From Thermodesulfobium acidiphilum (GTDB taxonomy: Bacteria; Thermodesulfobiota; Thermodesulfobiia; Thermodesulfobiales; Thermodesulfobiaceae): 64,000 nucleotides of DNA. Under the pieces are notes generated by a model that did no database searches, was not told the DNA's origin, and saw only the letters and a list, made by a program, of their open reading frames with translations. Positions 1-64,000 of this stretch are shown here, one piece after another. Position 1 is the first letter of the stretch. Every line of letters begins with the position of its first letter. Location of the stretch: positions 332,100 through 396,099 of the forward strand of contig NZ_CP020921.1 of assembly GCF_003057965.1 (NCBI RefSeq), written 5' to 3'. A program made the translations under genes and the position numbers.

Positions 1-1082
1 TTTACTCCATGGTGTGCTTCATACTTTTCTTTTAAGCCAAAGAGTATCTGAATAGCCTCTTCTTGGGTGGGTTCTTCTACGTGTATGGGATGAAATCTTC
101 TTTCAAGACCTGCATCCTTTTCAAGATGCTTTCTGTAGTCCTCTACCGTGGTTGCTCCAATACACTGGATTTCACCTCTCGCAAGGGCGGGTTTAAGTAT
201 ATTTGCTGCATCTACCGCACCTTCTGCTGCTCCTGCTCCAACAATTGTGTGTAATTCGTCTATAAAGAGTATTATATTTCCAGCATTTTTTATCTCTTCA
301 GTTATCTTTTTTAATCTATCTTCAAATTCACCGCGATACTTTGTGCCGGCTATTAATAATCCTAAATCAAGAGAAATCAGACGCTTCTTCCTTAATATTG
401 GTGGAACGCTGTTGTCTACAATTGCTTGTGCAAGCCCCTCTACTATAGCTGTTTTTCCTACGCCTGGATCTCCTATTAGAACAGGATTATTTTTTGTCCT
501 TCTGCACATTATCTGGATTAGCCTTCTTATCTCTTTATTTCTACCTATTACGGGATCAAGCTTTTTTTCACGAGCTAATGCTGTAAGATCTCTTCCGAAT
601 TCATTCAAAAGTGGAGTTCGCCCTGATTCTTTGCTCTTTATTACAGAACCTCCAGATATTATTTGAATAATCTGGCTTCTAACCTTTCCAATGTCCATGT
701 TAAAAGATTTTAAAACTCTTGCGCCTATTCCTTCTCCTTCTCGAAGCAACCCCAGAAGGATATGTTCAGTACCGATGTGATTGTGCCCCAGGAGCCTTGC
801 CTCTTCCCAGGAGAGTTCAAGTACTCTTTTTGCCCTTGGCGTGAAAGGAATTTCTGATATAAGCGTGCCGCCGCCACGGCCTATAAGCCTTTCTACTTCA
901 CGTCTTATATCTTGAGGTTCAATGTCCATTGAAGTAATAACTTTGTTAGCTATTCCTGTACCTTCAGCCAAGAGACCTAAAAGTATATGTTCAGTACCGA
1001 CAAAATTATGGCCTAAGCGCTTGGCTTCTTCCTGGGCAAGGATTATAGCCTTGGCTGCCTTTTCGGTAAACTTTTCAAACAT
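1..1082 (-). CDS. clpC: ATP-dependent Clp protease ATP-binding subunit ClpC (5' part; runs off the window start)
   Basis: Not in the ORF track. Manual translation from ATG at 1082 (GGAGG upstream) gives [37 protein letters not shown], two Clp-N repeats, Walker A GDPGVGKT and Walker B ILFIDELH. Confidence 0.93.
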
Positions 1083-1311
1083 TTTAGACCTCCAGAGTGA
1101 AATTAAATTTTTCTTAATATATCATATATTATACTATGTTTATTAACATTTAGTTAGAAAATTGCCTTTATTTTTATTAGATAATTTTAAAATTTTGCCA
1201 ACAATTTTTATTTTTTATTTTGAGGCTAACTTTAATTGCAGGTTTTTTATGATATATAATATTCTTTAAAAAATTAAATTTTTACTAAAAAATTGAAAAG
1301 AGGTTGATACT

Positions 1312-2235
1312 TTGAGAATTTTAGTTACTGGAGCAGCGGGCTTTATAGGTTCTAATTTAGTTAAGGCTCTTGAAAATCACTTTCCTACTTATGAAATATA
1401 TGCTTTAGATGACTTTTCTTCTGGAGGTCATTTTAAAAATCTTCTGGGTTTTAAAGGAGAAGTGATAACTGCCGACATTTCTCTCAAAGAAGTCTGGGAA
1501 AGGTTAAAGAGCTATAGATTTGACGTTATTTTCCACGAAGGTGCTATATCTGACACAAGGGTCTTAGATCAAGGTTTAGTTATGAGAGTAAATGCAGAGT
1601 CATTTAAATATTTGCTTGATCTAGCAAAGTGTTCTAAATCAAAGGTGATCTATGCATCAAGCGCTGCAGTTTATGGAAATTCACCTGCGCCGCAAAAAGA
1701 AGATGAAGGCCTGGTGCCAGAAAACGTTTATGGTTTTTCAAAATATGCAATGGATATGATTGCGCTTAAGTTTATGAAAATAAATCCTGATATCCAGGTT
1801 TGCGGTATGAGGTACTTTAACGTGTATGGTCCAGGTGAGGATTTTAAAGGTGAATATGCAAGTATGATAAGGCAAATGTTTATGAGAATTAAAAAGGGGC
1901 AAAACCCAAGATTGTTTAAATATGGTGAGCAAAAAAGGGATTTTGTGTATATAAAAGACGTAGTAAATGCAAACATAAAAGCCATGGAAAGTGACGTATC
2001 TGGTATATTTAATATAGCTACAGGAATAGCAAGGTCATTTAACGATATTGTAAAGATTATTTCTGATGTTACGAAAAAGGATATCAATGTAGAATATTTT
2101 GATTGCCCATATGACTTTTATCAGAATTTGACCCAGGCTGATATTTCAAGAGCAAGGTCTTTTCTTGGGTATATTCCAGAATATGATCTTGAGACAGGCA
2201 TAAAAGAATATATAAATTATCTAGATAAATTCTAA
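1312..2235 (+). CDS. rfaD: ADP-L-glycero-D-manno-heptose 6-epimerase (extended SDR)
   Basis: TGAAGFIG Rossmann motif, FHEGAISDT, YASSAAVYG, YGFSK catalytic motif, RYFNVYGP, QKRDFVY. Confidence 0.85.
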   Translation: MRILVTGAAGFIGSNLVKALENHFPTYEIYALDDFSSGGHFKNLLGFKGEVITADISLKEVWERLKSYRFDVIFHEGAISDTRVLDQGLVMRVNAESFKYLLDLAKCSKSKVIYASSAAVYGNSPAPQKEDEGLVPENVYGFSKYAMDMIALKFMKINPDIQVCGMRYFNVYGPGEDFKGEYASMIRQMFMRIKKGQNPRLFKYGEQKRDFVYIKDVVNANIKAMESDVSGIFNIATGIARSFNDIVKIISDVTKKDINVEYFDCPYDFYQNLTQADISRARSFLGYIPEYDLETGIKEYINYLDKF

Positions 2236-2583
2236 GCTTTTAAAGGCTTAAAACACAACTTAGTCAAGTTTTTAGAAAGTGATTCTGGGTTTGAATAAAG
2301 TGATATTTTACTTGTAAAGTATATTAATTCTATTTATTCCGGATATAAAAGCTCAAGTATTATAAAAAGAAAAAATATTTGAATTATCTGAATTTATAAA
2401 AAATTCAAATTTTGTTATATAATATCTAATCAAGGTAATTACTCTTGGGTAAGTCTTATGAAGGGATTTGCCTTACAGGATTTTATCAACAACTCTCATA
2501 AAAAGAGAGGAGGGGTAACAGGAAAACAACGTTTTTGTTATTTGCTCCAAGAATTTTTACCTTCATGAAGGGGGTGTTGTTTT

Positions 2584-3654
2584 TTGTTATCTAATTTGGC
2601 TAAGAATAAGGTTAGTAGAAGGGATTTTATGAAAGCCTGTGCGGCGATGGCCGTATATTTAGGTTTGAGTGAATCTTTTGCTCCAAAGATTGCTGATGCA
2701 GTCGAAAACGCAAGTAAAAAAGCTCCTGTAATATGGTTAGAGGCTCAAGACTGTGCTGGTTGTTCAGAAGCTTTCCTTAATTTAACAGAACCTACTCCTG
2801 CACAGATTATTCTTGATACCATAAGTTTGAAGTATCACGAGACCCTTATGTTTGGTAGTGGATATGTTGCCGACAAGGCTTTGGATGAAGCTATGAAGAC
2901 TCCAGGATACGTTTTGGTGGTTGAGGGTTCGATACCAACTGCAGATCCTCTTTTTTGCACGGCAGGGACTATGAGCGATACTAATCCTGCCAGAAGGCCA
3001 GTAGTCGAGACACTTAAAGAAGCTTATAAAAACGCTGCCGTAGTCATAGCGCTAGGCTCCTGTGCTAGCTGGGGCGGTGTAGTGCAAGCAACTCCTTCAA
3101 AGGGCAGAGGAGTAAGCGATATTGTTGGAAAGGAAAAGGTTATAAACCTTCCAATGTGCCCATGTAATCCAGATCATCTTGCGGGGACCCTTGTTTATTA
3201 TCTTACTTTTAAGAAAGCTCCGCCGCTTGACATTCACCAGAGACCTCTAATGTTTTTCGGGACCCTCATTCATGACAATTGTCCAAGAAGGGGACACTTT
3301 GAGAGAGGCGAATTCGTAACTAATTATGGTGATCCAAGTCAGGCTGAATACTGTTTGTATCTAAAGGGTTGTAAGGGACCATTCACTTTTAGCGATTGTC
3401 CCTCAAGAGGTTTTAATGACAACGTAAACTGGTGTATAAAAGCTGGTGCTCCTTGTGCTGGATGTTCTCAGCCCGAATTTTATGCTGGGTTCTCTCCTCT
3501 TTATGAGAAGTCAAATGACGTTAATTTGCCAGGTATTGGTGGAGTGCCATCTGAAACAGTAGGCACGGTAGCTGCAGCTGTGACTGCGCTAGGAGTTGCT
3601 GCCCACCTTGTTGGCCGCTCTGTATTTGGCAAGAAGAAGGAGGGAGATAAGTAA
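2584..3654 (+). CDS. [NiFe]-hydrogenase group 1 small subunit, Tat-exported, with C-terminal membrane anchor
   Basis: Tat motif SRRDFMK, QDCAGCSE, GSCASWGG, PMCPCNP, HDNCPRR, CLYLKGCKGP, CAGCS. Confidence 0.95.
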   Translation: MLSNLAKNKVSRRDFMKACAAMAVYLGLSESFAPKIADAVENASKKAPVIWLEAQDCAGCSEAFLNLTEPTPAQIILDTISLKYHETLMFGSGYVADKALDEAMKTPGYVLVVEGSIPTADPLFCTAGTMSDTNPARRPVVETLKEAYKNAAVVIALGSCASWGGVVQATPSKGRGVSDIVGKEKVINLPMCPCNPDHLAGTLVYYLTFKKAPPLDIHQRPLMFFGTLIHDNCPRRGHFERGEFVTNYGDPSQAEYCLYLKGCKGPFTFSDCPSRGFNDNVNWCIKAGAPCAGCSQPEFYAGFSPLYEKSNDVNLPGIGGVPSETVGTVAAAVTALGVAAHLVGRSVFGKKKEGDK

Positions 3655-3656
3655 CT

Positions 3657-5219
3657 ATGGCGAACAAAATTGTTATAGATCCAGTTACAAGAATTGAAGG
3701 GCATTTGAGGATAGAAGTTGAGGTTGAAAATGGCGTAGTTAAGGACGCATGGTCGTCAGGCACAATGGCAAGAGGGTTTGAAGCCATGCTTATTGGTAGA
3801 CAGCCAATGGATGCTATTTACGTCACAGAGAGATCTTGTGGCGTTTGCACTATGGTACATGGGCTATGTTCTTCAAGGGCTTTAGATATGGCATATGGCT
3901 GTAAAGTTCCAGAGGCAGGTATACTTCTTAGGAATCTTATGCTTGCAGCTTTATATATGGGAGATCATATCCAGATCTTTTATAACCTAAATGCACCTGA
4001 TTATATCGATATTACAGCAGTTGCAGGTTATAAAGGGAATGATCCAAAGCTACTGGCTATAAAGGATAAGATTGTAGCGCTTGTCAAGGCGAACGATACT
4101 TCGCCATTTACGCCTACATATAAAAACGATCAATATACTCTTACAGATCCAGAAATAGTTACAACGCTTGTTCACCACTACCTGCAGGCTATTGAGGCAA
4201 GAGCTATTGCCCAAAAGTGCATAGCAATATTTGGCGGGAAATCACCTCACCAAGCAGGAGTAATCCAGGGCGGAGTTACATATCATCCGAATCTTGAAGA
4301 TCTGGTAAAGTATAAAGAGTATATTGCAAAGGTAATTGATTTCGTGCAAAACGTTTACTGGAAAGACATACTCTTCCTTGGATCAGGACCTCTTCTTCCT
4401 GTAGGTCAGGCAGGACTTGGAGGTGGATATAACAATTATCTTTCAGGACCAGAATTTCCTCTAGACAATAGCGGTAAGGATTTCTTGTGGAAGGGCGGCG
4501 TAGTTACAGATGGCAATCTAGGTGCAGTACAACCTCTTGATGGTCAGAAGATTGCTGAATCAGTAGCCCACTCCTGGTATGATTATTCGAATAATCAACC
4601 ACTTCTCCAACCATTTGAGGGCGAGACCAAGTTCAACCTCAAGAAAGAGGGTGCATACAGCTTCTTAAAGGCTCCACGTTACGACGGAAAGCCTTATGAA
4701 GTGGGCCCACTTGCCTGGGCTATGACGGTTCAGCCGAAAGAGTTTATGGATATTGTTACAAAACTAAATATCAAACCAGGATTTTTAGCTCGCCATGCTG
4801 CAAGAGCTTATCAAGCCGTAGACGTGTCAAAGAACGTTATGAAGTGGGTAGATCAACTTGCCTCGTTAATGGGTAAGGGACCACTGATTGTTAATGATGA
4901 CAAGCCCACACCAGATAATGCGAGGGGTTTTGGCTTTGTTGAGGCACCAAGGGGATTTTTGAGTCACTGGGCGATAATTGAGGGGAAGAAGTTAAAGAAT
5001 TATCAGCAGGTAGTTCCTACTACATGGAACGCTTCTCCCAGAGATGCCAACAACGTTCGTGGCCAATATGAGCAATCCCTGATAGGAATTCCCGTGCCAG
5101 ACCCAGAAAACCCAATAAATGTTGTAAGAAACATCAGGTCATTTGACCCGTGTCTTGCATGTGCAGTTCACATTATCCATCCAGAGAGTAACCGCATCTT
5201 GAAGTTTGTTGTGGAGTAG
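3657..5219 (+). CDS. [NiFe]-hydrogenase group 1 large subunit
   Basis: DPVTRIEGH, L1 motif ERSCGVC, L2 motif DPCLACAVH followed by a cleavable C-terminal extension. Confidence 0.97.
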   Translation: MANKIVIDPVTRIEGHLRIEVEVENGVVKDAWSSGTMARGFEAMLIGRQPMDAIYVTERSCGVCTMVHGLCSSRALDMAYGCKVPEAGILLRNLMLAALYMGDHIQIFYNLNAPDYIDITAVAGYKGNDPKLLAIKDKIVALVKANDTSPFTPTYKNDQYTLTDPEIVTTLVHHYLQAIEARAIAQKCIAIFGGKSPHQAGVIQGGVTYHPNLEDLVKYKEYIAKVIDFVQNVYWKDILFLGSGPLLPVGQAGLGGGYNNYLSGPEFPLDNSGKDFLWKGGVVTDGNLGAVQPLDGQKIAESVAHSWYDYSNNQPLLQPFEGETKFNLKKEGAYSFLKAPRYDGKPYEVGPLAWAMTVQPKEFMDIVTKLNIKPGFLARHAARAYQAVDVSKNVMKWVDQLASLMGKGPLIVNDDKPTPDNARGFGFVEAPRGFLSHWAIIEGKKLKNYQQVVPTTWNASPRDANNVRGQYEQSLIGIPVPDPENPINVVRNIRSFDPCLACAVHIIHPESNRILKFVVE

Positions 5220-5230
5220 GGAGGTATACT

Positions 5231-5812
5231 ATGGCGCGTTTAGAAGATCATCCACTGCCACAAAGAGTTATGCACTGGATTAATTTGCTGTGCATGTTAG
5301 GCCTTATTATATCTGGATGGTATATTCATAGCCCATTTGCACCAGGATGGATGGGCGCTCTTAGATGGCTTCACTTTTCGCTGGCATATATTTGGATCTT
5401 AAATGCAATATTTAGGATTTACTTTGCTTTTGCTGGTTCAGATAGGGATTGGAGAGAGTTTGCGTATACGAAGGAAGATTTTAAAAACATCATTCCACAA
5501 ATCAAGTATTATCTTTTCTTAGGTCCTCATCCCCATACAGGAAAGTATAACCCACTTCAGAAAGTAGCTTATAGTTGGCTTTTGATTGTACTTTTTATTT
5601 TCCAGGCAACTACTGGCTTTGCTCTTTTGTGGCCAACAGGCGCTTTTTCTGGTGTAGTACACTTCTTTGGAGGTTTGTATTATTTAAGACTGTGGCACTA
5701 TTTTGGTATGTTTGCGTTCATTATATTTATAATTGGTCACGTTTATCTTTCTGTTACAGAAGCATGGGATCAGGTACCGCTCATGTTTTTTGGTATTGCT
5801 AAAAAGGATTAA
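5231..5812 (+). CDS. Ni/Fe-hydrogenase b-type cytochrome subunit
   Basis: RVMHWIN, GKYNPLQK, four TM helices with heme His residues; directly follows the large subunit. Confidence 0.93.
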   Translation: MARLEDHPLPQRVMHWINLLCMLGLIISGWYIHSPFAPGWMGALRWLHFSLAYIWILNAIFRIYFAFAGSDRDWREFAYTKEDFKNIIPQIKYYLFLGPHPHTGKYNPLQKVAYSWLLIVLFIFQATTGFALLWPTGAFSGVVHFFGGLYYLRLWHYFGMFAFIIFIIGHVYLSVTEAWDQVPLMFFGIAKKD

Positions 5813-5830
5813 GTTTAAATTTAGTTTTTT

Positions 5831-5864
5831 GCCCCGGATGTGTTTTATAAATCCGGGGCTTTTT
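5831..5864 (+). terminator. Intrinsic terminator after the hydrogenase structural genes
   Basis: GCCCCGGAT / ATCCGGGGC stem followed by TTTTT. Confidence 0.8.
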
Positions 5865-5917
5865 AGTATAATATAATTAGTTTTTAGGTATGATACTCAC
5901 TTCTTTGGAGGAGTAAG

Positions 5918-6451
5918 ATGTCGGAGGCGAGTAACGTTTCAATGCCTGGTGTTATTAGTTCCTCTGGAAATAGCAGTGTATCTAACATAGCTAATTTGAA
6001 TAATAGTTCAGGTTCCAGTCTGGTCTCGTCGCTAAAACAGAAATTTTCTGCCCAGGTTGAACTAGAAATAGAGCAATTGAGAAAAAGGGATCAAGAAGTT
6101 AGGGCTCATGAACAAGCCCACATTGCTGCTTCTGGAGGGTTAGCTGCATCTGGCCCTAATTACGTGTACGTTACTGGACCTGATGGCAAGCTGTATGCTG
6201 TTGGCGGCGATGTGACAATTGACGTTTCTCCCGTGCCAAACAATCCAGATGCTACAATACAAAAGATGCAAACGGTTATTAGAGCTGCCCTAGCACCTGC
6301 TGAGCCTTCTAGTCAGGATTATACTGTGGCATCTCAAGCACAGATGATTATTATGCAGGCCCAGGAACAAAAGGCTATTATAGAGAGTCATAAATTGCAA
6401 TCAGCTATTTCAGGAAATCACAATAAAAAAAATATAAATGCCATTTTATAA
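5918..6451 (+). CDS. SprA-related family putative metalloprotein
   Basis: RDQEVRAHEQAH, GPDGKLYAVGG, AALAPAEPSSQD are characteristic of the SprA-related family. Confidence 0.85.
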   Translation: MSEASNVSMPGVISSSGNSSVSNIANLNNSSGSSLVSSLKQKFSAQVELEIEQLRKRDQEVRAHEQAHIAASGGLAASGPNYVYVTGPDGKLYAVGGDVTIDVSPVPNNPDATIQKMQTVIRAALAPAEPSSQDYTVASQAQMIIMQAQEQKAIIESHKLQSAISGNHNKKNINAIL

Positions 6452-6604
6452 GTACCAAGCACACAATATATTCGAACTTATTTATAATTTTTTTTACATT
6501 TAATTAAAGCTGTTAATTTAATTTATTTGACAAAAATAAAAAACCAATTCATAATAAATTTGTTTTCATTTATTAGGGGTTAAATCTTGATTTGAGGGGA
6601 ATGT

Positions 6605-7087
6605 ATGAAAATATTGGTAATAGGAATTGGAAATGAGTTGCAGGGAGATGATGGATTAGGAGTACATGTGATAAAAGAATTAAAAAAGGTTTCTTTGCCA
6701 GATGAGGTTGATCTTTTGGCAGGAGGTACAAGCGGTCCTGATTTGATAGTTTATTTTGAAGGGGTAGATTTCGCAATATTTGTTGATGCCGTTAGGGGAG
6801 GGAATAAACCTGGCACAATTTATAAGTATAAACCTGAAGAGATGAAATATCAAAAGAGTATTGCGTTGTCTCCTCACCAAATAGGGATTCCAGAAACGCT
6901 GAGTTTAGCTGAGTTCGTTGGCAAAAAGCCAAAAAGGAGCATATTTTTCGGTATGGAGCCAATGAACCTGGAGTTTTCAATGGAGCTTAGTGAACCAGTA
7001 AAAGAAAAACTACCAAGATTAGTTAAGCTTATTGTAGAGGAAATCGATAACTTTTTAGCTTCTAACAAAGATCAAAATTCACTGTAA
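6605..7087 (+). CDS. Hydrogenase maturation protease (HyaD/HybD family)
   Basis: GIGNELQGDDGLG, FVDAV, SPHQIG; lies next to the hydrogenase genes. Confidence 0.92.
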   Translation: MKILVIGIGNELQGDDGLGVHVIKELKKVSLPDEVDLLAGGTSGPDLIVYFEGVDFAIFVDAVRGGNKPGTIYKYKPEEMKYQKSIALSPHQIGIPETLSLAEFVGKKPKRSIFFGMEPMNLEFSMELSEPVKEKLPRLVKLIVEEIDNFLASNKDQNSL

Positions 7088-7095
7088 GAGAGGAA

Positions 7096-9231
7096 GTGAA
7101 CGCTTTAGTGTACCCATCAAGTGAAAACATAGAGAAAAACTTAGAACTTGATTTTTTCTTTAATCCAAGAAATGTAGCTGTATTGGGGGCTTCAAGGAAG
7201 CCTGGATCGGTAGGTTACACTATCCTTGAAAATCTTCTGGACTTTAAGGGTCAGGTTTTTCCAATCAATCCCAATGCAACAGAAATTTTGGGAATGAGAA
7301 CTTATGCTAGTCTTCAAGATCTGTTTGAACCCATAGATCTTGCAATAATTTCTGTGCCAAGAGACATTGTACCAATCGTTCTAGAAGATGCTGGTAGGGC
7401 TGGCTGTTTAGGTGTTGTTATTGTAACCTCGGGCTTTAAAGAAGTCGGGAGGAAGGATTTAGAAGATAAATTATTGGAAATTGCAAGAAAATATTCGATG
7501 AGAATTATTGGCCCAAATTGTCTGGGCATTTATGATGCCAAATCCAGACTTGACACTTCATTTCTTTCTAAACAGAAACAGGCAAGACCTGGTCCAGGAA
7601 GTATAGCTTTTTTGTCACAAAGCGGTGCTTTTCTTGCAGCTATAATGGACTGGGCTGCGTCAGAAAAGATTGGCATTTCTAAAGGCGTTTCCTATGGAAA
7701 TAAGGTAGACGTAAACGAACTTGACCTGATTGACTATCTTATTGAAGATGACGATACAGAGGTAATTTGTCTTTATATAGAAGGTGTAGATAATCCTAGA
7801 GCTTTTTTTGAAAAGGCAAGTAAGGCATCTAAGAGAAAGCCAATTTTAATTATGAAATCAGGCCTTACTGAAGAGGGAACAAAGGCTGCAGCGTCTCATA
7901 CTGGAAGCATGGCAGGAAGTGGTCTGCTTTTCAAGAGCGCCTGCAAACAAGCAGGATTGATTTTGGTTAAAGACTATAGAGAACTATTTAACGCAGCTAA
8001 AGCTTTAGTAAAGTCTGGTCCTGTAACGGGTAACAGAATAGCTATTTTAACAAATGGCGGCGGTGCAGGTGTTATGACAACGGACTATGCTATTGAAAAA
8101 TCCTTTAAGATGGCTAATTTGTCAGATTCCACGAAAAAAAAATTAAAAAGCTTTTTGCCAGCTTTTGCCAGTGTCAACAATCCAGTAGATATTACAGGTT
8201 CGGGAACAGAAGATGATTTCGTTAAATCTCTAAAGATTATTCAAGCAGATGAAAATGTTGATGCTGTATTGGGGATAAATCTCATACAGGTTCCTGGTAT
8301 GGACGAAAAGATAGTAAATGTTCTTCCGGCGGAAATCATAACAAGTTCCAAACCTTATTATTCAATTATGATTGGTGGAAATTATACCAATAGAGTAAAG
8401 TTAAAGTTAGAAAAAAAAGGGATGTTGGTTTATAACAATATTATTGATTGTGTTGATTCGTTGTACATATCTTCGTTATATACAAAGTTGAAGGAAAAGG
8501 ACAGTTGGAACGCTTCGGATTTATCTTTAAAAGTTTCCAGGAAGGCAAATGTTATAATTTCAAAAGCTCTAAAGTCGAAAAAAATTTCTTTAATAGAACC
8601 TAACCTTTCTGAATTTTTAAATAATTATAAAATGCCTTTATCTAAGAGTTATTTTTTTGCCAGTATTGATGATATTCTTAATTCTAAAAACATTGTATTT
8701 CCTGGCGTTGCCAAAGTAGTATCTCATGAGATAATCCACAAAACTGATGCTGGAGGAGTAATTCTAGGGATAAAATCAAAAGATGAATTAGTTGATGCAT
8801 ACAAAAAAATTGTTGAGAATGCAAAAAAATACGATCCGGCTGCAAAGGTGATGGGAATATCGTACCAAAAGATGGAAAAGAAAGGCATAGAGCTTATTGT
8901 TGGCGGCTTTAATGATAAATACTTTGGTCCTGTAGTAATGTTTGGTTTAGGCGGCATTTATGTTGAAGTCTTAAAAGACGTGGTTTTTGCAATCGCTCCG
9001 ATAACAAAACAAATTGCTATGTCTATGATAAAAGAGTTGAAATCGTATAATATTTTAACTGGCTTTAGAGGGGAGGATCCTGTTGATCAGGAAAAGATAG
9101 CTGAATTACTTGTAAGGTTTTCACAAATAATGTATTTACATCCTGAAATCAAAGAGATGGAATTTAACCCGGTGTTTGCGTATAAAGACTCTGTGGTTAT
9201 AGTGGATTCCAGAATGCTTTTGTCAAAATGA
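7096..9231 (+). CDS. ADP-forming acyl-CoA synthetase, fused alpha-beta (acetate-CoA ligase family)
   Basis: CoA-binding GASRKPGSVG, GPNCLG, SQSGA, phospho-His motif AASHTGS, NPVD, C-terminal ATP-grasp HKTDAGGV and FGPVVMFGLGG. Confidence 0.9.
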   Translation: MNALVYPSSENIEKNLELDFFFNPRNVAVLGASRKPGSVGYTILENLLDFKGQVFPINPNATEILGMRTYASLQDLFEPIDLAIISVPRDIVPIVLEDAGRAGCLGVVIVTSGFKEVGRKDLEDKLLEIARKYSMRIIGPNCLGIYDAKSRLDTSFLSKQKQARPGPGSIAFLSQSGAFLAAIMDWAASEKIGISKGVSYGNKVDVNELDLIDYLIEDDDTEVICLYIEGVDNPRAFFEKASKASKRKPILIMKSGLTEEGTKAAASHTGSMAGSGLLFKSACKQAGLILVKDYRELFNAAKALVKSGPVTGNRIAILTNGGGAGVMTTDYAIEKSFKMANLSDSTKKKLKSFLPAFASVNNPVDITGSGTEDDFVKSLKIIQADENVDAVLGINLIQVPGMDEKIVNVLPAEIITSSKPYYSIMIGGNYTNRVKLKLEKKGMLVYNNIIDCVDSLYISSLYTKLKEKDSWNASDLSLKVSRKANVIISKALKSKKISLIEPNLSEFLNNYKMPLSKSYFFASIDDILNSKNIVFPGVAKVVSHEIIHKTDAGGVILGIKSKDELVDAYKKIVENAKKYDPAAKVMGISYQKMEKKGIELIVGGFNDKYFGPVVMFGLGGIYVEVLKDVVFAIAPITKQIAMSMIKELKSYNILTGFRGEDPVDQEKIAELLVRFSQIMYLHPEIKEMEFNPVFAYKDSVVIVDSRMLLSK

Positions 9232-9893
9232 ACGATTACCCTATTTACGTTCTTTGTGGCGAGGCCGGATCTGGTAAATCAGAAATCGTTTTGAAATTAG
9301 GCGAGATTTTTTCAAAGGACAGGCCAGTTTCAGTTATAGACCTTGATAACGTTAAGATTATGAGAACGATTAGACATGTAAGATTCGAAAAGAGACTTGA
9401 ACTACCTTTTGAGATAATCAGCATTCCTGATGAATTTATCAATATAGATATGCCCATTGTTGCTTATAAAATTAGAAGTATAATTGAAGAAAAAAACAGG
9501 TTTTTGGTTATAGATATCGGAGGAAATAGTGATGGAGCTATTGTACTTGGGTCATTGAACGATATTTTAATGAGAAGAAATACTGTTCCTATTTTTGTCT
9601 TGAACCCCTTCAGACCCTTTTCGAACTCTTATGAAGCAGTAAAAGAAACTATTAACTCTATTCAGAAATCCAGTAAGCTTATTTTTAAAAAATTGATAAT
9701 AAATCTTTATTTAGGTGAAGGTTCTACCCTGGAGGAGATGCTTTTAGGAGAGAAGCTAGCAAATGAAATTGCTGAAAAACTGGAATTTGATGTACTTTTT
9801 AGGTTTGTTCAAGAAGATTTTATAAAATATTTCAAAGACTATATTCCAATAAGTCCTTTGTTACTTTATCCGTGGGAAGAAGGGAGGTTCTAA
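9228..9893 (+). CDS. P-loop NTPase-like protein associated with the VOR operon
   Basis: GEAGSGKSE, IDLDNV, DIGGN; overlaps the upstream gene (ATGA). Confidence 0.65.
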   Translation: MNDYPIYVLCGEAGSGKSEIVLKLGEIFSKDRPVSVIDLDNVKIMRTIRHVRFEKRLELPFEIISIPDEFINIDMPIVAYKIRSIIEEKNRFLVIDIGGNSDGAIVLGSLNDILMRRNTVPIFVLNPFRPFSNSYEAVKETINSIQKSSKLIFKKLIINLYLGEGSTLEEMLLGEKLANEIAEKLEFDVLFRFVQEDFIKYFKDYIPISPLLLYPWEEGRF

Positions 9894-9896
9894 ATA

Positions 9897-10121
9897 ATGG
9901 CAAGGGTGATAATTGACGAGGAGAGATGTAAAGGCTGTGGTCTATGTGTAGCAGCTTGTAATTTTGGAAACTTGAGAATTGGTGAAAAGTTTAATTCAAA
10001 GAGCTATAGAGTAAGCGAGTTCGTTGGAGAAGAGTGTAAAGGCTGTGGCTTTTGTTATATGGTATGTCCTGATATTGCAATTACAGTCTATAGAGATGAG
10101 AAAGTAGAGGTAGAAAAATAA
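9897..10121 (+). CDS. 2x[4Fe-4S] ferredoxin, delta subunit of 2-oxoacid:ferredoxin oxidoreductase
   Basis: Two CxxCxxCxxxC motifs (CKGCGLCVAAC, CKGCGFCYMVCP). Confidence 0.9.
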   Translation: MARVIIDEERCKGCGLCVAACNFGNLRIGEKFNSKSYRVSEFVGEECKGCGFCYMVCPDIAITVYRDEKVEVEK

Positions 10122-10145
10122 TTTGTTTTGTAAAGGAGGGATATT

Positions 10146-11198
10146 ATGAGAGTTTTAATGAAAGGAACAGAAGCTATGGCTGAGGCTGCAATAAGGGCTG
10201 GATGCTACGCTTATTTTGGATATCCTATTACTCCTCAAACAGAGTTAATACACTATATGTCCAGGAGAATGCCAGAAGTTAAAGGAGTCTTTTTGCAAGC
10301 TGAAAGTGAAGTATCAGTTATAAATATGGTTTATGGAGCTGCGGCTGCAGGAGTGAGGGTTATGACTTCATCTTCCAGTCCCGGAGTTAGTCTGATGCAA
10401 GAAGGTATATCTTATTTAGTAGGAGCTCAACTTCCTGCTGTTTTGATAAACGTGATGAGAGGGGGGCCTGGTCTTGGGAATATCCAGCCTTCTCAGAGTG
10501 ATTATTTTCAGTCTACAAAGGGTGGAGGGCATGGTGATTATAAATTAATTACCTTTGCTCCTTCGTCTGTTTCGGAGGCTGCATCTTTGGTTTATGGCGC
10601 CTTTGATATAGCTGAAAAGTATAGGCATCCGGTGATGATTCTGGCAGATGGAGCGCTTGGGCAGATTATGGAACCGGTAAGTCTTCCAGAGCATGGCTTA
10701 AGTAAACCCTCTGTTAAAAGCTGGGCACTTACAGGAGCCAAAGGTAGGAGCGCAAATAAGGTGCTTTCATTTTACCTTGACCCCAAGACCCTGGAGGAAC
10801 ATAATTTAATTTTGCAGGAAAAATTTAAGAATGTTAATGAGGAAATAAAATTTGAAGAGGATATATTTGATGATATGGATGTTCTAGCAGTAGCTTATGG
10901 CACTGTGGCAAGGATATTAAGAAGTGCTGTTCAGAGGTTAAGAAATGAAGGGAAAAAAATAGGCTTTTTCAGGCCGATTTCTCTTTGGCCGTTTCCTGAA
11001 GATGCCTTGAAGAGTGCGTCCAGGAAGTCAAAACTGGTGTTTGTTAGTGAAATGAGTTATGGTCAGATGCTTGAAGACGTAAGGCGCGTGGTGCCAGATG
11101 ATATTGAAGTAAAGTTTTATGGAAGGGCTGGTGGAGTAGTCCCATCGCCAAATGAGCTTTATCTTAAACTAAAATCCCTTCTGGAAGGGGGCATGTAG
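10146..11198 (+). CDS. vorB: 2-ketoisovalerate:ferredoxin oxidoreductase alpha subunit (VorB-like)
   Basis: FGYPITPQTE, QAESE, TSSSSPG, RGGPGLGNIQPSQSDY, KGGGHGDY. Confidence 0.88.
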   Translation: MRVLMKGTEAMAEAAIRAGCYAYFGYPITPQTELIHYMSRRMPEVKGVFLQAESEVSVINMVYGAAAAGVRVMTSSSSPGVSLMQEGISYLVGAQLPAVLINVMRGGPGLGNIQPSQSDYFQSTKGGGHGDYKLITFAPSSVSEAASLVYGAFDIAEKYRHPVMILADGALGQIMEPVSLPEHGLSKPSVKSWALTGAKGRSANKVLSFYLDPKTLEEHNLILQEKFKNVNEEIKFEEDIFDDMDVLAVAYGTVARILRSAVQRLRNEGKKIGFFRPISLWPFPEDALKSASRKSKLVFVSEMSYGQMLEDVRRVVPDDIEVKFYGRAGGVVPSPNELYLKLKSLLEGGM

Positions 11199-11200
11199 AA

Positions 11201-11950
11201 ATGTCCAATCAAATCCTTGAGAGACCCAGATCTTTAACGGGAAAACAGTTTCACTATTGTCCCGGATGTCACCATGGTATAATTCACAGGTTAATAGCGG
11301 AGACAATTGATGAATTTGACCTAAGAGAGAAGACAATTGTTGTACAACCAGTAGGCTGCGCTGTTTATATTTATGAGTATTTTGATACAGACGTTTCAGA
11401 AGCTGCACATGGCAGGGCTCCTGCTGTAGCAACGGCAATAAAAAGGGTGTCGAAGGACAAATTTGTTCTTACTTATCAAGGGGATGGGGACCTTGCAGCT
11501 ATTGGTACAGCTGAAATAGTTCATGCTGCTGCAAGGGGCGAAAATATATGTGTATTTTTTGTTAACAACGCAATTTACGGGATGACTGGAGGCCAGATGG
11601 CGCCAACTACCTTGCCTGGAATGAAAACTGCTACTACTCCGTTTGGAAGGGATGTAAAAAAACAGGGTTATCCTATAAGGGTTTCTGAAATGCTTGCGCC
11701 TTTTGATGGCGTAGCTTATGTGGAAAGAGTGATGGTATCTTCTTCAAAACACGTTATTAAGGCAAAGAATGCTGTAAGAAAAGCCTTCAAATATCAGCTT
11801 CAAGAAAAGGGCTTTTCTCTGGTAGAATTCTTGAGTGCCTGTCCAACGGGTTGGGGGATGCCACCGGTAGAGGCTGCAAAGTGGGTAGAAGAGAACATGG
11901 CGAAGCAATTTCCGCTGGGAGTTTATAAGGAGGTAGGTCTGGATGACTGA
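11201..11950 (+). CDS. 2-oxoacid:ferredoxin oxidoreductase beta subunit (TPP-binding)
   Basis: HYCPGCHHG, QGDGDLAAIG...NNAIYGMTGGQMAPTT. Confidence 0.92.
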   Translation: MSNQILERPRSLTGKQFHYCPGCHHGIIHRLIAETIDEFDLREKTIVVQPVGCAVYIYEYFDTDVSEAAHGRAPAVATAIKRVSKDKFVLTYQGDGDLAAIGTAEIVHAAARGENICVFFVNNAIYGMTGGQMAPTTLPGMKTATTPFGRDVKKQGYPIRVSEMLAPFDGVAYVERVMVSSSKHVIKAKNAVRKAFKYQLQEKGFSLVEFLSACPTGWGMPPVEAAKWVEENMAKQFPLGVYKEVGLDD

Positions 11951-12485
11951 GGAATTAATCATCGCAGGTTTTGGCGGACAAGGGGTTATGACTATGGGTC
12001 AGGTTCTCGCGTATGCAGGGCTCAATTTCGGTAAAGAAGTAAGCTATCTTCCCAGTTATGGGCCTGAGCAAAGAGGCGGTACTGCAAACTGTATGGTAGT
12101 CATATCTGACGAAGCAGTATCTTCGCCATATATAGATGAACCTACTTCTTTGATTATTATGAATCAGCCTTCGCTTGAGAAATTTTCTCCAATGTTAAAA
12201 GAAAACGGTATATTGATGTATAACGCTTCTTTGATAAAAGAAAAGGTAGTTTCTGATAGGGCTTCGAAGGTAGTTGGGATTGAAATAAACCATCTTGCAA
12301 ACCAGTTGGGGAAGCCTCAGTTAGCAAATATGATTATGCTTGGAGCTTATATAGGAGTGTCAAACATTATGCCTGTAGATAGTATAAAGGAAGTGCTTCC
12401 AAAAGTTTTCTCCAGCAAATATCATCACCTCTTGCCGCTAAATTACCAGGCACTAGATCTTGGAGTGAAAACTGTAAAGGGTTAA
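11943..12485 (+). CDS. 2-oxoacid:ferredoxin oxidoreductase gamma subunit
   Basis: AGFGGQGV, PSYGPEQRGGTANC, ANMIMLGA. Confidence 0.92.
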   Translation: MTEELIIAGFGGQGVMTMGQVLAYAGLNFGKEVSYLPSYGPEQRGGTANCMVVISDEAVSSPYIDEPTSLIIMNQPSLEKFSPMLKENGILMYNASLIKEKVVSDRASKVVGIEINHLANQLGKPQLANMIMLGAYIGVSNIMPVDSIKEVLPKVFSSKYHHLLPLNYQALDLGVKTVKG

Positions 12486-12498
12486 AAATTTTGAGCGG

Positions 12499-13671
12499 CT
12501 AAAAACGTTTATTTTGGCCGCTTCTTTTTTCTATAAGCATTCCTACGTTCAACGTTCTTATAAGCCTTTTTGTAGCAGATTTTAGTAGATTTTCTCCTTT
12601 TAGTATGCACTCTTCCAGCGAGATTGGTCCTGCTGATATGCTTATTATTGCATCAATGCCACTTTCATAAACTGATTCGTAGCCCTCTGAAAGTCCTCCC
12701 GAGATACATATTACTGGTATATTGTACTTTTTAGCTGCTTTTGCAACTCCCACTGGCGCTTTTCCAAAGGCGGTTTGGAAATCTGTATTGCCCTCTCCAG
12801 TTATGACAAGATCTGCATCCTTTACAATGTTGTCAAAATGAGTAATTTCCAGAACTAACTTTACTCCAGGGACAAGGGAAGCTCCGGCAAATAACATTAA
12901 ACCTGCACCAAGTCCTCCTGCTGCTCCCGAACCAGGGACGTCTTTGACGTCTTTTCCTGTTACTTTTCGAGCAATTTTGGCAAAGTTTGAAAGAGCAATG
13001 TCTAACTCCTTTACCATTTCAGGAGTTGCACCTTTTTGTGGGCCGTATACAGCCGATGCCCCTCGAGGTCCGCACAGGGGATTATCAACGTCACATGCTA
13101 CAAGAATCTCAGTATTTTTTATGCGTGGATCTATCTTTGAAATATCTATATTTGATAATTTTTGCAGTGCATATCCCCCTTCTTCTAATTCATTTCCAGA
13201 GATGTCGTAGAATTTTACTCCCAGTGCCTTTGCCATTCCAGCCCCGGCATCGTTTGTAGCGCTACCACCTATGCCAATAACAATTTTTTTACAATTTGCA
13301 TCTAAAGCTGATAATATAAGTTGTCCTGTGCCAAAAGTAGAAGTGATATAAGGATTTCTCTTTTCCCTTGGGAGCAGTGGAAGCCCTGAGGCTGAAGCCA
13401 TCTCGATAATAGCAGTGGTACCATCTCCTAATATCCCCCATTTTGCAACTATTTTTTGGCCTAAAGGATCTAAAACCTCGCTATACATAAACTTTCCATT
13501 CGTAGCAGTTACCAATGCATCGACAGTGCCCTCTCCCCCGTCTGCGATTGGAACTTTAACTATATTTATTTTTGGGTAAAATTCCAGAAAAGCACTTTCA
13601 ATTGCTTTAGAAACTTCAAGTGCGTTAAGACAACCTTTGTATGAGTCAGGAGCAATTACAATTTTATTCAT
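12499..13671 (-). CDS. Glycerate kinase (GlxK/GarK family)
   Basis: IAPDSYKG, ADGGEGT, GIGGSATND, GAAGGLG, ITGEG. Confidence 0.93.
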   Translation of the reverse strand: MNKIVIAPDSYKGCLNALEVSKAIESAFLEFYPKINIVKVPIADGGEGTVDALVTATNGKFMYSEVLDPLGQKIVAKWGILGDGTTAIIEMASASGLPLLPREKRNPYITSTFGTGQLILSALDANCKKIVIGIGGSATNDAGAGMAKALGVKFYDISGNELEEGGYALQKLSNIDISKIDPRIKNTEILVACDVDNPLCGPRGASAVYGPQKGATPEMVKELDIALSNFAKIARKVTGKDVKDVPGSGAAGGLGAGLMLFAGASLVPGVKLVLEITHFDNIVKDADLVITGEGNTDFQTAFGKAPVGVAKAAKKYNIPVICISGGLSEGYESVYESGIDAIISISAGPISLEECILKGENLLKSATKRLIRTLNVGMLIEKRSGQNKRF

Positions 13672-13797
13672 GCTCTATAAAGAGAAAAAAATTCTCTTTC
13701 CTCCCTAATTATAAAGTTTTAATTTTTGTTTAAATAAATCATAACACATGTATTTAACTATGTCCTATTTTGAGTTTGGGTATTTACAGCAGTATTT

Positions 13798-14805
13798 TTG
13801 GTCTGTAGAATAAATTTTATGTTTTTGTGTGCGGATGAATTTATCAGACAGGTTAATTTTTTATCCTTAAAATCAATCCCATTTTTTTTTATTGTGGATT
13901 TTGAGGTAGATGATTTCAAACTTTTTTATGGGGATAGACTTTTCTCAAAAGAGATTTATTTTAATATCAATGACTTTAAGAATTATGAAGAATGCTATCA
14001 AAACAAACGAAGCAACAAGGAAATAGTATTTGAAAGTAAGCCAATTTCTTTGACAGAATACAAGAAAGCTTTTGAATCAGTTCAAAAGTATGAAATAGAT
14101 GGGCACTCATACTTGGTAAATCTAACTTTTCAAACTGAGATTAGTACGAATCTTAGCCTATTTGAAATATTTTTGATGAGTAGATCCGCGTTTAAGCTAT
14201 ACGTTGACGATTTATTTACATGTTTCTCGCCTGAGATATTTATTAAAATCAGAGATGGGTTTATATTTGCCTATCCAATGAAGGGGACGATAGATGCAAG
14301 GATGCCAAATGCAAGAAAAATTTTAAAGAGTGATGAAAAGGAGCTTGCAGAACATGCTACGATTGTAGATCTGATCAGAAACGATCTGGGAATGGTTGCT
14401 GACGAAATCAAGGTTAAAAGATTTAGATTCTTTTCAAAAATAAAAACTATTAAAGGAGAAATTTATCAAACCAGTTCTGAAATACGTGGCTATTTAGGAG
14501 ATGACTATAAAAAAAGGTTGGGCAATATAATAGTCTCTTTGCTCCCCGCAGGTTCAATCAGTGGGGCTCCAAAAGAGGCTACTGTGAAAAAGATAAAAGA
14601 AGTAGAAACATATAAAAGAGGGTATTATACAGGAGTTGGAGGATATTTCGATGGTAGTAATTTAGAAAGTTATGTATTAATAAGGTTTATAGAAAAAACA
14701 GAAAATAAGTTGTTTTTTAAGAGTGGCGGTGGAATAACTATATATAGTGACGTTAACAAAGAGTATAAAGAATTGATTGAGAAAATATATGTGCCAATTT
14801 ATTGA
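13798..14805 (+). CDS. pabB: Aminodeoxychorismate synthase component I (short type)
   Basis: FSPEIF, PMKGT, AEHATIVDLIRNDL, LPAGSISGAPK, RGYYTG, KSGGGIT. Confidence 0.88.
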   Translation: MVCRINFMFLCADEFIRQVNFLSLKSIPFFFIVDFEVDDFKLFYGDRLFSKEIYFNINDFKNYEECYQNKRSNKEIVFESKPISLTEYKKAFESVQKYEIDGHSYLVNLTFQTEISTNLSLFEIFLMSRSAFKLYVDDLFTCFSPEIFIKIRDGFIFAYPMKGTIDARMPNARKILKSDEKELAEHATIVDLIRNDLGMVADEIKVKRFRFFSKIKTIKGEIYQTSSEIRGYLGDDYKKRLGNIIVSLLPAGSISGAPKEATVKKIKEVETYKRGYYTGVGGYFDGSNLESYVLIRFIEKTENKLFFKSGGGITIYSDVNKEYKELIEKIYVPIY

Positions 14806-15382
14806 AACAATAAAATTACATAATTCTGATTACTTTAATCTTGAATATCATCAGAGGAGAATTGATATAACACAGAAAAAATTTTTTGGAACTTCTAATA
14901 TAGATCTTAAAAGAACACTGCCTGATCCAGAAGATTTTGGTAGAGGTATTTATAAGTGTAGGATTATTTATGGTGAAAAAGTGGAAAGTATAGACATTAG
15001 CAGGTATAGCGTTAAAAGGCTGGAATCTTTGAGGTTAATATTTTCTAATCAGATAGACTATAGCTATAAATTTTCTGACAGAAGAATCTTTGATAATTTA
15101 AAAAAGTGTTGTAAAGGTTTTGAAGAGATCTTGATAGTTAAAAATAATTTTGTAACTGATACCTCCTATTCTAATATTGCATTTTACAAAAATGGTGTAT
15201 GGTATACGCCTGAAAGCTACTTACTAAATGGGACTAAAAGACAGTTTTATTTAGACAAAGGTATTTTGAAGGAAGCTGAAATTACAGTTGACAAAATTTT
15301 TTTCTTTGAAAAGATTTCTTTGCTAAACTCAATGCTTGATTTAGGAGAGATTTGTATGAATGTGAAAAGCATAACAGTATAG
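14789..15382 (+). CDS. Aminotransferase class IV / 4-amino-4-deoxychorismate lyase-like
   Basis: FIETIK, YHQRR, YSYKF, TDTSYSNI, LLNGTKRQ. Coupled to pabB; start taken at MCQF. Confidence 0.8.
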   Translation: MCQFIETIKLHNSDYFNLEYHQRRIDITQKKFFGTSNIDLKRTLPDPEDFGRGIYKCRIIYGEKVESIDISRYSVKRLESLRLIFSNQIDYSYKFSDRRIFDNLKKCCKGFEEILIVKNNFVTDTSYSNIAFYKNGVWYTPESYLLNGTKRQFYLDKGILKEAEITVDKIFFFEKISLLNSMLDLGEICMNVKSITV

Positions 15383-15481
15383 GCTTTGGCGCATATAGAA
15401 CTGTATTTTGCAGGTTGTTTTTTTAAACTTTTAAATTTGTGTTAAAATGCCTATTATATTCAAAAGATTGTGGGAGAATAG

Positions 15482-16462
15482 ATGCAGCAGATATTACTAA
15501 TTTTATTTTATGTAAATATAGCGATACTGATTTTTTCTAGATTAAAACTTAGACCTTTTCTTTCACTTGCCCTGTTTGCTTGTATCGTGCTTGCTACTAG
15601 AAGCTATCAGGTTCTGCCAATATATTATTTGTTTGATCTAAATTTTTTGCTAGCACTTCTATCCCTGTCCTTTGTGAGAACATGTGTTGAAAATATTGCA
15701 AACGGCAAAGAAAATATTCTCTTTTTTGCTAAAATATTTTTAGATATGGGGGAGTCTGATGGTAAAATAACCAGTTTGTTTTCAAAATGGTTATTTCCTT
15801 TTTCTTCTATTCCTATTCTGTACTTTTTTTGTGTATCTGGGGTGGATTACCTTTCGTATCTTTATTTCTTCTATCCCTTGATGATTGCAAGTTTGATTTT
15901 CTATTTAGTCTACATTTTAAAAGAACATAGATTTGAAGTAATGAAGGCTTTAAAAGAAGGGGAATTCTTGTTTTATATGTTTATTTTTACTACTCTCTCG
16001 ATTACTTACACCTACGTTGATCAAGTGATTGGTGTGGCAGCTCTAATTTTTGTTATTATTGGATTTTTGAGGTTTAAAATTGATATAAATGCTGTGAAAA
16101 TTGATATGTATTCTACAAATAGTGGGGTGTTTTATTTCTTACTTCTTTGTGTACTTCTTGGGTATGTGGCACATTATGGCTATATAGAAATGTTTTCTGA
16201 TTTTGTTATGAATGTGACGGGCGCTTATTATCCATATTTATACATAGCCTTTTCAATTATTTCATTTTTTGTCGGAATTTTTTTTGGAGATTTGTTTTTT
16301 TCTGTATCTACCTATCTTATATTTAAATATATTGGAGAAATGTATTTCTTTGATTTTAGGACAGTTTTAGTTTTTTGTTTTCTATTTTACTTTATAGGGG
16401 ATCTTGTCTATAAAAGATATCTCTATGGAATGAGGTTTATTTGGAAAGAGAAGCTGTTTTAA
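15482..16462 (+). CDS. Hypothetical polytopic membrane protein
   Basis: Long hydrophobic ORF with many TM-like segments; no motif recognised. Confidence 0.6.
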   Translation: MQQILLILFYVNIAILIFSRLKLRPFLSLALFACIVLATRSYQVLPIYYLFDLNFLLALLSLSFVRTCVENIANGKENILFFAKIFLDMGESDGKITSLFSKWLFPFSSIPILYFFCVSGVDYLSYLYFFYPLMIASLIFYLVYILKEHRFEVMKALKEGEFLFYMFIFTTLSITYTYVDQVIGVAALIFVIIGFLRFKIDINAVKIDMYSTNSGVFYFLLLCVLLGYVAHYGYIEMFSDFVMNVTGAYYPYLYIAFSIISFFVGIFFGDLFFSVSTYLIFKYIGEMYFFDFRTVLVFCFLFYFIGDLVYKRYLYGMRFIWKEKLF

Positions 16463-17595
16463 ATTTTCTTCCAATATTCGCTCTTATACTGTTTCTCTCA
16501 AAATTGTCTGGAAATATAAGTGCAAGATTTGGTCAGCCTGCAGTGTTTGGTGAGCTTCTGGCAGGACTTATTTTTGGTCCTTCAATGTTAAATATTGTTC
16601 ATATGAACAATTTTATAGCTTTGTTTTCTGAAATAGGGGTAATATTCTTAATGTTTTTTGCAGGCTTACAGACTGAGTTAAAAGAATTTAGAAGTATTGG
16701 GTGGGCTGCGTTTTCTTCTGCAAGTTTTGGGGTTATACTGCCTCTTGTTGCTGGAACTATTTTTTCTTTATATTCGGGTTTTAAGCTTTCGGAATCAATT
16801 TTTGTAGGGGCGGTTTTGACTGCTACTTCGGTAAGTATTTCTGCACAGACATTGATGGAGCTTGGAAAATTAAGAAGCAAGGTTGGTATGACGATATTGG
16901 GCGCAGCTATCATTGACGATATTTTAGGGATAATTATTTTGTCTTTAGTAATAGCATTTGAACTTGGGAGGGGGAATATTTACTTTTTGCTCTTCAGAAT
17001 TTTTAGCTATTTATTTGTAGCCACACTTTTAGCAAAACTTTTCCTTAAGCGCTATTTAGATTTTTTTTCAAAACTAAAGGTTTCAAGACCCTTGATTGCT
17101 GGTACAATTGTTCTAATAATACTGTATTCCTGGACCGCTGAAGTTTTTGGTTCGCTTGCTGCTATTACAGGATCGTATTTGCTTGGTGTTATGGTTTCTT
17201 TTACAGAGTATAACGAGAGGATTTCTGATAGGATTAGCACACTAGCTTATTCAATTTTTGCGCCTATATTTTTTTTCAGTGTAGGCTTATATGTAGAAAG
17301 AGGTAGTATGGAAATTGGGCTTTACTTTTATGCTTTTGTAATATTTTTGATTGCTATTTTAACGAAGATAATTGGTTGTGGTTTTGGAGCACTTGTTGCG
17401 AGATTTAGCTTTATGGATTCCTTAAGAGTTGGTGTGGGTATGATTTCGAGAGGAGAAGTTGCTATAATAATCGCAACAATTGGCTTAATGAGTGGTGTTC
17501 TTTCGAAGTCGGTTTTTTCTGTGTTAATTGTAGTTGCGATACTTACTACCGTAGTAACTCCTATACTATTAAAGGCTTTCTATAGAACAGGATAA
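16441..17595 (+). CDS. Cation:proton antiporter (CPA2/NapA-like)
   Basis: GQPAVFGELLAG, TATSVSIS, AAIIDDILG, GMISRGEV. Confidence 0.92.
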   Translation: MEREAVLNFLPIFALILFLSKLSGNISARFGQPAVFGELLAGLIFGPSMLNIVHMNNFIALFSEIGVIFLMFFAGLQTELKEFRSIGWAAFSSASFGVILPLVAGTIFSLYSGFKLSESIFVGAVLTATSVSISAQTLMELGKLRSKVGMTILGAAIIDDILGIIILSLVIAFELGRGNIYFLLFRIFSYLFVATLLAKLFLKRYLDFFSKLKVSRPLIAGTIVLIILYSWTAEVFGSLAAITGSYLLGVMVSFTEYNERISDRISTLAYSIFAPIFFFSVGLYVERGSMEIGLYFYAFVIFLIAILTKIIGCGFGALVARFSFMDSLRVGVGMISRGEVAIIIATIGLMSGVLSKSVFSVLIVVAILTTVVTPILLKAFYRTG

Positions 17596-17627
17596 AGTTA
17601 TAATTTATTTAGTAAAACCAAAATAAT

Positions 17628-17969
17628 TTGGAGGTAAAGTTGAGTAAAGTTGCCATGTTTATGGTAGTTGATAATAAAGATTTATTGCCTGACTTCTTAA
17701 AAGTTCTTTCAAGATTTGAAATACTGTACGTCACCCTTTTTGATTGTAGTGGTTCTGGAAGAACAACCCTTCTTTCTGAGGAGTCAGCTTTTCAATCAAT
17801 TGAAAAGATTATGTTTGCAAATGAGATTAAAGAGAAAACATTTTTATTTTTTGTGTCAGATGACTCAAAGCTTGAAGAGATTAAAGATATAGCTGAAAAG
17901 ATTTTTGGTGAGGCAAATAAACCTGATACCTTTTTTGCTTTTGCTACAGATATAAAGTGGATGGCTTAA
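17628..17969 (+). CDS. Small hypothetical protein, possibly PII-like fold
   Basis: Size, a GSGR turn and its position downstream of a CPA2 antiporter. Confidence 0.45.
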   Translation: MEVKLSKVAMFMVVDNKDLLPDFLKVLSRFEILYVTLFDCSGSGRTTLLSEESAFQSIEKIMFANEIKEKTFLFFVSDDSKLEEIKDIAEKIFGEANKPDTFFAFATDIKWMA

Positions 17970-17972
17970 ATT

Positions 17973-18587
17973 TTGGAAAAGCGTTTTTGTAGTTCTGGAA
18001 TTTCTGATCTGATTAGAAGCTATAAAATTGGCATAGTTCCTACAGATACTCTTTTTGCTCTGACTGGGGATGCAAGATCTGAAGAGGTTGCTTCGCGCAT
18101 CTTTGATGTGAAAAGAAGATTGCCAGATAAAAGTTTTCCAATCTTTATTCCCTCCCTGACCTGGTTGCTTGAAAAGGGTAATTTTAAATATGTTGATATA
18201 GAAACGTTTTTAAGGCTTTCTACTATTTTTTGGCCTGGTCCTTTGACCATAGTATCAAGAATTGTTTTTAACTTTAATCTTTCTGAAAAAGTTATACTTG
18301 ACGGCTTTCTAGCCTTAAGAGTGGTCTCTCATCCAGTAATAACAAAAATTTTTGAAGATATAAATTTTCCTATTATAGGGACAAGTGCGAATATTAGTGG
18401 TAAAATCGATCCATTATTACCAAATGAGTTTGATAAAACGCTGTTAAAGAGAATAGACTTTTTTGCAAAGGGAGAACTTATCTACTATGCTCCTTCTACA
18501 GTAATAAAGTTAGACAACAAGGTTGAGATTTTAAGAGAAGGGGTTATAAAAAAGCGTGTTTTAGAGAGAGTTCTTTCGAAGAAATAA
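17973..18587 (+). CDS. L-threonylcarbamoyladenylate synthase (TsaC/YrdC)
   Basis: PTDTLFAL, KRR, FWPGPLT, TSANISG, PSTVI. Confidence 0.88.
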   Translation: MEKRFCSSGISDLIRSYKIGIVPTDTLFALTGDARSEEVASRIFDVKRRLPDKSFPIFIPSLTWLLEKGNFKYVDIETFLRLSTIFWPGPLTIVSRIVFNFNLSEKVILDGFLALRVVSHPVITKIFEDINFPIIGTSANISGKIDPLLPNEFDKTLLKRIDFFAKGELIYYAPSTVIKLDNKVEILREGVIKKRVLERVLSKK

Positions 18588-18609
18588 TTTTTAATGGGAG
18601 GTTGTTGAG

Positions 18610-19860
18610 TTGCTTAATTTTTTAAGGATGACAGATGAAGAAGTCTTTAAAGCAGTAATGTGTGAGCTGGGAAGGCAAAGGAACGGTTTAGAGTTAATTG
18701 CTTCAGAGAACTTTACTTCAATTGCAGTGCTTGAGGCTATGGGTACTGTTTTGACAAACAAATATGCTGAGGGTCTTCCAGGAAAAAGATATTATGGCGG
18801 TTGTGAGTGTGTGGATATTGTTGAGGATCTCGCAAGGGAAAGAGTTAAGAAACTCTTTGGCGCACAGCATGCAAACGTTCAACCTCATTCTGGAACTCAG
18901 GCAAACCTTGCGGTATATTTTGCACTTTTAAATCCTGGAGATACATATATGGGTATGAGGCTCGATCAGGGTGGGCACCTTTCCCACGGGAGTCAGGTAA
19001 CAGTTTCTGGAAAGTGGTTTAACGTAGTTCACTATGGTGTAAGGGAGGATACTGAGACTATTGATTATGACGAGGTTTTGGACCTTGCAAAGAAAAGCAA
19101 GCCCAAACTTATTGTTGCAGGTGCAAGCGCCTATCCTCGTATTATTGATTTTGAAAAATTCTCCTATATAGCAAAAGAAGTAGGAGCTTTCCTTATGGTT
19201 GATATGGCACACATTGCAGGACTGATTGCAACAGGCTTTCACCCTTCTCCAGTACCATATGCAGATGTGGTGACGTCTACAACCCACAAGACATTAAGAG
19301 GGCCCAGATCAGGTTTTATTCTTTGTAAAGAAGAACTTAAAGATAAAATTGATAAATCAGTTTTTCCAGGGAATCAAGGAGGCCCTTTGATGCACATAAT
19401 AGCTGCTAAGGCTGTGGCTTTCAAAGAAGCTATGACTCCAGAATTTAAAAAATATGGCGAACAAATAGTAAAAAATGCTAAGGCTTTGGCTGAGACTCTT
19501 AATTCAAGAGGGTTGAGATTGGTAAGTGGGGGAACAGACAACCATCTAATATTAATTGACATGAGGGCTTCGAATATTTCTGGAAAGGATGCTGAAGCGC
19601 TCTTTGCAAGAATTGGTATTACTGTGAACAAAAACAGCATACCTTTTGATCCCGAACCTCCATGGAAGGCAAGTGGAATTAGAATTGGCACGCCAGCTTT
19701 GACTACTAGAGGGATGAAAGAGGCCGAAATGGTAGAAATTGGCAATATAATGTCCGATGCTTTGGATTTTAGAGGTGATGAGAAAAAAATAGACGAGCTT
19801 AAGAAGAGGGTGAGTGAACTTTGTCTAAAATTCCCACTTTATCCGGAGCTTGACAGATGA
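18610..19860 (+). CDS. glyA: Serine hydroxymethyltransferase
   Basis: [38 protein letters not shown]. Confidence 0.98.
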
Positions 19861-20411
19861 GTGAACGCAATAGAAATATTGAACTATTAAAGAAATATCT
19901 TAAAAAGGATTATATGATAAAGCACTCCATTGCGGTTGAAGCTGTAATGGAGGCTATTGCCATAGAATTTGATAAGGATGCAAATCTGTATGCAACTGCA
20001 GGTCTAATGCACGATATTGACTACGAGATTACACAAAATGATCCAGAAAATCATGCAATAGTTGGTGCAAAAATATTAAGAGAAAACGGATTTGACGAAG
20101 AAGTTTGCAAAATAGTTCAAGCTCACAGGAAAAGTAGGATTGAGGATATAGAATCGTTTGATGAAGCAGCCATCGTTTGTTCGGATGCAATAAGCGGCCT
20201 TGTGGTTGCTAGCGCCCTGATACACCCAGATAAGAAACTAAGTTCTATTGACGCTGAGTTTATTTGTAGGAGATTTTATGAGAAAGGTTTTGCAAAGGGT
20301 GCAAATAGAGAGAAAATATTAATTTGTAAATATCTACCTCTTGAATTGGAACAATTTGCACAATTAGCACATTCTGGAATGCTAAAGCATTCAGAAGAAT
20401 TGGGGTTATAA
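19857..20411 (+). CDS. HD/HDIG-domain metal-dependent phosphohydrolase
   Basis: [26 protein letters not shown]. Confidence 0.85.
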
Positions 20412-20433
20412 AAAGGGCAGGATAACCTGCCCT
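20410..20433. terminator. Terminator hairpin between convergent genes
   Basis: AGGGCAGG-ATAA-CCTGCCCT with an A-tract on the left. Confidence 0.75.
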
Positions 20434-20438
20434 GAAAT

Positions 20439-20651
20439 TTATTTTGAGACCTTCTTACTTATGACTTTGTTTAATTCTTCTACCAGAGCATCTGCGTTTA
20501 TTCCATGGCCATTTGCTCCCTGTTCAACTGTTTCATATTTAGCAACAGCACATCCTATACAACCTAAACCAAACGACATAAAAACCGGGATAGTTTCGGG
20601 AAATTCTTTTACGACCTGTAAAAGATTAGAATCTTTTGTTATCTGATCCAA
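20439..20651 (-). CDS. DUF1858 domain (hybrid-cluster-associated redox disulfide) protein
   Basis: FPETIPVF, GLGCIGC, ETVEQGA..HG. Confidence 0.85.
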   Translation of the reverse strand: MDQITKDSNLLQVVKEFPETIPVFMSFGLGCIGCAVAKYETVEQGANGHGINADALVEELNKVISKKVSK

Positions 20652-20859
20652 GATAATTCCTCCTTAAAAATTTAATTGGTTGCTAATTATTATAGCATAT
20701 AAATATACTATTTGATGAAGAAGCACTATCAAAGAATACTAAATTATTCTTTGCTTTGATAATCGCTTATATGATATAAATAAAAATATAAAATTTAAAA
20801 AATTATCTTTATATGATAAAATCTAACTATTTTAGCAAAGGGTTCAAAGCCAAGAAAGG

Positions 20860-21726
20860 ATGAACGAATTGAGGATAAAAGAAAGGTATAAAAGCGAAAG
20901 AACAGGTTTTTCTCTTGAATTCTTTCCTCCTAAGGAAAGAGATCAAGAAGAGAAGTTTAAGGAAACAATTAAAAAATACATTGAACTTAACCCGCTTTAT
21001 GTCTCAATAACGTATGGGGCAGGAGGGACTACACAAGACAAAACCTTTGAAATAGTAAAGTTTGTCAATTCTTTTAAAGCTTTTGCCGTTATGCCACATT
21101 TGACCTGTATTGGTGCAACTAAAGATTCTGTAAACTTTTTGATAAAAAAATATGATGATCTTGGAGTTTGTAATATTTTGGCTCTGAGAGGCGATCCACC
21201 GAAGAATGTTGAAAATTTTGATATTAGTAAAGGTGAGTTTAAACACGCTATTGATTTGGTAAAGTACGTTAGGGAGTATTTTAATCACTTTTCAATAGGA
21301 GTAGCTTTCTATCCTGAGGGACACGCTCAGGCAAGTAGCTTTGAAGAGGATTTTGAACACTGCATTGAAAAGATGAGGCTTGCTGATTTTGCAATAAGTC
21401 AGATGTTTTTTGAAAATTCATATTTTTTGAGATATAGAGACCTTGTTGCTAAAAGAGGAGTTGATATTACACTTGTTCCGGGTATAATACCTATTGGAAA
21501 CTTTGAAAAGATAAAGGAATTTTCCAAATTTTGTAAAGTTGAAATTCCAAAAAAATTAGAAGATATAATGTCAAAAGCTTCTTCTCAACTTGACATGAAG
21601 AAAGCTGGTATTGATTATGCTACTCAGCAGTGTGCTGAATTGATAAAGGAAGGAGTTAAATTTTTTCACTTTTACACGTTGAACCAATTTGATTTGTGCT
21701 CTAAGGTTATAGAGAACTTTTGGTAA
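20860..21726 (+). CDS. metF: Methylenetetrahydrofolate reductase
   Basis: SLEFFPPK, SITYGAGG, PHLTC, LALRGDPP, FYPEGH, HFYTLN. Confidence 0.95.
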   Translation: MNELRIKERYKSERTGFSLEFFPPKERDQEEKFKETIKKYIELNPLYVSITYGAGGTTQDKTFEIVKFVNSFKAFAVMPHLTCIGATKDSVNFLIKKYDDLGVCNILALRGDPPKNVENFDISKGEFKHAIDLVKYVREYFNHFSIGVAFYPEGHAQASSFEEDFEHCIEKMRLADFAISQMFFENSYFLRYRDLVAKRGVDITLVPGIIPIGNFEKIKEFSKFCKVEIPKKLEDIMSKASSQLDMKKAGIDYATQQCAELIKEGVKFFHFYTLNQFDLCSKVIENFW

Positions 21727-21784
21727 TCTTTAAAAAGTGATAAAGTAATATGATTAAAGGCATTGAATAGGTCACAAGGAGGTC

Positions 21785-22228
21785 TTGAATTTGATTGAAA
21801 TTAGAGAAAGAGACCTTGTCAGAGATATATCGAATGAAGAAGAAATTGGCATTTCAAAAGTAAGAAGGATTATAGCTACCTTTTTAACTTCTATAAAAAA
21901 TCAGGTTTTGCTTGGCAAAAGAGTTCGAATAAAGGGGCTTGGGACATTTTATTTGCAGCAGGGTTTCGAAGGAAGGCCAAAGATTTTTTTTGTTGATACA
22001 TCTGATGAATTTGATTTAGATATAGAGCTTTTAAGGTCCGATCTGGTTAATCTTGTATCCCTTAAAGAAAACCTTTCTAAAAACATAGTTGATAGGGTAA
22101 TAAAATCCTTTATTTACAAACTTCATAAAATTGACAGCTCAAATGAAACCAGGATATCCTTTAAGGATTTTGGATTTTTTATAATTAAAGATCACCATAT
22201 TCAATACGTGCCTTTTGATCAAAGGTAA
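21785..22228 (+). CDS. HU/IHF-like protein with two tandem domains
   Basis: Two helix-helix-strand units ending in VRIKGLGTF and ISFKDFGFF. Confidence 0.6.
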   Translation: MNLIEIRERDLVRDISNEEEIGISKVRRIIATFLTSIKNQVLLGKRVRIKGLGTFYLQQGFEGRPKIFFVDTSDEFDLDIELLRSDLVNLVSLKENLSKNIVDRVIKSFIYKLHKIDSSNETRISFKDFGFFIIKDHHIQYVPFDQR

Positions 22229-22253
22229 AAAATTTTAAATTTGGAGGCAATAG

Positions 22254-22895
22254 ATGTTTCCTCTCTGGGATAACGTTTATTCTTGGTCTTTTCCATGGGT
22301 TACGTATATTTTGATTATGATTAACTGTATAGTTTTTGTTATTGATAATATAACCAATCATCAGTTAAACAGCTTATTTTCATATAATCTGGCAAGTGAA
22401 TCAATAAGTATAAATTTGATTACTTATCAGTTTCTGCACGTTAATTTTTTGCACATCTTTGGAAATATGTGGTTTTTGCACGTGTTTGGCAATAACGTTG
22501 AGGACAAGATGGGTCACCTTAAGTTTTTGTTTTTTTACCTTTTGTTTGGTGTCTTTGCTGCTCTTGGCCAGGCTGAAGTTACGAGCACTAATTCAGCTTT
22601 AATTGGCGCATCTGGCTCTATTTCTGGAGTTCTAGGCGCTTACTTTGTCTTTTTCCCTCGCGCTAAAATAAAAACTCTTTTGCTATTGGGGATCTTTCCA
22701 TTTATATTTTCTATGCCTGCATTTATATGGCTTATTCTATGGTTTTTTGGCCAATATATTTCAGCATTATTTGGGCTTTTTGTCCAATCGACAAACGTAG
22801 CCTTTTTTGCACACCTTACAGGTTTTTCTTTTGGGATCATTGTTGGTCTTATGTTTAGGAACTTTGAACCTAAAAGAATTAGTAGGGTAGTATAA
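22254..22895 (+). CDS. Rhomboid intramembrane serine protease
   Basis: FLHxxxxHIFGNM, GASGSISG, AHLTGF. Confidence 0.93.
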   Translation: MFPLWDNVYSWSFPWVTYILIMINCIVFVIDNITNHQLNSLFSYNLASESISINLITYQFLHVNFLHIFGNMWFLHVFGNNVEDKMGHLKFLFFYLLFGVFAALGQAEVTSTNSALIGASGSISGVLGAYFVFFPRAKIKTLLLLGIFPFIFSMPAFIWLILWFFGQYISALFGLFVQSTNVAFFAHLTGFSFGIIVGLMFRNFEPKRISRVV

Positions 22896-22952
22896 GCCGT
22901 ATTTAGAAATTTTTTATGTATGATGGTAAGTGAAGCCAAACTACGTTAATTT

Positions 22953-23654
22953 TTAATCGCCAAGGTAAGATTTATATATTTGGCCAATCATATTGGCAAG
23001 TTCTTTTGAAGAGTGTTTTTCAGGGTAAATTGGTTTTTCAACTATTATCTCAACTGTTCCAGAATTTGGGAAAACGCTTTTTTTTGGATAAATTTTATAA
23101 CCGTCCTTTATAATTACAGGCACAATAGGAATATTCGAATTCTTTGCTAAGATTATACCCCCCCTCTTTATTGTCCCGATCTTGCCATCAACAGTTCTGG
23201 TGCCCTCTGGAAAGATTACAACGTTTACGTTGTTTTTTAATAATTTAGCAGTTTCTTTTAGAGATTCTAGAGCATTTTTCGCATCCTCACGCTTTATTGG
23301 GATTGAGCCTATGGTGTCTAAAATAATATTTAAGATTGGCACAGAAAAGAGTTCTTCTTTTGACAGATATGTTACTCCGCCTGGAAGAGAATATGATAGA
23401 AGAGGTATGTCCAGATTTCCTCTATGCGTAGCAAAAAATAATACTGGGGCAGGAGGAATTTTTTCTTTTATTACCATTTTAACTTTTATTCCAAGAATTA
23501 AAAAAAGAGGCTTGAACCAATATTTTGGTACGCCAATTGCATAAGAAACCATCTTTATTTTTGGGTATCTGTGCAGATACAGAGCGTACAATATTACTAA
23601 GAAAGTGCTAATTATCATGTATAAAAATGCAAATATTCCTCTTATGTATTTCAT
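22953..23654 (-). CDS. 1-acyl-sn-glycerol-3-phosphate acyltransferase (PlsC family)
   Basis: HxxxxD motif (THRGNLD), IFPEGTR, IPIVPV. Confidence 0.9.
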   Translation of the reverse strand: MKYIRGIFAFLYMIISTFLVILYALYLHRYPKIKMVSYAIGVPKYWFKPLFLILGIKVKMVIKEKIPPAPVLFFATHRGNLDIPLLSYSLPGGVTYLSKEELFSVPILNIILDTIGSIPIKREDAKNALESLKETAKLLKNNVNVVIFPEGTRTVDGKIGTIKRGGIILAKNSNIPIVPVIIKDGYKIYPKKSVFPNSGTVEIIVEKPIYPEKHSSKELANMIGQIYKSYLGD

Positions 23655-23703
23655 AATAATGAATTATAATATATATCTATAAACCTTGAAAGGAGGTTTT
23701 AAA

Positions 23704-24123
23704 ATGAAACGTTCTGACAACGTTGTTAGTTTTTCTTTGGGAATGATTTTTGGTGCTTTAATAGGCTCAGTGGCTATGCTATTTGTTGCTCCAAAATCAG
23801 GAGAAGAAACCAGAGCTTATATTGTTGAAGAACTTACAAAGCTAAGAGATCAGGCAGAAGAGGTTATGTCTGACCTTTCTGGAATTTCTGAACAATGGGC
23901 TACAAAGGCAAAACAGGTAATTCAGGAGAAAATAGATTCAATAAACGATATTCTTAAGAGTGCAAGAGAAGCACAGGAGGAGCTAAGTTCTGAAATTGAT
24001 GAGGACTACAGCGAATTTTTAGGAGAAGAAACTACATCTGGTGAAACAAAAGAAGATAAAGCTGAAGAGAAGAAAGAAGATGCTTCTAATCCTCAAGAAG
24101 AAAACGCGCCGAAGGTTGAATGA
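23704..24123 (+). CDS. YtxH domain protein
   Basis: GALIGSVAMLFVAPKSGEETR; start placed after AAGGAGG. Confidence 0.85.
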   Translation: MKRSDNVVSFSLGMIFGALIGSVAMLFVAPKSGEETRAYIVEELTKLRDQAEEVMSDLSGISEQWATKAKQVIQEKIDSINDILKSAREAQEELSSEIDEDYSEFLGEETTSGETKEDKAEEKKEDASNPQEENAPKVE

Positions 24124-24581
24124 TGAGTTTGTTTGAATTCTTTATCTTTCTTCTTGCAGCGATACTTGTAGGCCTGATAGGTTGGTGGATTTATAACGTT
24201 GTAGACTTAATTAAAGAGCTGAAAAAGTCGGTTATAACTCTTGATCAGGTTCTGGTTGAAACAAAGGATACTATTGGCTCTTTTAGAAAATTTTCTGATG
24301 AGATGTACCCTGAAATCAAAAAGTCTATGGAAGGTTTTTCAGACAATTTTGTATCAATTTTAAAAAAAATAGACAATATTATGGGGGTTTTTTCCGACTT
24401 TCTGAACGCCTCTAAAAAATTTACCGACGAGTTAAATAGATATAAGCTTAAGATAGCTCTTTTATCAAAAATTATTGATGCTGTTTTTAGTAAAGGCAGT
24501 TCTTCAGAAGCTGATAGTAAACGTTCTAAAGCGAGGAAGGCTGCCTCTCTTATAAACAGTTTATTAAAAAAGCTTGTTTGA
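24120..24581 (+). CDS. Hypothetical TM plus coiled-coil protein (YtxG/DUF948-like)
   Basis: N-terminal TM, helical remainder, overlaps the YtxH gene. Confidence 0.55.
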   Translation: MMSLFEFFIFLLAAILVGLIGWWIYNVVDLIKELKKSVITLDQVLVETKDTIGSFRKFSDEMYPEIKKSMEGFSDNFVSILKKIDNIMGVFSDFLNASKKFTDELNRYKLKIALLSKIIDAVFSKGSSSEADSKRSKARKAASLINSLLKKLV

Positions 24582-24599
24582 AGGCTGCCATATAAAGAG

Positions 24600-24971
24600 T
24601 TAGCTTTTGAAGATTTGTGGGAGCGCATACCTGTGTGTTCCCACAATCACTTCAACACCTGATTTTTCTTTTGCTGTAGCTATTATTTCATCTCTATGCG
24701 GGCAGAAGTTCATTATGCATGTAGCTATAAAGAGCGTATCAATGTTTTCCTTTAATGCGTCAAGCTGCATTTTTAATAGAGTAAGCGCACATACTACTCT
24801 ATCCCCACTGCAACCTCCGCAATCCATTATTCCAAGAAGGTGAACTTCTTCGCCTTTGTACCTGTCAAACCAGCCCTCTCTTCTCATAAGGGCTGTTAGG
24901 CACTTTGCATCGGCAGGACAAAGATTTTGACTTCTAATCATTTGACATGATAGGATAGCTATTTTTTTCAT
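24600..24971 (-). CDS. CGGC domain protein
   Basis: CPADAKC, DCGGC, CPH, VGTH; start MKKIAILSC after GGAGG. Confidence 0.88.
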   Translation of the reverse strand: MKKIAILSCQMIRSQNLCPADAKCLTALMRREGWFDRYKGEEVHLLGIMDCGGCSGDRVVCALTLLKMQLDALKENIDTLFIATCIMNFCPHRDEIIATAKEKSGVEVIVGTHRYALPQIFKS

Positions 24972-24993
24972 TTCCTTTCCTCCCACATAATGT

Positions 24994-25025
24994 TTTACCA
25001 TAAAACATTAATGTTTTAGGGTAAA
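24994..25025. promoter_or_regulatory. Palindromic operator candidate upstream of the CGGC gene
   Basis: Perfect 18-bp palindrome TAAAACATTAATGTTTTA (25001-25018) extended by TTTACC/GGTAAA arms. Confidence 0.5.
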
Positions 25026-25201
25026 TTATAACATGCATTAAAGTCAATTAAAAATAAATGTTTTATAAAATAATTATTTGTTTTTGCACAGTAAAATCTT
25101 TTAAGATAATATAATAATGGCATTGATTAGAAAGCTCTAAAATTAGTTGTCCAGAATTTTGTGATAGAATCTTATAATGTAGAAGTTAAGGGGGCTTAAT
25201 T

Positions 25202-25483
25202 TTGAAACTGACAAATATTTTGTTATACATAGTGGTCTTTTTATTATCCGTTGTGCTTGCCTTTTTCCTTTATCAGGTTAATTCAGTCAGAAACTCTGCT
25301 AACGAATTTTTTGCTGTTACGAGAAGCGAATACGATAGGTGTCTGATGGGGTGTCATCTTCACTGGAATTGCAGAACAATCTGCAGCTTCGCGCCTATTG
25401 ATGAGCGCGAAAGCTGCAAGAGTGATTGTGAATTAGAGCTTTCAAACTGCCTGAGAAGGTGTAACGAGAGATATGGTAGGTAG
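25202..25483 (+). CDS. Small exported or membrane-anchored Cys-rich protein (4 x CX3C)
   Basis: N-terminal hydrophobic helix, then CLMGC, CRTIC, CKSDC, CLRRC; AAGGGGG SD upstream. Confidence 0.65.
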   Translation: MKLTNILLYIVVFLLSVVLAFFLYQVNSVRNSANEFFAVTRSEYDRCLMGCHLHWNCRTICSFAPIDERESCKSDCELELSNCLRRCNERYGR

Positions 25484-25484
25484 T

Positions 25485-26789
25485 TTATTCTGGTAAAGGT
25501 CTCCCCTTTGTTTCAGGAGCAAACAGAAGCGTTATTATGCCGATTACATAAACGCTCATTATAGTAGCTGCTGCATAAGAGAAGTTTCCATGATAAACTC
25601 CAATGAGTAATCCTGTAAAAAGAGGACTAAGTATTGTTACCAATCTTGCTCCATTGTAACAGGTTGTTTGGGCTGTGGCCCTCATCCTGGTAGGGAAAAG
25701 CTCTGGAAGATATATAGGGAAACCTGAAAATACCCCGTTACCTATAAATCCTATTATAGGTACCAGCATAAGAAACAGATTAAAATCTTTGGCGTTTATG
25801 TAAATAGGCGGTATTAAGATTAACCCTGTGAGAAAGTAAAACAAGAATGCACCCTTTCTGCCTAATTTGTTTGCGATTGGCCAGAAACATAAAGCTCCAA
25901 TTATTGCTCCGATATTTAACAGGGTAATTGCGAAAAGTATTCTTCCGTGTATTGCGTTCTCTGAAATGCCTGCAGATCTCGCAAGGGTTTCAACAATTGC
26001 TGGTATCCAATAAGTAGCGCCCCACACGCCAAAGAGTGCGACTGCTGAAAGGAGAAAACCTATAATAGTGTATTTTATGTATTTTGGACTGAAAAGAAGT
26101 CTGAAGGTAAAATGACAATATTCTTTATCTTCTTCCGTTTCGTACTTGTTAGTAAGCTTTAGTTCACATCTTCTAGTATGATCTTTTACCCATTTTTCTG
26201 GTTCTTTAAGTTGAGTTCTCAAGAACACCGTTAAAAGAGCAGGAAAGGCTCCCACAAAGAAGACGATTCGCCAGCCGTGTGTGCCTACTAAAAAATTTAT
26301 GGCAGCAGCAAGAAAGAAACCAACTGGCCAACCCATTTGCATAAAGCTACCAGCAAACGTCCTTCTTAAATCTGGCCACGTTTCAGCAAGCAAAACTGCA
26401 CCTACTGCCCATTCTCCTCCTATTCCAAAACCGGTAAGACACCTATAAAGTGCCAACTCTTGCCAACTGTGTGCAAATCCTGAAAGTCCTGTCATAAGCG
26501 AATAGGTAAGAATGGTGATCAGCAACACCCTTACCCTCCCAATGTAGTCGGCAAGTATGCCAAATAAGATACCTCCCAAGGCTGCGCCTAAGAGAGTACA
26601 TGACATTACCAGTCCACCATAGTAACCAATCTCTGCTTTTGTAGCGCTAGCTCCCAAAAGATCGTGGATTGCTGGAAACATCACAATGTTGTAAAGCATC
26701 GCATCCATTCCGTCGAAAACCCACCCTAACCAGGCAGCAATAAGAACAAGATACAGATAACTGCTTTTTTGTTCTAATACTTTTTCCAT
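25485..26789 (-). CDS. MFS transporter (aromatic acid/sugar porter-like)
   Basis: FDGMD, GILADYIGRVR (motif A), GFGIGGEW, PELFPTRMRA, PETKG. Confidence 0.92.
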   Translation of the reverse strand: MEKVLEQKSSYLYLVLIAAWLGWVFDGMDAMLYNIVMFPAIHDLLGASATKAEIGYYGGLVMSCTLLGAALGGILFGILADYIGRVRVLLITILTYSLMTGLSGFAHSWQELALYRCLTGFGIGGEWAVGAVLLAETWPDLRRTFAGSFMQMGWPVGFFLAAAINFLVGTHGWRIVFFVGAFPALLTVFLRTQLKEPEKWVKDHTRRCELKLTNKYETEEDKEYCHFTFRLLFSPKYIKYTIIGFLLSAVALFGVWGATYWIPAIVETLARSAGISENAIHGRILFAITLLNIGAIIGALCFWPIANKLGRKGAFLFYFLTGLILIPPIYINAKDFNLFLMLVPIIGFIGNGVFSGFPIYLPELFPTRMRATAQTTCYNGARLVTILSPLFTGLLIGVYHGNFSYAAATIMSVYVIGIITLLFAPETKGRPLPE

Positions 26790-27074
26790 TAATTTCCCCC
26801 TTTTCTTGTAAGAATTTTTTATGACATCTAAATTATATATTTATCAGGGTGAATAGTTAAATAAGATAAATTTATATACTATATAAATATAATTTAATTA
26901 GGAAAAGCGTAATTTTGCTTAATTATCAAATTATCAATATAAATTTTTTTAGCTTTTTTGAAATAAATTTTTTATCTTTCTGCTTTATTCAGAGAAAATA
27001 TTATGAAATCTTGTCTGGCTTTACAAAAACACTTGCAAAACATAATATTTTGTGCTTAAATATTAATGTGTTGA

Positions 27075-27151
27075 CGCGGGGTAGAGCAGTTTGGAAGCTC
27101 GTCGGGCTCATAACCCGAAGGTCGGAGGTTCAAATCCTCCCCCCGCAACCA
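27075..27151 (+). tRNA. tRNA-Met (initiator fMet), anticodon CAT
   Basis: CGCGGGG...CCCCGCAACCA with C1:A72 mismatch, anticodon arm TCGGG-CTCATAA-CCCGA with three G-C pairs, GGTTCAAATCC T-loop, encoded CCA. Confidence 0.97.
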
Positions 27152-27535
27152 TTTTATTTTGTATTTTTTTACTTTATCTTTTTATATGAACTCTTTAACC
27201 TGAACTTATTTAATGTGGAAAATTTTAAAGCCATATATCTGCTAGAAAACCTCTTTATATCAAGTTTTATTGTATTTGAGTTTTGAACCTTTAGGGCAGA
27301 TTATAAAATTCAATCAATCTATAAAATAATAAATTAAAATTACTGCTGATGTTTGCTTTGTTATCAAATGGATTTCAATTAAGTTTAAGTAAAACAGTTT
27401 TGTAGTGCACCTTATATGTAAAGTTTATAATTAAGATTAAAAATTACTTTGTGCTTTAGCTTAGATAACTATTGACATCGTAAATAAATAGTCATAAAGT
27501 TATAAAGAGGAAATTAAATATTTGGAGGTTTTTTA

Positions 27536-28072
27536 ATGAAGCGTATTTTCTTTTTGTGTTTTGTTATTTTGTTTGCGGTAATGGCTCGCCCATCATTTGC
27601 AGATGACAAGGTTTTAGCTACTGTTAATGGAACGAGCATTACTCAGAGCCAGGTGGATGCAGTTTATAACAATTTGCCTCCTAACGTGGACAAGACAAAC
27701 CCAGATCTTAAAAAAGAGATTCTAAATCGTTTGATTGATAATCTCGTGCTCCTCGATGAAGCAAAGAAAGAGGGTTTAGAGAAAGATCCTAATGTAATTG
27801 AGGCTATTAATAACGCAAAAAATATGATTTTGATTAACTATCTTTTACAGAAGCACTTCGCAGGTCAGAACTTTGAAGTAACTGATGCTGATGTTACGAA
27901 CTTTTACAATCAAAACTCTGATAAGTTTAAGGATAAAAATGGAAATCTTGTACCAATAGATAAAGTAAAGGATTACGTTAAACAATATCTTATAAGTCAG
28001 AAAGAACAACAGGCATATCAGGCTTATGTAGATTCTTTAAAGAAGCAAGATAATATAGTAATTAATCAATAA
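27536..28072 (+). CDS. Exported SurA-N/PrsA-like chaperone lacking the parvulin domain
   Basis: Signal peptide, LATVNGTSIT, LNRLIDNLVLLDEAKKEGL, VTDADVTNFY, LKKQDNIVIN. Confidence 0.75.
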   Translation: MKRIFFLCFVILFAVMARPSFADDKVLATVNGTSITQSQVDAVYNNLPPNVDKTNPDLKKEILNRLIDNLVLLDEAKKEGLEKDPNVIEAINNAKNMILINYLLQKHFAGQNFEVTDADVTNFYNQNSDKFKDKNGNLVPIDKVKDYVKQYLISQKEQQAYQAYVDSLKKQDNIVINQ

Positions 28073-28100
28073 TAGTTAATTCGCGTTGCTTAAACAAAAC

Positions 28101-28134
28101 AAACTCACAGATGCCGAGGGGTGCTGTGAGTTTT
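28101..28134 (+). terminator. Hairpin / probable terminator
   Basis: AAACTCACAG / CTGTGAGTTT stem ending in a T-run. Confidence 0.6.
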
Positions 28135-28209
28135 AAGTTATAAGGCTAAGCTGTGATGTTTTCTTAATTGTTCTATCAAATAATTTGGCTGAAATGAGGT
28201 GATTTTGAT

Positions 28210-29076
28210 ATGGATCTTATTAATTACCTGCTTCACAGCCATATAGAACTAACATTACCTATGATAATTTTCTTTTCTTTTGTTCTGGGAGTAATTCACG
28301 GCTTTACTCCAGATGAACACACGTGGCCAATTACTTTTAGTTATGCTGTTGGGAGTTATTCAGCGAAGAAGGGGTTGGTTATAGGCTTTGCCTTTTCCCT
28401 TGCTTTTACTGTCCAAAGAGCTTTAGCGAGTGAGCTGGCCAACTTAGCACTCTTTCCGCTGACATCTTCTGATTTATTTGAATATGGAACATATGTTCTA
28501 GTAGGGTTGGCTATGGTGTTTGGTGGATTCTATGTCTTTAGAACAAAAAATGTATTTCACATTCACTTTGGAAAGATTGACAAGGATCATCATAGAATGG
28601 CATTAAGAGGCGCGATAGATAGAGAGCATAAACTTTCTGTGAGAATAGCTCTGTTACACGGCTTTATTGCGGGATGGGGTTTTGGAGCCTTTGCTTTGGT
28701 ACTGTATACCGTGTTAGCTCCCCAGATACAGTCTCATCTTTTAGGCTGGGTTCCTGGAGCCTTTTTTGGCCTCGGTACTATGATTACACAGGTTATTCTT
28801 GGAGCATTTTTTGGTTTTATTACGACAAAAATTGGCCTTCCAATAGATGTTGCACGTTTTGCAGCGCAAAGAACTGCTGCTAGGACTTTGATTTTTGGTG
28901 GAGCAGCCTTTTTCCTGGTAGGCTTGTTAGGGCTTTTTGATATGGTATACAATCCGCCATATTTGAACGTTACTAAGTATGACCTGGGATTCGTACTTGT
29001 AGTGTTTTCTGTTTTTGTAGTAGGCTTGTTGAGTTTGTTTTACGAATATTATTACTATAAAATTCACTTTAGATAG
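28210..29076 (+). CDS. Putative nickel/cobalt transporter-like membrane protein (NicO/RcnA/UreH-like)
   Basis: GVIHGFTPDEH motif, His-rich loop, about 7-8 TMs. Confidence 0.6.
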   Translation: MDLINYLLHSHIELTLPMIIFFSFVLGVIHGFTPDEHTWPITFSYAVGSYSAKKGLVIGFAFSLAFTVQRALASELANLALFPLTSSDLFEYGTYVLVGLAMVFGGFYVFRTKNVFHIHFGKIDKDHHRMALRGAIDREHKLSVRIALLHGFIAGWGFGAFALVLYTVLAPQIQSHLLGWVPGAFFGLGTMITQVILGAFFGFITTKIGLPIDVARFAAQRTAARTLIFGGAAFFLVGLLGLFDMVYNPPYLNVTKYDLGFVLVVFSVFVVGLLSLFYEYYYYKIHFR

Positions 29077-29112
29077 TTTTTAGTACTTAAAATATTTGTT
29101 ATGGAGGACTTT

Positions 29113-29460
29113 ATGGTTAAGAAGTTTAATACTTTAGAGAGAGTAAAGCGTCTTGATCCTATTGGTGGTAAAGGTGAACTTGAGAGCATAGCTCTTTTGA
29201 GTCCTGAAGAATTTAAAGGAAAGGGAAGGATGTTTGCTCACAATTTTCTAAAGCCTGGTTCTACTATAGGGCTTCATACTCACAAAGGAGATTTTGAGAT
29301 ATATTACATATTGAGCGGTGAAGGAATATTTGTAGACAATGACAGAGAGGTTCAGGTTTCAAAGGGAGACGTTTTAATTACCTACGATGGAGAAAGCCAT
29401 TCTTTGAAAAATACCGGCGATAAAGACATAGAGTTTTTGGCCTGTATTATTTATAGTTAG
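29113..29460 (+). CDS. Cupin domain protein
   Basis: IGLHTH, EIYYILSGEG, GESHSLKNTG. Confidence 0.9.
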   Translation: MVKKFNTLERVKRLDPIGGKGELESIALLSPEEFKGKGRMFAHNFLKPGSTIGLHTHKGDFEIYYILSGEGIFVDNDREVQVSKGDVLITYDGESHSLKNTGDKDIEFLACIIYS

Positions 29461-29469
29461 GAGGATTTT

Positions 29470-30147
29470 ATGGAAAAGATACATCCAAGGGCAATAGAAC
29501 AAAGAGATGGAAGTTGGGGTATAAAATTAAAGTCTACTACTGGTCTTGTTACACCTGAATATTTAGAAGAAATTGCTAGAATTGCAAAGAAATACAATGT
29601 CAGCCAGTTAAAGATCCTGACGGGACAAAGGTTTTTTTTAATTGGGATTAAGTCAGAGAACGTTAACAAGATTATAGAAGAGATATCAACAGATATGGGC
29701 TTCAACGTTGAGCCGTCACTACACTACGTTCAGGCATGTGTGGGAAATACTACCTGTAAATACGGAACGCTTGACAGCTTGAGCCTTGGGAAGAAGATAG
29801 AAGACCTTGTATATTTTGAAAAATTTCCTGCAAAGTTAAAAATTGGGGTGTCAGGATGCACTCTAAATTGCGGCGAGGCTTTTGTGAGGGATATAGGAGT
29901 ATTTTCTGGGGGGAAAGGTTGGGTTTTGGTAATTGGCGGAAATTCTGGCAGAAAACCCAGAATTGGTGACATTATAGCAGACGAGCTGGATGACGATCAG
30001 GTTCTTGACATCATAAAGAAATTTCTTAAGCTCTATAAAGAAAAGGGAGATTATAGAGTCGAAGGAAGATACGGCATGAGCGAGAGAGTTGCTAGATTCG
30101 TTGAGAGATTAGGTATAGATGCTATTAAAAACGAAATATTAGCATAG
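29470..30147 (+). CDS. Nitrite/sulfite reductase 4Fe-4S domain protein (small, single-domain type)
   Basis: ACVGNTTCKYG, KIGVSGCTLNCGE, RDIG, GGNSG. Confidence 0.85.
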   Translation: MEKIHPRAIEQRDGSWGIKLKSTTGLVTPEYLEEIARIAKKYNVSQLKILTGQRFFLIGIKSENVNKIIEEISTDMGFNVEPSLHYVQACVGNTTCKYGTLDSLSLGKKIEDLVYFEKFPAKLKIGVSGCTLNCGEAFVRDIGVFSGGKGWVLVIGGNSGRKPRIGDIIADELDDDQVLDIIKKFLKLYKEKGDYRVEGRYGMSERVARFVERLGIDAIKNEILA

Positions 30148-30155
30148 TTTTTTAT

Positions 30156-30197
30156 AAAAGCTGCCCCATTTCAAAGTCTTGTGAGAAGGCAGCTTTT
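30156..30197. terminator. Bidirectional terminator
   Basis: AAAAGCTGCC ... GGCAGCTTTT between convergent genes. Confidence 0.7.
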
Positions 30198-30609
30198 ATT
30201 TTTCAACGGGTACAAGGGTAGCATTCTCCAAATTAAATCCTGTGCTAAATTCTGAAAATAGCCACTGTCTTATTCCTTTTAGCTTCCTATTGCCAAGTAT
30301 TATATTAGAGGCGTTTAATTGCTTTGCCAGCTCGGAAACTCTCTCAGATGGCTTTCCTACTCTTATGGCTTTTGTTGCTTCTATTCCATTTTTCTTTGCG
30401 ATTTCAATTGCTTCTTCAAGCATACTTTCTGCCTTGAATACTAAAGCCGCTTCGGCTGTAGGGTTAAAAACTCCAAGGTCTTCAGATCTGTTTATTACGT
30501 GACAGATTACAAGTTTTGCTTCCTCATCTCTTGCCAGATCTATAGCCATATTTAAGACGCTCCTGTCAGATACACTATCCCTTATAGCTGCCAAAATTGT
30601 TTTTGCCAT
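30196..30609 (-). CDS. Universal stress protein
   Basis: KTILAAI, LVICHV, GKPSE, IILGNR. Confidence 0.85.
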   Translation of the reverse strand: MAKTILAAIRDSVSDRSVLNMAIDLARDEEAKLVICHVINRSEDLGVFNPTAEAALVFKAESMLEEAIEIAKKNGIEATKAIRVGKPSERVSELAKQLNASNIILGNRKLKGIRQWLFSEFSTGFNLENATLVPVEK

Positions 30610-30918
30610 TTTAATCCCTCCTTAGTATTGAGCATATCTTTATATGTATAAATTGTAATTAGACGATAAAAATAATGAAAGTCAGGAATAAATAGTCCTT
30701 ATGTAGGGGCAATTACTTATTTTAAGGGCATAAATGATTACAAGAAAAAATTCATGCAGCTAAATATTTTTTAATTTTAAAAATAGATACTTTATTAATC
30801 ATATAAGCAATATTCTATAATATTCATAAAATATTTTAATTTTACATATTATTTAATTAAGATATAATATAATTATAAACTTTTTATTTTCTATTAATTT
30901 TTATTGGGAGGTGTTTAT

Positions 30919-32004
30919 GTGAGCTACCGCAGCGATTTTTCGTTAAAAGAAGCAGATGACGATGCTAACCAAGAACGTCTATCAGCTAATTTTATGTCTT
31001 GGTTGGTCAAAAGCATCGCATTGGGTCTGGGTGGTCTATTTGCTTTAAGTATACTCAATTCATCAGATAGCGCAGATGCTGCAGAAAAAAATAATGCTAA
31101 TTTGCCTACCGGTCCAATTAATAATCACAGATGGATGGGATGGGAAAATCCCGTTCTTGATGACAAAGATGGCTGGAATGATTGGGATAAGTTATTAAAT
31201 CCCAAAAATTTACCTGTTTGGTATGACAATTTTCACGAAATTGACAAAACTAAACCAAAACACCACTGGGTAATGGTAATTGATACTAGAAAGTGCGTGG
31301 GTTGCCAGGCCTGTGTAATTGCTTGTAAGAGTGAGAACAACGTCCCATTAGGGGTGTTCAGGACGGTTGTGCAAGTAATGGAAACTGGTTCAATGGAAAG
31401 CTCCCCAAACGGTATGGTTGTTACAGATGATGGAAACTATGAACCTAATGTTAAGAAATTTATGCTCCCTAGGCTTTGCAATCACTGTGATGAACCACCC
31501 TGTGTGGAGGTCTGTCCTGTAAAAGCAACTTTTAAGAGGCAAGACGGAATAGTTCTAGTAGACTATGAAAAGTGTATTGGGTGCGGCACTTGTATACAGG
31601 CATGTCCATATAATATGAGATTTTTTAATCCTGTTACAAAAACTGCTGATAAGTGTACTTTGTGCGTTCATAGAATTGATGCAGGTCTTGAGCCGGCATG
31701 CGTTACCAGCTGCGTGGGCAGGGCAAGAATTTTTGGTGATTTAAACGATCCAAAGAGCGAAGTGTCCAGGCTTATTAGCCAGTACCCTACTGCCAGATTA
31801 AAAATGTCTCAGGGGACAGAGCCTCAAGTCTTTTATATTGATCTGAACGGAAATCTTGAGGGTAATACGAGTATGGACAAGGTTTTTATGGAATATACAT
31901 ACACTATAGGTTTTAATACTACAGCTTATAAAAAGCTTGGCGGTGAAGTTGATTTGCCAAAAATTGAAGAGCACAAGAATCCGTTTAAAGAATTCGAAAA
32001 ATAG
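30919..32004 (+). CDS. 4x[4Fe-4S] electron-transfer subunit (TtrB/NrfC/DmsB-like)
   Basis: CVGCQACVIAC, CNHCDEPPCVEVCP, CIGCGTCIQACP, CTLC...PACVTSC; GTG start after GGAGGTG. Confidence 0.92.
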   Translation: MSYRSDFSLKEADDDANQERLSANFMSWLVKSIALGLGGLFALSILNSSDSADAAEKNNANLPTGPINNHRWMGWENPVLDDKDGWNDWDKLLNPKNLPVWYDNFHEIDKTKPKHHWVMVIDTRKCVGCQACVIACKSENNVPLGVFRTVVQVMETGSMESSPNGMVVTDDGNYEPNVKKFMLPRLCNHCDEPPCVEVCPVKATFKRQDGIVLVDYEKCIGCGTCIQACPYNMRFFNPVTKTADKCTLCVHRIDAGLEPACVTSCVGRARIFGDLNDPKSEVSRLISQYPTARLKMSQGTEPQVFYIDLNGNLEGNTSMDKVFMEYTYTIGFNTTAYKKLGGEVDLPKIEEHKNPFKEFEK

Positions 32005-32013
32005 GAGGAAGTT

Positions 32014-33192
32014 ATGCTAGGAGGACAATTTTTAGAAACTGCAGTTTGGGGACTGCCAATAGTTATCTACCCATTTTTGTCGGGTTTGATGGCTGGGGCC
32101 TTTGTAATTGACTCTCTTGCCCACCTATTTGGGTTTAAACAGTTTGAGCCAGTTGCGAAGTTAGCTGCTACCTCAAGCTTTGCTATGGTTTTGATAGCTG
32201 CTCTTGCCCCATTGGTAGATAGTTTGCAACCAGCAAAAGCGCCATTGGAACTTTATTTTAGAGATCACTTTCCATATTCTCCACTGAGTGTGTTTATAAT
32301 AATATGGACACTGTATGTAATATTAATGTTTTTTGAAATGTACTTTGACTATAGGGTCGAAAATATTGAGAAATCCAAGCTAAGCGGTATTAGGGGGTCT
32401 ATAGCAAGGTTTTTGACTTTTGGCAACAATAATATTTCAAAAGAATCTCTGTTAAAAGACAGAAAGGCTCTTTTTATAATCTCTGTAATAGGCGTTCCTC
32501 TCGCATTCGCTTTTCACGGATACATTGGTTTTGTATTTGGCGCTATAAAAGCCAGGGCTTTGTGGACAAGTTCTGTTATGATGCTTATGTTTATAACCTC
32601 TGCCATTGTCTCAGGCGCAGCTCTTGTTACCTTGCTTTATGTCATTGGATATTCATATTACTCTAAGAAAAACGTTGTAAATATAGAAACGCTAAATGCC
32701 TTGGGAATATTTATGATATTTGCAATTGCATTTGATTTGTTTTTAGATTTTATTGATAAACTTTATTCATTTAGGGCATACACCGAAGCAGACGTATTCC
32801 ACGGTTGGACTTTGGTTTATAATGCAGGTGGTGTTTTGTTCTTTAATTACTTTGTCGTTCAAATACTTCTTGGTCTAATAATACCGCTTATCTTGTTGAT
32901 ATTTAAACCCGTAAGGACGTCTAAGCTTATGATGGTAATAATCTCAATATTTGTTCAGGTAGGAGTTTTCGCAATGAGGTTCAATACAGTCATAGGCGGA
33001 CAGCTACTGCCGAAGATTTCTCAAGGTACCATTATTCCTGAATTTCCATGGCTTGGTTTTGATGGAATATTATCTTCAATTGGCTTGATTTGTTTGTCAA
33101 TAGTAATATTTTTTATCCTTGGATGGCTGTTTGGTTGGGAAGATTCGAATAAGAATGGCTTTGAAAATCAAACAAATTCAGTAGACAATTAA
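32014..33192 (+). CDS. NrfD/PsrC-family membrane anchor subunit
   Basis: WGLPIVIYPFLSGL, HGYIGFVFG, SAIVSGAA, RFNTVIGGQ. Confidence 0.9.
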   Translation: MLGGQFLETAVWGLPIVIYPFLSGLMAGAFVIDSLAHLFGFKQFEPVAKLAATSSFAMVLIAALAPLVDSLQPAKAPLELYFRDHFPYSPLSVFIIIWTLYVILMFFEMYFDYRVENIEKSKLSGIRGSIARFLTFGNNNISKESLLKDRKALFIISVIGVPLAFAFHGYIGFVFGAIKARALWTSSVMMLMFITSAIVSGAALVTLLYVIGYSYYSKKNVVNIETLNALGIFMIFAIAFDLFLDFIDKLYSFRAYTEADVFHGWTLVYNAGGVLFFNYFVVQILLGLIIPLILLIFKPVRTSKLMMVIISIFVQVGVFAMRFNTVIGGQLLPKISQGTIIPEFPWLGFDGILSSIGLICLSIVIFFILGWLFGWEDSNKNGFENQTNSVDN

Positions 33193-33204
33193 AGGTGGTT
33201 TAAT

Positions 33205-36200
33205 ATGAACATGAATAGAAGAGATTTCTTAAAGTATTTGACATTTGGAGTTTGTGCTGCTGGAGTCGGTGTGGGAGCGAGTCAGCAAGATCTGCCTAGA
33301 TATTTTGGGTATGATGGTAAGCTGATTTATCCGGGTCGAGTAGAGAATTGGCCAGGAGTTGAGGTAAAGTTCTCAACATGTAAACAGTGTCACAGCGATT
33401 GTGCTCTGATGGCAAGAGTGTATAAGGGTACAATATTAAAGTTAGACGGTAGCCCTTATGACATTCACGATACAGAACCTCAAATTAAATACTCTGATTC
33501 ACCAAAAGAGGCTATTATGTATGTGGGTTCTACCTTTGACACATCTAAACCTTATGCAAACGGCTCGCACTCGCTGTGTGCAAGAGGACAGGCTGGCAGG
33601 CAGACTGTTTACGATCCTTATAGGATATACAAACCATTGAAAAGAGTTGGACCAAGGGGTTCAAAAAAATTTAAAACAATATCTTATGAACAATTGCTTG
33701 ATGAAATTTACAATGGCGGCTATCTGTTTAAAGATGTCCCAGGTGAAGAGAATAGATTTGTGGAAGGTTTTAAACAGCTCTGGAACGATGGTAAAAATAG
33801 ATTTGTGCCAGCAAATGAACAATATCCTGATTTTGGTCCAAAAACTAATCAATTTGTGGCCTATTGGGGTAGGGCTGAAGGCGGGCAAAATAACTTCATT
33901 ACCAGGTTCGCAAATGCCTTTGGGTCTGTAAACGCCCTGCCTCACGTTGCTGTTTGTGAGCTGACGCACCATGTGGCGACCCATTCAGTAGTTCCCTCTA
34001 ACATGCTAAAGCCTGATCTGCCAAATTGTGAGTTGGTTTTAGTTTTTGGCTCTAATTATTATCAGGCTAACTTTCCGATGCAAACTCTGGCAAGAAGATC
34101 TGCTGAGGCCACGTCAAGCGGGAAAAAGGTAGTATATATTGACCCAACAGGAGGTAATCAAATATCACATGCTGATTTTGTGCCTATAAAACCTGGCGGC
34201 GACGGTGCTTTTGCAATGGGGATGATTAGATGGATTATAGAAAATAAAAGGTATAACGAAAAATACTTAGAAGTTCCTAATTTTGATGCAGCCACAAAGC
34301 AGGGAGAACCAAACTTTTCTAATGCAAGTTATTTGGTCATAGTTGATAAGGGCAATCCAAATTATGGTGCTTTTGTAGACAAGGGTATGGTCATAGATAA
34401 ACAATCTGGCTCTCCAACTAAGGCATCTGATTGCACGAAAGCTAACTTGTGGCCTACAGGATATTTGTCTCTTGAACCTGTGACGGTAAATGGTGTGCAG
34501 TGTATGACGGCTATGCAATATCTATGGCAAGAAGTTTCATCACACAGTTATGATGAATATCAAAAAGAATGCGGCATTTCAAAAGAGACCTTTATAAAAC
34601 TTGCAGATGAATTTACTTCACATGGAAGAAAGGCTGTTGCTGATATGTATAGGGGTGCAGCAATGCATGCAAATGGCTATTACAATGCAAGGGCTGTCAT
34701 GCTTCTAAATGTCCTGATAGGGAACATTGACTGGAAGGGAGGCTATATCAATGGCGCTCCTTCAGCAAATTATATGAATGGCCCATACGACCTTACGAAA
34801 TGGCCGAATTTTGTTGCGCCAAAGGGCGTAAAAATTTCGAGAGAGGGCAGCTTTTACGAGAAAACGAGTGAATACAAGAAGAGGTCTGAAAATGGCGGCA
34901 ATCCCTTTCCTGCTGAAAGACCATGGTTTCCATTCGGATTTGGGATATGGCATGAGATATGGGGTGGAACTTATTTCCAGTATCCATACCCTGTAAAGAT
35001 ACTCTTTCAGCACATGGCAAACCCTGCATGGGCACAGCCAGGTATGGGCGGAGCTGATGATGAGTCTTTGATGTGGATAAGGATGATAAAAGATTTAAAT
35101 AAAGTACCATTGTTTATTGCAAGCGATATTGTCATAGCTGAGAGCTCTAGCTATGCCGATTACATAATTCCTGATGCAACGTATTTGGAAACATGGGGTA
35201 TGCTGCCAGGATTTCCAACATATCCTACTTCAAGAATATCTGTAAGACAGCCTGTAATTGAGCCCATGACAGAGAAGACCAAAGATGGTAAGCCTATTAC
35301 AATGGAAAACTTCTTAATAGATCTTGCGATAAAAATTGGTTTGCCAGGCTTTGGTAAGAACGCCTTTTTGGACGGTTCTCAGCTGACTATTCGTGAAGAG
35401 TATTATTTAAAGATGTTGGTAAACATAGCAATGGATGACAAGACCCTATTAAAGCTTGATGGTAACAAGATTGTAAAACAAGGACCCGTTCCTGATGGGG
35501 ATGCCTATGATATGAAAAGCGTTGAAGAATATATGAAAAAATATCCAAATGCTTTGAAGGGAAATGAATGGAAAAAGGCTGCTTATGTATTAGCCAGAGG
35601 CGGACGCTATGAAGATTATGATGTTGGATATCTGCCATTTGGTGAACCCGAATGGGTAACACACAGGCTGGGCAACAGCAAAAATGTCATTAAACTCTAC
35701 AACGAAACGGTCGCGCTTACACACAACGCTATTACTGGAGAACGATTCGATGGATGTGTGAGACTTGAGCCGCCAAAGAATATGATGGGACAGCCTATAT
35801 ATGAGATTTACTCAAGGAAAGAATATCCATTTATGCTTTCTACTTACAAGGTTCCTATACATTCAAAGTCGAGGACTATTTCAGATCCGTGGTTGTTAGA
35901 GCTGTTGCCTGGAAACTTCCTTGAGATAAGTGAGGTTGACGCAAAAAAATTAAAATTAGATAATGGAGATACCGTAAGACTGATCTCTCCTTCCTACTCA
36001 AAGGGTATTGTTTGCAGGGTGAGAATAAAATTTGCACTTAGGCCGGGAGTAGTTACTTATTCTCAAGCTTTTGGAAGATGGCTTTATGGTTCTGGAGAAT
36101 GGTATATCGACGGTAAAAAATATGTTGGAGATCCGGCAAGAAATGTAGGCATTCATCCAAACCACTTGATGCTCTTAGATCCTTCTATAGCGGCAAAAGA

Positions 36201-36282
36201 TGGATGGACCACGGTACTTCAAAGCGATGTTGCGGGCGGTATGGTTTATTATGATACTCCTGTAAAGATTGAAAAGGTATAA
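33205..36282 (+). CDS. Tat-exported molybdopterin oxidoreductase catalytic subunit, TtrA/SrdA-like
   Basis: NRRDFLK, CKQCHSDC...LCARGQAG, PLKRVGPRG, HVAVCEL (Cys ligand position), YADYIIPD; about 1025 aa; B-C-A gene order. Confidence 0.85.
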   Translation: MNMNRRDFLKYLTFGVCAAGVGVGASQQDLPRYFGYDGKLIYPGRVENWPGVEVKFSTCKQCHSDCALMARVYKGTILKLDGSPYDIHDTEPQIKYSDSPKEAIMYVGSTFDTSKPYANGSHSLCARGQAGRQTVYDPYRIYKPLKRVGPRGSKKFKTISYEQLLDEIYNGGYLFKDVPGEENRFVEGFKQLWNDGKNRFVPANEQYPDFGPKTNQFVAYWGRAEGGQNNFITRFANAFGSVNALPHVAVCELTHHVATHSVVPSNMLKPDLPNCELVLVFGSNYYQANFPMQTLARRSAEATSSGKKVVYIDPTGGNQISHADFVPIKPGGDGAFAMGMIRWIIENKRYNEKYLEVPNFDAATKQGEPNFSNASYLVIVDKGNPNYGAFVDKGMVIDKQSGSPTKASDCTKANLWPTGYLSLEPVTVNGVQCMTAMQYLWQEVSSHSYDEYQKECGISKETFIKLADEFTSHGRKAVADMYRGAAMHANGYYNARAVMLLNVLIGNIDWKGGYINGAPSANYMNGPYDLTKWPNFVAPKGVKISREGSFYEKTSEYKKRSENGGNPFPAERPWFPFGFGIWHEIWGGTYFQYPYPVKILFQHMANPAWAQPGMGGADDESLMWIRMIKDLNKVPLFIASDIVIAESSSYADYIIPDATYLETWGMLPGFPTYPTSRISVRQPVIEPMTEKTKDGKPITMENFLIDLAIKIGLPGFGKNAFLDGSQLTIREEYYLKMLVNIAMDDKTLLKLDGNKIVKQGPVPDGDAYDMKSVEEYMKKYPNALKGNEWKKAAYVLARGGRYEDYDVGYLPFGEPEWVTHRLGNSKNVIKLYNETVALTHNAITGERFDGCVRLEPPKNMMGQPIYEIYSRKEYPFMLSTYKVPIHSKSRTISDPWLLELLPGNFLEISEVDAKKLKLDNGDTVRLISPSYSKGIVCRVRIKFALRPGVVTYSQAFGRWLYGSGEWYIDGKKYVGDPARNVGIHPNHLMLLDPSIAAKDGWTTVLQSDVAGGMVYYDTPVKIEKV

Positions 36283-36286
36283 GTAA

Positions 36287-36925
36287 TTGATAAACAACCT
36301 CGATGACTTTAACCTTGAAAGAAAAACTATATACAATATTATCTCTGATATTTTTATACTTAATCCTGATAAAGAACTTTGTAACAGACTATCAAGTTTA
36401 GAGTTATGGGATTTTCTTGGAGAGTATTTAGAAGATAAAAATACTTCTGAGAAATGTATGAATCACATATTGCTTGCTCTGGGTGACGAAAAAGAAATGT
36501 CGAGATTAAATCAGATATTCGAAATGTCTTTTGTGATACCTGTTGCGAATTATTTTATTCCACCCTTTGCAAGCGCTTATATTAGTTATAAGGAATTTCG
36601 GGATAATAACGAATTTTACTCATTGCCAGAGGAGCTGAACACTATATATGGTAATTATGGGATAGATTTTTCTAGCATTCATAGAAGCGACCATATTTCT
36701 ATAATCTGCGCATTTATGTCTATTTTAATTGTCTCAGAAAGTAAGGATAAAAATAGTGCTCTGCTTTATGAAAAAAACTTTTTTAACAGATTTATTTTAA
36801 ATTGGGCTCATATATTTTTTGAAGAAATATCTCGTAAGTTGGAAGAATCTTTTTATAAACACTTTGCCACATTGTGTAAAAGATTCTTAGAAAAGGAAAA
36901 AACTTTTTTTAGCACCCTATCTTAA
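36287..36925 (+). CDS. TorD/DmsD-family molybdoenzyme chaperone
   Basis: PPFASAY, SDHISI, FILNW; follows the catalytic subunit. Confidence 0.82.
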   Translation: MINNLDDFNLERKTIYNIISDIFILNPDKELCNRLSSLELWDFLGEYLEDKNTSEKCMNHILLALGDEKEMSRLNQIFEMSFVIPVANYFIPPFASAYISYKEFRDNNEFYSLPEELNTIYGNYGIDFSSIHRSDHISIICAFMSILIVSESKDKNSALLYEKNFFNRFILNWAHIFFEEISRKLEESFYKHFATLCKRFLEKEKTFFSTLS

Positions 36926-36938
36926 TGTTATAAGTTTT

Positions 36939-36990
36939 AAGCTGTCTGAGAGAAAAAAGGTTTTGATCTGATTCTTTCAGGCAGCTTTTT
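36939..36990 (+). terminator. Probable terminator of the molybdoenzyme operon
   Basis: AAGCTGTCTGA ... TCAGGCAGCTT followed by a T-run. Confidence 0.6.
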
Positions 36991-37044
36991 ATGTTATGTA
37001 GTTTTATAGTAGAATTAGTTAATACTAACTTAGGAGATTTTATT

Positions 37045-37932
37045 GTGAATAAAGTTATTTCTTTATATTTGATCTGCTTATTATTTTTGCTCTTTTCAAG
37101 CGATATCTCTTTTGCAAACGAAGCCGCCGTGCATGCTCAAAGCGACATATCGAATAGGTTATCTCTTTATCTGCCTCTTAACAAAATCTTGAATGTATAT
37201 CCTGTTAACAATAGCGATGGCAATAAGTGCTGGATTGTGGTATCTATCGATGAGAACAATCTTACCGATCTTGATCTTTTTTCTACTGTGGGTGAGGGAA
37301 TAATATTTAAAAATTTAGATCGCCTTGTTTTAAATTATCAAAATCCAACCTTTAAAGTTTTTCCTCTTGATAACAATAATCCAAGCGCACTATTAGTCTG
37401 GGATAGGGAAGGAAGCGGAGCGTTTCTTAACTATAAAATATTTTTGGTAAAGGATGGCAGGCTTGTCGATATAGCAGAAGGAGAATCTTTGTTCCAGGGA
37501 AGTATCAAGACTTTTGATGGGGGATATGAACTTACATCCTCTGATAAGAGGTGGTTTTTTGTATGGAACTCAGATAAATTTGAAAAAAATATAGAAGGGG
37601 ATTTTTTAAGTTATCCTGATAACTTTGTTTCAGATGCCAACTTGCCTGATGGGAATACCCTTTTGGTAACGTATAGGGTTGAAAAAAAAGAGGTATCGTG
37701 GCTTTCCAACGATAGGGTTAGCCTAAAGGTTGGTCAGAAACTATTTTTGAGAAGACTTAATCCCTTAGAAGATACTACCTGCAGAATTATATACGGCTAT
37801 GGCAATATATCCTACCAGGGCAATGGCCTGTTTCTGGCAAAAAAACAGGGAACAGCTACCATCACCCTTGTCCCAGGAGGATATGATTGGAGTAAAGCCA
37901 AAACCATAACAGTTACTATATCAGCTTCTTAG
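37045..37932 (+). CDS. Hypothetical exported protein
   Basis: GTG after AGGAG, signal peptide ending SFA; beta-rich, possibly Ig-like C-terminus. Confidence 0.6.
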   Translation: MNKVISLYLICLLFLLFSSDISFANEAAVHAQSDISNRLSLYLPLNKILNVYPVNNSDGNKCWIVVSIDENNLTDLDLFSTVGEGIIFKNLDRLVLNYQNPTFKVFPLDNNNPSALLVWDREGSGAFLNYKIFLVKDGRLVDIAEGESLFQGSIKTFDGGYELTSSDKRWFFVWNSDKFEKNIEGDFLSYPDNFVSDANLPDGNTLLVTYRVEKKEVSWLSNDRVSLKVGQKLFLRRLNPLEDTTCRIIYGYGNISYQGNGLFLAKKQGTATITLVPGGYDWSKAKTITVTISAS

Positions 37933-38488
37933 CAAGCCAGGCGATGTTGTGAGCCAGATCGATCATGGTCCTTATGCCCTCTTCGTCCTTTTCTACTTCG
38001 CCTTTGTTTCTACCAATACCTATGTTCCAGTAGCTTGACCCAACCACGATCATCTGCTCAATTAAAAAAAAGTGATTGACGCTGTCGAATCCGTGTATTG
38101 CTCCAGCTCTCCTGTTTACTATTACTGCAGCGCCGATCTTTCTCTTTAAAAGAAAGTCATTGGCTCTGCCTACCATTCCAGCCCTATCTATTAAACATTT
38201 TAATTCGGGAGTAATGTCTGCAAAGTAGATAGGGGAGCCAAGCAGAATAATATCAGAGCTGATCATCTTTTCAAAGCACTCGTTGAATATATCATCGTCC
38301 ACGGCACAACGCTTATCTTTGTTTGCAATACACTTATAACATGCTGTGCAGCCGTGGATCTTTTTCCCGGCCATCTGATAGAGTTCTGTTTGAATTCCAT
38401 CTTTTTCTAATTCACTTAAGACCTTCTTTAACATTATTGCGGTATTAGAGTCTTTTCTTGCACTTGAGTTGATAGCCAATGCCTTCAT
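37916..38488 (-). CDS. Iron-sulfur flavoprotein (NADPH-dependent FMN reductase family)
   Basis: SARKDSNT, CTACYKC...C, GSPIYF, RRAGA, SSYWN. Confidence 0.9.
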   Translation of the reverse strand: MKALAINSSARKDSNTAIMLKKVLSELEKDGIQTELYQMAGKKIHGCTACYKCIANKDKRCAVDDDIFNECFEKMISSDIILLGSPIYFADITPELKCLIDRAGMVGRANDFLLKRKIGAAVIVNRRAGAIHGFDSVNHFFLIEQMIVVGSSYWNIGIGRNKGEVEKDEEGIRTMIDLAHNIAWLAKKLI

Positions 38489-38508
38489 AATTATCCCTCC
38501 TAAATAAA

Positions 38509-39105
38509 TTATTGAAATCTTTCTTTGACAAGCCAGGCAATGTTGTGAGCCAGATCGATCATAGTCTTTACGCCCTCTTCGTCTACCTCTTCCTCTGAAA
38601 CGCTTATTGCTTCCGATCCTCTTCCTACTCCTATATTTAAATAATTTGATCCGACAACGATCATTTGTTCTACTAAAAAGAAATGATTAATCGAATCAAG
38701 ACCATGAATTGCTCCGGCTCTCCTATATCTTACTACCACACCAGCGCCAACTTTTCTTTTTAAGAGATATTTGTTTGCGATTGAGACCATTCCGCATCTT
38801 TCCATAAACGCAATAAGCTTTGGAGTGATGTCCACCAGATATACTGGGGAACCAAGAATTATAATATCTGATTCTATCAATTTTTGGATATAATGATTTA
38901 GATTGTCATCCTTTATTACGCATTTCTTATCTTTATTCTTAAAGCACTTATAACAAGCAGTGCAGGATTTTATTTCCTCGTCTGCAAGTTCTATGAGCTC
39001 TGTTTGTATTTTTTCTCTATCCAGCTCTTCTAAAACTGTCTTTAACATGAAAGCAGTATTCCCACCCTTTTTTGCACTTCCGCTAATAGCTATCGCCTTC
39101 ATCAC
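38509..39105 (-). CDS. Iron-sulfur flavoprotein paralog
   Basis: SAKKGGNT, CTACYKC...C, GSPVY; highly similar to the neighbouring gene. Confidence 0.88.
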   Translation of the reverse strand: MMKAIAISGSAKKGGNTAFMLKTVLEELDREKIQTELIELADEEIKSCTACYKCFKNKDKKCVIKDDNLNHYIQKLIESDIIILGSPVYLVDITPKLIAFMERCGMVSIANKYLLKRKVGAGVVVRYRRAGAIHGLDSINHFFLVEQMIVVGSNYLNIGVGRGSEAISVSEEEVDEEGVKTMIDLAHNIAWLVKERFQ

Positions 39106-39186
39106 TTACTCCTTTCTAAAGGTTCGCAAAATAGTGTATTATTTTATTATAGTTTATTTTAATACAATTAAATTTGGAGGAAATTA

Positions 39187-39597
39187 ATGAACGACATATA
39201 TCCATCCAAAAAAAAGGATAATGAGCTAAAAGAAGTTGAAGAATACCAATATCAGGATGAATTTAGCAGGCTAAAATTCAAATATATAGTTGTAAACAAA
39301 TTTGATGGAAGGATAAAACTCTTTTTAATCCAACTTTTAATCCTGTATATTCTACCTTTAGTATTGAGTATGCTTTCAATTATAAAGGGCAACTTTTTAG
39401 TTGTTTTTTGGACATGGGCACTTCTGACATCCTTTGTAATTTTTTTGGCTAATAAATATTATAAAGTAAGCAGATTTTTTACTATTACACTCTTTTTAAT
39501 TTTCTACTTCACAATCTCTCTCTTTTCAATCTTTTATTTGGTATTTAGTTCGTTTTTTTATCTGATAACGAGTTTTATAACCTTGTTTTTTAGATAA
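39187..39597 (+). CDS. Hypothetical membrane protein (about 3 TMs)
   Basis: ORF with GGAGG SD and a hydrophobic C-terminal half. Confidence 0.55.
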   Translation: MNDIYPSKKKDNELKEVEEYQYQDEFSRLKFKYIVVNKFDGRIKLFLIQLLILYILPLVLSMLSIIKGNFLVVFWTWALLTSFVIFLANKYYKVSRFFTITLFLIFYFTISLFSIFYLVFSSFFYLITSFITLFFR

Positions 39598-39703
39598 CTT
39601 TAATAGTTGATAGTTTGTAGGCTGTTTAAATTGGTATTTTAAAAGGGTCTAAGTGCTTCCCTGGCTTGAAAGTTTGAGCTTATTTTGATATTCTATCTTT
39701 CAA

Positions 39704-41107
39704 ATGTATAGGATTATTTTTTCTCTTATTTTTGTTTTTCTTTTTGTTTCCCTGGGACAAATTTGTGCCTTTGACAAGGATCTTTATGTGGAAAGCTATC
39801 CGAGTAATTTTGCAGGTGAGGTTCTAAAAAACAATGACGGCCTTTTTATGCTGGCAAACAACATAAAGTTGGTTACCAAAAAGAACTTTTTGATAAACCC
39901 GAAAGAAAAAAGGGTTTATATCTTTGACGTAAAGTTTAATTTGCCTGACAGGAAAAGAATATCTCTTGAATCGGTAAACTTTCCACTAAAAATTATCAAT
40001 AAAAACTACTACGTAGACCTTCTTTCGCTTTCAAGCCTCTTTGGTTTTGAGATACTGGACAAAAATGATTACTATCTTTTGGAGCAGGGCAAGAAACTTA
40101 AAATGCCTTCGAACAAAGAGGTACCAACGGGCCTGGTAGCTTTGGGATTTAGCACGGCAAGGAACTTTTCTGATCTTAAAAAAATTGATTTGAATTCGAA
40201 TATCAATACCTTATGTTTTACCTGGTTTTCTCTGGAAGACGGTTTTGGAAATTTTAGCAATAATGCTGATATTGGAGTAGTTAATTATCTTCATGAAAAA
40301 GGATATAAGGTGTGGGGATTATTTAATAATAAGTTTAATCCTGATTTGACACATAAGCTGTTAGAGAATAAATATAACGTTGAGAATGCAATTAAACAGA
40401 TTGTAATGTATGCTACTATATATCATTTAGATGGAGTTAATGTTGATTTTGAAAACTTTAGAGAACTTGACAAAAACAACTTTAATTACTTTATAGAAAG
40501 GTTGTCTGAAAGGTTAAGGAATATGAACGTTCTTTTATCTGTGGACGTAACTGTCCCTAACGATAACTCGTCCTGGTCCTCGTGTTATGATAGAAAAACA
40601 ATATCAGAATTTAGTGATTACGTTGTTTTGATGGCATATGATGAGTTTACCAGGGGATCTGAGAGAGCAGGGCCTACAGCATCTATTTCCTGGGTAAAGA
40701 AGGGATTAGATGATACGCTAAAAGAAGTGAAACCTGCTAAAGTTTTACTGGGAATACCGTTTTATACCAGAGAATGGATAGAAGACTCATCGGGCAAGAT
40801 AATAAGCGTTAAAGCGCTTGACAACAAGGACCTGAAAGAATTTATTGAGGCCAACAGCATTAGTCCAGAATTTGACAAAAAATATGGTCTTTATCATATT
40901 AGCTTTTACAGGTATAATTTAAGACATGAGATTTGGTTTGACGATACAAAGACCATGTCGAATAAACTTGAGCTTATTAAGAAATATAATCTGGGTGGGT
41001 TTGCAATATGGAAACTGGAGTCAGCAGGGATTTCTAGCTGGGCTTCTTTTTCTAGTGCCTTCGGGGACAAATTAATAAATATAGGAGGAATAAGAAATGG
41101 AGAATAG
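39704..41107 (+). CDS. Exported glycoside hydrolase family 18 protein
   Basis: Signal peptide, LDGVNVDFE, LMAYDE, LGIPFY, GGFAIWKL. Confidence 0.88.
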   Translation: MYRIIFSLIFVFLFVSLGQICAFDKDLYVESYPSNFAGEVLKNNDGLFMLANNIKLVTKKNFLINPKEKRVYIFDVKFNLPDRKRISLESVNFPLKIINKNYYVDLLSLSSLFGFEILDKNDYYLLEQGKKLKMPSNKEVPTGLVALGFSTARNFSDLKKIDLNSNINTLCFTWFSLEDGFGNFSNNADIGVVNYLHEKGYKVWGLFNNKFNPDLTHKLLENKYNVENAIKQIVMYATIYHLDGVNVDFENFRELDKNNFNYFIERLSERLRNMNVLLSVDVTVPNDNSSWSSCYDRKTISEFSDYVVLMAYDEFTRGSERAGPTASISWVKKGLDDTLKEVKPAKVLLGIPFYTREWIEDSSGKIISVKALDNKDLKEFIEANSISPEFDKKYGLYHISFYRYNLRHEIWFDDTKTMSNKLELIKKYNLGGFAIWKLESAGISSWASFSSAFGDKLINIGGIRNGE

Positions 41108-41477
41108 CGATCTTGAATATATGGAAAACTTTGAAAGCGACTTTGGTTCGTATGTTGTTGACAATGAGGAAAATGAAGTAAAGATCTGGCTGCTTGATTC
41201 TGACAGGGAAGAGGATCCAGATATTAGTATCTTTTACGAATTAGACGACGATAACGAACCATGGGTTACCGAAGTTAGCTTTTCTTTCCTCCCTCAAGTG
41301 CTCGACTTTGTAGGAATTTGGCGAGATAGATATTTTGATGAACTGGATACCTATTCTGAGGACGAGTTCGATGAAAGCTATGGAAATCTGATGGTAAACC
41401 TTGAAATAATTCAGGAACTCTTGTCCGAACCTTCAGAATGGAGCGACAACTGGTACGAAGAGATTGATGTAGACTAG
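41097..41477 (+). CDS. Highly acidic hypothetical protein
   Basis: AGGAGG SD; about one third Asp/Glu. Confidence 0.7.
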   Translation: MENSDLEYMENFESDFGSYVVDNEENEVKIWLLDSDREEDPDISIFYELDDDNEPWVTEVSFSFLPQVLDFVGIWRDRYFDELDTYSEDEFDESYGNLMVNLEIIQELLSEPSEWSDNWYEEIDVD

Positions 41478-41550
41478 CTTTGCTCACCCTTTAACGGATT
41501 AGTATGCTTTATCTAATATATGTATAATCTTTATGTTATAATTCTTAGTT

Positions 41551-42261
41551 ATGGGAGGAAAAAGATTTCTTAGGATCTTTTTATTGGCTTATAGCCTTGT
41601 TTGTGCACTGTGGGGTGTATCCTTTTTTCTTTTGTTCAGCAGACTTGACAGGATCATAGACAACTCATCCTTTCATAGATTTAGATATTTTCTTCATCAA
41701 CTACCGCCCATAAGCTTGATAATTTTAGCGCTTTGTATAACCATATACCTTCTTGAGAGAATTCGTATACTTTTTTTTGAAAAGGAAACAAGAGACTTTG
41801 TAATCAATAAAAAGGATCACAGGTTTTTGAAGATTCTTCACTACTTTTTTATAATTTTTACCTTATTGTTACTATCTTTTGATATATATGACATACTGAC
41901 CAGCAAACTTGCATGGCACACTATATTTAATATGATTGACTCCCCTTCCATGATACTCCTCTCATTGATAATTAGTTTTCTTGTTCTTAGATGGCTGGAA
42001 AATCAAAGCATAAGGGCTATACATAATGAGGCGGCTGGAAATAGTGACATTTTTAGAAATCTAATGCTTGTGAGAAAGGGGCAGGACATTGCAAGAGCAT
42101 ATTTTAACCTGGGAAACATATATTTTGAGAACAAAAATTTCCCTAAAGCACTGCAGTACTTTAAAAAAGCCTGTAAATTTGGGAATAAAGATGCCTGCGA
42201 TAAGCTAAAGGATTTATCTTGTGAAGAAATCAAAAGAGATTTGAGAAAAGAAAATATCTGA
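41551..42261 (+). CDS. Membrane protein with C-terminal TPR/Sel1-like repeat
   Basis: Four TM segments, then AYFNLGNIY...ALQYFKKACKFGNKDAC. Confidence 0.7.
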   Translation: MGGKRFLRIFLLAYSLVCALWGVSFFLLFSRLDRIIDNSSFHRFRYFLHQLPPISLIILALCITIYLLERIRILFFEKETRDFVINKKDHRFLKILHYFFIIFTLLLLSFDIYDILTSKLAWHTIFNMIDSPSMILLSLIISFLVLRWLENQSIRAIHNEAAGNSDIFRNLMLVRKGQDIARAYFNLGNIYFENKNFPKALQYFKKACKFGNKDACDKLKDLSCEEIKRDLRKENI

Positions 42262-42447
42262 TGTTAAGGCACTTCTTTGGCAGCAGGACTGATATGGAGA
42301 AAAAAGGCGGGGGATATAGATATATTGGTGGTGTCTGAGAAAATAGATTTCGATGTCAGAAGGAAGATAAAGCTGGATCTGATTTTGGCATTTGGCGATA
42401 GGATAAAAAATACTGCTCGTGGCTTTGAATTAGCTCTTGCCGCGTAA
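42261..42447 (+). pseudogene. Frameshifted minimal nucleotidyltransferase (MNT) remnant
   Basis: FFGSRTDMEKKGG in one frame continues as DIDILVVSEKIDF...KIKLDL...FGDR after a +1 shift in the G-run at about 42309-42313. Confidence 0.7.
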
Positions 42448-42583
42448 GATAGCAACACATTTTATTAAGAAAACATGAACAAAATTTCTAATAAGTTTAT
42501 AACAGGTTCTCAAAACTCCTCTAATGATAATTGTCTATGCTTATATTAGTTAAAACAATTTCATGAAGAGGAGGATTATACGA

Positions 42584-43435
42584 ATGAATGAAAACGTGAA
42601 ATTAGAAAGCGAATCTTTAGCCAAAAAGATCTTTAACAAGGTGCCAGAAGTTACTATTTTTTTCTGGATTATTAAGATTTTGTGCACTACAGTAGGCGAG
42701 ACTGCCGCAGACTTTCTGAACGTTCATATGGGATTTGGACTTACAAAGACCAGCATCGTAATGAGCGCTTTGCTTTTAGTTTTCCTGTATTTTCAGTTCA
42801 GGGCAAGAGAATACGTGCCAAAAATATATTGGATGGTAGTAGTCTTAATAAGCGTGGTGGGCACGCTGATAACAGATAACCTGAGCGACAAGTTAGGTGT
42901 TCCTTTACAGTTATCTACCGCTGTTTTTACGGTTGCGCTTATTCTAACATTTTTAGTGTGGTACTATAAGGAAAGGACCCTGTCTATTCATAGCATATTT
43001 ACTCCAAGGCGTGAGGCTTTTTATTGGCTGGCAATTCTTTTTACATTTTCGCTGGGAACTGCTGCTGGAGATTTGATAGCTGAGACTCTTAAGCTGGGTT
43101 ATTTTCCATCTGCCGTGATGTTTGGCTCATTGATTGCAATTATTACGCTGTTATATTATAAATTTAATCTGAATTCAGTGCTTGCATTCTGGCTGGCATA
43201 TATATTGACCAGACCACTTGGTGCGACTATAGGGGATCTTATGTCTCAACCTAAAAACATTGGAGGGCTTGGACTGGGTACAGTAATGACGAGCGCAATA
43301 TTTTTAACGCTTATCTTGATGCTGGTTATTTATTTGACAAAGACGAGAATTGACGAGGAAGCTGTTCCAGTAGAAGAAGTCTCTTACGAAGAGTTTGTTG
43401 CTGCCGAAAGGGCTGCAGAAAGAGAAGAAATATAA
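42584..43435 (+). CDS. COG4705/DUF347-repeat membrane protein
   Basis: NKVPEVT, KILCTTVGETAAD, RREAFYWLAILFTFSLGTAAGD, LTRPLGA. Confidence 0.85.
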   Translation: MNENVKLESESLAKKIFNKVPEVTIFFWIIKILCTTVGETAADFLNVHMGFGLTKTSIVMSALLLVFLYFQFRAREYVPKIYWMVVVLISVVGTLITDNLSDKLGVPLQLSTAVFTVALILTFLVWYYKERTLSIHSIFTPRREAFYWLAILFTFSLGTAAGDLIAETLKLGYFPSAVMFGSLIAIITLLYYKFNLNSVLAFWLAYILTRPLGATIGDLMSQPKNIGGLGLGTVMTSAIFLTLILMLVIYLTKTRIDEEAVPVEEVSYEEFVAAERAAEREEI

Positions 43436-43460
43436 CAACACCTGGTTTCAGGTTTTATAT

Positions 43461-43500
43461 AAAAGAAGTGACCAGTTAATTGCTGGCCACTTCTCATTTT
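43461..43500. terminator. Bidirectional terminator
   Basis: AGAAGTGACCAG / CTGGCCACTTCT stem with flanking A and T tracts. Confidence 0.65.
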
Positions 43501-43529
43501 TAGTGTATAAAGTAATCAAAGAGCATCTT
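43491..43529. repeat. 39-bp direct repeat, copy 1 (att-like)
   Basis: TTCTCATTTTTAGTGTATAAAGTAATCAAAGAGCATCTT; 38/39 identical to 44402-44440. Confidence 0.9.
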
Positions 43530-43947
43530 CAGACAGGACAAATTTTTTTAAAATTAATGTATAGAATTCTTCTATATCTTTCAAATTATGCTGAAGGATT
43601 GATTTCAAGATGTTTATATCAAGCGAGGCATAATCGTGAATGGCTATGTTCCTGAACCCAACCATAGCTTGCATCCTTTTCATCAAGTCGGCGTCAATTA
43701 TTCCTGCTTCATTTAGAATCTTGAAATTTTCTTTTATTGTAGTAGCAAGTCCAAGACCTTGAGAGGCTATTATGTGGGCGGCAATATCGATTGTAGACTC
43801 TATGGCTCTCTGTAGATTCAATACGAATATATCCTGTTTGTCGATATCATCAAGGCTATTTGGATCATTGTTCGTGATGGCGATGATTCTTTTTAAACAT
43901 CTTTGTATGTTTGCAACCTTTGCGAGAACTATATCAGTCTCTAACAT
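43516..43947 (-). CDS. hepT: HEPN RNase toxin (HepT/DUF86), type VII TA
   Basis: RX4HXY motif RNIAIHDY, LQRAIE. Confidence 0.88.
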   Translation of the reverse strand: MLETDIVLAKVANIQRCLKRIIAITNNDPNSLDDIDKQDIFVLNLQRAIESTIDIAAHIIASQGLGLATTIKENFKILNEAGIIDADLMKRMQAMVGFRNIAIHDYASLDINILKSILQHNLKDIEEFYTLILKKFVLSEDAL

Positions 43948-44341
43948 AAATTCTGCCTTTAAGTATATTTTGTTCTTGGGGCCTTCTTATTATTTTCAAG
44001 TCATCATATTCTTTGATCGTTCTGAGAAAAAATTCATTGTAAACGCTATCGTTTACCTTCTTTAATAAGCGACCCCTTTTTAATACCTGCATTTTTATTA
44101 TTGGCGATGCAGAATTTAAGATAACTATGTCAGTATCCCTATCTGTAATTTCAGTTATGCCGCTCTTGATCTTATTTAGAGATTTGAAATCAGGCATATT
44201 ACTAAAAAGGATTGCAAAGTCTGCGTCGCTTTCATCTGTGAGTCTATTTTCGATAAAAGAGCCAAAGATAAATGCCAGCAAAACTTCGTCAATTTTGCTG
44301 AGAAATTCTTCTATTTTCACAATCGACTCTTCAATATCCAT
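43934..44341 (-). CDS. mntA: MntA adenylyltransferase antitoxin, type VII TA
   Basis: GSX10DXD motif (FGSFIENRLTDESDAD), DIVILN; overlaps hepT. Confidence 0.88.
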   Translation of the reverse strand: MDIEESIVKIEEFLSKIDEVLLAFIFGSFIENRLTDESDADFAILFSNMPDFKSLNKIKSGITEITDRDTDIVILNSASPIIKMQVLKRGRLLKKVNDSVYNEFFLRTIKEYDDLKIIRRPQEQNILKGRIYVRD

Positions 44342-44401
44342 CAGAATTTATTTTAGCACAGTAAACTAAAGGATTTTTGAAATATCTCAACGTTATATAT
44401 T

Positions 44402-44440
44402 TTCTCATTTTTAGTGTACAAAGTAATCAAAGAGCATCTT
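44402..44440. repeat. 39-bp direct repeat, copy 2 (3' end of the TauE gene)
   Basis: TTCTCATTTTTAGTGTACAAAGTAATCAAAGAGCATCTT; encodes KMLFDYFVH-stop on the - strand. Confidence 0.9.
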
Positions 44441-45172
44441 GGCAGCTACCATATATAACACTACTCCTATTAGAACCTTTACGCTCTTGTTGCTGAGCTT
44501 GTATTTCATAAGATAAGATCCAAAGAGAGCTCCCATGATGGCTGCTATAATAGTGCTGAAAAGTAACTTTATGTCAAGGCCTCCTATGGCTAGCTTTCCT
44601 AAAAATCCTCCAAAGGATGAGAAAAGGACTATAAAAGATGTAGTAGCAGCTGCAAACCTTGCTGGTACACCTATAAATATGAGTATAGGGATTATCATAT
44701 TTCCTCCGCCAATGCCAAGAAGCCCGGCTACAAACCCTGCAAAAGCGCCAATTGGCGTGGCAATAGTGAGCATCTGTTTTTTATTTATTTGAAAATTTTC
44801 GCTTGAATTGCTCTTTTTCTGCTTGTAAAATATCATCATTGACGCAGCAAATATCAAAAATAGAGCAAAGAGAAGTAATAAGGTCTCTCTTGGAACAAAT
44901 TTACTACAATATGCGCCTATTGGCGAGGTTATAAGGACAGCTATTATTATTGGAAAGGCCAATTTGTATTTTATCAAGCCAATTCTTGAGTATGAATAGG
45001 AGGCAAACGCCATAGCAACTACGTTTAACAAGAGGGCAGTGCTCATAGACTGGTGAAGGTCGAAGCCCATTGCATAAAACGCAGGTATAAGAATGAATGC
45101 TGCTCCAGCTCCAGTGATAACCATAATTGATTTTGCCACAAAGGTTACAAGTGCAGCTAATAAATATATCAT
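44411..45172 (-). CDS. Sulfite exporter TauE/SafE (TSUP) family permease
   Basis: GAGAAFILIP, AGLLGIGGG, AAATTS; about 8 TMs. Confidence 0.9.
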   Translation of the reverse strand: MIYLLAALVTFVAKSIMVITGAGAAFILIPAFYAMGFDLHQSMSTALLLNVVAMAFASYSYSRIGLIKYKLAFPIIIAVLITSPIGAYCSKFVPRETLLLLFALFLIFAASMMIFYKQKKSNSSENFQINKKQMLTIATPIGAFAGFVAGLLGIGGGNMIIPILIFIGVPARFAAATTSFIVLFSSFGGFLGKLAIGGLDIKLLFSTIIAAIMGALFGSYLMKYKLSNKSVKVLIGVVLYMVAAKMLFDYFVH

Positions 45173-45240
45173 TATTTTCTCCTTAGAAAAAGTTTAAGTT
45201 TAGAATAGCAGCCGCAAATTTTACGGCTGCATTTATTTTT

Positions 45241-45852
45241 TTATTTCTGAGTCAACTTTTCAGAACAGGGTATGCAGACCTGTTTTCCATCGATAAACTT
45301 TAGCCTGTCAATGAATACCGCTTCACCACAAACGTCGCAAAAATCTACATCCATTACTCCTGGAGTCTTTTTGAAATCATAGTTAAAAACAGGACTTATA
45401 TCGAGAAAATCTTCTTCTTTAAGGTTTAATACCCTTTCTATCAATGGATCTACTATCTCTGGGGCAACGTCTTGAGGCGCTATTCCCTTTTTCCTCTCAG
45501 CTATGAAAGGCGACTCGAGCATCTTTTCAAAGAATTTTGGTTTTAGAGATACCCTTACTGCCTTCTTGTTCTTTACGTCGATGAGGGTAAAAGCCATCTT
45601 GCCATAATATAGCTTCTTTATATTGCTCTTACCATAGGTGCAACCCGTGACGGTCATAAGCCCATCTACAAAACAACCTGCTGCGTGATTGTCTGCTGTT
45701 TCTGCCAGGAGCATTAACTCTTTGTCCTTAGCCCTCTCTACTCCAAGGGTGTTCATTGCAGCGCAGGCAGCCTTCAGGCCCAATGGCATTGCCGGACATT
45801 TGTGACCGTGAAATTTCAATCCTAAATCAAAGAAATCTTTTGCTTCAAACAT
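45241..45852 (-). CDS. FmdE-family protein with C-terminal zinc finger
   Basis: FHGHKCPAMPLG, GCFVDG, TGCTYGK, CDVCGE...CIPC. Confidence 0.88.
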   Translation of the reverse strand: MFEAKDFFDLGLKFHGHKCPAMPLGLKAACAAMNTLGVERAKDKELMLLAETADNHAAGCFVDGLMTVTGCTYGKSNIKKLYYGKMAFTLIDVKNKKAVRVSLKPKFFEKMLESPFIAERKKGIAPQDVAPEIVDPLIERVLNLKEEDFLDISPVFNYDFKKTPGVMDVDFCDVCGEAVFIDRLKFIDGKQVCIPCSEKLTQK

Positions 45853-45929
45853 TTTATTTCCTCCTTAAAGCTCTTTAATTTAATAATTATATTATAAATT
45901 ACTAATTTACTAATGTAAAGTAGTAAACT

Positions 45930-46097
45930 GAAATCTGTTTTTACTATTAGCGTGTTAGAGTTTAAGGTGAACCTATAGCTGTATTAAACCACAATACCAC
46001 ATCGGCATATATATTGTCGGAAAAAGATTATGAAGCTTTGATTGACAGTTTAAAAGATTATCAATTAGGGATGATCATTAATTATGAAGATGGATAG
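45930..46097 (+). pseudogene. Phd/YefM (StbD-like) antitoxin remnant
   Basis: GEPIAVLNHNTTSAYILSEKDYEALIDSLKDYQL from 45966; no intact start, upstream FTISVLEF out of frame, no toxin downstream. Confidence 0.65.
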
Positions 46098-46264
46098 AAA
46101 TTTCATTATTAATACTTTAAAATCAAATAAGGGCTATATTAAAAGCACTTTTCATATTAAAGATATGGCATTATTTGGTTCTTATAAAACCTTCTTTTTA
46201 ACCTCATCTTAATTTTCTATGATAAAATTAATATTCGTTGAATTTTCCTAACTAAGGAGATATC

Positions 46265-47041
46265 TTGATCAAGAAAATTATTGAAATATATCGCTATCGA
46301 GAGATGCTGAGAAATCTCGTGTCCAAAGAGTTGCAGATAAGGTACAAAAATTCTGTTTTGGGGTTCTTCTGGACATTCCTGAATCCTCTCTTGATGCTTG
46401 TTGTTTATACATTTGTTTTTTCTACTATTATGAAGTCTGATATAAAGGACTTTAGCATATTTTTGTTTATTGGGCTTCTTGCCTGGAACTACATTGCTGG
46501 TTCAGTGATTCAGGGGACTGGGTGCCTGGTGGTAAACTCATCTTTACTAAAAAAGGTCTATTTTCCAAGAGAGGTAATTCCTCTTTCCATAGTGTTTGCG
46601 AATATGATCAACTATATTTTGAGCATGATAATACTTTTGGTGGCTCTGTTGATTTCAGGAATAGGCATTCATCACGATATATTGTTCTACCCTGTAATAC
46701 TCCTTGTTCAGACAATATTTCTAATCCCTCTTGTGCTTATCCTTAGCGTAGTAAACGTATATTTTAGGGATCTGGAGCACACAGTAAACGTCCTTATAAA
46801 CCTGTGGTTTTTTTCTACGCCAATAGTATATCCAATAAGCATAGTTCCTGAACACCTGAGGATATTTTTCTACCTGAACCCTGCTACGCATATAGTAGAG
46901 GCATATCTTGCGATAATGTATTACAGGACACCTCCCAATCTTTTAGCGCTTTTCTGGATGTTTGTGGGAAGCATTATATTTTTCTGGATTGGTTTTCTTA
47001 TCTTCGACCGCTTACAGAGAAGAGTGGCTGAGGAGGTATAG
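46265..47041 (+). CDS. wzm: Polysaccharide ABC exporter permease
   Basis: RYKNSVLGFFWTFLNPLL, KKVYFPRE, FRDLEH, TPIVYP, LNP. Confidence 0.92.
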   Translation: MIKKIIEIYRYREMLRNLVSKELQIRYKNSVLGFFWTFLNPLLMLVVYTFVFSTIMKSDIKDFSIFLFIGLLAWNYIAGSVIQGTGCLVVNSSLLKKVYFPREVIPLSIVFANMINYILSMIILLVALLISGIGIHHDILFYPVILLVQTIFLIPLVLILSVVNVYFRDLEHTVNVLINLWFFSTPIVYPISIVPEHLRIFFYLNPATHIVEAYLAIMYYRTPPNLLALFWMFVGSIIFFWIGFLIFDRLQRRVAEEV

Positions 47042-47779
47042 ATGGCAGAAATTGCAGTAGAAATTAAAGGACTTTATAAAGAATTCAGGGTGTACCACGA
47101 CAGGGCTATGTCTATGAAGGAAAGAATAGTCAACTGGGGCAGACATAAATACGAGAAATTCTGGGCTCTGAAGAATATAAACCTTGAGGTAAAAAAGGGA
47201 GAGTCTCTGGGGATTGTAGGCAGAAATGGCTCTGGAAAGAGCACGCTCTTAAAGGTAATAAGCGGAATATACTATCCCACAAAGGGAGAGGTAAGGGTAA
47301 ACGGAAAGCTGACCACGCTTTTGGAACTGGGCGCTGGATTTCACCCTGACTTTACGGGTAGAGAAAACATATATTTTAATGCATCTATATTTGGCCTTAC
47401 CAGAAAAGAGATAAACGCAAAGTTAGATGAGATTATAGCCTTTTCTGAGCTGGGAGAATTTATAGACAATCCTGTGAGAAATTACTCATCTGGCATGTAT
47501 ATGAGACTGGCCTTTTCTGTGGCAATTCACATAGAACCAGAAATACTCTTGCTTGACGAAGTGCTTGCTGTGGGAGACAGCGCATTTCAGGAAAAGTGTA
47601 TGTCGAAGATAGAGTCATTCAGGGAAAAGGGGGTTACTATGATCTTCGTCTCACATGCATCTTTGCAGGTAGAAAAGCTCTGCGACAGGGCGGTGTGGCT
47701 AAAAGACGGGGAGATAGAGAAGTACGACGATGCAAAGAGCGTTGTCAGGGCTTATGAGAGGTGGATGGACACAAGGTAG
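47042..47779 (+). CDS. wzt: Polysaccharide ABC exporter ATPase (no C-terminal carbohydrate-binding module)
   Basis: GRNGSGKST, YSSGM, LLLDEVLAVGD, VSH. Confidence 0.93.
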   Translation: MAEIAVEIKGLYKEFRVYHDRAMSMKERIVNWGRHKYEKFWALKNINLEVKKGESLGIVGRNGSGKSTLLKVISGIYYPTKGEVRVNGKLTTLLELGAGFHPDFTGRENIYFNASIFGLTRKEINAKLDEIIAFSELGEFIDNPVRNYSSGMYMRLAFSVAIHIEPEILLLDEVLAVGDSAFQEKCMSKIESFREKGVTMIFVSHASLQVEKLCDRAVWLKDGEIEKYDDAKSVVRAYERWMDTR

Positions 47780-47876
47780 AAAGATAATATAAAATACTTT
47801 AAAGGTTTGTATGTACTGATATATGAGCTAAAATGTCTAATCTAATAATTTAAATTTAAAAAAAGAGGGTATTTTT

Positions 47877-48836
47877 CTGATAGATATACTTATGTCAACG
47901 TATAATGGAGAAAGCTATATAAGAGAGCAGATAGACTCTATCTTAAGTCAGACATACAAGGATTGGCGACTTCTGATACGAGATGACGGATCTAGTGATA
48001 AAACGCTTGAGATAGTATATGATTACTCCAAAAAATTTGACAAAATATATCCTATTAAAGATAACAGAAAACATCTTGGCCCTCAAATGAGCTATTTTGA
48101 ACTGCTAAATCACTCTAGTGCTGATTATATTATGTTCTGCGATCAGGATGATGTTTGGCTACCTTACAAGATAGAAGCGACTTTGGGAAAAATGAGAGAA
48201 CTGGAAAAGATTTACCACGAAAAGCCATTGTTGATTCATTCAGACCTAAAGGTTGTGGATGAAAACCTAAAAGTAATATCTGATTCATTTTGGAACTATC
48301 AAAAGCTAAATCCTGATTTGAAAGTTTTGAATAGCCTTCTAATCCAGAACAACGTTACAGGCTGCAGTGTTATGATAAATAGAAAATTGAGGGATTTATT
48401 AAAATCATTTCCACATAACGCAATAATGCACGATTGGTGGATTGCACTGGTGTCATCGGCATTTGGAACTATCGGCCACATAGATGAGCCACTTGTTCTG
48501 TATAGACAGCACGGCAGTAATGATACGGGTGCAAAGAAGTACTCTATTAAATATTTTTTAGGTAGGGCTATGAAATTCAGAGATTCTATAGAGTCTAATA
48601 AAAAAATTATTGACCAGGGTAGAGATTTTTATTCTATTTATAGCAATGTCCTTACGAAAGAGCAAAAAGAGGTTGTTTATAATTTCATTACGCTTTTTGA
48701 AACAGGAAGGCTCAGGAGGGCTTATAGGATATTTAAGTATAGATTTTTCAAATATGGCTTTTTAAGAAATTGTGGCTTTGTCTGTGTGATGCTAATTTCA
48801 AATAAAAGAGGTGTAAAGACAGAAATTAAAAGATAA
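47877..48836 (+). CDS. GT2 glycosyltransferase (rhamnosyltransferase-like)
   Basis: IDILMSTYNG, RDDGSSD, FCDQDDVW, MHDWW, YRQH; probable CTG start at 47877. Confidence 0.88.
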   Translation: MIDILMSTYNGESYIREQIDSILSQTYKDWRLLIRDDGSSDKTLEIVYDYSKKFDKIYPIKDNRKHLGPQMSYFELLNHSSADYIMFCDQDDVWLPYKIEATLGKMRELEKIYHEKPLLIHSDLKVVDENLKVISDSFWNYQKLNPDLKVLNSLLIQNNVTGCSVMINRKLRDLLKSFPHNAIMHDWWIALVSSAFGTIGHIDEPLVLYRQHGSNDTGAKKYSIKYFLGRAMKFRDSIESNKKIIDQGRDFYSIYSNVLTKEQKEVVYNFITLFETGRLRRAYRIFKYRFFKYGFLRNCGFVCVMLISNKRGVKTEIKR

Positions 48837-48871
48837 TATCAAATATAAAATTATTTCTATGGTGATGGGAT

Positions 48872-49441
48872 ATGGCATTTAAATTTATAGAAACAGTAAT
48901 TCCAGAAGTAATAATGGTTAAGCCAAAGGTGTTTGAAGACGAAAGAGGCTTTTTCTTAGAGAGTTATAAAAAATCAGATTTTATAAAAGCTGGAATATAT
49001 AAAGAGTTTATCCAGGATAATCATTCCAGATCAGTTAAGGGAGTCTTAAGGGGCCTTCACTACCAACTAAACCCGAAAGCTCAAGGAAAGTTGATAAGGT
49101 GTATAAAGGGCAAGATATTCGACGTGGCAGTGGATATAAGGGAAAATAGTCCCACATTTCTAAAATATGTAGCAGCAGAGCTTTCAGAAGAAAATAAATT
49201 TATGTTATGGATACCTGAGGGATTTGCACATGGGTTTCTTACCTTATCAGATGAGGCAGAAATCATTTACAAGGTGTCTGGCAACTCATATTCTCCAGAA
49301 CATGACAGATCAATTCTCTGGAATGACCCTGAGATTGGAATAAATTGGCCATTAGAAGGTGAACCAATTCTGTCAAAAAAGGACAGAGAAGCGCCGCTTT
49401 TGCGCTATGCAGAGATTAATTTTGTATATGATGGAAGATAG
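48872..49441 (+). CDS. rfbC: dTDP-4-dehydrorhamnose 3,5-epimerase
   Basis: DERGFF, QDNHSRS, LRGLHYQ, DVAVDIR, GFAHGF. Confidence 0.95.
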   Translation: MAFKFIETVIPEVIMVKPKVFEDERGFFLESYKKSDFIKAGIYKEFIQDNHSRSVKGVLRGLHYQLNPKAQGKLIRCIKGKIFDVAVDIRENSPTFLKYVAAELSEENKFMLWIPEGFAHGFLTLSDEAEIIYKVSGNSYSPEHDRSILWNDPEIGINWPLEGEPILSKKDREAPLLRYAEINFVYDGR

Positions 49442-49568
49442 TGAGAAATTCAGTGTCAAATTTTAATTTTTACAAGGATAATTTTAAGCTTAAACCAGGT
49501 TTTAAGTTAGGAATATATTTTTTGTATATTAAAATTATTTAAATTCAATTTTAATCAGGAGGCAAACA

Positions 49569-50702
49569 TTGAATCTCGGTAACGCAAAAGAAAACAGACT
49601 ATTTGTGATAAATAATGAGAAAAGATATTTTGCGACCGCAGATGATATACACCCAGAGATAGAAAATAATTCGCTTTCGTATATTGTCAAAGCTATAACG
49701 GATAATTCTACAGTGCTTGATGTTGGCTGTTCGTATGGTTACTTAGGCGAATGGCTAACAAAGAATAAAAACTGTCAAGTATATGGAATAGATATAGATG
49801 AAGAAGCTTTAGGGTATGTGAAAGAAAGAGGATACTACAAAGATGTATTTCATTTAGACCTTGATTACCCCCAAAATACAAAAGATGAATTTGAGAGATT
49901 TGCAAAACTACAAAATATTTTTGATTTTGCAATATGTGCAGATGTTTTAGAGCACCTAAAGAATCCTACAAATGCATTGGATTTTATTTCTTCAAAGCTT
50001 AAATTAGGCGGACAGGTTTTAATTAGCATACCTAATATTGCACATATGGATATAATCCTAAACTTATTAGAAAGTAAATTTAATTATTCTGAGTTTGGCA
50101 TATTAGACAATACTCATTTAAGATTTTTTACGAAAAAGTCATTTGCTGAATGGATAAAAAACGCCAATGAATTTTACAAAGACAAGGGGTTTAAATTTGA
50201 TGCTAAATATCTGGGCGCTACTACGTATGTTTCAGAATTTTTGGTAGATGTCAAAAATAATCATGCTGAATTATATAGTAAAATATTGGGGATTAATAAT
50301 GAGCTTGAAATATTGCAGCATATTTTTGTACTAACTAAGGTTAATAGTTTTGCAAATACTTATAACTTAGATGAAATAATAAACACAGTAAACTACCCCA
50401 ATGCTTTTTCAATTATTGCTTCAAGCATATCCTCTTTAGAAAATGAATTAACATTCAAAGATTCACATATTCAAGAACTAAACTCCAAAGTAGCCTCATT
50501 AGAGAACGAATTAGAATCAAGAGAGGTTGAAATCAAAAATCTAAATAACGAGCTTACAAACAAAGATTCATATATTCAAGAACTAAACTCCAAAGTAGAC
50601 TCTTTAGAAAACGAATTAATTTCTGTTTTGCAAAGCAGAAGTTGGCGCTATACAAGGCCGATAAGAAAACTCTTACATAAATTGAAACTGAACAAAAAAT
50701 AA
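49569..50702 (+). CDS. SAM-dependent methyltransferase with C-terminal coiled coil
   Basis: VLDVGCSYG, ADVLEHL, SIPNIAH, GILDNTHLRFFT, heptad repeats, terminal SRSWRYTRPIR. Confidence 0.85.
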   Translation: MNLGNAKENRLFVINNEKRYFATADDIHPEIENNSLSYIVKAITDNSTVLDVGCSYGYLGEWLTKNKNCQVYGIDIDEEALGYVKERGYYKDVFHLDLDYPQNTKDEFERFAKLQNIFDFAICADVLEHLKNPTNALDFISSKLKLGGQVLISIPNIAHMDIILNLLESKFNYSEFGILDNTHLRFFTKKSFAEWIKNANEFYKDKGFKFDAKYLGATTYVSEFLVDVKNNHAELYSKILGINNELEILQHIFVLTKVNSFANTYNLDEIINTVNYPNAFSIIASSISSLENELTFKDSHIQELNSKVASLENELESREVEIKNLNNELTNKDSYIQELNSKVDSLENELISVLQSRSWRYTRPIRKLLHKLKLNKK

Positions 50703-50716
50703 AGGGGATAGAGGAT

Positions 50717-53014
50717 ATGTTTAAAATTGCCAGATTACTTAGTTTCTTTAGAAAAAGATATGTCATAAAGAAGAGTAGATTATTTGATGAAATATATTAT
50801 TTAAAGTCATATCCAGATGTAAGAGCTGCTGATGTAGATCCAATAAAACACTATATATTATTCGGTGCAAAGGAAAGAAGAAATCCCAGTCCATATTTTC
50901 AGACTGCTTTTTATTTAGATAAATATCCAGATGTAGCCCAAAGCGGTATAAATCCACTCTTGCATTATATTTTATTTGGTGCAAAAGAAGGAAGATGGCC
51001 AAATCCTGAGTTTGACTCAGGATATTACTTGTTAGCAAACCCAGATGTTAAAAAGGCAGGATTAAATCCACTTCTACACTATATATTATTTGGACAACAT
51101 GAAGGCAGAAAAGCAAAAGGCAACAGTGAAGTGAGATTATTAACAATTCAAAATGAGCCTACAAAACTTATAAAACTATTGAGATTAATTAATAAAACGC
51201 ATATCAAAAAGAGCATTGATTACATAAGAATGTATGGATTAAAAGCGTTTTTTAGAAAAGTTAAGATGAAATTGGTTAGTGATAAAAGAATACAATTTTT
51301 AGATGATATGGACCATGATATTCTTTATCAATGTTGGATAACTCAGAATGAGCCATCGGTAGAGGAATTGCTTGCCCAAAGAACTACAAAATTTAACTAC
51401 GAACCCAAAATAAGTATTATTGTACCTGTTTGGACTACACCAAAGCAATTTCTAATTGATATGATAGAGTCAGTATTGAACCAAACGTATTCAAATTGGG
51501 AACTATGTATTGCAGATGGTGCAAGCAAAGAAGCCTATGTAAAAGATGTGTTAGAAGAATATATCAAAAAAGACGATAGAATTAAAGTAAAATATCTTTC
51601 TGAAAATAAAGGAATTGTTGGGAATTCAAATGAAGCTTTAAGCATATCAACAGGTGATTATGTTGCTTTGTTAGATCATGATGACACATTAGCTCCATTT
51701 GCATTATTTGAAGTAGTAAAGGCAATAAATGAAAACGAAAATGCAGATTTTATATATTCTGATGAAGATAAAATCTCAGAAGATGGTACTAAAAGATTTA
51801 ATCCACATTTTAAGCCAGATTGGAGTCCTGATACACTTAGAAGCTACAACTACATAGCGCATTTATCAGTAATAAAGAAAGAGCTTTTAAATGAAGTTGG
51901 TTGGTTTAGAGAAGGATATGACGGCTCTCAAGATTACGATCTGATACTTAGGTGTACAGAAAAAGCAAAGAAAATAGTACATATCCCTAAGATTTTATAT
52001 CATTGGAGAATATCCCAAAATTCAACTGCTCAAAATCCGAATAGCAAATTATATGCATTTGAATCTGCTAAAAAACTTTTAAAAGATCATTTGGATAGAA
52101 TTAGATTAAAGGGAAAAGTAAGGGACGGCTTGTTTCTTGGATCTTATAAAATAGACTACGATATAACTCGCAACTATAAGATTTCAATAATAATTCCAAA
52201 CAAAGATCACAAAGAAGACCTTGAAAGATGTATTAACTCTATCTTGAGTAAGTCTACATATAAAAATTACGAGATTATAATAGTTGAAAATAGCAGTACC
52301 CAAGAGAAGACTTTTAAATATTATGAATACCTACAAAATAAATACAACAACATTTTCATATTGGAGTGGAAAGATGCATTTAATTATTCAGCTGTCAACA
52401 ATTTTGCAGCTAAGTATGCTAAAGGTGATATATTACTTTTTTTAAATAACGATACTGAGGTTATAAATAAAAATTGGTTAGAAGAAATGATTCAATATGT
52501 TCAAAGAAAAGATGTAGGTGCTGTTGGTGCAAAATTATACTATCCTGATGATACGATTCAACATGCCGGCGTCATCATAGGGATGCTTGGAATTGCGGGA
52601 CATTCTCACAGGTATTTCCCTAAAAATTCTTTTGGATATTTTGGGAAGTTAGGAATTGTACAAAACTTATCAGCAGTAACTGGTGCATGTTTAATGATGC
52701 GTAAAGACGTTTTTAATGAAGTTGGAGGATTTGATGAGGAATATCCTTTAGTATTTAATGATGTAGATATTTGTTTAAAGGTAAGAGGAAAGGGATATTT
52801 AGTAGTATGGACACCTTATGCAGAACTTTATCATCATGAATCAAAAACCCGTGGATTTGAAGATACTCCAGAGAAGCAAGAAAGATTTAAGAAAGAAATA
52901 GAATTATTTAAGAAGAAATGGGGGTATATTCTTGAAAATTGCGATCCATATTACAATCCAAATTTAACTTTAGAAAGAGAGGATTTTTCATACTCAAGAA
53001 AACCGGATGTATAA
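50717..53014 (+). CDS. Dual-domain GT2 glycosyltransferase with N-terminal repeats
   Basis: Two GT2 domains (ISIIVPV...LLDHDD; ISIIIPNKD...LLFLNND); three FDxxYYLxxYPDV...NPLLHYILFG repeats. Confidence 0.9.
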   Translation: MFKIARLLSFFRKRYVIKKSRLFDEIYYLKSYPDVRAADVDPIKHYILFGAKERRNPSPYFQTAFYLDKYPDVAQSGINPLLHYILFGAKEGRWPNPEFDSGYYLLANPDVKKAGLNPLLHYILFGQHEGRKAKGNSEVRLLTIQNEPTKLIKLLRLINKTHIKKSIDYIRMYGLKAFFRKVKMKLVSDKRIQFLDDMDHDILYQCWITQNEPSVEELLAQRTTKFNYEPKISIIVPVWTTPKQFLIDMIESVLNQTYSNWELCIADGASKEAYVKDVLEEYIKKDDRIKVKYLSENKGIVGNSNEALSISTGDYVALLDHDDTLAPFALFEVVKAINENENADFIYSDEDKISEDGTKRFNPHFKPDWSPDTLRSYNYIAHLSVIKKELLNEVGWFREGYDGSQDYDLILRCTEKAKKIVHIPKILYHWRISQNSTAQNPNSKLYAFESAKKLLKDHLDRIRLKGKVRDGLFLGSYKIDYDITRNYKISIIIPNKDHKEDLERCINSILSKSTYKNYEIIIVENSSTQEKTFKYYEYLQNKYNNIFILEWKDAFNYSAVNNFAAKYAKGDILLFLNNDTEVINKNWLEEMIQYVQRKDVGAVGAKLYYPDDTIQHAGVIIGMLGIAGHSHRYFPKNSFGYFGKLGIVQNLSAVTGACLMMRKDVFNEVGGFDEEYPLVFNDVDICLKVRGKGYLVVWTPYAELYHHESKTRGFEDTPEKQERFKKEIELFKKKWGYILENCDPYYNPNLTLEREDFSYSRKPDV

Positions 53015-53049
53015 GTATTTTAAAAAACTTAATGAAAAAATTTAGACAA

Positions 53050-53250
53050 TTTGATGGTTTTAAGAAGATGCTTTTTTGCTTTAAGTTATAATGATTTTAT
53101 TGTTGATAAAAAGGTAAAGGCTCTTATGAGTAAGCTATAAATAACAGCCATATATCCAGAGAAAGTTGTTGGTACTCTAAGTGATACAACATCTGTTTAT
53201 GGTGAACCAGATGTTTTTAATATTGATCAAGGTTTTCAATTAAGGTTTTA
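53050..53250 (+). mobile_element. Degenerate, internally deleted IS3-family transposase relic
   Basis: KKVKALMSKL*ITAIYP resembles IS3 'KRVxRLMxxMGxxAIYP' and is fused to YGEPDVFNIDQGFQ, which resembles 'YGxPEIFNTDQGSQ'. Confidence 0.6.
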
Positions 53251-53378
53251 TATGGCTGATTTAGGGGATGCAATCTAAATGAGAAATTAAGGAAAATAAT
53301 AAATTGATTTAACAAAGGATTATAGGTTAAATTGTTTTATTTGGCATAAAAAACTTTTATTCAGAAAGGAAAATTTGT

Positions 53379-55124
53379 GTGAAAGTTAGCTTAAATAATA
53401 ATGGAAATAGCAAACAAATAGGCTCGATTGAAGTTAAAAATTTCTTTAAAATAATATATATATATATATTTACAGCAGTACCAATTATTTTTTATTTATG
53501 GATAATTTTAAGATTCACTGTCAATATGCCATGGTGGGATGATTATGACGCTGTTTTGAATTGGATCAACAGGTTTATATCTCATCAAAACAATTTTAAC
53601 TATCTGATTTCAATGCTATTTGAACAACATAACGAGCATAGAATACTTTTTGATAGAATCTTTATATTATTTAATTATTATGTTTTTGGTTCAATAAATT
53701 TTATATTTTTAAACTATATAGGATATCTTGGTTTATTCGCAATATTTGGATTAATGCTTTGGCTTAGTGTGAAAAATGGTGTGTCTGGCATATATTTACT
53801 ACCTATTCCCTTTTTGACTTTTTCGCTATGTCAATACGAATTAATTTCTTTTGCAATGGCATCTATGCAACAGTATTGGCAACTCTTTTTTTGTTTAATT
53901 GCTATCATATTAATTACTAAAAACGAAGATATTAAAACTAGTTATTTGGTATTAAGTCTTTTATTTTCTATAATAGCTTCTTTTACTGGCGCTGGCGGCT
54001 TAATAGTTTTTCCTACAACTTTAATCTATCTTATAATTTATAAAAGAGGAATTAAAAATATAATCATATGGCTATCTATATCGATATTAACATTTATTTT
54101 TTATTTTGTTATTTTACAATACCATCAAACTGCAATAGGTATAGCAAGCCATCAGTTTGTTGTTGAACATCCATTAAAATATATAGCGTATATCTTTTGT
54201 TTTATTGGAAACATTGCAGGTGATAAAATCACCTCATTTATCTTGGGATTACTTTTATTTTTATCTATTTTGTTTTTGGGCTCAAAATTTTACAAAAAAA
54301 ACACAGCGTTAATATTAATTTCATTCTTTATTATAGCAACAGCAGCAGCTGCCGGGCTTAGTAGGGTTAGTATGGGGGTAGTAGAAGCAACTTCTTCTAG
54401 ATATACTATTTACTCTTCAATATTATTAGCATGTTTGTACATTCTGTTGATTGGTAGAATAAAATCTATTCTTTACAAACGCAACATTTTTATAATTTCA
54501 AGCTTAATAGCCATATCAATTTTTTTGTGCTGGGTTCCTAAAGGTATTGCTTCATTAGAGAACAAAGAAGTTTTGTTAAAGTCAAGTCTTGTGTATCCAT
54601 CAGAACAAAGAGCTATAAAAATATTAGAAAATTCATTTAAATTGGGCACTTTTATGCCTATTGCTCAAATATATAAATTTTTGCCTTCTTATTATGCTTT
54701 TGCTATTGATCTAAATCAACCAACCTCTTACACAATAGAATCAATCACATTAAATAATACAAAACCTTTATATAACTTATCACAAAATCCTACACCTCCA
54801 ACTGATATAAATCTAACAAAAAATGATAAAAATGACATTATCCAAATATCTGGCTGGGCAGTAGACAGCGTTGCAAAAAATGCTGATAGAGGTGTTATTG
54901 CAGTAATAGATAATAAATATTTTTATCCGTTAGGAAGTGGAGTCCAAAGACCTGATGTAAGTAAGGCTTTTAATAACTCAAATTATGAATATTCCGGATT
55001 TAGTGGTTCAATACCTTTGAACGAATTAAGTTATGGGAAACACATTTTAACCTTAAGAATAATAAATTATGATGAAACTGGTTATTATGAATCTAAGCCA
55101 ATAGAACTAAATATTGAAAAGTAA
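53379..55124 (+). CDS. Polytopic membrane protein, putative GT-C (GtrC-like) with C-terminal soluble domain
   Basis: NMPWWDDY, EQHNEHR, SSRY; about 11 TMs; C-terminal ISGWAVD...RPDV...GF domain; within the polysaccharide cluster. Confidence 0.6.
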   Translation: MKVSLNNNGNSKQIGSIEVKNFFKIIYIYIFTAVPIIFYLWIILRFTVNMPWWDDYDAVLNWINRFISHQNNFNYLISMLFEQHNEHRILFDRIFILFNYYVFGSINFIFLNYIGYLGLFAIFGLMLWLSVKNGVSGIYLLPIPFLTFSLCQYELISFAMASMQQYWQLFFCLIAIILITKNEDIKTSYLVLSLLFSIIASFTGAGGLIVFPTTLIYLIIYKRGIKNIIIWLSISILTFIFYFVILQYHQTAIGIASHQFVVEHPLKYIAYIFCFIGNIAGDKITSFILGLLLFLSILFLGSKFYKKNTALILISFFIIATAAAAGLSRVSMGVVEATSSRYTIYSSILLACLYILLIGRIKSILYKRNIFIISSLIAISIFLCWVPKGIASLENKEVLLKSSLVYPSEQRAIKILENSFKLGTFMPIAQIYKFLPSYYAFAIDLNQPTSYTIESITLNNTKPLYNLSQNPTPPTDINLTKNDKNDIIQISGWAVDSVAKNADRGVIAVIDNKYFYPLGSGVQRPDVSKAFNNSNYEYSGFSGSIPLNELSYGKHILTLRIINYDETGYYESKPIELNIEK

Positions 55125-55201
55125 TGTAGAATAATTATGAATTGTGTTATCTTTAATTTATTTATCTCAACTATCTGGAGGTTCATATTAAAGATTTAGA
55201 A

Positions 55202-55390
55202 TTGAATGCTGATAAAGTTTTTCTCACGCATAAAGAAAGGGTAGTCAGGTTTATCCTCATAGGTTTAATTTCTGCTGCCTTTAACTTTCTTCTAATATAT
55301 GTCTTCATAGATCTTTTCAGAATGAACTCTTTATTTGATGACGAGTTGCGATTGATTGATATTGGGTCTTATTCTCAAATTTTTAAATAA
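55202..55390 (+). pseudogene. Truncated GtrA-like flippase fragment fused to a YafQ-like C-terminal tail
   Basis: VRFILIGLISAAFNFLLIYVF (GtrA N-terminus), then DDELRLIDIGSYSQIF. Confidence 0.55.
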
Positions 55391-55522
55391 AATTATAAAA
55401 ATTTTTTTAAACACTGTGCTTTTTGCTTAAATTGTAGGTAAATTGTAAGATAAACCAAATCTCTACAAACAAAAGATTGGATAAAATTTACATCGATGTT
55501 AAGAAATCTAAAAAATAATAAT

Positions 55523-57172
55523 CTACTCTACGCTTAAACTTCCACTAATCACACCATCATTAAAGTTTACGCTTATATTTGATACCTCACCGTCTATAGG
55601 ACTAAATATATTTAATCTTTCAATGTGTCTGTTGTTATTTTCAATCTGAACGCTTAACTTAGCCTGTTCAGACTGAATGCTTGCAATCTCAAGCTCTTCA
55701 TTTGCCTTCAGATTAGATATATCATTCTCAATATTCTTTACTGCCTGCTCAGAGATTAAGCCTTCTCTATAAAGATTTTTATTTAATTCAAGTTCTTTAT
55801 ATTTACTTTCGAGTTTTTCTTTGTAATTTGCCTGTATCTTTTCTATAGAGTTATTTAGTTTTGAAAAATCTATATAATTTTTATTATTCTCAAGTTTTAA
55901 AGCGTCCTGTTCTTTCGATGATATAACGAGTATGTCGCCTTTCTTTACCTTCTGGCCTACTTTAACCTTTATGTCTGATATGTCAAGTGCGTTAAAGCGT
56001 ACAGTGATTTTATTTATATTTTCAGGGATATTTTTATCTGTATAATTTTTTTTCTCTGAAGTGTAATTGAGTTCTGAAGCGTGCGCTACGTCTTTATAAA
56101 CTTTCTTCTCATATCTTATTGCAAGCTTACCACTGGTTATATGTGTATTCTTTAGCCTGTCAAGGTCTTCAAGCCTTGCAAACTGTAACTCTATTCTCTT
56201 TTGGTTTAACTTTATAGGGTTATATTGTGTGGGATATGAGGCTATATGATAGTGTTCATCGTCTATATATAACTCGCCTGTAATAAATGCTCTTGTGTCA
56301 GGGTCAGTAATGCTACTTTCAATGTCTGAGATAATTTTACGTATATTCGTCCTGTAAACGCTAATATTTTTGTTTGATATCAAGATATTATCGCCTGTCT
56401 TCTCTTCCATAGAAAACGGCTGGATATTATCAGTTATGCCTTTTCCTACGCTATAGAGATATCCTGTTTCAGTGTCTTCTACTATAAGGCTATTTGCGCC
56501 TATCCATCCACAAGCCTTAAACTGCTTGTTAATCTTCTCGTGTGTAACGTTGTGAATGCCTTTAAGGTTAACAATTGTTTCTTTCTCTGATGCCTCATAT
56601 TTCACGTCTGACAATGCGCCTACTGGATTTTGAATAATTGAATGAATTATTTTTTTATAGCTCTCTGTTGGTAGACAAATAACAAATAGTAATATAAATA
56701 TTCCTGCTAATATTTTCTCTACCTTGCTACCTGGCATGAAGCCTCTAAATGCTGCATCTTTTTTCGTAATAAGTGAAAACCTGATAAATGAAGGATAAAG
56801 AAGCCTTACGCCTGTAACAGAAAAGCTTTCTAATATTAAGTGTGAAATATAGCCTATCTCTAAGCTAAGCAAATAAGAAGTGTTTAATTTAAAGATAAAG
56901 AATGCTAAGTTTATTAATAGAGAAAAAATTAGATAACATAGTATTGAGTTTGTAAAGTCTATTATTTCCTGTTGGTTAACAGTAAGCTTATTAAAAATTG
57001 TAAAGGTTGATGATTTTCTGATTTTAAAGAGTATAACTGGCGTAAAACATATAAGGTTAGAGAATACACAGAGAATATAAAAGAATACATCAATCTTTAC
57101 GTCATACGGTAAAAGTATCCTTACAAGCTGAATAAAAAGTAATGAAAAAGCTATATGAGTATAGAAGCTCAT
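55523..57172 (-). CDS. YdjM-like membrane domain fused to an MFP-type lipoyl/alpha-hairpin domain
   Basis: MSFYTH...GYISHLILESFSVTGVRLLYP (YdjM-like); C-terminal VKVGQKVKKGDILV, coiled coil, IFSPIDGEVSNI. Confidence 0.7.
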   Translation of the reverse strand: MSFYTHIAFSLLFIQLVRILLPYDVKIDVFFYILCVFSNLICFTPVILFKIRKSSTFTIFNKLTVNQQEIIDFTNSILCYLIFSLLINLAFFIFKLNTSYLLSLEIGYISHLILESFSVTGVRLLYPSFIRFSLITKKDAAFRGFMPGSKVEKILAGIFILLFVICLPTESYKKIIHSIIQNPVGALSDVKYEASEKETIVNLKGIHNVTHEKINKQFKACGWIGANSLIVEDTETGYLYSVGKGITDNIQPFSMEEKTGDNILISNKNISVYRTNIRKIISDIESSITDPDTRAFITGELYIDDEHYHIASYPTQYNPIKLNQKRIELQFARLEDLDRLKNTHITSGKLAIRYEKKVYKDVAHASELNYTSEKKNYTDKNIPENINKITVRFNALDISDIKVKVGQKVKKGDILVISSKEQDALKLENNKNYIDFSKLNNSIEKIQANYKEKLESKYKELELNKNLYREGLISEQAVKNIENDISNLKANEELEIASIQSEQAKLSVQIENNNRHIERLNIFSPIDGEVSNISVNFNDGVISGSLSVE

Positions 57173-57774
57173 AAAGTTATCTCCATTTCTTTTATTTTCA
57201 ATTCATCCTCTGTCTGCTCAAGCCTGCTTTTTATGTCAAGTAATTCTATGATCACTTTTTCCACCTCATCCCTGGTAATAAGTCCTGCATTGTATCTGTT
57301 CTGGACAATTTTAACCTGTGCCTCTTTTAATTTTAACTGTGCTTTTAAATTTTCTAACAAATTCTTTAGCCTCTTTATTTCTGCTATCTTAGCGTTATAC
57401 TCAAGCGTCAATTTCTTTTTAATCTCTTTTAAATTAGCTTCTTTTTGCTGTAGTTCAATCTTTGCAAGCTCAATTTTTTCTTTGTACGTAGAAGTATTTA
57501 AAAATATATCCGTAATATTTCCTGATACTGATATCCCTGATGTGACATAGCCTTTAGATGGGTCATATCCTGAATGATAATGAATTTCTGGCTCTGATGC
57601 CTTCTTTAACTCTTTCTTCTGAATTTCAAGGTTTATTTTAGCCTTATCGTAATCATTTTTCGCTGTGATGTATTGATTATTTTTTGCTATGTATTCGTCA
57701 AGCGTTACAATCTCATTTGCTTGTGCTTTTTGAAAGGTTAGAAGTAAAAATAATATAGTTAAGATTAGCTTCAT
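57169..57774 (-). CDS. Exported single-repeat TolC/OEP-like protein
   Basis: Signal peptide (KAQA), helix, P-initiated beta-hairpin, long helices with QNRYNAGLIT; only 201 aa. Confidence 0.65.
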   Translation of the reverse strand: MKLILTILFLLLTFQKAQANEIVTLDEYIAKNNQYITAKNDYDKAKINLEIQKKELKKASEPEIHYHSGYDPSKGYVTSGISVSGNITDIFLNTSTYKEKIELAKIELQQKEANLKEIKKKLTLEYNAKIAEIKRLKNLLENLKAQLKLKEAQVKIVQNRYNAGLITRDEVEKVIIELLDIKSRLEQTEDELKIKEMEITL

Positions 57775-58844
57775 ATAGTAATCCCAAAAAATATTTTAGA
57801 ATTCTGGATATTAGCCGTTAAAAAGCCTGGTTGTCCTGTAATCTTAAATATCTTTATTCCTGCCTTCACGGCAAGGTTATTCTCTTGATATGTGATGCCA
57901 AAAAGCCCTTTATCGTTATTGATTGAAAAATTAATATTAGTCCCTGTGTGCCTGTCCTGCCTTGTGATATTCGTATACAGGCTTATAGTTGTATTTCTGT
58001 CTTCACCGTCTCTTAAATCTTTTTCAATTGATGCGGATATAGAATAGTTAGTAATCTTATGGTATACCACTGATATTGAACTGTTAAAGTCTGCAACGTT
58101 AAAATATCTGTCTATCATAAATGTAGATTTTATTTTGTCTGATTTAGTTAATGTGTGCCTTATATTAAAGTCAAATATCTTTTTATAGCTTGACATCTGA
58201 TATGTAGGATGGCCTTTCAAGAAGTTAGCGTATATGTCAGATTTGATAGTCTTAAAATAAACGCTCTGGCTAATATAAAGGTCTTTCTTTTGTGCTATCT
58301 CTGAACCTGTAGTTGAGAAGTAATTTTCAATCTTTAATCTTTTGTGATCATACTTGTTATATATGCTGCTTCCTGATAGTGCCTTAGTTTTCTTGTCAAA
58401 CTCAGAACCTATTGAAGTAGAAAATTCACCTGTTACGTATCTGGTCCCAAAGATAACATTTTCTCTCTTTTTCTCTTTGTCTGTGCTGTCTATGTAAAAG
58501 TAGTGTATGCCGTCCTTTTCTGAGTTGTCAGCTACTGCGTAATAATATCCTTTAAGATATTTTGCCTTTGGCCTGGTGAATAAATTTTTCTTTTCTTCTT
58601 CTGGATAATCGTAAACCCTGCCCGTGAAATACTCAAAGCCTTTTTCTTTCTCTTTAAAAGATAAGCCCTGTGCGCTTCTTTGATAGTGTCCTGCCTGTAT
58701 ATAACAGTCTCCTACGTTATAACTCATAAAATAATCTTCAGCGCTAATATTGGCTTTATTTTTTGTAATCTCTAAACTTGTAACGTCTGCATAAGCCTTA
58801 TTATTTAGAGACAAAAATATAAAAATCAACAAAGTTATCCACAT
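57771..58844 (-). CDS. Hypothetical exported beta-rich protein, putative outer-membrane beta-barrel
   Basis: Signal peptide (AYA), alternating-pattern strands rich in Y/F, ends KIFFGITI. Confidence 0.55.
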   Translation of the reverse strand: MWITLLIFIFLSLNNKAYADVTSLEITKNKANISAEDYFMSYNVGDCYIQAGHYQRSAQGLSFKEKEKGFEYFTGRVYDYPEEEKKNLFTRPKAKYLKGYYYAVADNSEKDGIHYFYIDSTDKEKKRENVIFGTRYVTGEFSTSIGSEFDKKTKALSGSSIYNKYDHKRLKIENYFSTTGSEIAQKKDLYISQSVYFKTIKSDIYANFLKGHPTYQMSSYKKIFDFNIRHTLTKSDKIKSTFMIDRYFNVADFNSSISVVYHKITNYSISASIEKDLRDGEDRNTTISLYTNITRQDRHTGTNINFSINNDKGLFGITYQENNLAVKAGIKIFKITGQPGFLTANIQNSKIFFGITI

Positions 58845-58876
58845 GATATAAACAAGTTATCAACAAGTTATCCACA
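58835..58876 (+). promoter_or_regulatory. Array of four DnaA-box-like 9-mers at 11-bp period
   Basis: TTATCCACA (58835), ATATAAACA (58846, degenerate), TTATCAACA (58857), TTATCCACA (58868). Confidence 0.7.
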
Positions 58877-58884
58877 TATATCTA

Positions 58885-59589
58885 TTAGATAATTTTCCTG
58901 AAATACTGATAATAGATAAACCTAAACAAAAAAAACATAGCCCCCATTGATCCCGCAAAGATATACGTGTCTTCATCGTTTAATCCAAGCGCTATAAACC
59001 TAAGCATAATAAAGATAAATCCAAAACCAAGAAGTATAGGAACAATAGACACATATGTAGCTCCGTCATATCTTAGTGCGTGTAGTGGCTCGCCTTCAGC
59101 GTATCGCCTGGCTAATTCTTCTGCACCGTTAAGGTTGCCACATGCAAGGTTATAGATATGTCTTGCTATCTCAGATGAAATATTATATTTTTTTGTAATA
59201 TAATTTATTATCTTCTCTTTCTGTGAAAAAAGCTTTATCTCTTTCCCGTGCTTAAAAAAGGTAGTGATAATCTTCCCTGTAGGAAGAGATGAACAGCTAA
59301 CATAAACGTCATTTTTTTCAAGCATTGCCTGGATAAATATTGCGAAGCTATCTGTCAGCTTTTCTGCGTGATTTATGTAAAATGGTTGATTTAGACTTCT
59401 TAACTCGTCTGCTAAACCGTATACATTTAAACCCTTTGTCTCAACGTTTAAATTTTTCAATACCTGTCTTATACATGTAGATGGCGGTGTAGGATTGTCA
59501 ATATATATCCCAAATTTGGTTTTCATAATTGATTTTAGATGTCTTTCTCCTAAACCTGAGCTGTCTATTATGTAATAAAACGTGCCCAT
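58885..59589 (-). CDS. Degenerate AAA+-like protein with C-terminal TM hairpin
   Basis: Walker A-like IIDSSGLGER, Walker B-like FYINHAEKL, lid-like IYNLACGNL, two C-terminal TMs; GAGGAGG SD. Confidence 0.55.
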   Translation of the reverse strand: MGTFYYIIDSSGLGERHLKSIMKTKFGIYIDNPTPPSTCIRQVLKNLNVETKGLNVYGLADELRSLNQPFYINHAEKLTDSFAIFIQAMLEKNDVYVSCSSLPTGKIITTFFKHGKEIKLFSQKEKIINYITKKYNISSEIARHIYNLACGNLNGAEELARRYAEGEPLHALRYDGATYVSIVPILLGFGFIFIMLRFIALGLNDEDTYIFAGSMGAMFFLFRFIYYQYFRKII

Positions 59590-59617
59590 TTTCCTCCTCT
59601 TTTCCTTTAAGAAATCT

Positions 59618-59644
59618 AAAAGGCCGCTAAGGTTATTAGCGACC
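59618..59644 (-). terminator. Hairpin/attenuator after the secreted repeat protein gene
   Basis: On the - strand, GGTCGCTAA-TAACC-TTAGCGGCC followed by TTTT. Confidence 0.6.
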
Positions 59645-59654
59645 CTGAATTTTT

Positions 59655-60566
59655 CTACTTAGAAACTAAAGTTATAGTCTGAAGTGCAAAGGTAGCATTG
59701 GCATTAGGAATTATAACCTCTCTTATAGACTGATATCCTGATTTACTAACTCGTATAGGTACCTGTAGAATGCCGTTTGCTGGCACTACTATACTAAACT
59801 CGCCGTTAGCATTAGTAACAGTCTCAGGATATCCTACTTCTTTTAATGGTGCTGTTACCTTTGCATTAGCCACTGGATTACCCACTGCGTCAAGAACCTG
59901 TCCCGTTATAGTGGCTGTAGTTGTAGGCAGTACGTCTACGGTTACATTTTCATTAGCTACTGTAGTTGTGTCTTTGGTTACATTAAACTGTCCTGTAGCC
60001 ATTGTATTCTTTATCCCATGCCCTAAAACTCTAACGTAATAGATAAAAGTAGAAGTATCATTTGGCTTTATTGCCTTTAGCGTGTATGTGCCGTCCTGCG
60101 CTGTTGTAGCCTTATCTACGACGTATTTACCCATAGTAGTACTTCCAAATCTTGGATCTTCTTTCATCAGTTGAACTACCAGGCCGCCTATTCCGTTGCC
60201 TGATGCGTCAGCTACCTTGCCTGTAACTGCTGCTGTGCCTCCTGCTGAAGGCATAGCCTTTATAGATATGTTTTTGTTTTTGGTAGTGATAGATACGGAT
60301 TTGTCAACTCCAACATATCCTGTCTCTTTAACCTCGACTGTATAAACGCCTGAGTTAACGCCTGTAAAGAGAAACCTACCCGCGCTATCAGCTGTAACCT
60401 CCTTAAGAATATTACCAGAGCTGTCCTTTAGGTCTACAGTAGCGCCTGAAAGAGTAGCGGCTGTCTCAGCATCTATAATCTTGCCTTTGATATCCATTGC
60501 GTTTGCTGCTGATACAAGAATTAGTAAGCTTGAGCCAATCATTAAACCGCTTAAAAGTTTGTTCAC
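59655..60566 (-). CDS. Secreted protein with three carboxypeptidase-regulatory-like (transthyretin-like beta-sandwich) repeats
   Basis: GTG start after AAGGAGG; signal peptide ending ANA; repeats IKGKIIDA...GATV, VTGKVADASGNGI, ITGQVLDAVGNPVANAKV with T.A.G.F/Y motifs. Confidence 0.8.
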   Translation of the reverse strand: MNKLLSGLMIGSSLLILVSAANAMDIKGKIIDAETAATLSGATVDLKDSSGNILKEVTADSAGRFLFTGVNSGVYTVEVKETGYVGVDKSVSITTKNKNISIKAMPSAGGTAAVTGKVADASGNGIGGLVVQLMKEDPRFGSTTMGKYVVDKATTAQDGTYTLKAIKPNDTSTFIYYVRVLGHGIKNTMATGQFNVTKDTTTVANENVTVDVLPTTTATITGQVLDAVGNPVANAKVTAPLKEVGYPETVTNANGEFSIVVPANGILQVPIRVSKSGYQSIREVIIPNANATFALQTITLVSK

Positions 60567-60848
60567 TCTAACCCTCCTTAAAATTATTTGTTTTTCTAAG
60601 GCCAAAATCTAATTTAATACAAGCAAATCGCATCACCCCCATATGATTAATTATCAAAAATAATAAATTATAATAGATAATTTGTCAATATCTGAAATTG
60701 AAAGTAAGTATAAAAGTATAAGATAGTTAATTATCTTCCAGATAAAATTTATTGTGGATTGAATATGAAGGTCTTAGGGGAGATAAAAATTGACTTTAAA
60801 TATTACGTATAATTGTTTTATTTGCAATTATTTATTCCTGATAGAGAT

Positions 60849-63392
60849 TCAGGAGTTTAATATTTTATGAAGTTCACTCTTTGACATTGGCCTGTAAAAC
60901 AAAAATCCCTGATAGTAATCGCATCCCATTGATTTTAGGATTTCAAACTGTTCTACAGTCTCTACACCTTCTGCTATGGTTTTTATGTTTAGGGATTTTG
61001 ATAGGGCAATGATTGCGTTTGTAACGTTTTTTGTGTCTTTATCGTTTAGGTTTTTTACAAAAGATGTGTCTATTTTTAGGAAATTTACTTTTAGCTTTGA
61101 TAGATAAGAGAGGCTTGAATATCCTGTGCCAAAGTCATCAATGCTAAAAAATATATTAAATTTCTTTAAGTTTTCTATAAGATTTCTTATATACTCAAAG
61201 TTTTCTAAAAAGGATCTTTCAATAATTTCTATATTTAATATGTTATGAGAAATATCTATGTTTATATTGCCTTTTACTTTTCTTCGGGTTAGTTTCGATA
61301 TAAGGCTTTGGGATAGGTCCTTTCTAAATAAGCTTTTTATAGAGAGGTTGACAGAAACTGGAAAACTAAAACCTAGTTCACTTATATCGTCTAAAACATT
61401 ATCGATTATTAAATCTTCAACATCTACAATATATTGCCCAGCTTCCAGCTCTTCTATAAATTCCGATGGCAACAGGATATTATCGCCTTTCTTCCATCGC
61501 ATCAGGGCTTCTAACCCGACTATATTTTTATCTCTATCTACATATGGCTGATAATAAACAATGAATTCTTTATTTGACACTGCGCGTTCAAGTTCAGTTA
61601 TTAAATTCAACCTTTTTATGACATCTTCTTCAATATCTTTTCTGAAAAAGCCAATCTGATTTTTTCCCTTTTGTTTTGCATCTACCAGCGCAATGTTTGC
61701 CATTTTTAGTATTTCAGATGGGTTGTTTACATCCTTTGATATGAATATTATTCCAAGATTAAATTCAAGAATAATATGACTGTTTCCTGTGTTATATGGC
61801 ATTGCGAGTTCTTTTAAAATTTTTTTGGCAACTAGTAACACATCCTCTTTAAATCTCAGAGGTCTTATCAATACTCCAAATTTTTCTGATTCAAGTCTTG
61901 CTACAATGTCATTTTTTTCCACTATTTGATTTAGTCTGGACGCTATCAGACTAAGCAATTTATTCCCTGTGTCAAACCCAAAGGCTTCGTTTATCCTTCT
62001 AAATTCTTGTGGATCAATTAATATTAGCGCTCCAATTTGATCTTCGTATTTTACTGTTTGACAAAATTTTTCTATTTCTTTAATAAAATAATTAGTATTT
62101 GGTAAATTTGTTATGGGATCGTAGAAAAGCGCCTTTTCAAGACTTTTTAAGAGTTCATCCTCCCTTTCCAATATTTTGCCGATAACAATATAATTGGTAA
62201 CTTTTTCCCCTTTAAAATAAGGCATAATATTTACAAGAAAATCTTTAGGAGAGTTATCCTTGAGCCTATAACTTATTACTCCAGTATATTGCCTGTCTGA
62301 AGAAAGCCTCTTGTAAATATCCTTTTTAAAGTCTTCTGATTGTTCAAAAAAACAAAAATCAATAAGATCTTTCCCGATAATTTCATTAGTTTGATATCCA
62401 GAAAGTTTTTTGGCTTTATCGTTTGCATATAATATTTTAAAGTTATCGTCTACTATACATACAAATTCGAAGCTTTTGTTTACTGCAGAAAGAATAAGTT
62501 GATACCACTTTTCATTTTCAACTTTTTCCAGGGCAAAAGATATGTCTAATTTTATCTGTTCCAGGAGGTGCAGGTGATCACTGTCAAACGTATTCGCAAT
62601 AGTGTCGTGCAGGAGCAAAATATATTTTACCTCTCCTCTCTTTAATATTGGGATTGAACAGGCTGAAGATATGTTGAATTTGTTGAAAAAGTCATGCCAG
62701 TAGTGACCTGATTCAAGTTTTGAAATCTGAGAAATCAGGCTTATCTCTTTTGTGTGATAGGCTTTTGAAACCGTGCCTGTGCCATATGGGGTGTTTGGGT
62801 CTGCGCCAATCGTTAAAGATTTAAGGGCATCTTCTATCTCTTTTGTTTTGGCTTTTGTATAAATTTGTCTAAACAGCTTATTCTCATCTATATAGCCTAT
62901 GGCACAATCCAGGTAACCAACCTCATCAATAGCTATTTCACAAATTTTTTCAAGAATTTCTTCCTCATCTTCAATCCTTACTATTAACTGATTTATCTGG
63001 CTTAAGGTGAGAAATAGCTTTTCAAATGACTTTTCTTTTGTTCTGTCAAGGATTAAAACCAGTCCAGAGTATTTGTTGTTATATTCTATTGTATAGGCAA
63101 AGAGAGATACAGGAATTATCGCATTAGTTCTGGATTTAAGATAGTGTTCTATATATTCAGCTGCAAAAATCTCTCCCTGGGCTTTTCTTTTTATATGCGA
63201 TTTAACTTCATCAACATCTGAAGCTACCAGCTCTATTGCACTTTTCCCAATTAGCTCTTCTTTGCTGTCATACTTTAAAATTTGTGCTATCTTGTCGTTT
63301 GCAAAAACAATTTTAGCCTCTTCTCCTTGATATATGTATACTCCAAATACAGATGAATTTAATAGGAATTGGAACGTTTGCAGGTTAGACAT
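60849..63392 (-). CDS. PAS-GAF-PAS-GGDEF(degenerate)-EAL c-di-GMP phosphodiesterase
   Basis: YDPITNLPN, ARLESEKF (dead GGDEF), EALMRW, DDFGTGYSSL, AEGVET, QGF. Confidence 0.9.
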   Translation of the reverse strand: MSNLQTFQFLLNSSVFGVYIYQGEEAKIVFANDKIAQILKYDSKEELIGKSAIELVASDVDEVKSHIKRKAQGEIFAAEYIEHYLKSRTNAIIPVSLFAYTIEYNNKYSGLVLILDRTKEKSFEKLFLTLSQINQLIVRIEDEEEILEKICEIAIDEVGYLDCAIGYIDENKLFRQIYTKAKTKEIEDALKSLTIGADPNTPYGTGTVSKAYHTKEISLISQISKLESGHYWHDFFNKFNISSACSIPILKRGEVKYILLLHDTIANTFDSDHLHLLEQIKLDISFALEKVENEKWYQLILSAVNKSFEFVCIVDDNFKILYANDKAKKLSGYQTNEIIGKDLIDFCFFEQSEDFKKDIYKRLSSDRQYTGVISYRLKDNSPKDFLVNIMPYFKGEKVTNYIVIGKILEREDELLKSLEKALFYDPITNLPNTNYFIKEIEKFCQTVKYEDQIGALILIDPQEFRRINEAFGFDTGNKLLSLIASRLNQIVEKNDIVARLESEKFGVLIRPLRFKEDVLLVAKKILKELAMPYNTGNSHIILEFNLGIIFISKDVNNPSEILKMANIALVDAKQKGKNQIGFFRKDIEEDVIKRLNLITELERAVSNKEFIVYYQPYVDRDKNIVGLEALMRWKKGDNILLPSEFIEELEAGQYIVDVEDLIIDNVLDDISELGFSFPVSVNLSIKSLFRKDLSQSLISKLTRRKVKGNINIDISHNILNIEIIERSFLENFEYIRNLIENLKKFNIFFSIDDFGTGYSSLSYLSKLKVNFLKIDTSFVKNLNDKDTKNVTNAIIALSKSLNIKTIAEGVETVEQFEILKSMGCDYYQGFLFYRPMSKSELHKILNS

Positions 63393-63596
63393 GATATCCT
63401 CCTCCCTTTAAATATCTTTATACCTTAATTATCAAATTATTAACATCTACTCCCTGAAAAAAAATAATTTTTTATTATTATATTTCTTCTCTTGCTAAAT
63501 ATAAATAATGATAACTTATAAAATTTTAGCTTTAAAAAGCTTAATATATTTTGCAAATGCTATTTTTGAGGAGATTAGAGTATAAAATCTCTAAAA

Positions 63597-63638
63597 TTAT
63601 TCACAGGATATCCACAACTTATTAACAACTTATCCACA
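63597..63638 (+). promoter_or_regulatory. Second array of four DnaA-box-like 9-mers at 11-bp period
   Basis: TTATTCACA (63597), ATATCCACA (63608), TTATTAACA (63619), TTATCCACA (63630), preceded by about 200 bp of very AT-rich DNA. Confidence 0.75.
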
Positions 63639-63682
63639 AAGTTTATTAGATTTAAGCCTGTTTGTAGATGAGATTAAGGAGA

Positions 63683-63997
63683 TTAGGATGATAATATTTC
63701 AATAGATTTTAGTAGCTCATCTTTTTTCTTATACACATCCCCCAGATATGACTCTTCGTGTGGAAGTTCTAATCTTAAAAGATCGTCTTTGGTTAAATTC
63801 TTTTCAAATATATATCTGTTATTCTTGAAGTCATAATAGCACAGACTGGTTTTACTCTTTAAGACTATATCTCTCATGGTGCTTTTACCTGATATATAGT
63901 TCAGTATTACTGTTTGGTTTTCACACAGAAACCACTTTTCGTATTCTTCGTCATCATCATGCCAGATTAGTGCAATAGTTGCAGTTTTGTTTACCAT
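63683..63997 (-). CDS. Hypothetical protein, probably partial (frame open to the window edge)
   Basis: ORF track entry; W-x-D...WF...ISG...LP-x-E pattern loosely recalls DUF6575-like proteins. Confidence 0.5.
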   Translation of the reverse strand: MVNKTATIALIWHDDDEEYEKWFLCENQTVILNYISGKSTMRDIVLKSKTSLCYYDFKNNRYIFEKNLTKDDLLRLELPHEESYLGDVYKKKDELLKSIEILSS

Positions 63998-64000
63998 AAC

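Follow-up and report, generated by a model that had tools for sequence, protein, structure and literature searches.

Organization and conservation of the gene cluster

The window, the whole 64,000-nucleotide stretch of the Thermodesulfobium acidiphilum genome analyzed here, contains a cluster of five minus-strand ORFs, g1 to g5, all oriented in the same direction. ATGA overlaps join g3 to g4 (57771-57774) and g4 to g5 (57169-57172); the ORF list and the sequence agree with the original prediction of five co-oriented genes with the last three coupled. Upstream of g1, a consensus scan of the same strand located a promoter-like site, TTGACA-17-TATTAT (60660..60688, read from 60688 to 60660), with 11/12 consensus matches, which is weak evidence because such sites are no commoner in the region than in shuffled sequences. 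The gap between g1 and g2 holds a terminator-like hairpin, also on the minus strand (59620..59646), which matches the consensus with an 11-pair stem, five G-C pairs and a T-rich tail. The chromosomal surroundings of this copy are ordinary.

The cluster is syntenic in two other Thermodesulfobium genomes and two metagenome contigs. Identical gene order and the same 4-nt overlaps were found in L006 (genome G001), L007 (G003) and L010, and four of the five genes in L009, a locus interrupted at a contig end; chance is therefore ruled out as the origin of the arrangement. All five genes are under purifying selection, with dN/dS values of 0.09-0.19 (3-4 orthologues per gene), dS being close to saturation for the most distant orthologue pairs. 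In G002, the third other Thermodesulfobium genome (94% complete, 140 contigs), neither g2 nor g3 was found, and g5 was seen as its 3' end alone, at a contig end and broken by a frameshift or stops; this may mean that one species can do without the cluster or is losing it, or just that the region was not assembled.

The encoded proteins

The first gene, g1 (59655-60566, minus strand), encodes a secreted protein of 303 aa with a signal-peptide-like N-terminus and three CarboxypepD_reg repeats of the transthyretin-like beta-sandwich type (Pfam PF13620, E 1.2e-26, three stretches), as had been predicted from the sequence. Its start is a GTG placed 7 nt after AAGGAGG; the longest frame would begin at a TTG at 60605, but the orthologous proteins begin at the residue encoded by the GTG. 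The dN of g1 against its orthologues is the lowest among the five genes, and its dN/dS is about 0.10. The other exported protein, g3 (57771-58844, minus strand), has 357 aa, a signal-peptide-like N-terminus and a predicted all-beta pattern consistent with the beta-rich product claimed originally, and is a candidate outer-membrane beta-barrel. Its model, a poor one (pLDDT 34), contains about 24 predicted beta strands arranged in hairpins, and among named Atlas clusters OmpG-type porins come closest (0.86), which we take as a lead only. Homologues of g3 came from Thermodesulfobium-like sequences only. In the loci outside the genus its HMM had no matches among 888 ORFs, and the g1 HMM gave a single weak match. 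No Pfam or NCBIfam family matched g2 or g3.

The product of g2 (58885-59589, minus strand; 234 aa) has an AAA+-type predicted fold followed by a C-terminal TM hairpin (residues about 180-230). Its model (pLDDT 70.3) retrieved RFC, ORC and Cdc6 in Foldseek at E about 3e-4, and VIA-align gave Z 11.2 against MuB (184 residues, rmsd 6.1) and Z 9.9 against ORC2/Cdc6 for residues 1-186. In profile comparison with the membrane-anchored AAA+ partners of YdjM genes described below, hhalign returned a Prob of 95.9% (E 5.6e-9, 214 columns). Both nucleotide-binding motifs are dead: GK[ST] of Walker A reads G-E-[RK] and D-[DE] of Walker B reads H-[AG]. The lysine and the acidic residues are replaced in 5/5 Thermodesulfobium sequences and intact in 24/24 relatives, which bears out the expected membrane-anchored AAA+-like protein with broken motifs, and no second, intact AAA+ copy was found in the genome. 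The TM hairpin, in turn, is nearly invariant across Thermodesulfobium. Compared with the related AAA+ proteins g2 is shorter: some 25 N-terminal residues and a roughly 60-residue insertion are missing. It shares the predicted fold of residues 1-186 with MuB, TnsC, ORC/Cdc6 and the STAND/NB-ARC proteins; unlike them, it lacks the P-loop lysine and the Walker B acidic residues, is anchored in the membrane through the hairpin and has no recognizable DNA-binding part. A dead P-loop is still compatible with nucleotide binding or with energy from another source.

The 201-aa product of g4 (57169-57774, minus strand) has a signal peptide and is a half-TolC, a single-repeat OEP protein: Pfam OEP matched it at E 4.7e-14 and 53.1 bits (cut-off 22) in one stretch, profile positions 66-181 of 187, in line with the TolC-like protein read from the sequence. 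The genome encodes no other single-repeat OEP, but has three canonical two-repeat OEP proteins (445-472 aa) at other sites. The hhalign Prob of g4 was a modest 42.7% against the Deinococcota half-OEP set and 3% against a 198-aa protein of G218, and its HMM found nothing among the 888 ORFs; the case for homologous OEP partners in different phyla thus depends on their separate Pfam OEP matches.

The last gene, g5 (55523-57172, minus strand), encodes a fusion of three parts, its ends being those anticipated by the original prediction. Residues 1-170 (56663..57172) form a YdjM/DUF457-like polytopic membrane domain (Pfam YdjM, E 9.8e-8, 32.1 bits, cut-off 29). In E. coli, YdjM (PF04307) is an SOS-regulated inner-membrane protein. 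The g5 domain scores above the gathering score of that family; however, the match spans residues 72-165 only, 380 extra residues of periplasmic domains follow, and the conserved His/Asp motifs are mostly gone: against 17 canonical relatives, LPDIDT and GHRTxTHS are replaced and SHxxxD has become SHxxxE. Residues 171-355 (56108..56662) make up a family-specific middle domain, probably periplasmic, which could be aligned across all relatives and which we could not place in any known family or fold. From about residue 385 to 549 (55523..56020) there follow a lipoyl half, a coiled-coil hairpin and a second lipoyl half, with Biotin_lipoyl_2 at residues 398-415 and NCBIfam RND_mfp at residues 398-539 (E 8.9e-7, below the family cut-off). 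A profile search of the PDB placed this part on MacA residues 31-173 (E 0.023) with agreeing topology, such that an MFP-type module is suggested, at weak scores. The protein terminates after the second lipoyl half, with no beta-barrel or membrane-proximal domain.

A complex prediction of g2 with g5 residues 1-360 scored 0.32 against 0.01 for the best control, with at least 73% contact agreement between runs and partner pLDDT of at least 72, using alignments made in this analysis. This is a weak pass: 58 of 80 solved complexes reached the mark, as did 2 of 110 mismatched pairs, and at scores up to 0.60 only seven of those solved complexes passed, together with both mismatches.

A related module in other phyla

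The g5 profile matched 126 proteins at E<=1e-3 in a 50% representative library; some 20 of these are full-length and have the architecture of g5. Every distant match scanned (16/16) carried YdjM, at E 1e-22 to 1e-31, and 7/16 had the lipoyl motif. In the genome loci retrieved first the YdjM gene lay beside a gene for an AAA_16/AAA_22 protein of 297-441 aa with a C-terminal TM hairpin (5/5). Among 80 further loci from many phyla, including Methylococcales, Competibacter, Latescibacterota, Bacteroidota, Deinococcota, Margulisiibacteriota and Patescibacteria, the AAA+ family was found within three genes of the YdjM gene in 59 and directly adjacent in 29. These relatives keep intact ATPase motifs and YdjM His/Asp motifs, and a tyrosine recombinase often adjoins or is fused to the AAA+ protein: recombinase-like ORFs lay within 5 kb in 27/80 loci, 16 of these ORFs were AAA+ fusions, and all seven fusions tested against Pfam were confirmed. 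The Thermodesulfobium genome has two tyrosine recombinases in total, at least 244 kb from the cluster.

The longer YdjM forms of other phyla show a lipoyl half, coiled coil and lipoyl half as in g5, and four Latescibacterota loci have the fusion in split form, with a short YdjM gene whose end is overlapped by a HlyD_D23/HlyD_3 gene of its own. A single-repeat OEP of 222-234 aa is encoded between the AAA+ protein and a long YdjM-hairpin fusion in L044, L055 and L065; the same Deinococcota-type family occurs in L084, L100 and L101 (6/80 loci), with Pfam OEP matches at E 1.8e-9 and 1.7e-12 that both pass the cut-off. Membrane-anchored AAA+, single-repeat OEP and YdjM-hairpin fusion are thus encoded next to one another in Trueperaceae, Deinococcales and Thermaceae-type loci. 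A family of 201-304 aa in six Bacteroidota-group loci gave an hhalign Prob of 78.7% to the Deinococcota OEP set and 64.6% to g4. In other phyla a half-size OEP and a truncated hairpin module are the usual condition of this family.

The neighbors in related loci include resolvase, RepA_C, primases, AbiEi, Bro-N, SLFN_AlbA_2, HD and PLDc_2. One locus is on a plasmid of Methylomicrobium lacus, and two Competibacter MAGs have at least four copies each. The YdjM proteins gave weak Zn_dep_PLPC matches (E 1e-4 to 1e-2), and among about 160 neighbor proteins scanned with Pfam there were no ABC, RND or MFS transporters. By these comparisons the AAA+/YdjM pair is the core of a widespread module of many phyla, of which we found no description in the literature searched, and the Thermodesulfobium cluster is not an orphan.

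Discussion

The cluster resembles tripartite efflux and type I secretion systems, composed of a TolC-family OMF, an MFP of the HlyD, MacA or AcrA type and an ABC, RND or MFS transporter, in its OEP-family protein, in its translationally coupled genes and in the MFP-type lipoyl/coiled-coil hairpin of g5, which would reach the OEP across the periplasm. However, g4 has one OEP repeat instead of two, and the MFP part of g5 has no beta-barrel or membrane-proximal domain and is joined to a YdjM-like domain through a periplasmic domain of no assigned family. As stated originally, no ABC, RND or MFS pump is present in the cluster, and the AAA+ with its dead motifs is the sole protein of NTPase fold. 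The missing pump, the half-size OEP, the truncated MFP part and the dead motifs, together with the cluster not found intact in G002, could describe a locus for efflux or type I secretion from which the ABC or RND pump has disappeared and whose remaining genes are drifting towards pseudogenes. Yet dN/dS is low in all five genes, frames are intact and overlaps conserved in four other loci, and the half-size OEP and truncated hairpin are normal for the family elsewhere. Since the roughly 160 neighbor proteins scanned in related loci include no ABC, RND or MFS transporter, the objection of a decayed efflux locus does not apply; it is largely refuted and we regard it as very improbable.

The original prediction had proposed a non-canonical tripartite system for secretion or surface-appendage assembly, in which the work of the pump falls to the YdjM domain and the AAA+-like protein, with g1 as the possible cargo or subunit that is exported. 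The cluster does combine a part in the inner membrane with an MFP-type hairpin and an OEP, and g1 is secreted, highly conserved and the first gene of the operon, followed by the terminator-like hairpin. Because the AAA+/OEP/YdjM-hairpin trio recurs in Deinococcota-type loci, there with an intact ATPase, and AAA+ and YdjM genes are linked in 59/80 loci, the gene neighborhood is conserved and a trans-envelope architecture is reasonable. The enzymatic half of the proposal fared worse: with the Walker residues replaced in all five Thermodesulfobium sequences and the YdjM His/Asp motifs largely gone, no recognizable energy source is left in the cluster, and by sequence search g1 and g3 do not appear to accompany the module outside the genus. 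An active machine of this kind is in our opinion unlikely.

Another possibility is that the canonical module is an anti-phage or anti-plasmid defense, or an element-maintenance system, built of an AAA+ switch, a YdjM effector (Zn-phospholipase-C/P1-nuclease-like) and a recombinase partner, and that the Thermodesulfobium copy is a fixed relic that still has a role in the envelope, such as keeping out incoming DNA or phage. The mobile and defense genes around related loci, with recombinase-like ORFs nearby in about a third of them (27/80), the plasmid-borne locus and multiple Competibacter copies, the weak Zn_dep_PLPC matches and an AAA+ fold nearest to MuB, ORC/Cdc6, STAND and TnsC all point in this direction. 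On the other hand, PADLOC models matched 0/5 proteins of the cluster and gave only weak P-loop matches to two partner ATPases, and the Thermodesulfobium copy, in an ordinary chromosomal context, has neither the recombinase nor either of the catalytic sites, such that we hold this role to be quite improbable.

We lean, with somewhat better than even confidence, towards g1 to g5 being one operon for a non-enzymatic, envelope-spanning assembly derived from a widespread, horizontally mobile membrane module. The core of this module comprises a Xer-like tyrosine recombinase, an AAA+ ATPase with a C-terminal TM hairpin and a YdjM/DUF457-type polytopic protein with a periplasmic domain; in many lineages the last of these also carries an MFP-type lipoyl/coiled-coil hairpin and has a single-repeat OEP gene as its neighbor. 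Thermodesulfobium has lost the recombinase, the ATPase motifs and the YdjM metal-ligand motifs and has gained g1 and g3, all five genes still being kept by selection. In the resulting assembly, whose topology, stoichiometry and contacts we infer, the inner-membrane base would consist of the TM hairpin of g2 together with the YdjM domain of g5, the middle domain and hairpin of g5 would cross the periplasm, and g4 would be the outer-membrane end, presumably as a hexamer (six single repeats being equivalent to the 3 x 2 repeats of the TolC trimer). The g3 protein may be a beta-barrel partner in the outer membrane and g1 a secreted beta-sandwich passenger or a surface or periplasmic component. Since there is no working NTPase, the assembly would serve as a static tether, or as a conduit that is passive or gated in some other way, and not as an ATP-driven pump; given the losses of the recombinase, Walker residues and YdjM metal motifs, a passive envelope-spanning scaffold or conduit is the most likely function of this copy.

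The cluster is not a stand-alone invention, but a degenerate derivative of a module that normally has a tyrosine recombinase. Its g2 and g5 proteins are homologous to the two membrane proteins, NTPase and phospholipase-like, of that recombinase-bearing module, with which they share gene adjacency, the terminal TM hairpin of the AAA+ protein and the middle domain after YdjM. They differ from it in the missing recombinase, in the loss of the Walker A lysine, the Walker B acidic pair and the YdjM His/Asp motifs, in a shortened AAA+ protein and in the company of two genus-specific exported proteins. What is new here is that this probable envelope cluster of Thermodesulfobium is a stripped-down relative, without intact enzymatic motifs, of a widespread mobile membrane module.

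Gene arrangement and conservation within Thermodesulfobium

The five co-oriented genes g1 to g5 occupy positions 55523-60566 of the minus strand and follow one another as g1 (59655-60566, a secreted repeat protein), g2 (58885-59589, an AAA+-fold protein), g3 (57771-58844, an all-beta protein), g4 (57169-57774, a half-TolC) and g5 (55523-57172, a YdjM-hairpin fusion). Translation of g1 starts at a GTG located 7 bases after AAGGAGG, with a start residue common to the orthologues. The ATGA overlaps of g3 with g4 and of g4 with g5, on which the original prediction had rested the coupling of the last three genes, were found both in the ORF listing and in the sequence. A promoter-like site lies 5' of g1 (60688-60660, minus strand) and a terminator-like hairpin separates g1 from g2 (59646-59620, minus strand), each of them a consensus match only.

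The three beta-sandwich repeats proposed for g1 correspond to three CarboxypepD_reg repeats (Pfam, E 1.2e-26). This gene has the lowest dN of the five in pairwise comparisons with its Thermodesulfobium orthologues, and the G+C content of its region (window 59500-60500) is 0.38-0.43 against about 0.30 around it, which could come from a Gly/Ala/Thr/Val-rich composition or from high expression. For g3, a signal-peptide-like N-terminus and an all-beta hairpin pattern are predicted; its model (pLDDT 34) was too poor to serve as a structure-search query, and the nearest named Atlas clusters are OmpG-type porins at 0.86, under the 0.9 level.

The whole set of five, with gene order and overlaps unchanged, is present in G001 and G003 (loci L006 and L007), which like G002 are labelled as Thermodesulfobium genomes, and in the metagenome contig L010; four of the five are found in L009, which ends at a contig edge. 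The neighbourhood is thus conserved within the genus, as the original prediction expected. Pairwise dN/dS against these orthologues is 0.09-0.19 for each of the five genes, with dS near saturation in the most distant pairs, and such purifying selection indicates that the five proteins are still used. Neither g2 nor g3 was found in G002 (94% complete, 140 contigs), where only the 3' end of g5 is present, at a contig end and broken by a frameshift or stops; either decay or poor assembly may explain this remnant, which is followed by a different glycosyltransferase.

Directly upstream of g1 lies a gene for an 847-aa PAS/GAF/PAS-GGDEF-EAL protein (60849-63392, minus strand), and its place is taken in G001 by an ORF of 852 aa (L006:9590-12148). 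The cluster may possibly be linked to c-di-GMP. Downstream, on the opposite strand, are two further genes. One (50717-53014, plus strand) encodes 765 aa with a pair of GT2 glycosyltransferase domains, the other (53379-55124, plus strand) a polytopic membrane protein of 581 aa whose C-terminal domain is soluble; both look like cell-surface glycan genes.

Domain content of g2, g4 and g5

The 201-aa product of g4 was expected to be TolC-like, and it carries one OEP stretch that exceeds the gathering threshold of PF02321 (53.1 bits against a cut-off of 22, profile positions 66-181 of 187; 50.1 bits in the genome-wide scan). The canonical OEP proteins elsewhere in the genome (445, 454 and 472 aa) have two matches each. 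The organism is hence a diderm that possesses ordinary TolC-type proteins, and its only single-repeat OEP is g4. Antisense to g4 there is a 131-aa ORF (57155-57550, plus strand), with equal-length ORFs in the corresponding positions of L006 (5933-6328) and L007 (3976-4371). Most probably this ORF is no gene but the stop-free reverse frame of a coding region for a Lys/Glu-rich coiled coil.

The fusion proposed for g5, a YdjM-like domain followed by a lipoyl-hairpin-lipoyl module of the membrane fusion protein (MFP) type, stood up, with weak scores in its second part. The YdjM/DUF457 match (PF04307) passes the gathering threshold with 32.1 bits against 29 and covers residues 72-165 only; by score g5 is marginally a member of the family. 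A lipoyl motif was located by Pfam at residues 398-415, the NCBIfam model RND_mfp matches residues 398-539 (E 8.9e-7), and profile residues 401-538 align to MacA 31-173 (E 0.023), the hairpin standing between the two lipoyl halves. Because the protein ends about 10 residues past the second lipoyl half, the beta-barrel and membrane-proximal domains of an MFP are absent. Its closest relatives are those of Thermodesulfobium, with 77% identity to Thena_0413 of T. narugense. The 17 canonical YdjM relatives keep TH.., LPDIDT, GHRTxTHS and SHxxxD; in Thermodesulfobium LPDIDT and GHRTxTHS are replaced, the D of SHxxxD is changed to E, and H6 of g5 is not common to all members of the genus.

No family match was obtained for g2 in the domain-family search. 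Its model (pLDDT 70.3) gave Foldseek matches to RFC, ORC, Cdc6, NB-ARC and MuB at E of about 3e-4, and VIA-align placed it with MuB (Z 11.2, 184 residues, rmsd 6.1), ORC2/Cdc6 (Z 9.9) and TnsC (Z 8.7), so the modelled protein appears to have the AAA+ alpha/beta core and lid. Two hydrophobic helices, nearly invariant across the genus, close the C-terminus. In an alignment of 29 sequences, GxxGxGK[ST] and hhhD[DEN] are intact in all 24 relatives, whereas the five Thermodesulfobium sequences have SGLGE[RK] and YINH[AG]E at these positions; neither Walker A (GxxxxGK[ST]) nor Walker B (hhhhD[DE]), by which an AAA+ ATPase is recognised, is present in them. They are also shorter, without about 25 N-terminal residues and an insertion of about 60 residues that the relatives have, and the T. 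acidiphilum genome contains no intact second AAA+ copy. The broken Walker motifs of the original prediction are thereby borne out, and g2 is an AAA+ protein by fold only.

A complex prediction of g2 with residues 1-360 of g5, for which custom alignments were supplied, scored 0.32 against 0.01 for the best control, with at least 73% of contacts agreeing between runs and a partner pLDDT of at least 72. The mark it passes was passed by 58 of 80 solved complexes and 2 of 110 mismatched pairs, and at scores of 0.60 or less by just 7 of those 80 together with both mismatches, so that the prediction weakly supports a contact between the two proteins.

A wider AAA+/YdjM module

When the g5 profile was used in an exhaustive HMM search, 126 proteins were recovered at E<=1e-3, 35 of them at E<=1e-10, and about 20 of the matches can be aligned from end to end, through YdjM, the middle domain and the coiled coil with a lipoyl half on each side. 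Among the distant relatives that were scanned, YdjM was recognised in 16/16 (E 1e-22 to 1e-31) and the lipoyl motif in 7/16. A word-indexed search retrieved nothing beyond the first member of its own 20-sequence query profile, A5, and was uninformative, as was an Atlas search with the middle domain of g5 (best score 0.75); a genome-contig scan with alignment A1 gave no matches in a collection that possibly does not include the host genus.

Within a first sample of 401 genomes, full-length matches outside the genus were found in G218 and G180, and matches to YdjM plus the middle domain in G084, G251 and G361. In all five loci the gene beside YdjM encodes an AAA_16/AAA_22 protein of 297-441 aa whose Walker motifs are intact and whose C-terminus forms a TM hairpin, the latter being unreadable in G180 (L029:7091-8416), where the translation has a run of X; a tyrosine integrase adjoins the pair in three of the five. 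Follow-up searches in the phyla of G218, G180 and G084 covered 4, 7 and 5 genomes and added one locus. The g2 profile aligns with these module ATPases over 214 columns that include the TM hairpin (hhalign Prob 95.9%, E 5.6e-9). Judged by sequence, g2 and g5 belong to an unnamed module of a membrane AAA+ protein and a YdjM-middle-domain protein.

The breadth scan, with one genome per species and the YdjM motif of this subfamily, gave 218 stretches, of which 210 were confirmed and 80 loci kept. These come from Patescibacteria, Abditibacteriota, Bacteroidota, Ignavibacteria, Rhodothermales, Methylococcales, Competibacter, Trueperaceae, Deinococcus, Thermaceae, Latescibacterota, Margulisiibacteriota, Saganbacteria, Acidobacteria, Fusobacteriota and others. 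The AAA+ family lies at most three genes from the YdjM gene in 59/80 loci and is directly adjacent in 29/80; ORFs were taken from a crude caller, and among the other loci many are truncated at a contig end or miscalled at high G+C. Within their 888 ORFs, the g3 and g4 HMMs had no matches and the g1 HMM one weak match only, and g1 and g3 are restricted to the genus Thermodesulfobium within the searches made.

Tyrosine-recombinase-like ORFs are present in 33/80 loci, within 5 kb in 27/80, and in 16/80 the recombinase catalytic domain, the AAA+ domain and the TM hairpin form one ORF. The fusion was confirmed by Pfam in all seven ORFs tested (487-558 aa; L047:5328-7004, L090:3182-4651, L106:285-1829, L069:4426-6003, L113:3664-5205, L095:856-2319 and L073:4099-5574), with Phage_integrase at E 1e-19 to 5e-41 attached to AAA_16/AAA_22 and a TM hairpin at the C-terminus; such a protein would be a recombinase-ATPase anchored in the membrane. 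Other neighbours are resolvase, RepA_C, primases, AbiEi, Bro-N, SLFN_AlbA_2, HD, PLDc_2 and NERD helicase, a neighbourhood typical of mobile or defence islands. At least four copies of the module are present in each of two Competibacter MAGs (L050, L053, L066 and L067; L058, L059, L062 and L081), and one is on the Methylomicrobium lacus plasmid NZ_CP169219.1 (L093), which suggests that the module is a proliferating mobile element or is carried by one. PLDc_2 occurs as a separate gene near the module in L036, and as the C-terminal domain of a YdjM/middle-domain protein (L054:1147-2802) on a 2.8-kb contig doubtfully binned as a Thermococci archaeon MAG.

No recombinase is adjacent or fused to the Thermodesulfobium cluster, which lies at 387.6-392.7 kb; the only two Phage_integrase matches of the genome are at 635.7 and 852.1 kb, at least 244 kb apart from it.

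Envelope partners of the module

In three Trueperaceae loci (L044, L055 and L065) the AAA+ gene (308-309 aa) comes first and the YdjM-hairpin fusion (563-566 aa) last, and between them is the gene of a 222-234-aa protein that matches Pfam OEP over its whole single repeat (E 1.8e-9). The same half-OEP family is present in L084, L100 and L101 (E 1.7e-12 for the L100 protein), which brings it to 6/80 loci, and g4 aligns with this Deinococcota set at a modest score (hhalign Prob 42.7%, E 2.5e-4) but in register. A family of 201-304 aa from six Bacteroidota-group loci reaches Prob 78.7% to the Deinococcota half-OEPs and 64.6% to g4, its Pfam OEP match (E 0.003) being under the cut-off. Two candidates were rejected: a 212-322-aa signal-peptide family from 15 Methylococcales/Competibacter-type loci, considered as OEP-like (Prob 27.7% and 2.0%, no PDB or Pfam match), and a 198-aa signal-peptide/coiled-coil protein of G218, considered as a g4 relative (hhalign Prob 3%, no Pfam match).

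On the periplasmic side, the long-form YdjM proteins of other phyla all have the order lipoyl half, coiled coil, lipoyl half. In four Latescibacterota loci the YdjM gene is short and its stop is overlapped by a gene of its own for a 242-252-aa HlyD_D23/HlyD_3 protein, the split counterpart of the fusion. A Poly_export protein (165-209 aa) is found in nine loci, mainly of the Margulisiibacteriota group, immediately 3' of YdjM in six. Since the module pairs with periplasm-spanning and outer-membrane parts in both fused and split form, the association is recurrent, and it provides the strongest argument for reading the system as trans-envelope.

Beta-sandwich repeat proteins, of which g1 is the example here, may also be recurrent companions of the module: in a Deinococcales MAG the half-OEP and YdjM-hairpin genes are separated by those of two DUF11-repeat surface-type proteins of 446 and 671 aa (L084:2926-6342), and a PEGA-domain protein is near the module in G218 (L028:12794-13855).

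Comparison with known systems

Tripartite efflux and type I secretion systems use trimers of two-repeat OEP protomers, whereas g4 has a single repeat; their MFP has lipoyl, hairpin and beta-barrel domains, with or without a membrane-proximal domain, whereas g5 keeps only the lipoyl halves and the hairpin, with weak scores; and their operons contain an ABC, RND or MFS inner-membrane transporter, which is absent from g1-g5, as had been noted from the start, and was not found in the adjacent genes of the window either. The cluster would work most like a TolC/MFP bridge, yet it lacks the three defining features of a tripartite pump (two-repeat OMF, full MFP, transporter). It differs likewise from canonical YdjM/DUF457 proteins, whose conserved His/Asp motifs are mostly replaced in g5, from AAA+ ATPases, whose Walker A and B motifs are replaced in g2 although the fold is there, and from the unnamed module itself, in whose relatives a recombinase is often adjacent or fused.

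At E<=0.01, no family of the PADLOC-DB 2.0.0 defence models matches the five proteins. Among the titles and abstract openings listed for YdjM/DUF457, single-repeat TolC and the Thermodesulfobium outer membrane, no description of this system was found; one apparent lead for DUF457, in a preprint on the Cap1 CRISPR effector, was a word-start match to DUF4579 and is irrelevant. The cluster appears to be new in kind as a system, with a function that we infer.

Proposed function and significance

The original prediction allowed that the cluster might be a decayed efflux locus, whose homologues would always include the canonical pump lost here; none of the approximately 160 Pfam-scanned neighbours in related loci is an ABC, RND or MFS transporter, which goes against that account. 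Thermodesulfobium has retained the structural skeleton, which consists of the AAA+ fold and TM hairpin of g2, the YdjM helices, middle domain and hairpin of g5, and the half-OEP; it has lost the recombinase and both catalytic signatures and has gained g1 and g3. Because the skeleton is kept under purifying selection after the loss of the recombinase and of the catalytic signatures, we read the cluster as most likely a passive envelope-spanning scaffold or conduit; its topology, a hexamer of g4, docking of the g5 hairpin on the OEP repeat and any role of g1 and g3 are what we infer for it.

A bolder proposal concerns the wider module, which might be an undescribed envelope-spanning machine that handles DNA or another macromolecule for mobile elements, a new class of tripartite system. 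A membrane-anchored tyrosine-recombinase/AAA+ unit, sometimes one polypeptide, and an inner-membrane domain of the YdjM type would be joined through a periplasmic adaptor, which has the MFP hairpin, to a TolC-like exit made of six single-repeat proteins, with the AAA+ protein driving or gating in place of an ABC, RND or MFS pump; Thermodesulfobium would keep the domesticated skeleton, its enzymes switched off, as a fixed component of the envelope. We consider this whole proposal unlikely as it stands.

If the scaffold or conduit reading of the Thermodesulfobium cluster is right, no earlier envelope bridge of the TolC/MFP type would have had a YdjM domain and an AAA+ protein in place of a transporter, and the natural half-TolC proteins would bear on the origin of the TolC barrel by duplication. 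The link to the module offers a function-oriented handle on two large groups of the 'unknown' kind, the YdjM/DUF457 proteins and the small membrane-anchored AAA_16 ATPases that in many phyla are found beside or fused to Xer-like recombinases. In Thermodesulfobium the module presents a clean natural experiment, in which both catalytic sites are gone and strong purifying selection persists, and this combination indicates that the scaffold itself would be useful in a deep-branching thermophilic diderm.
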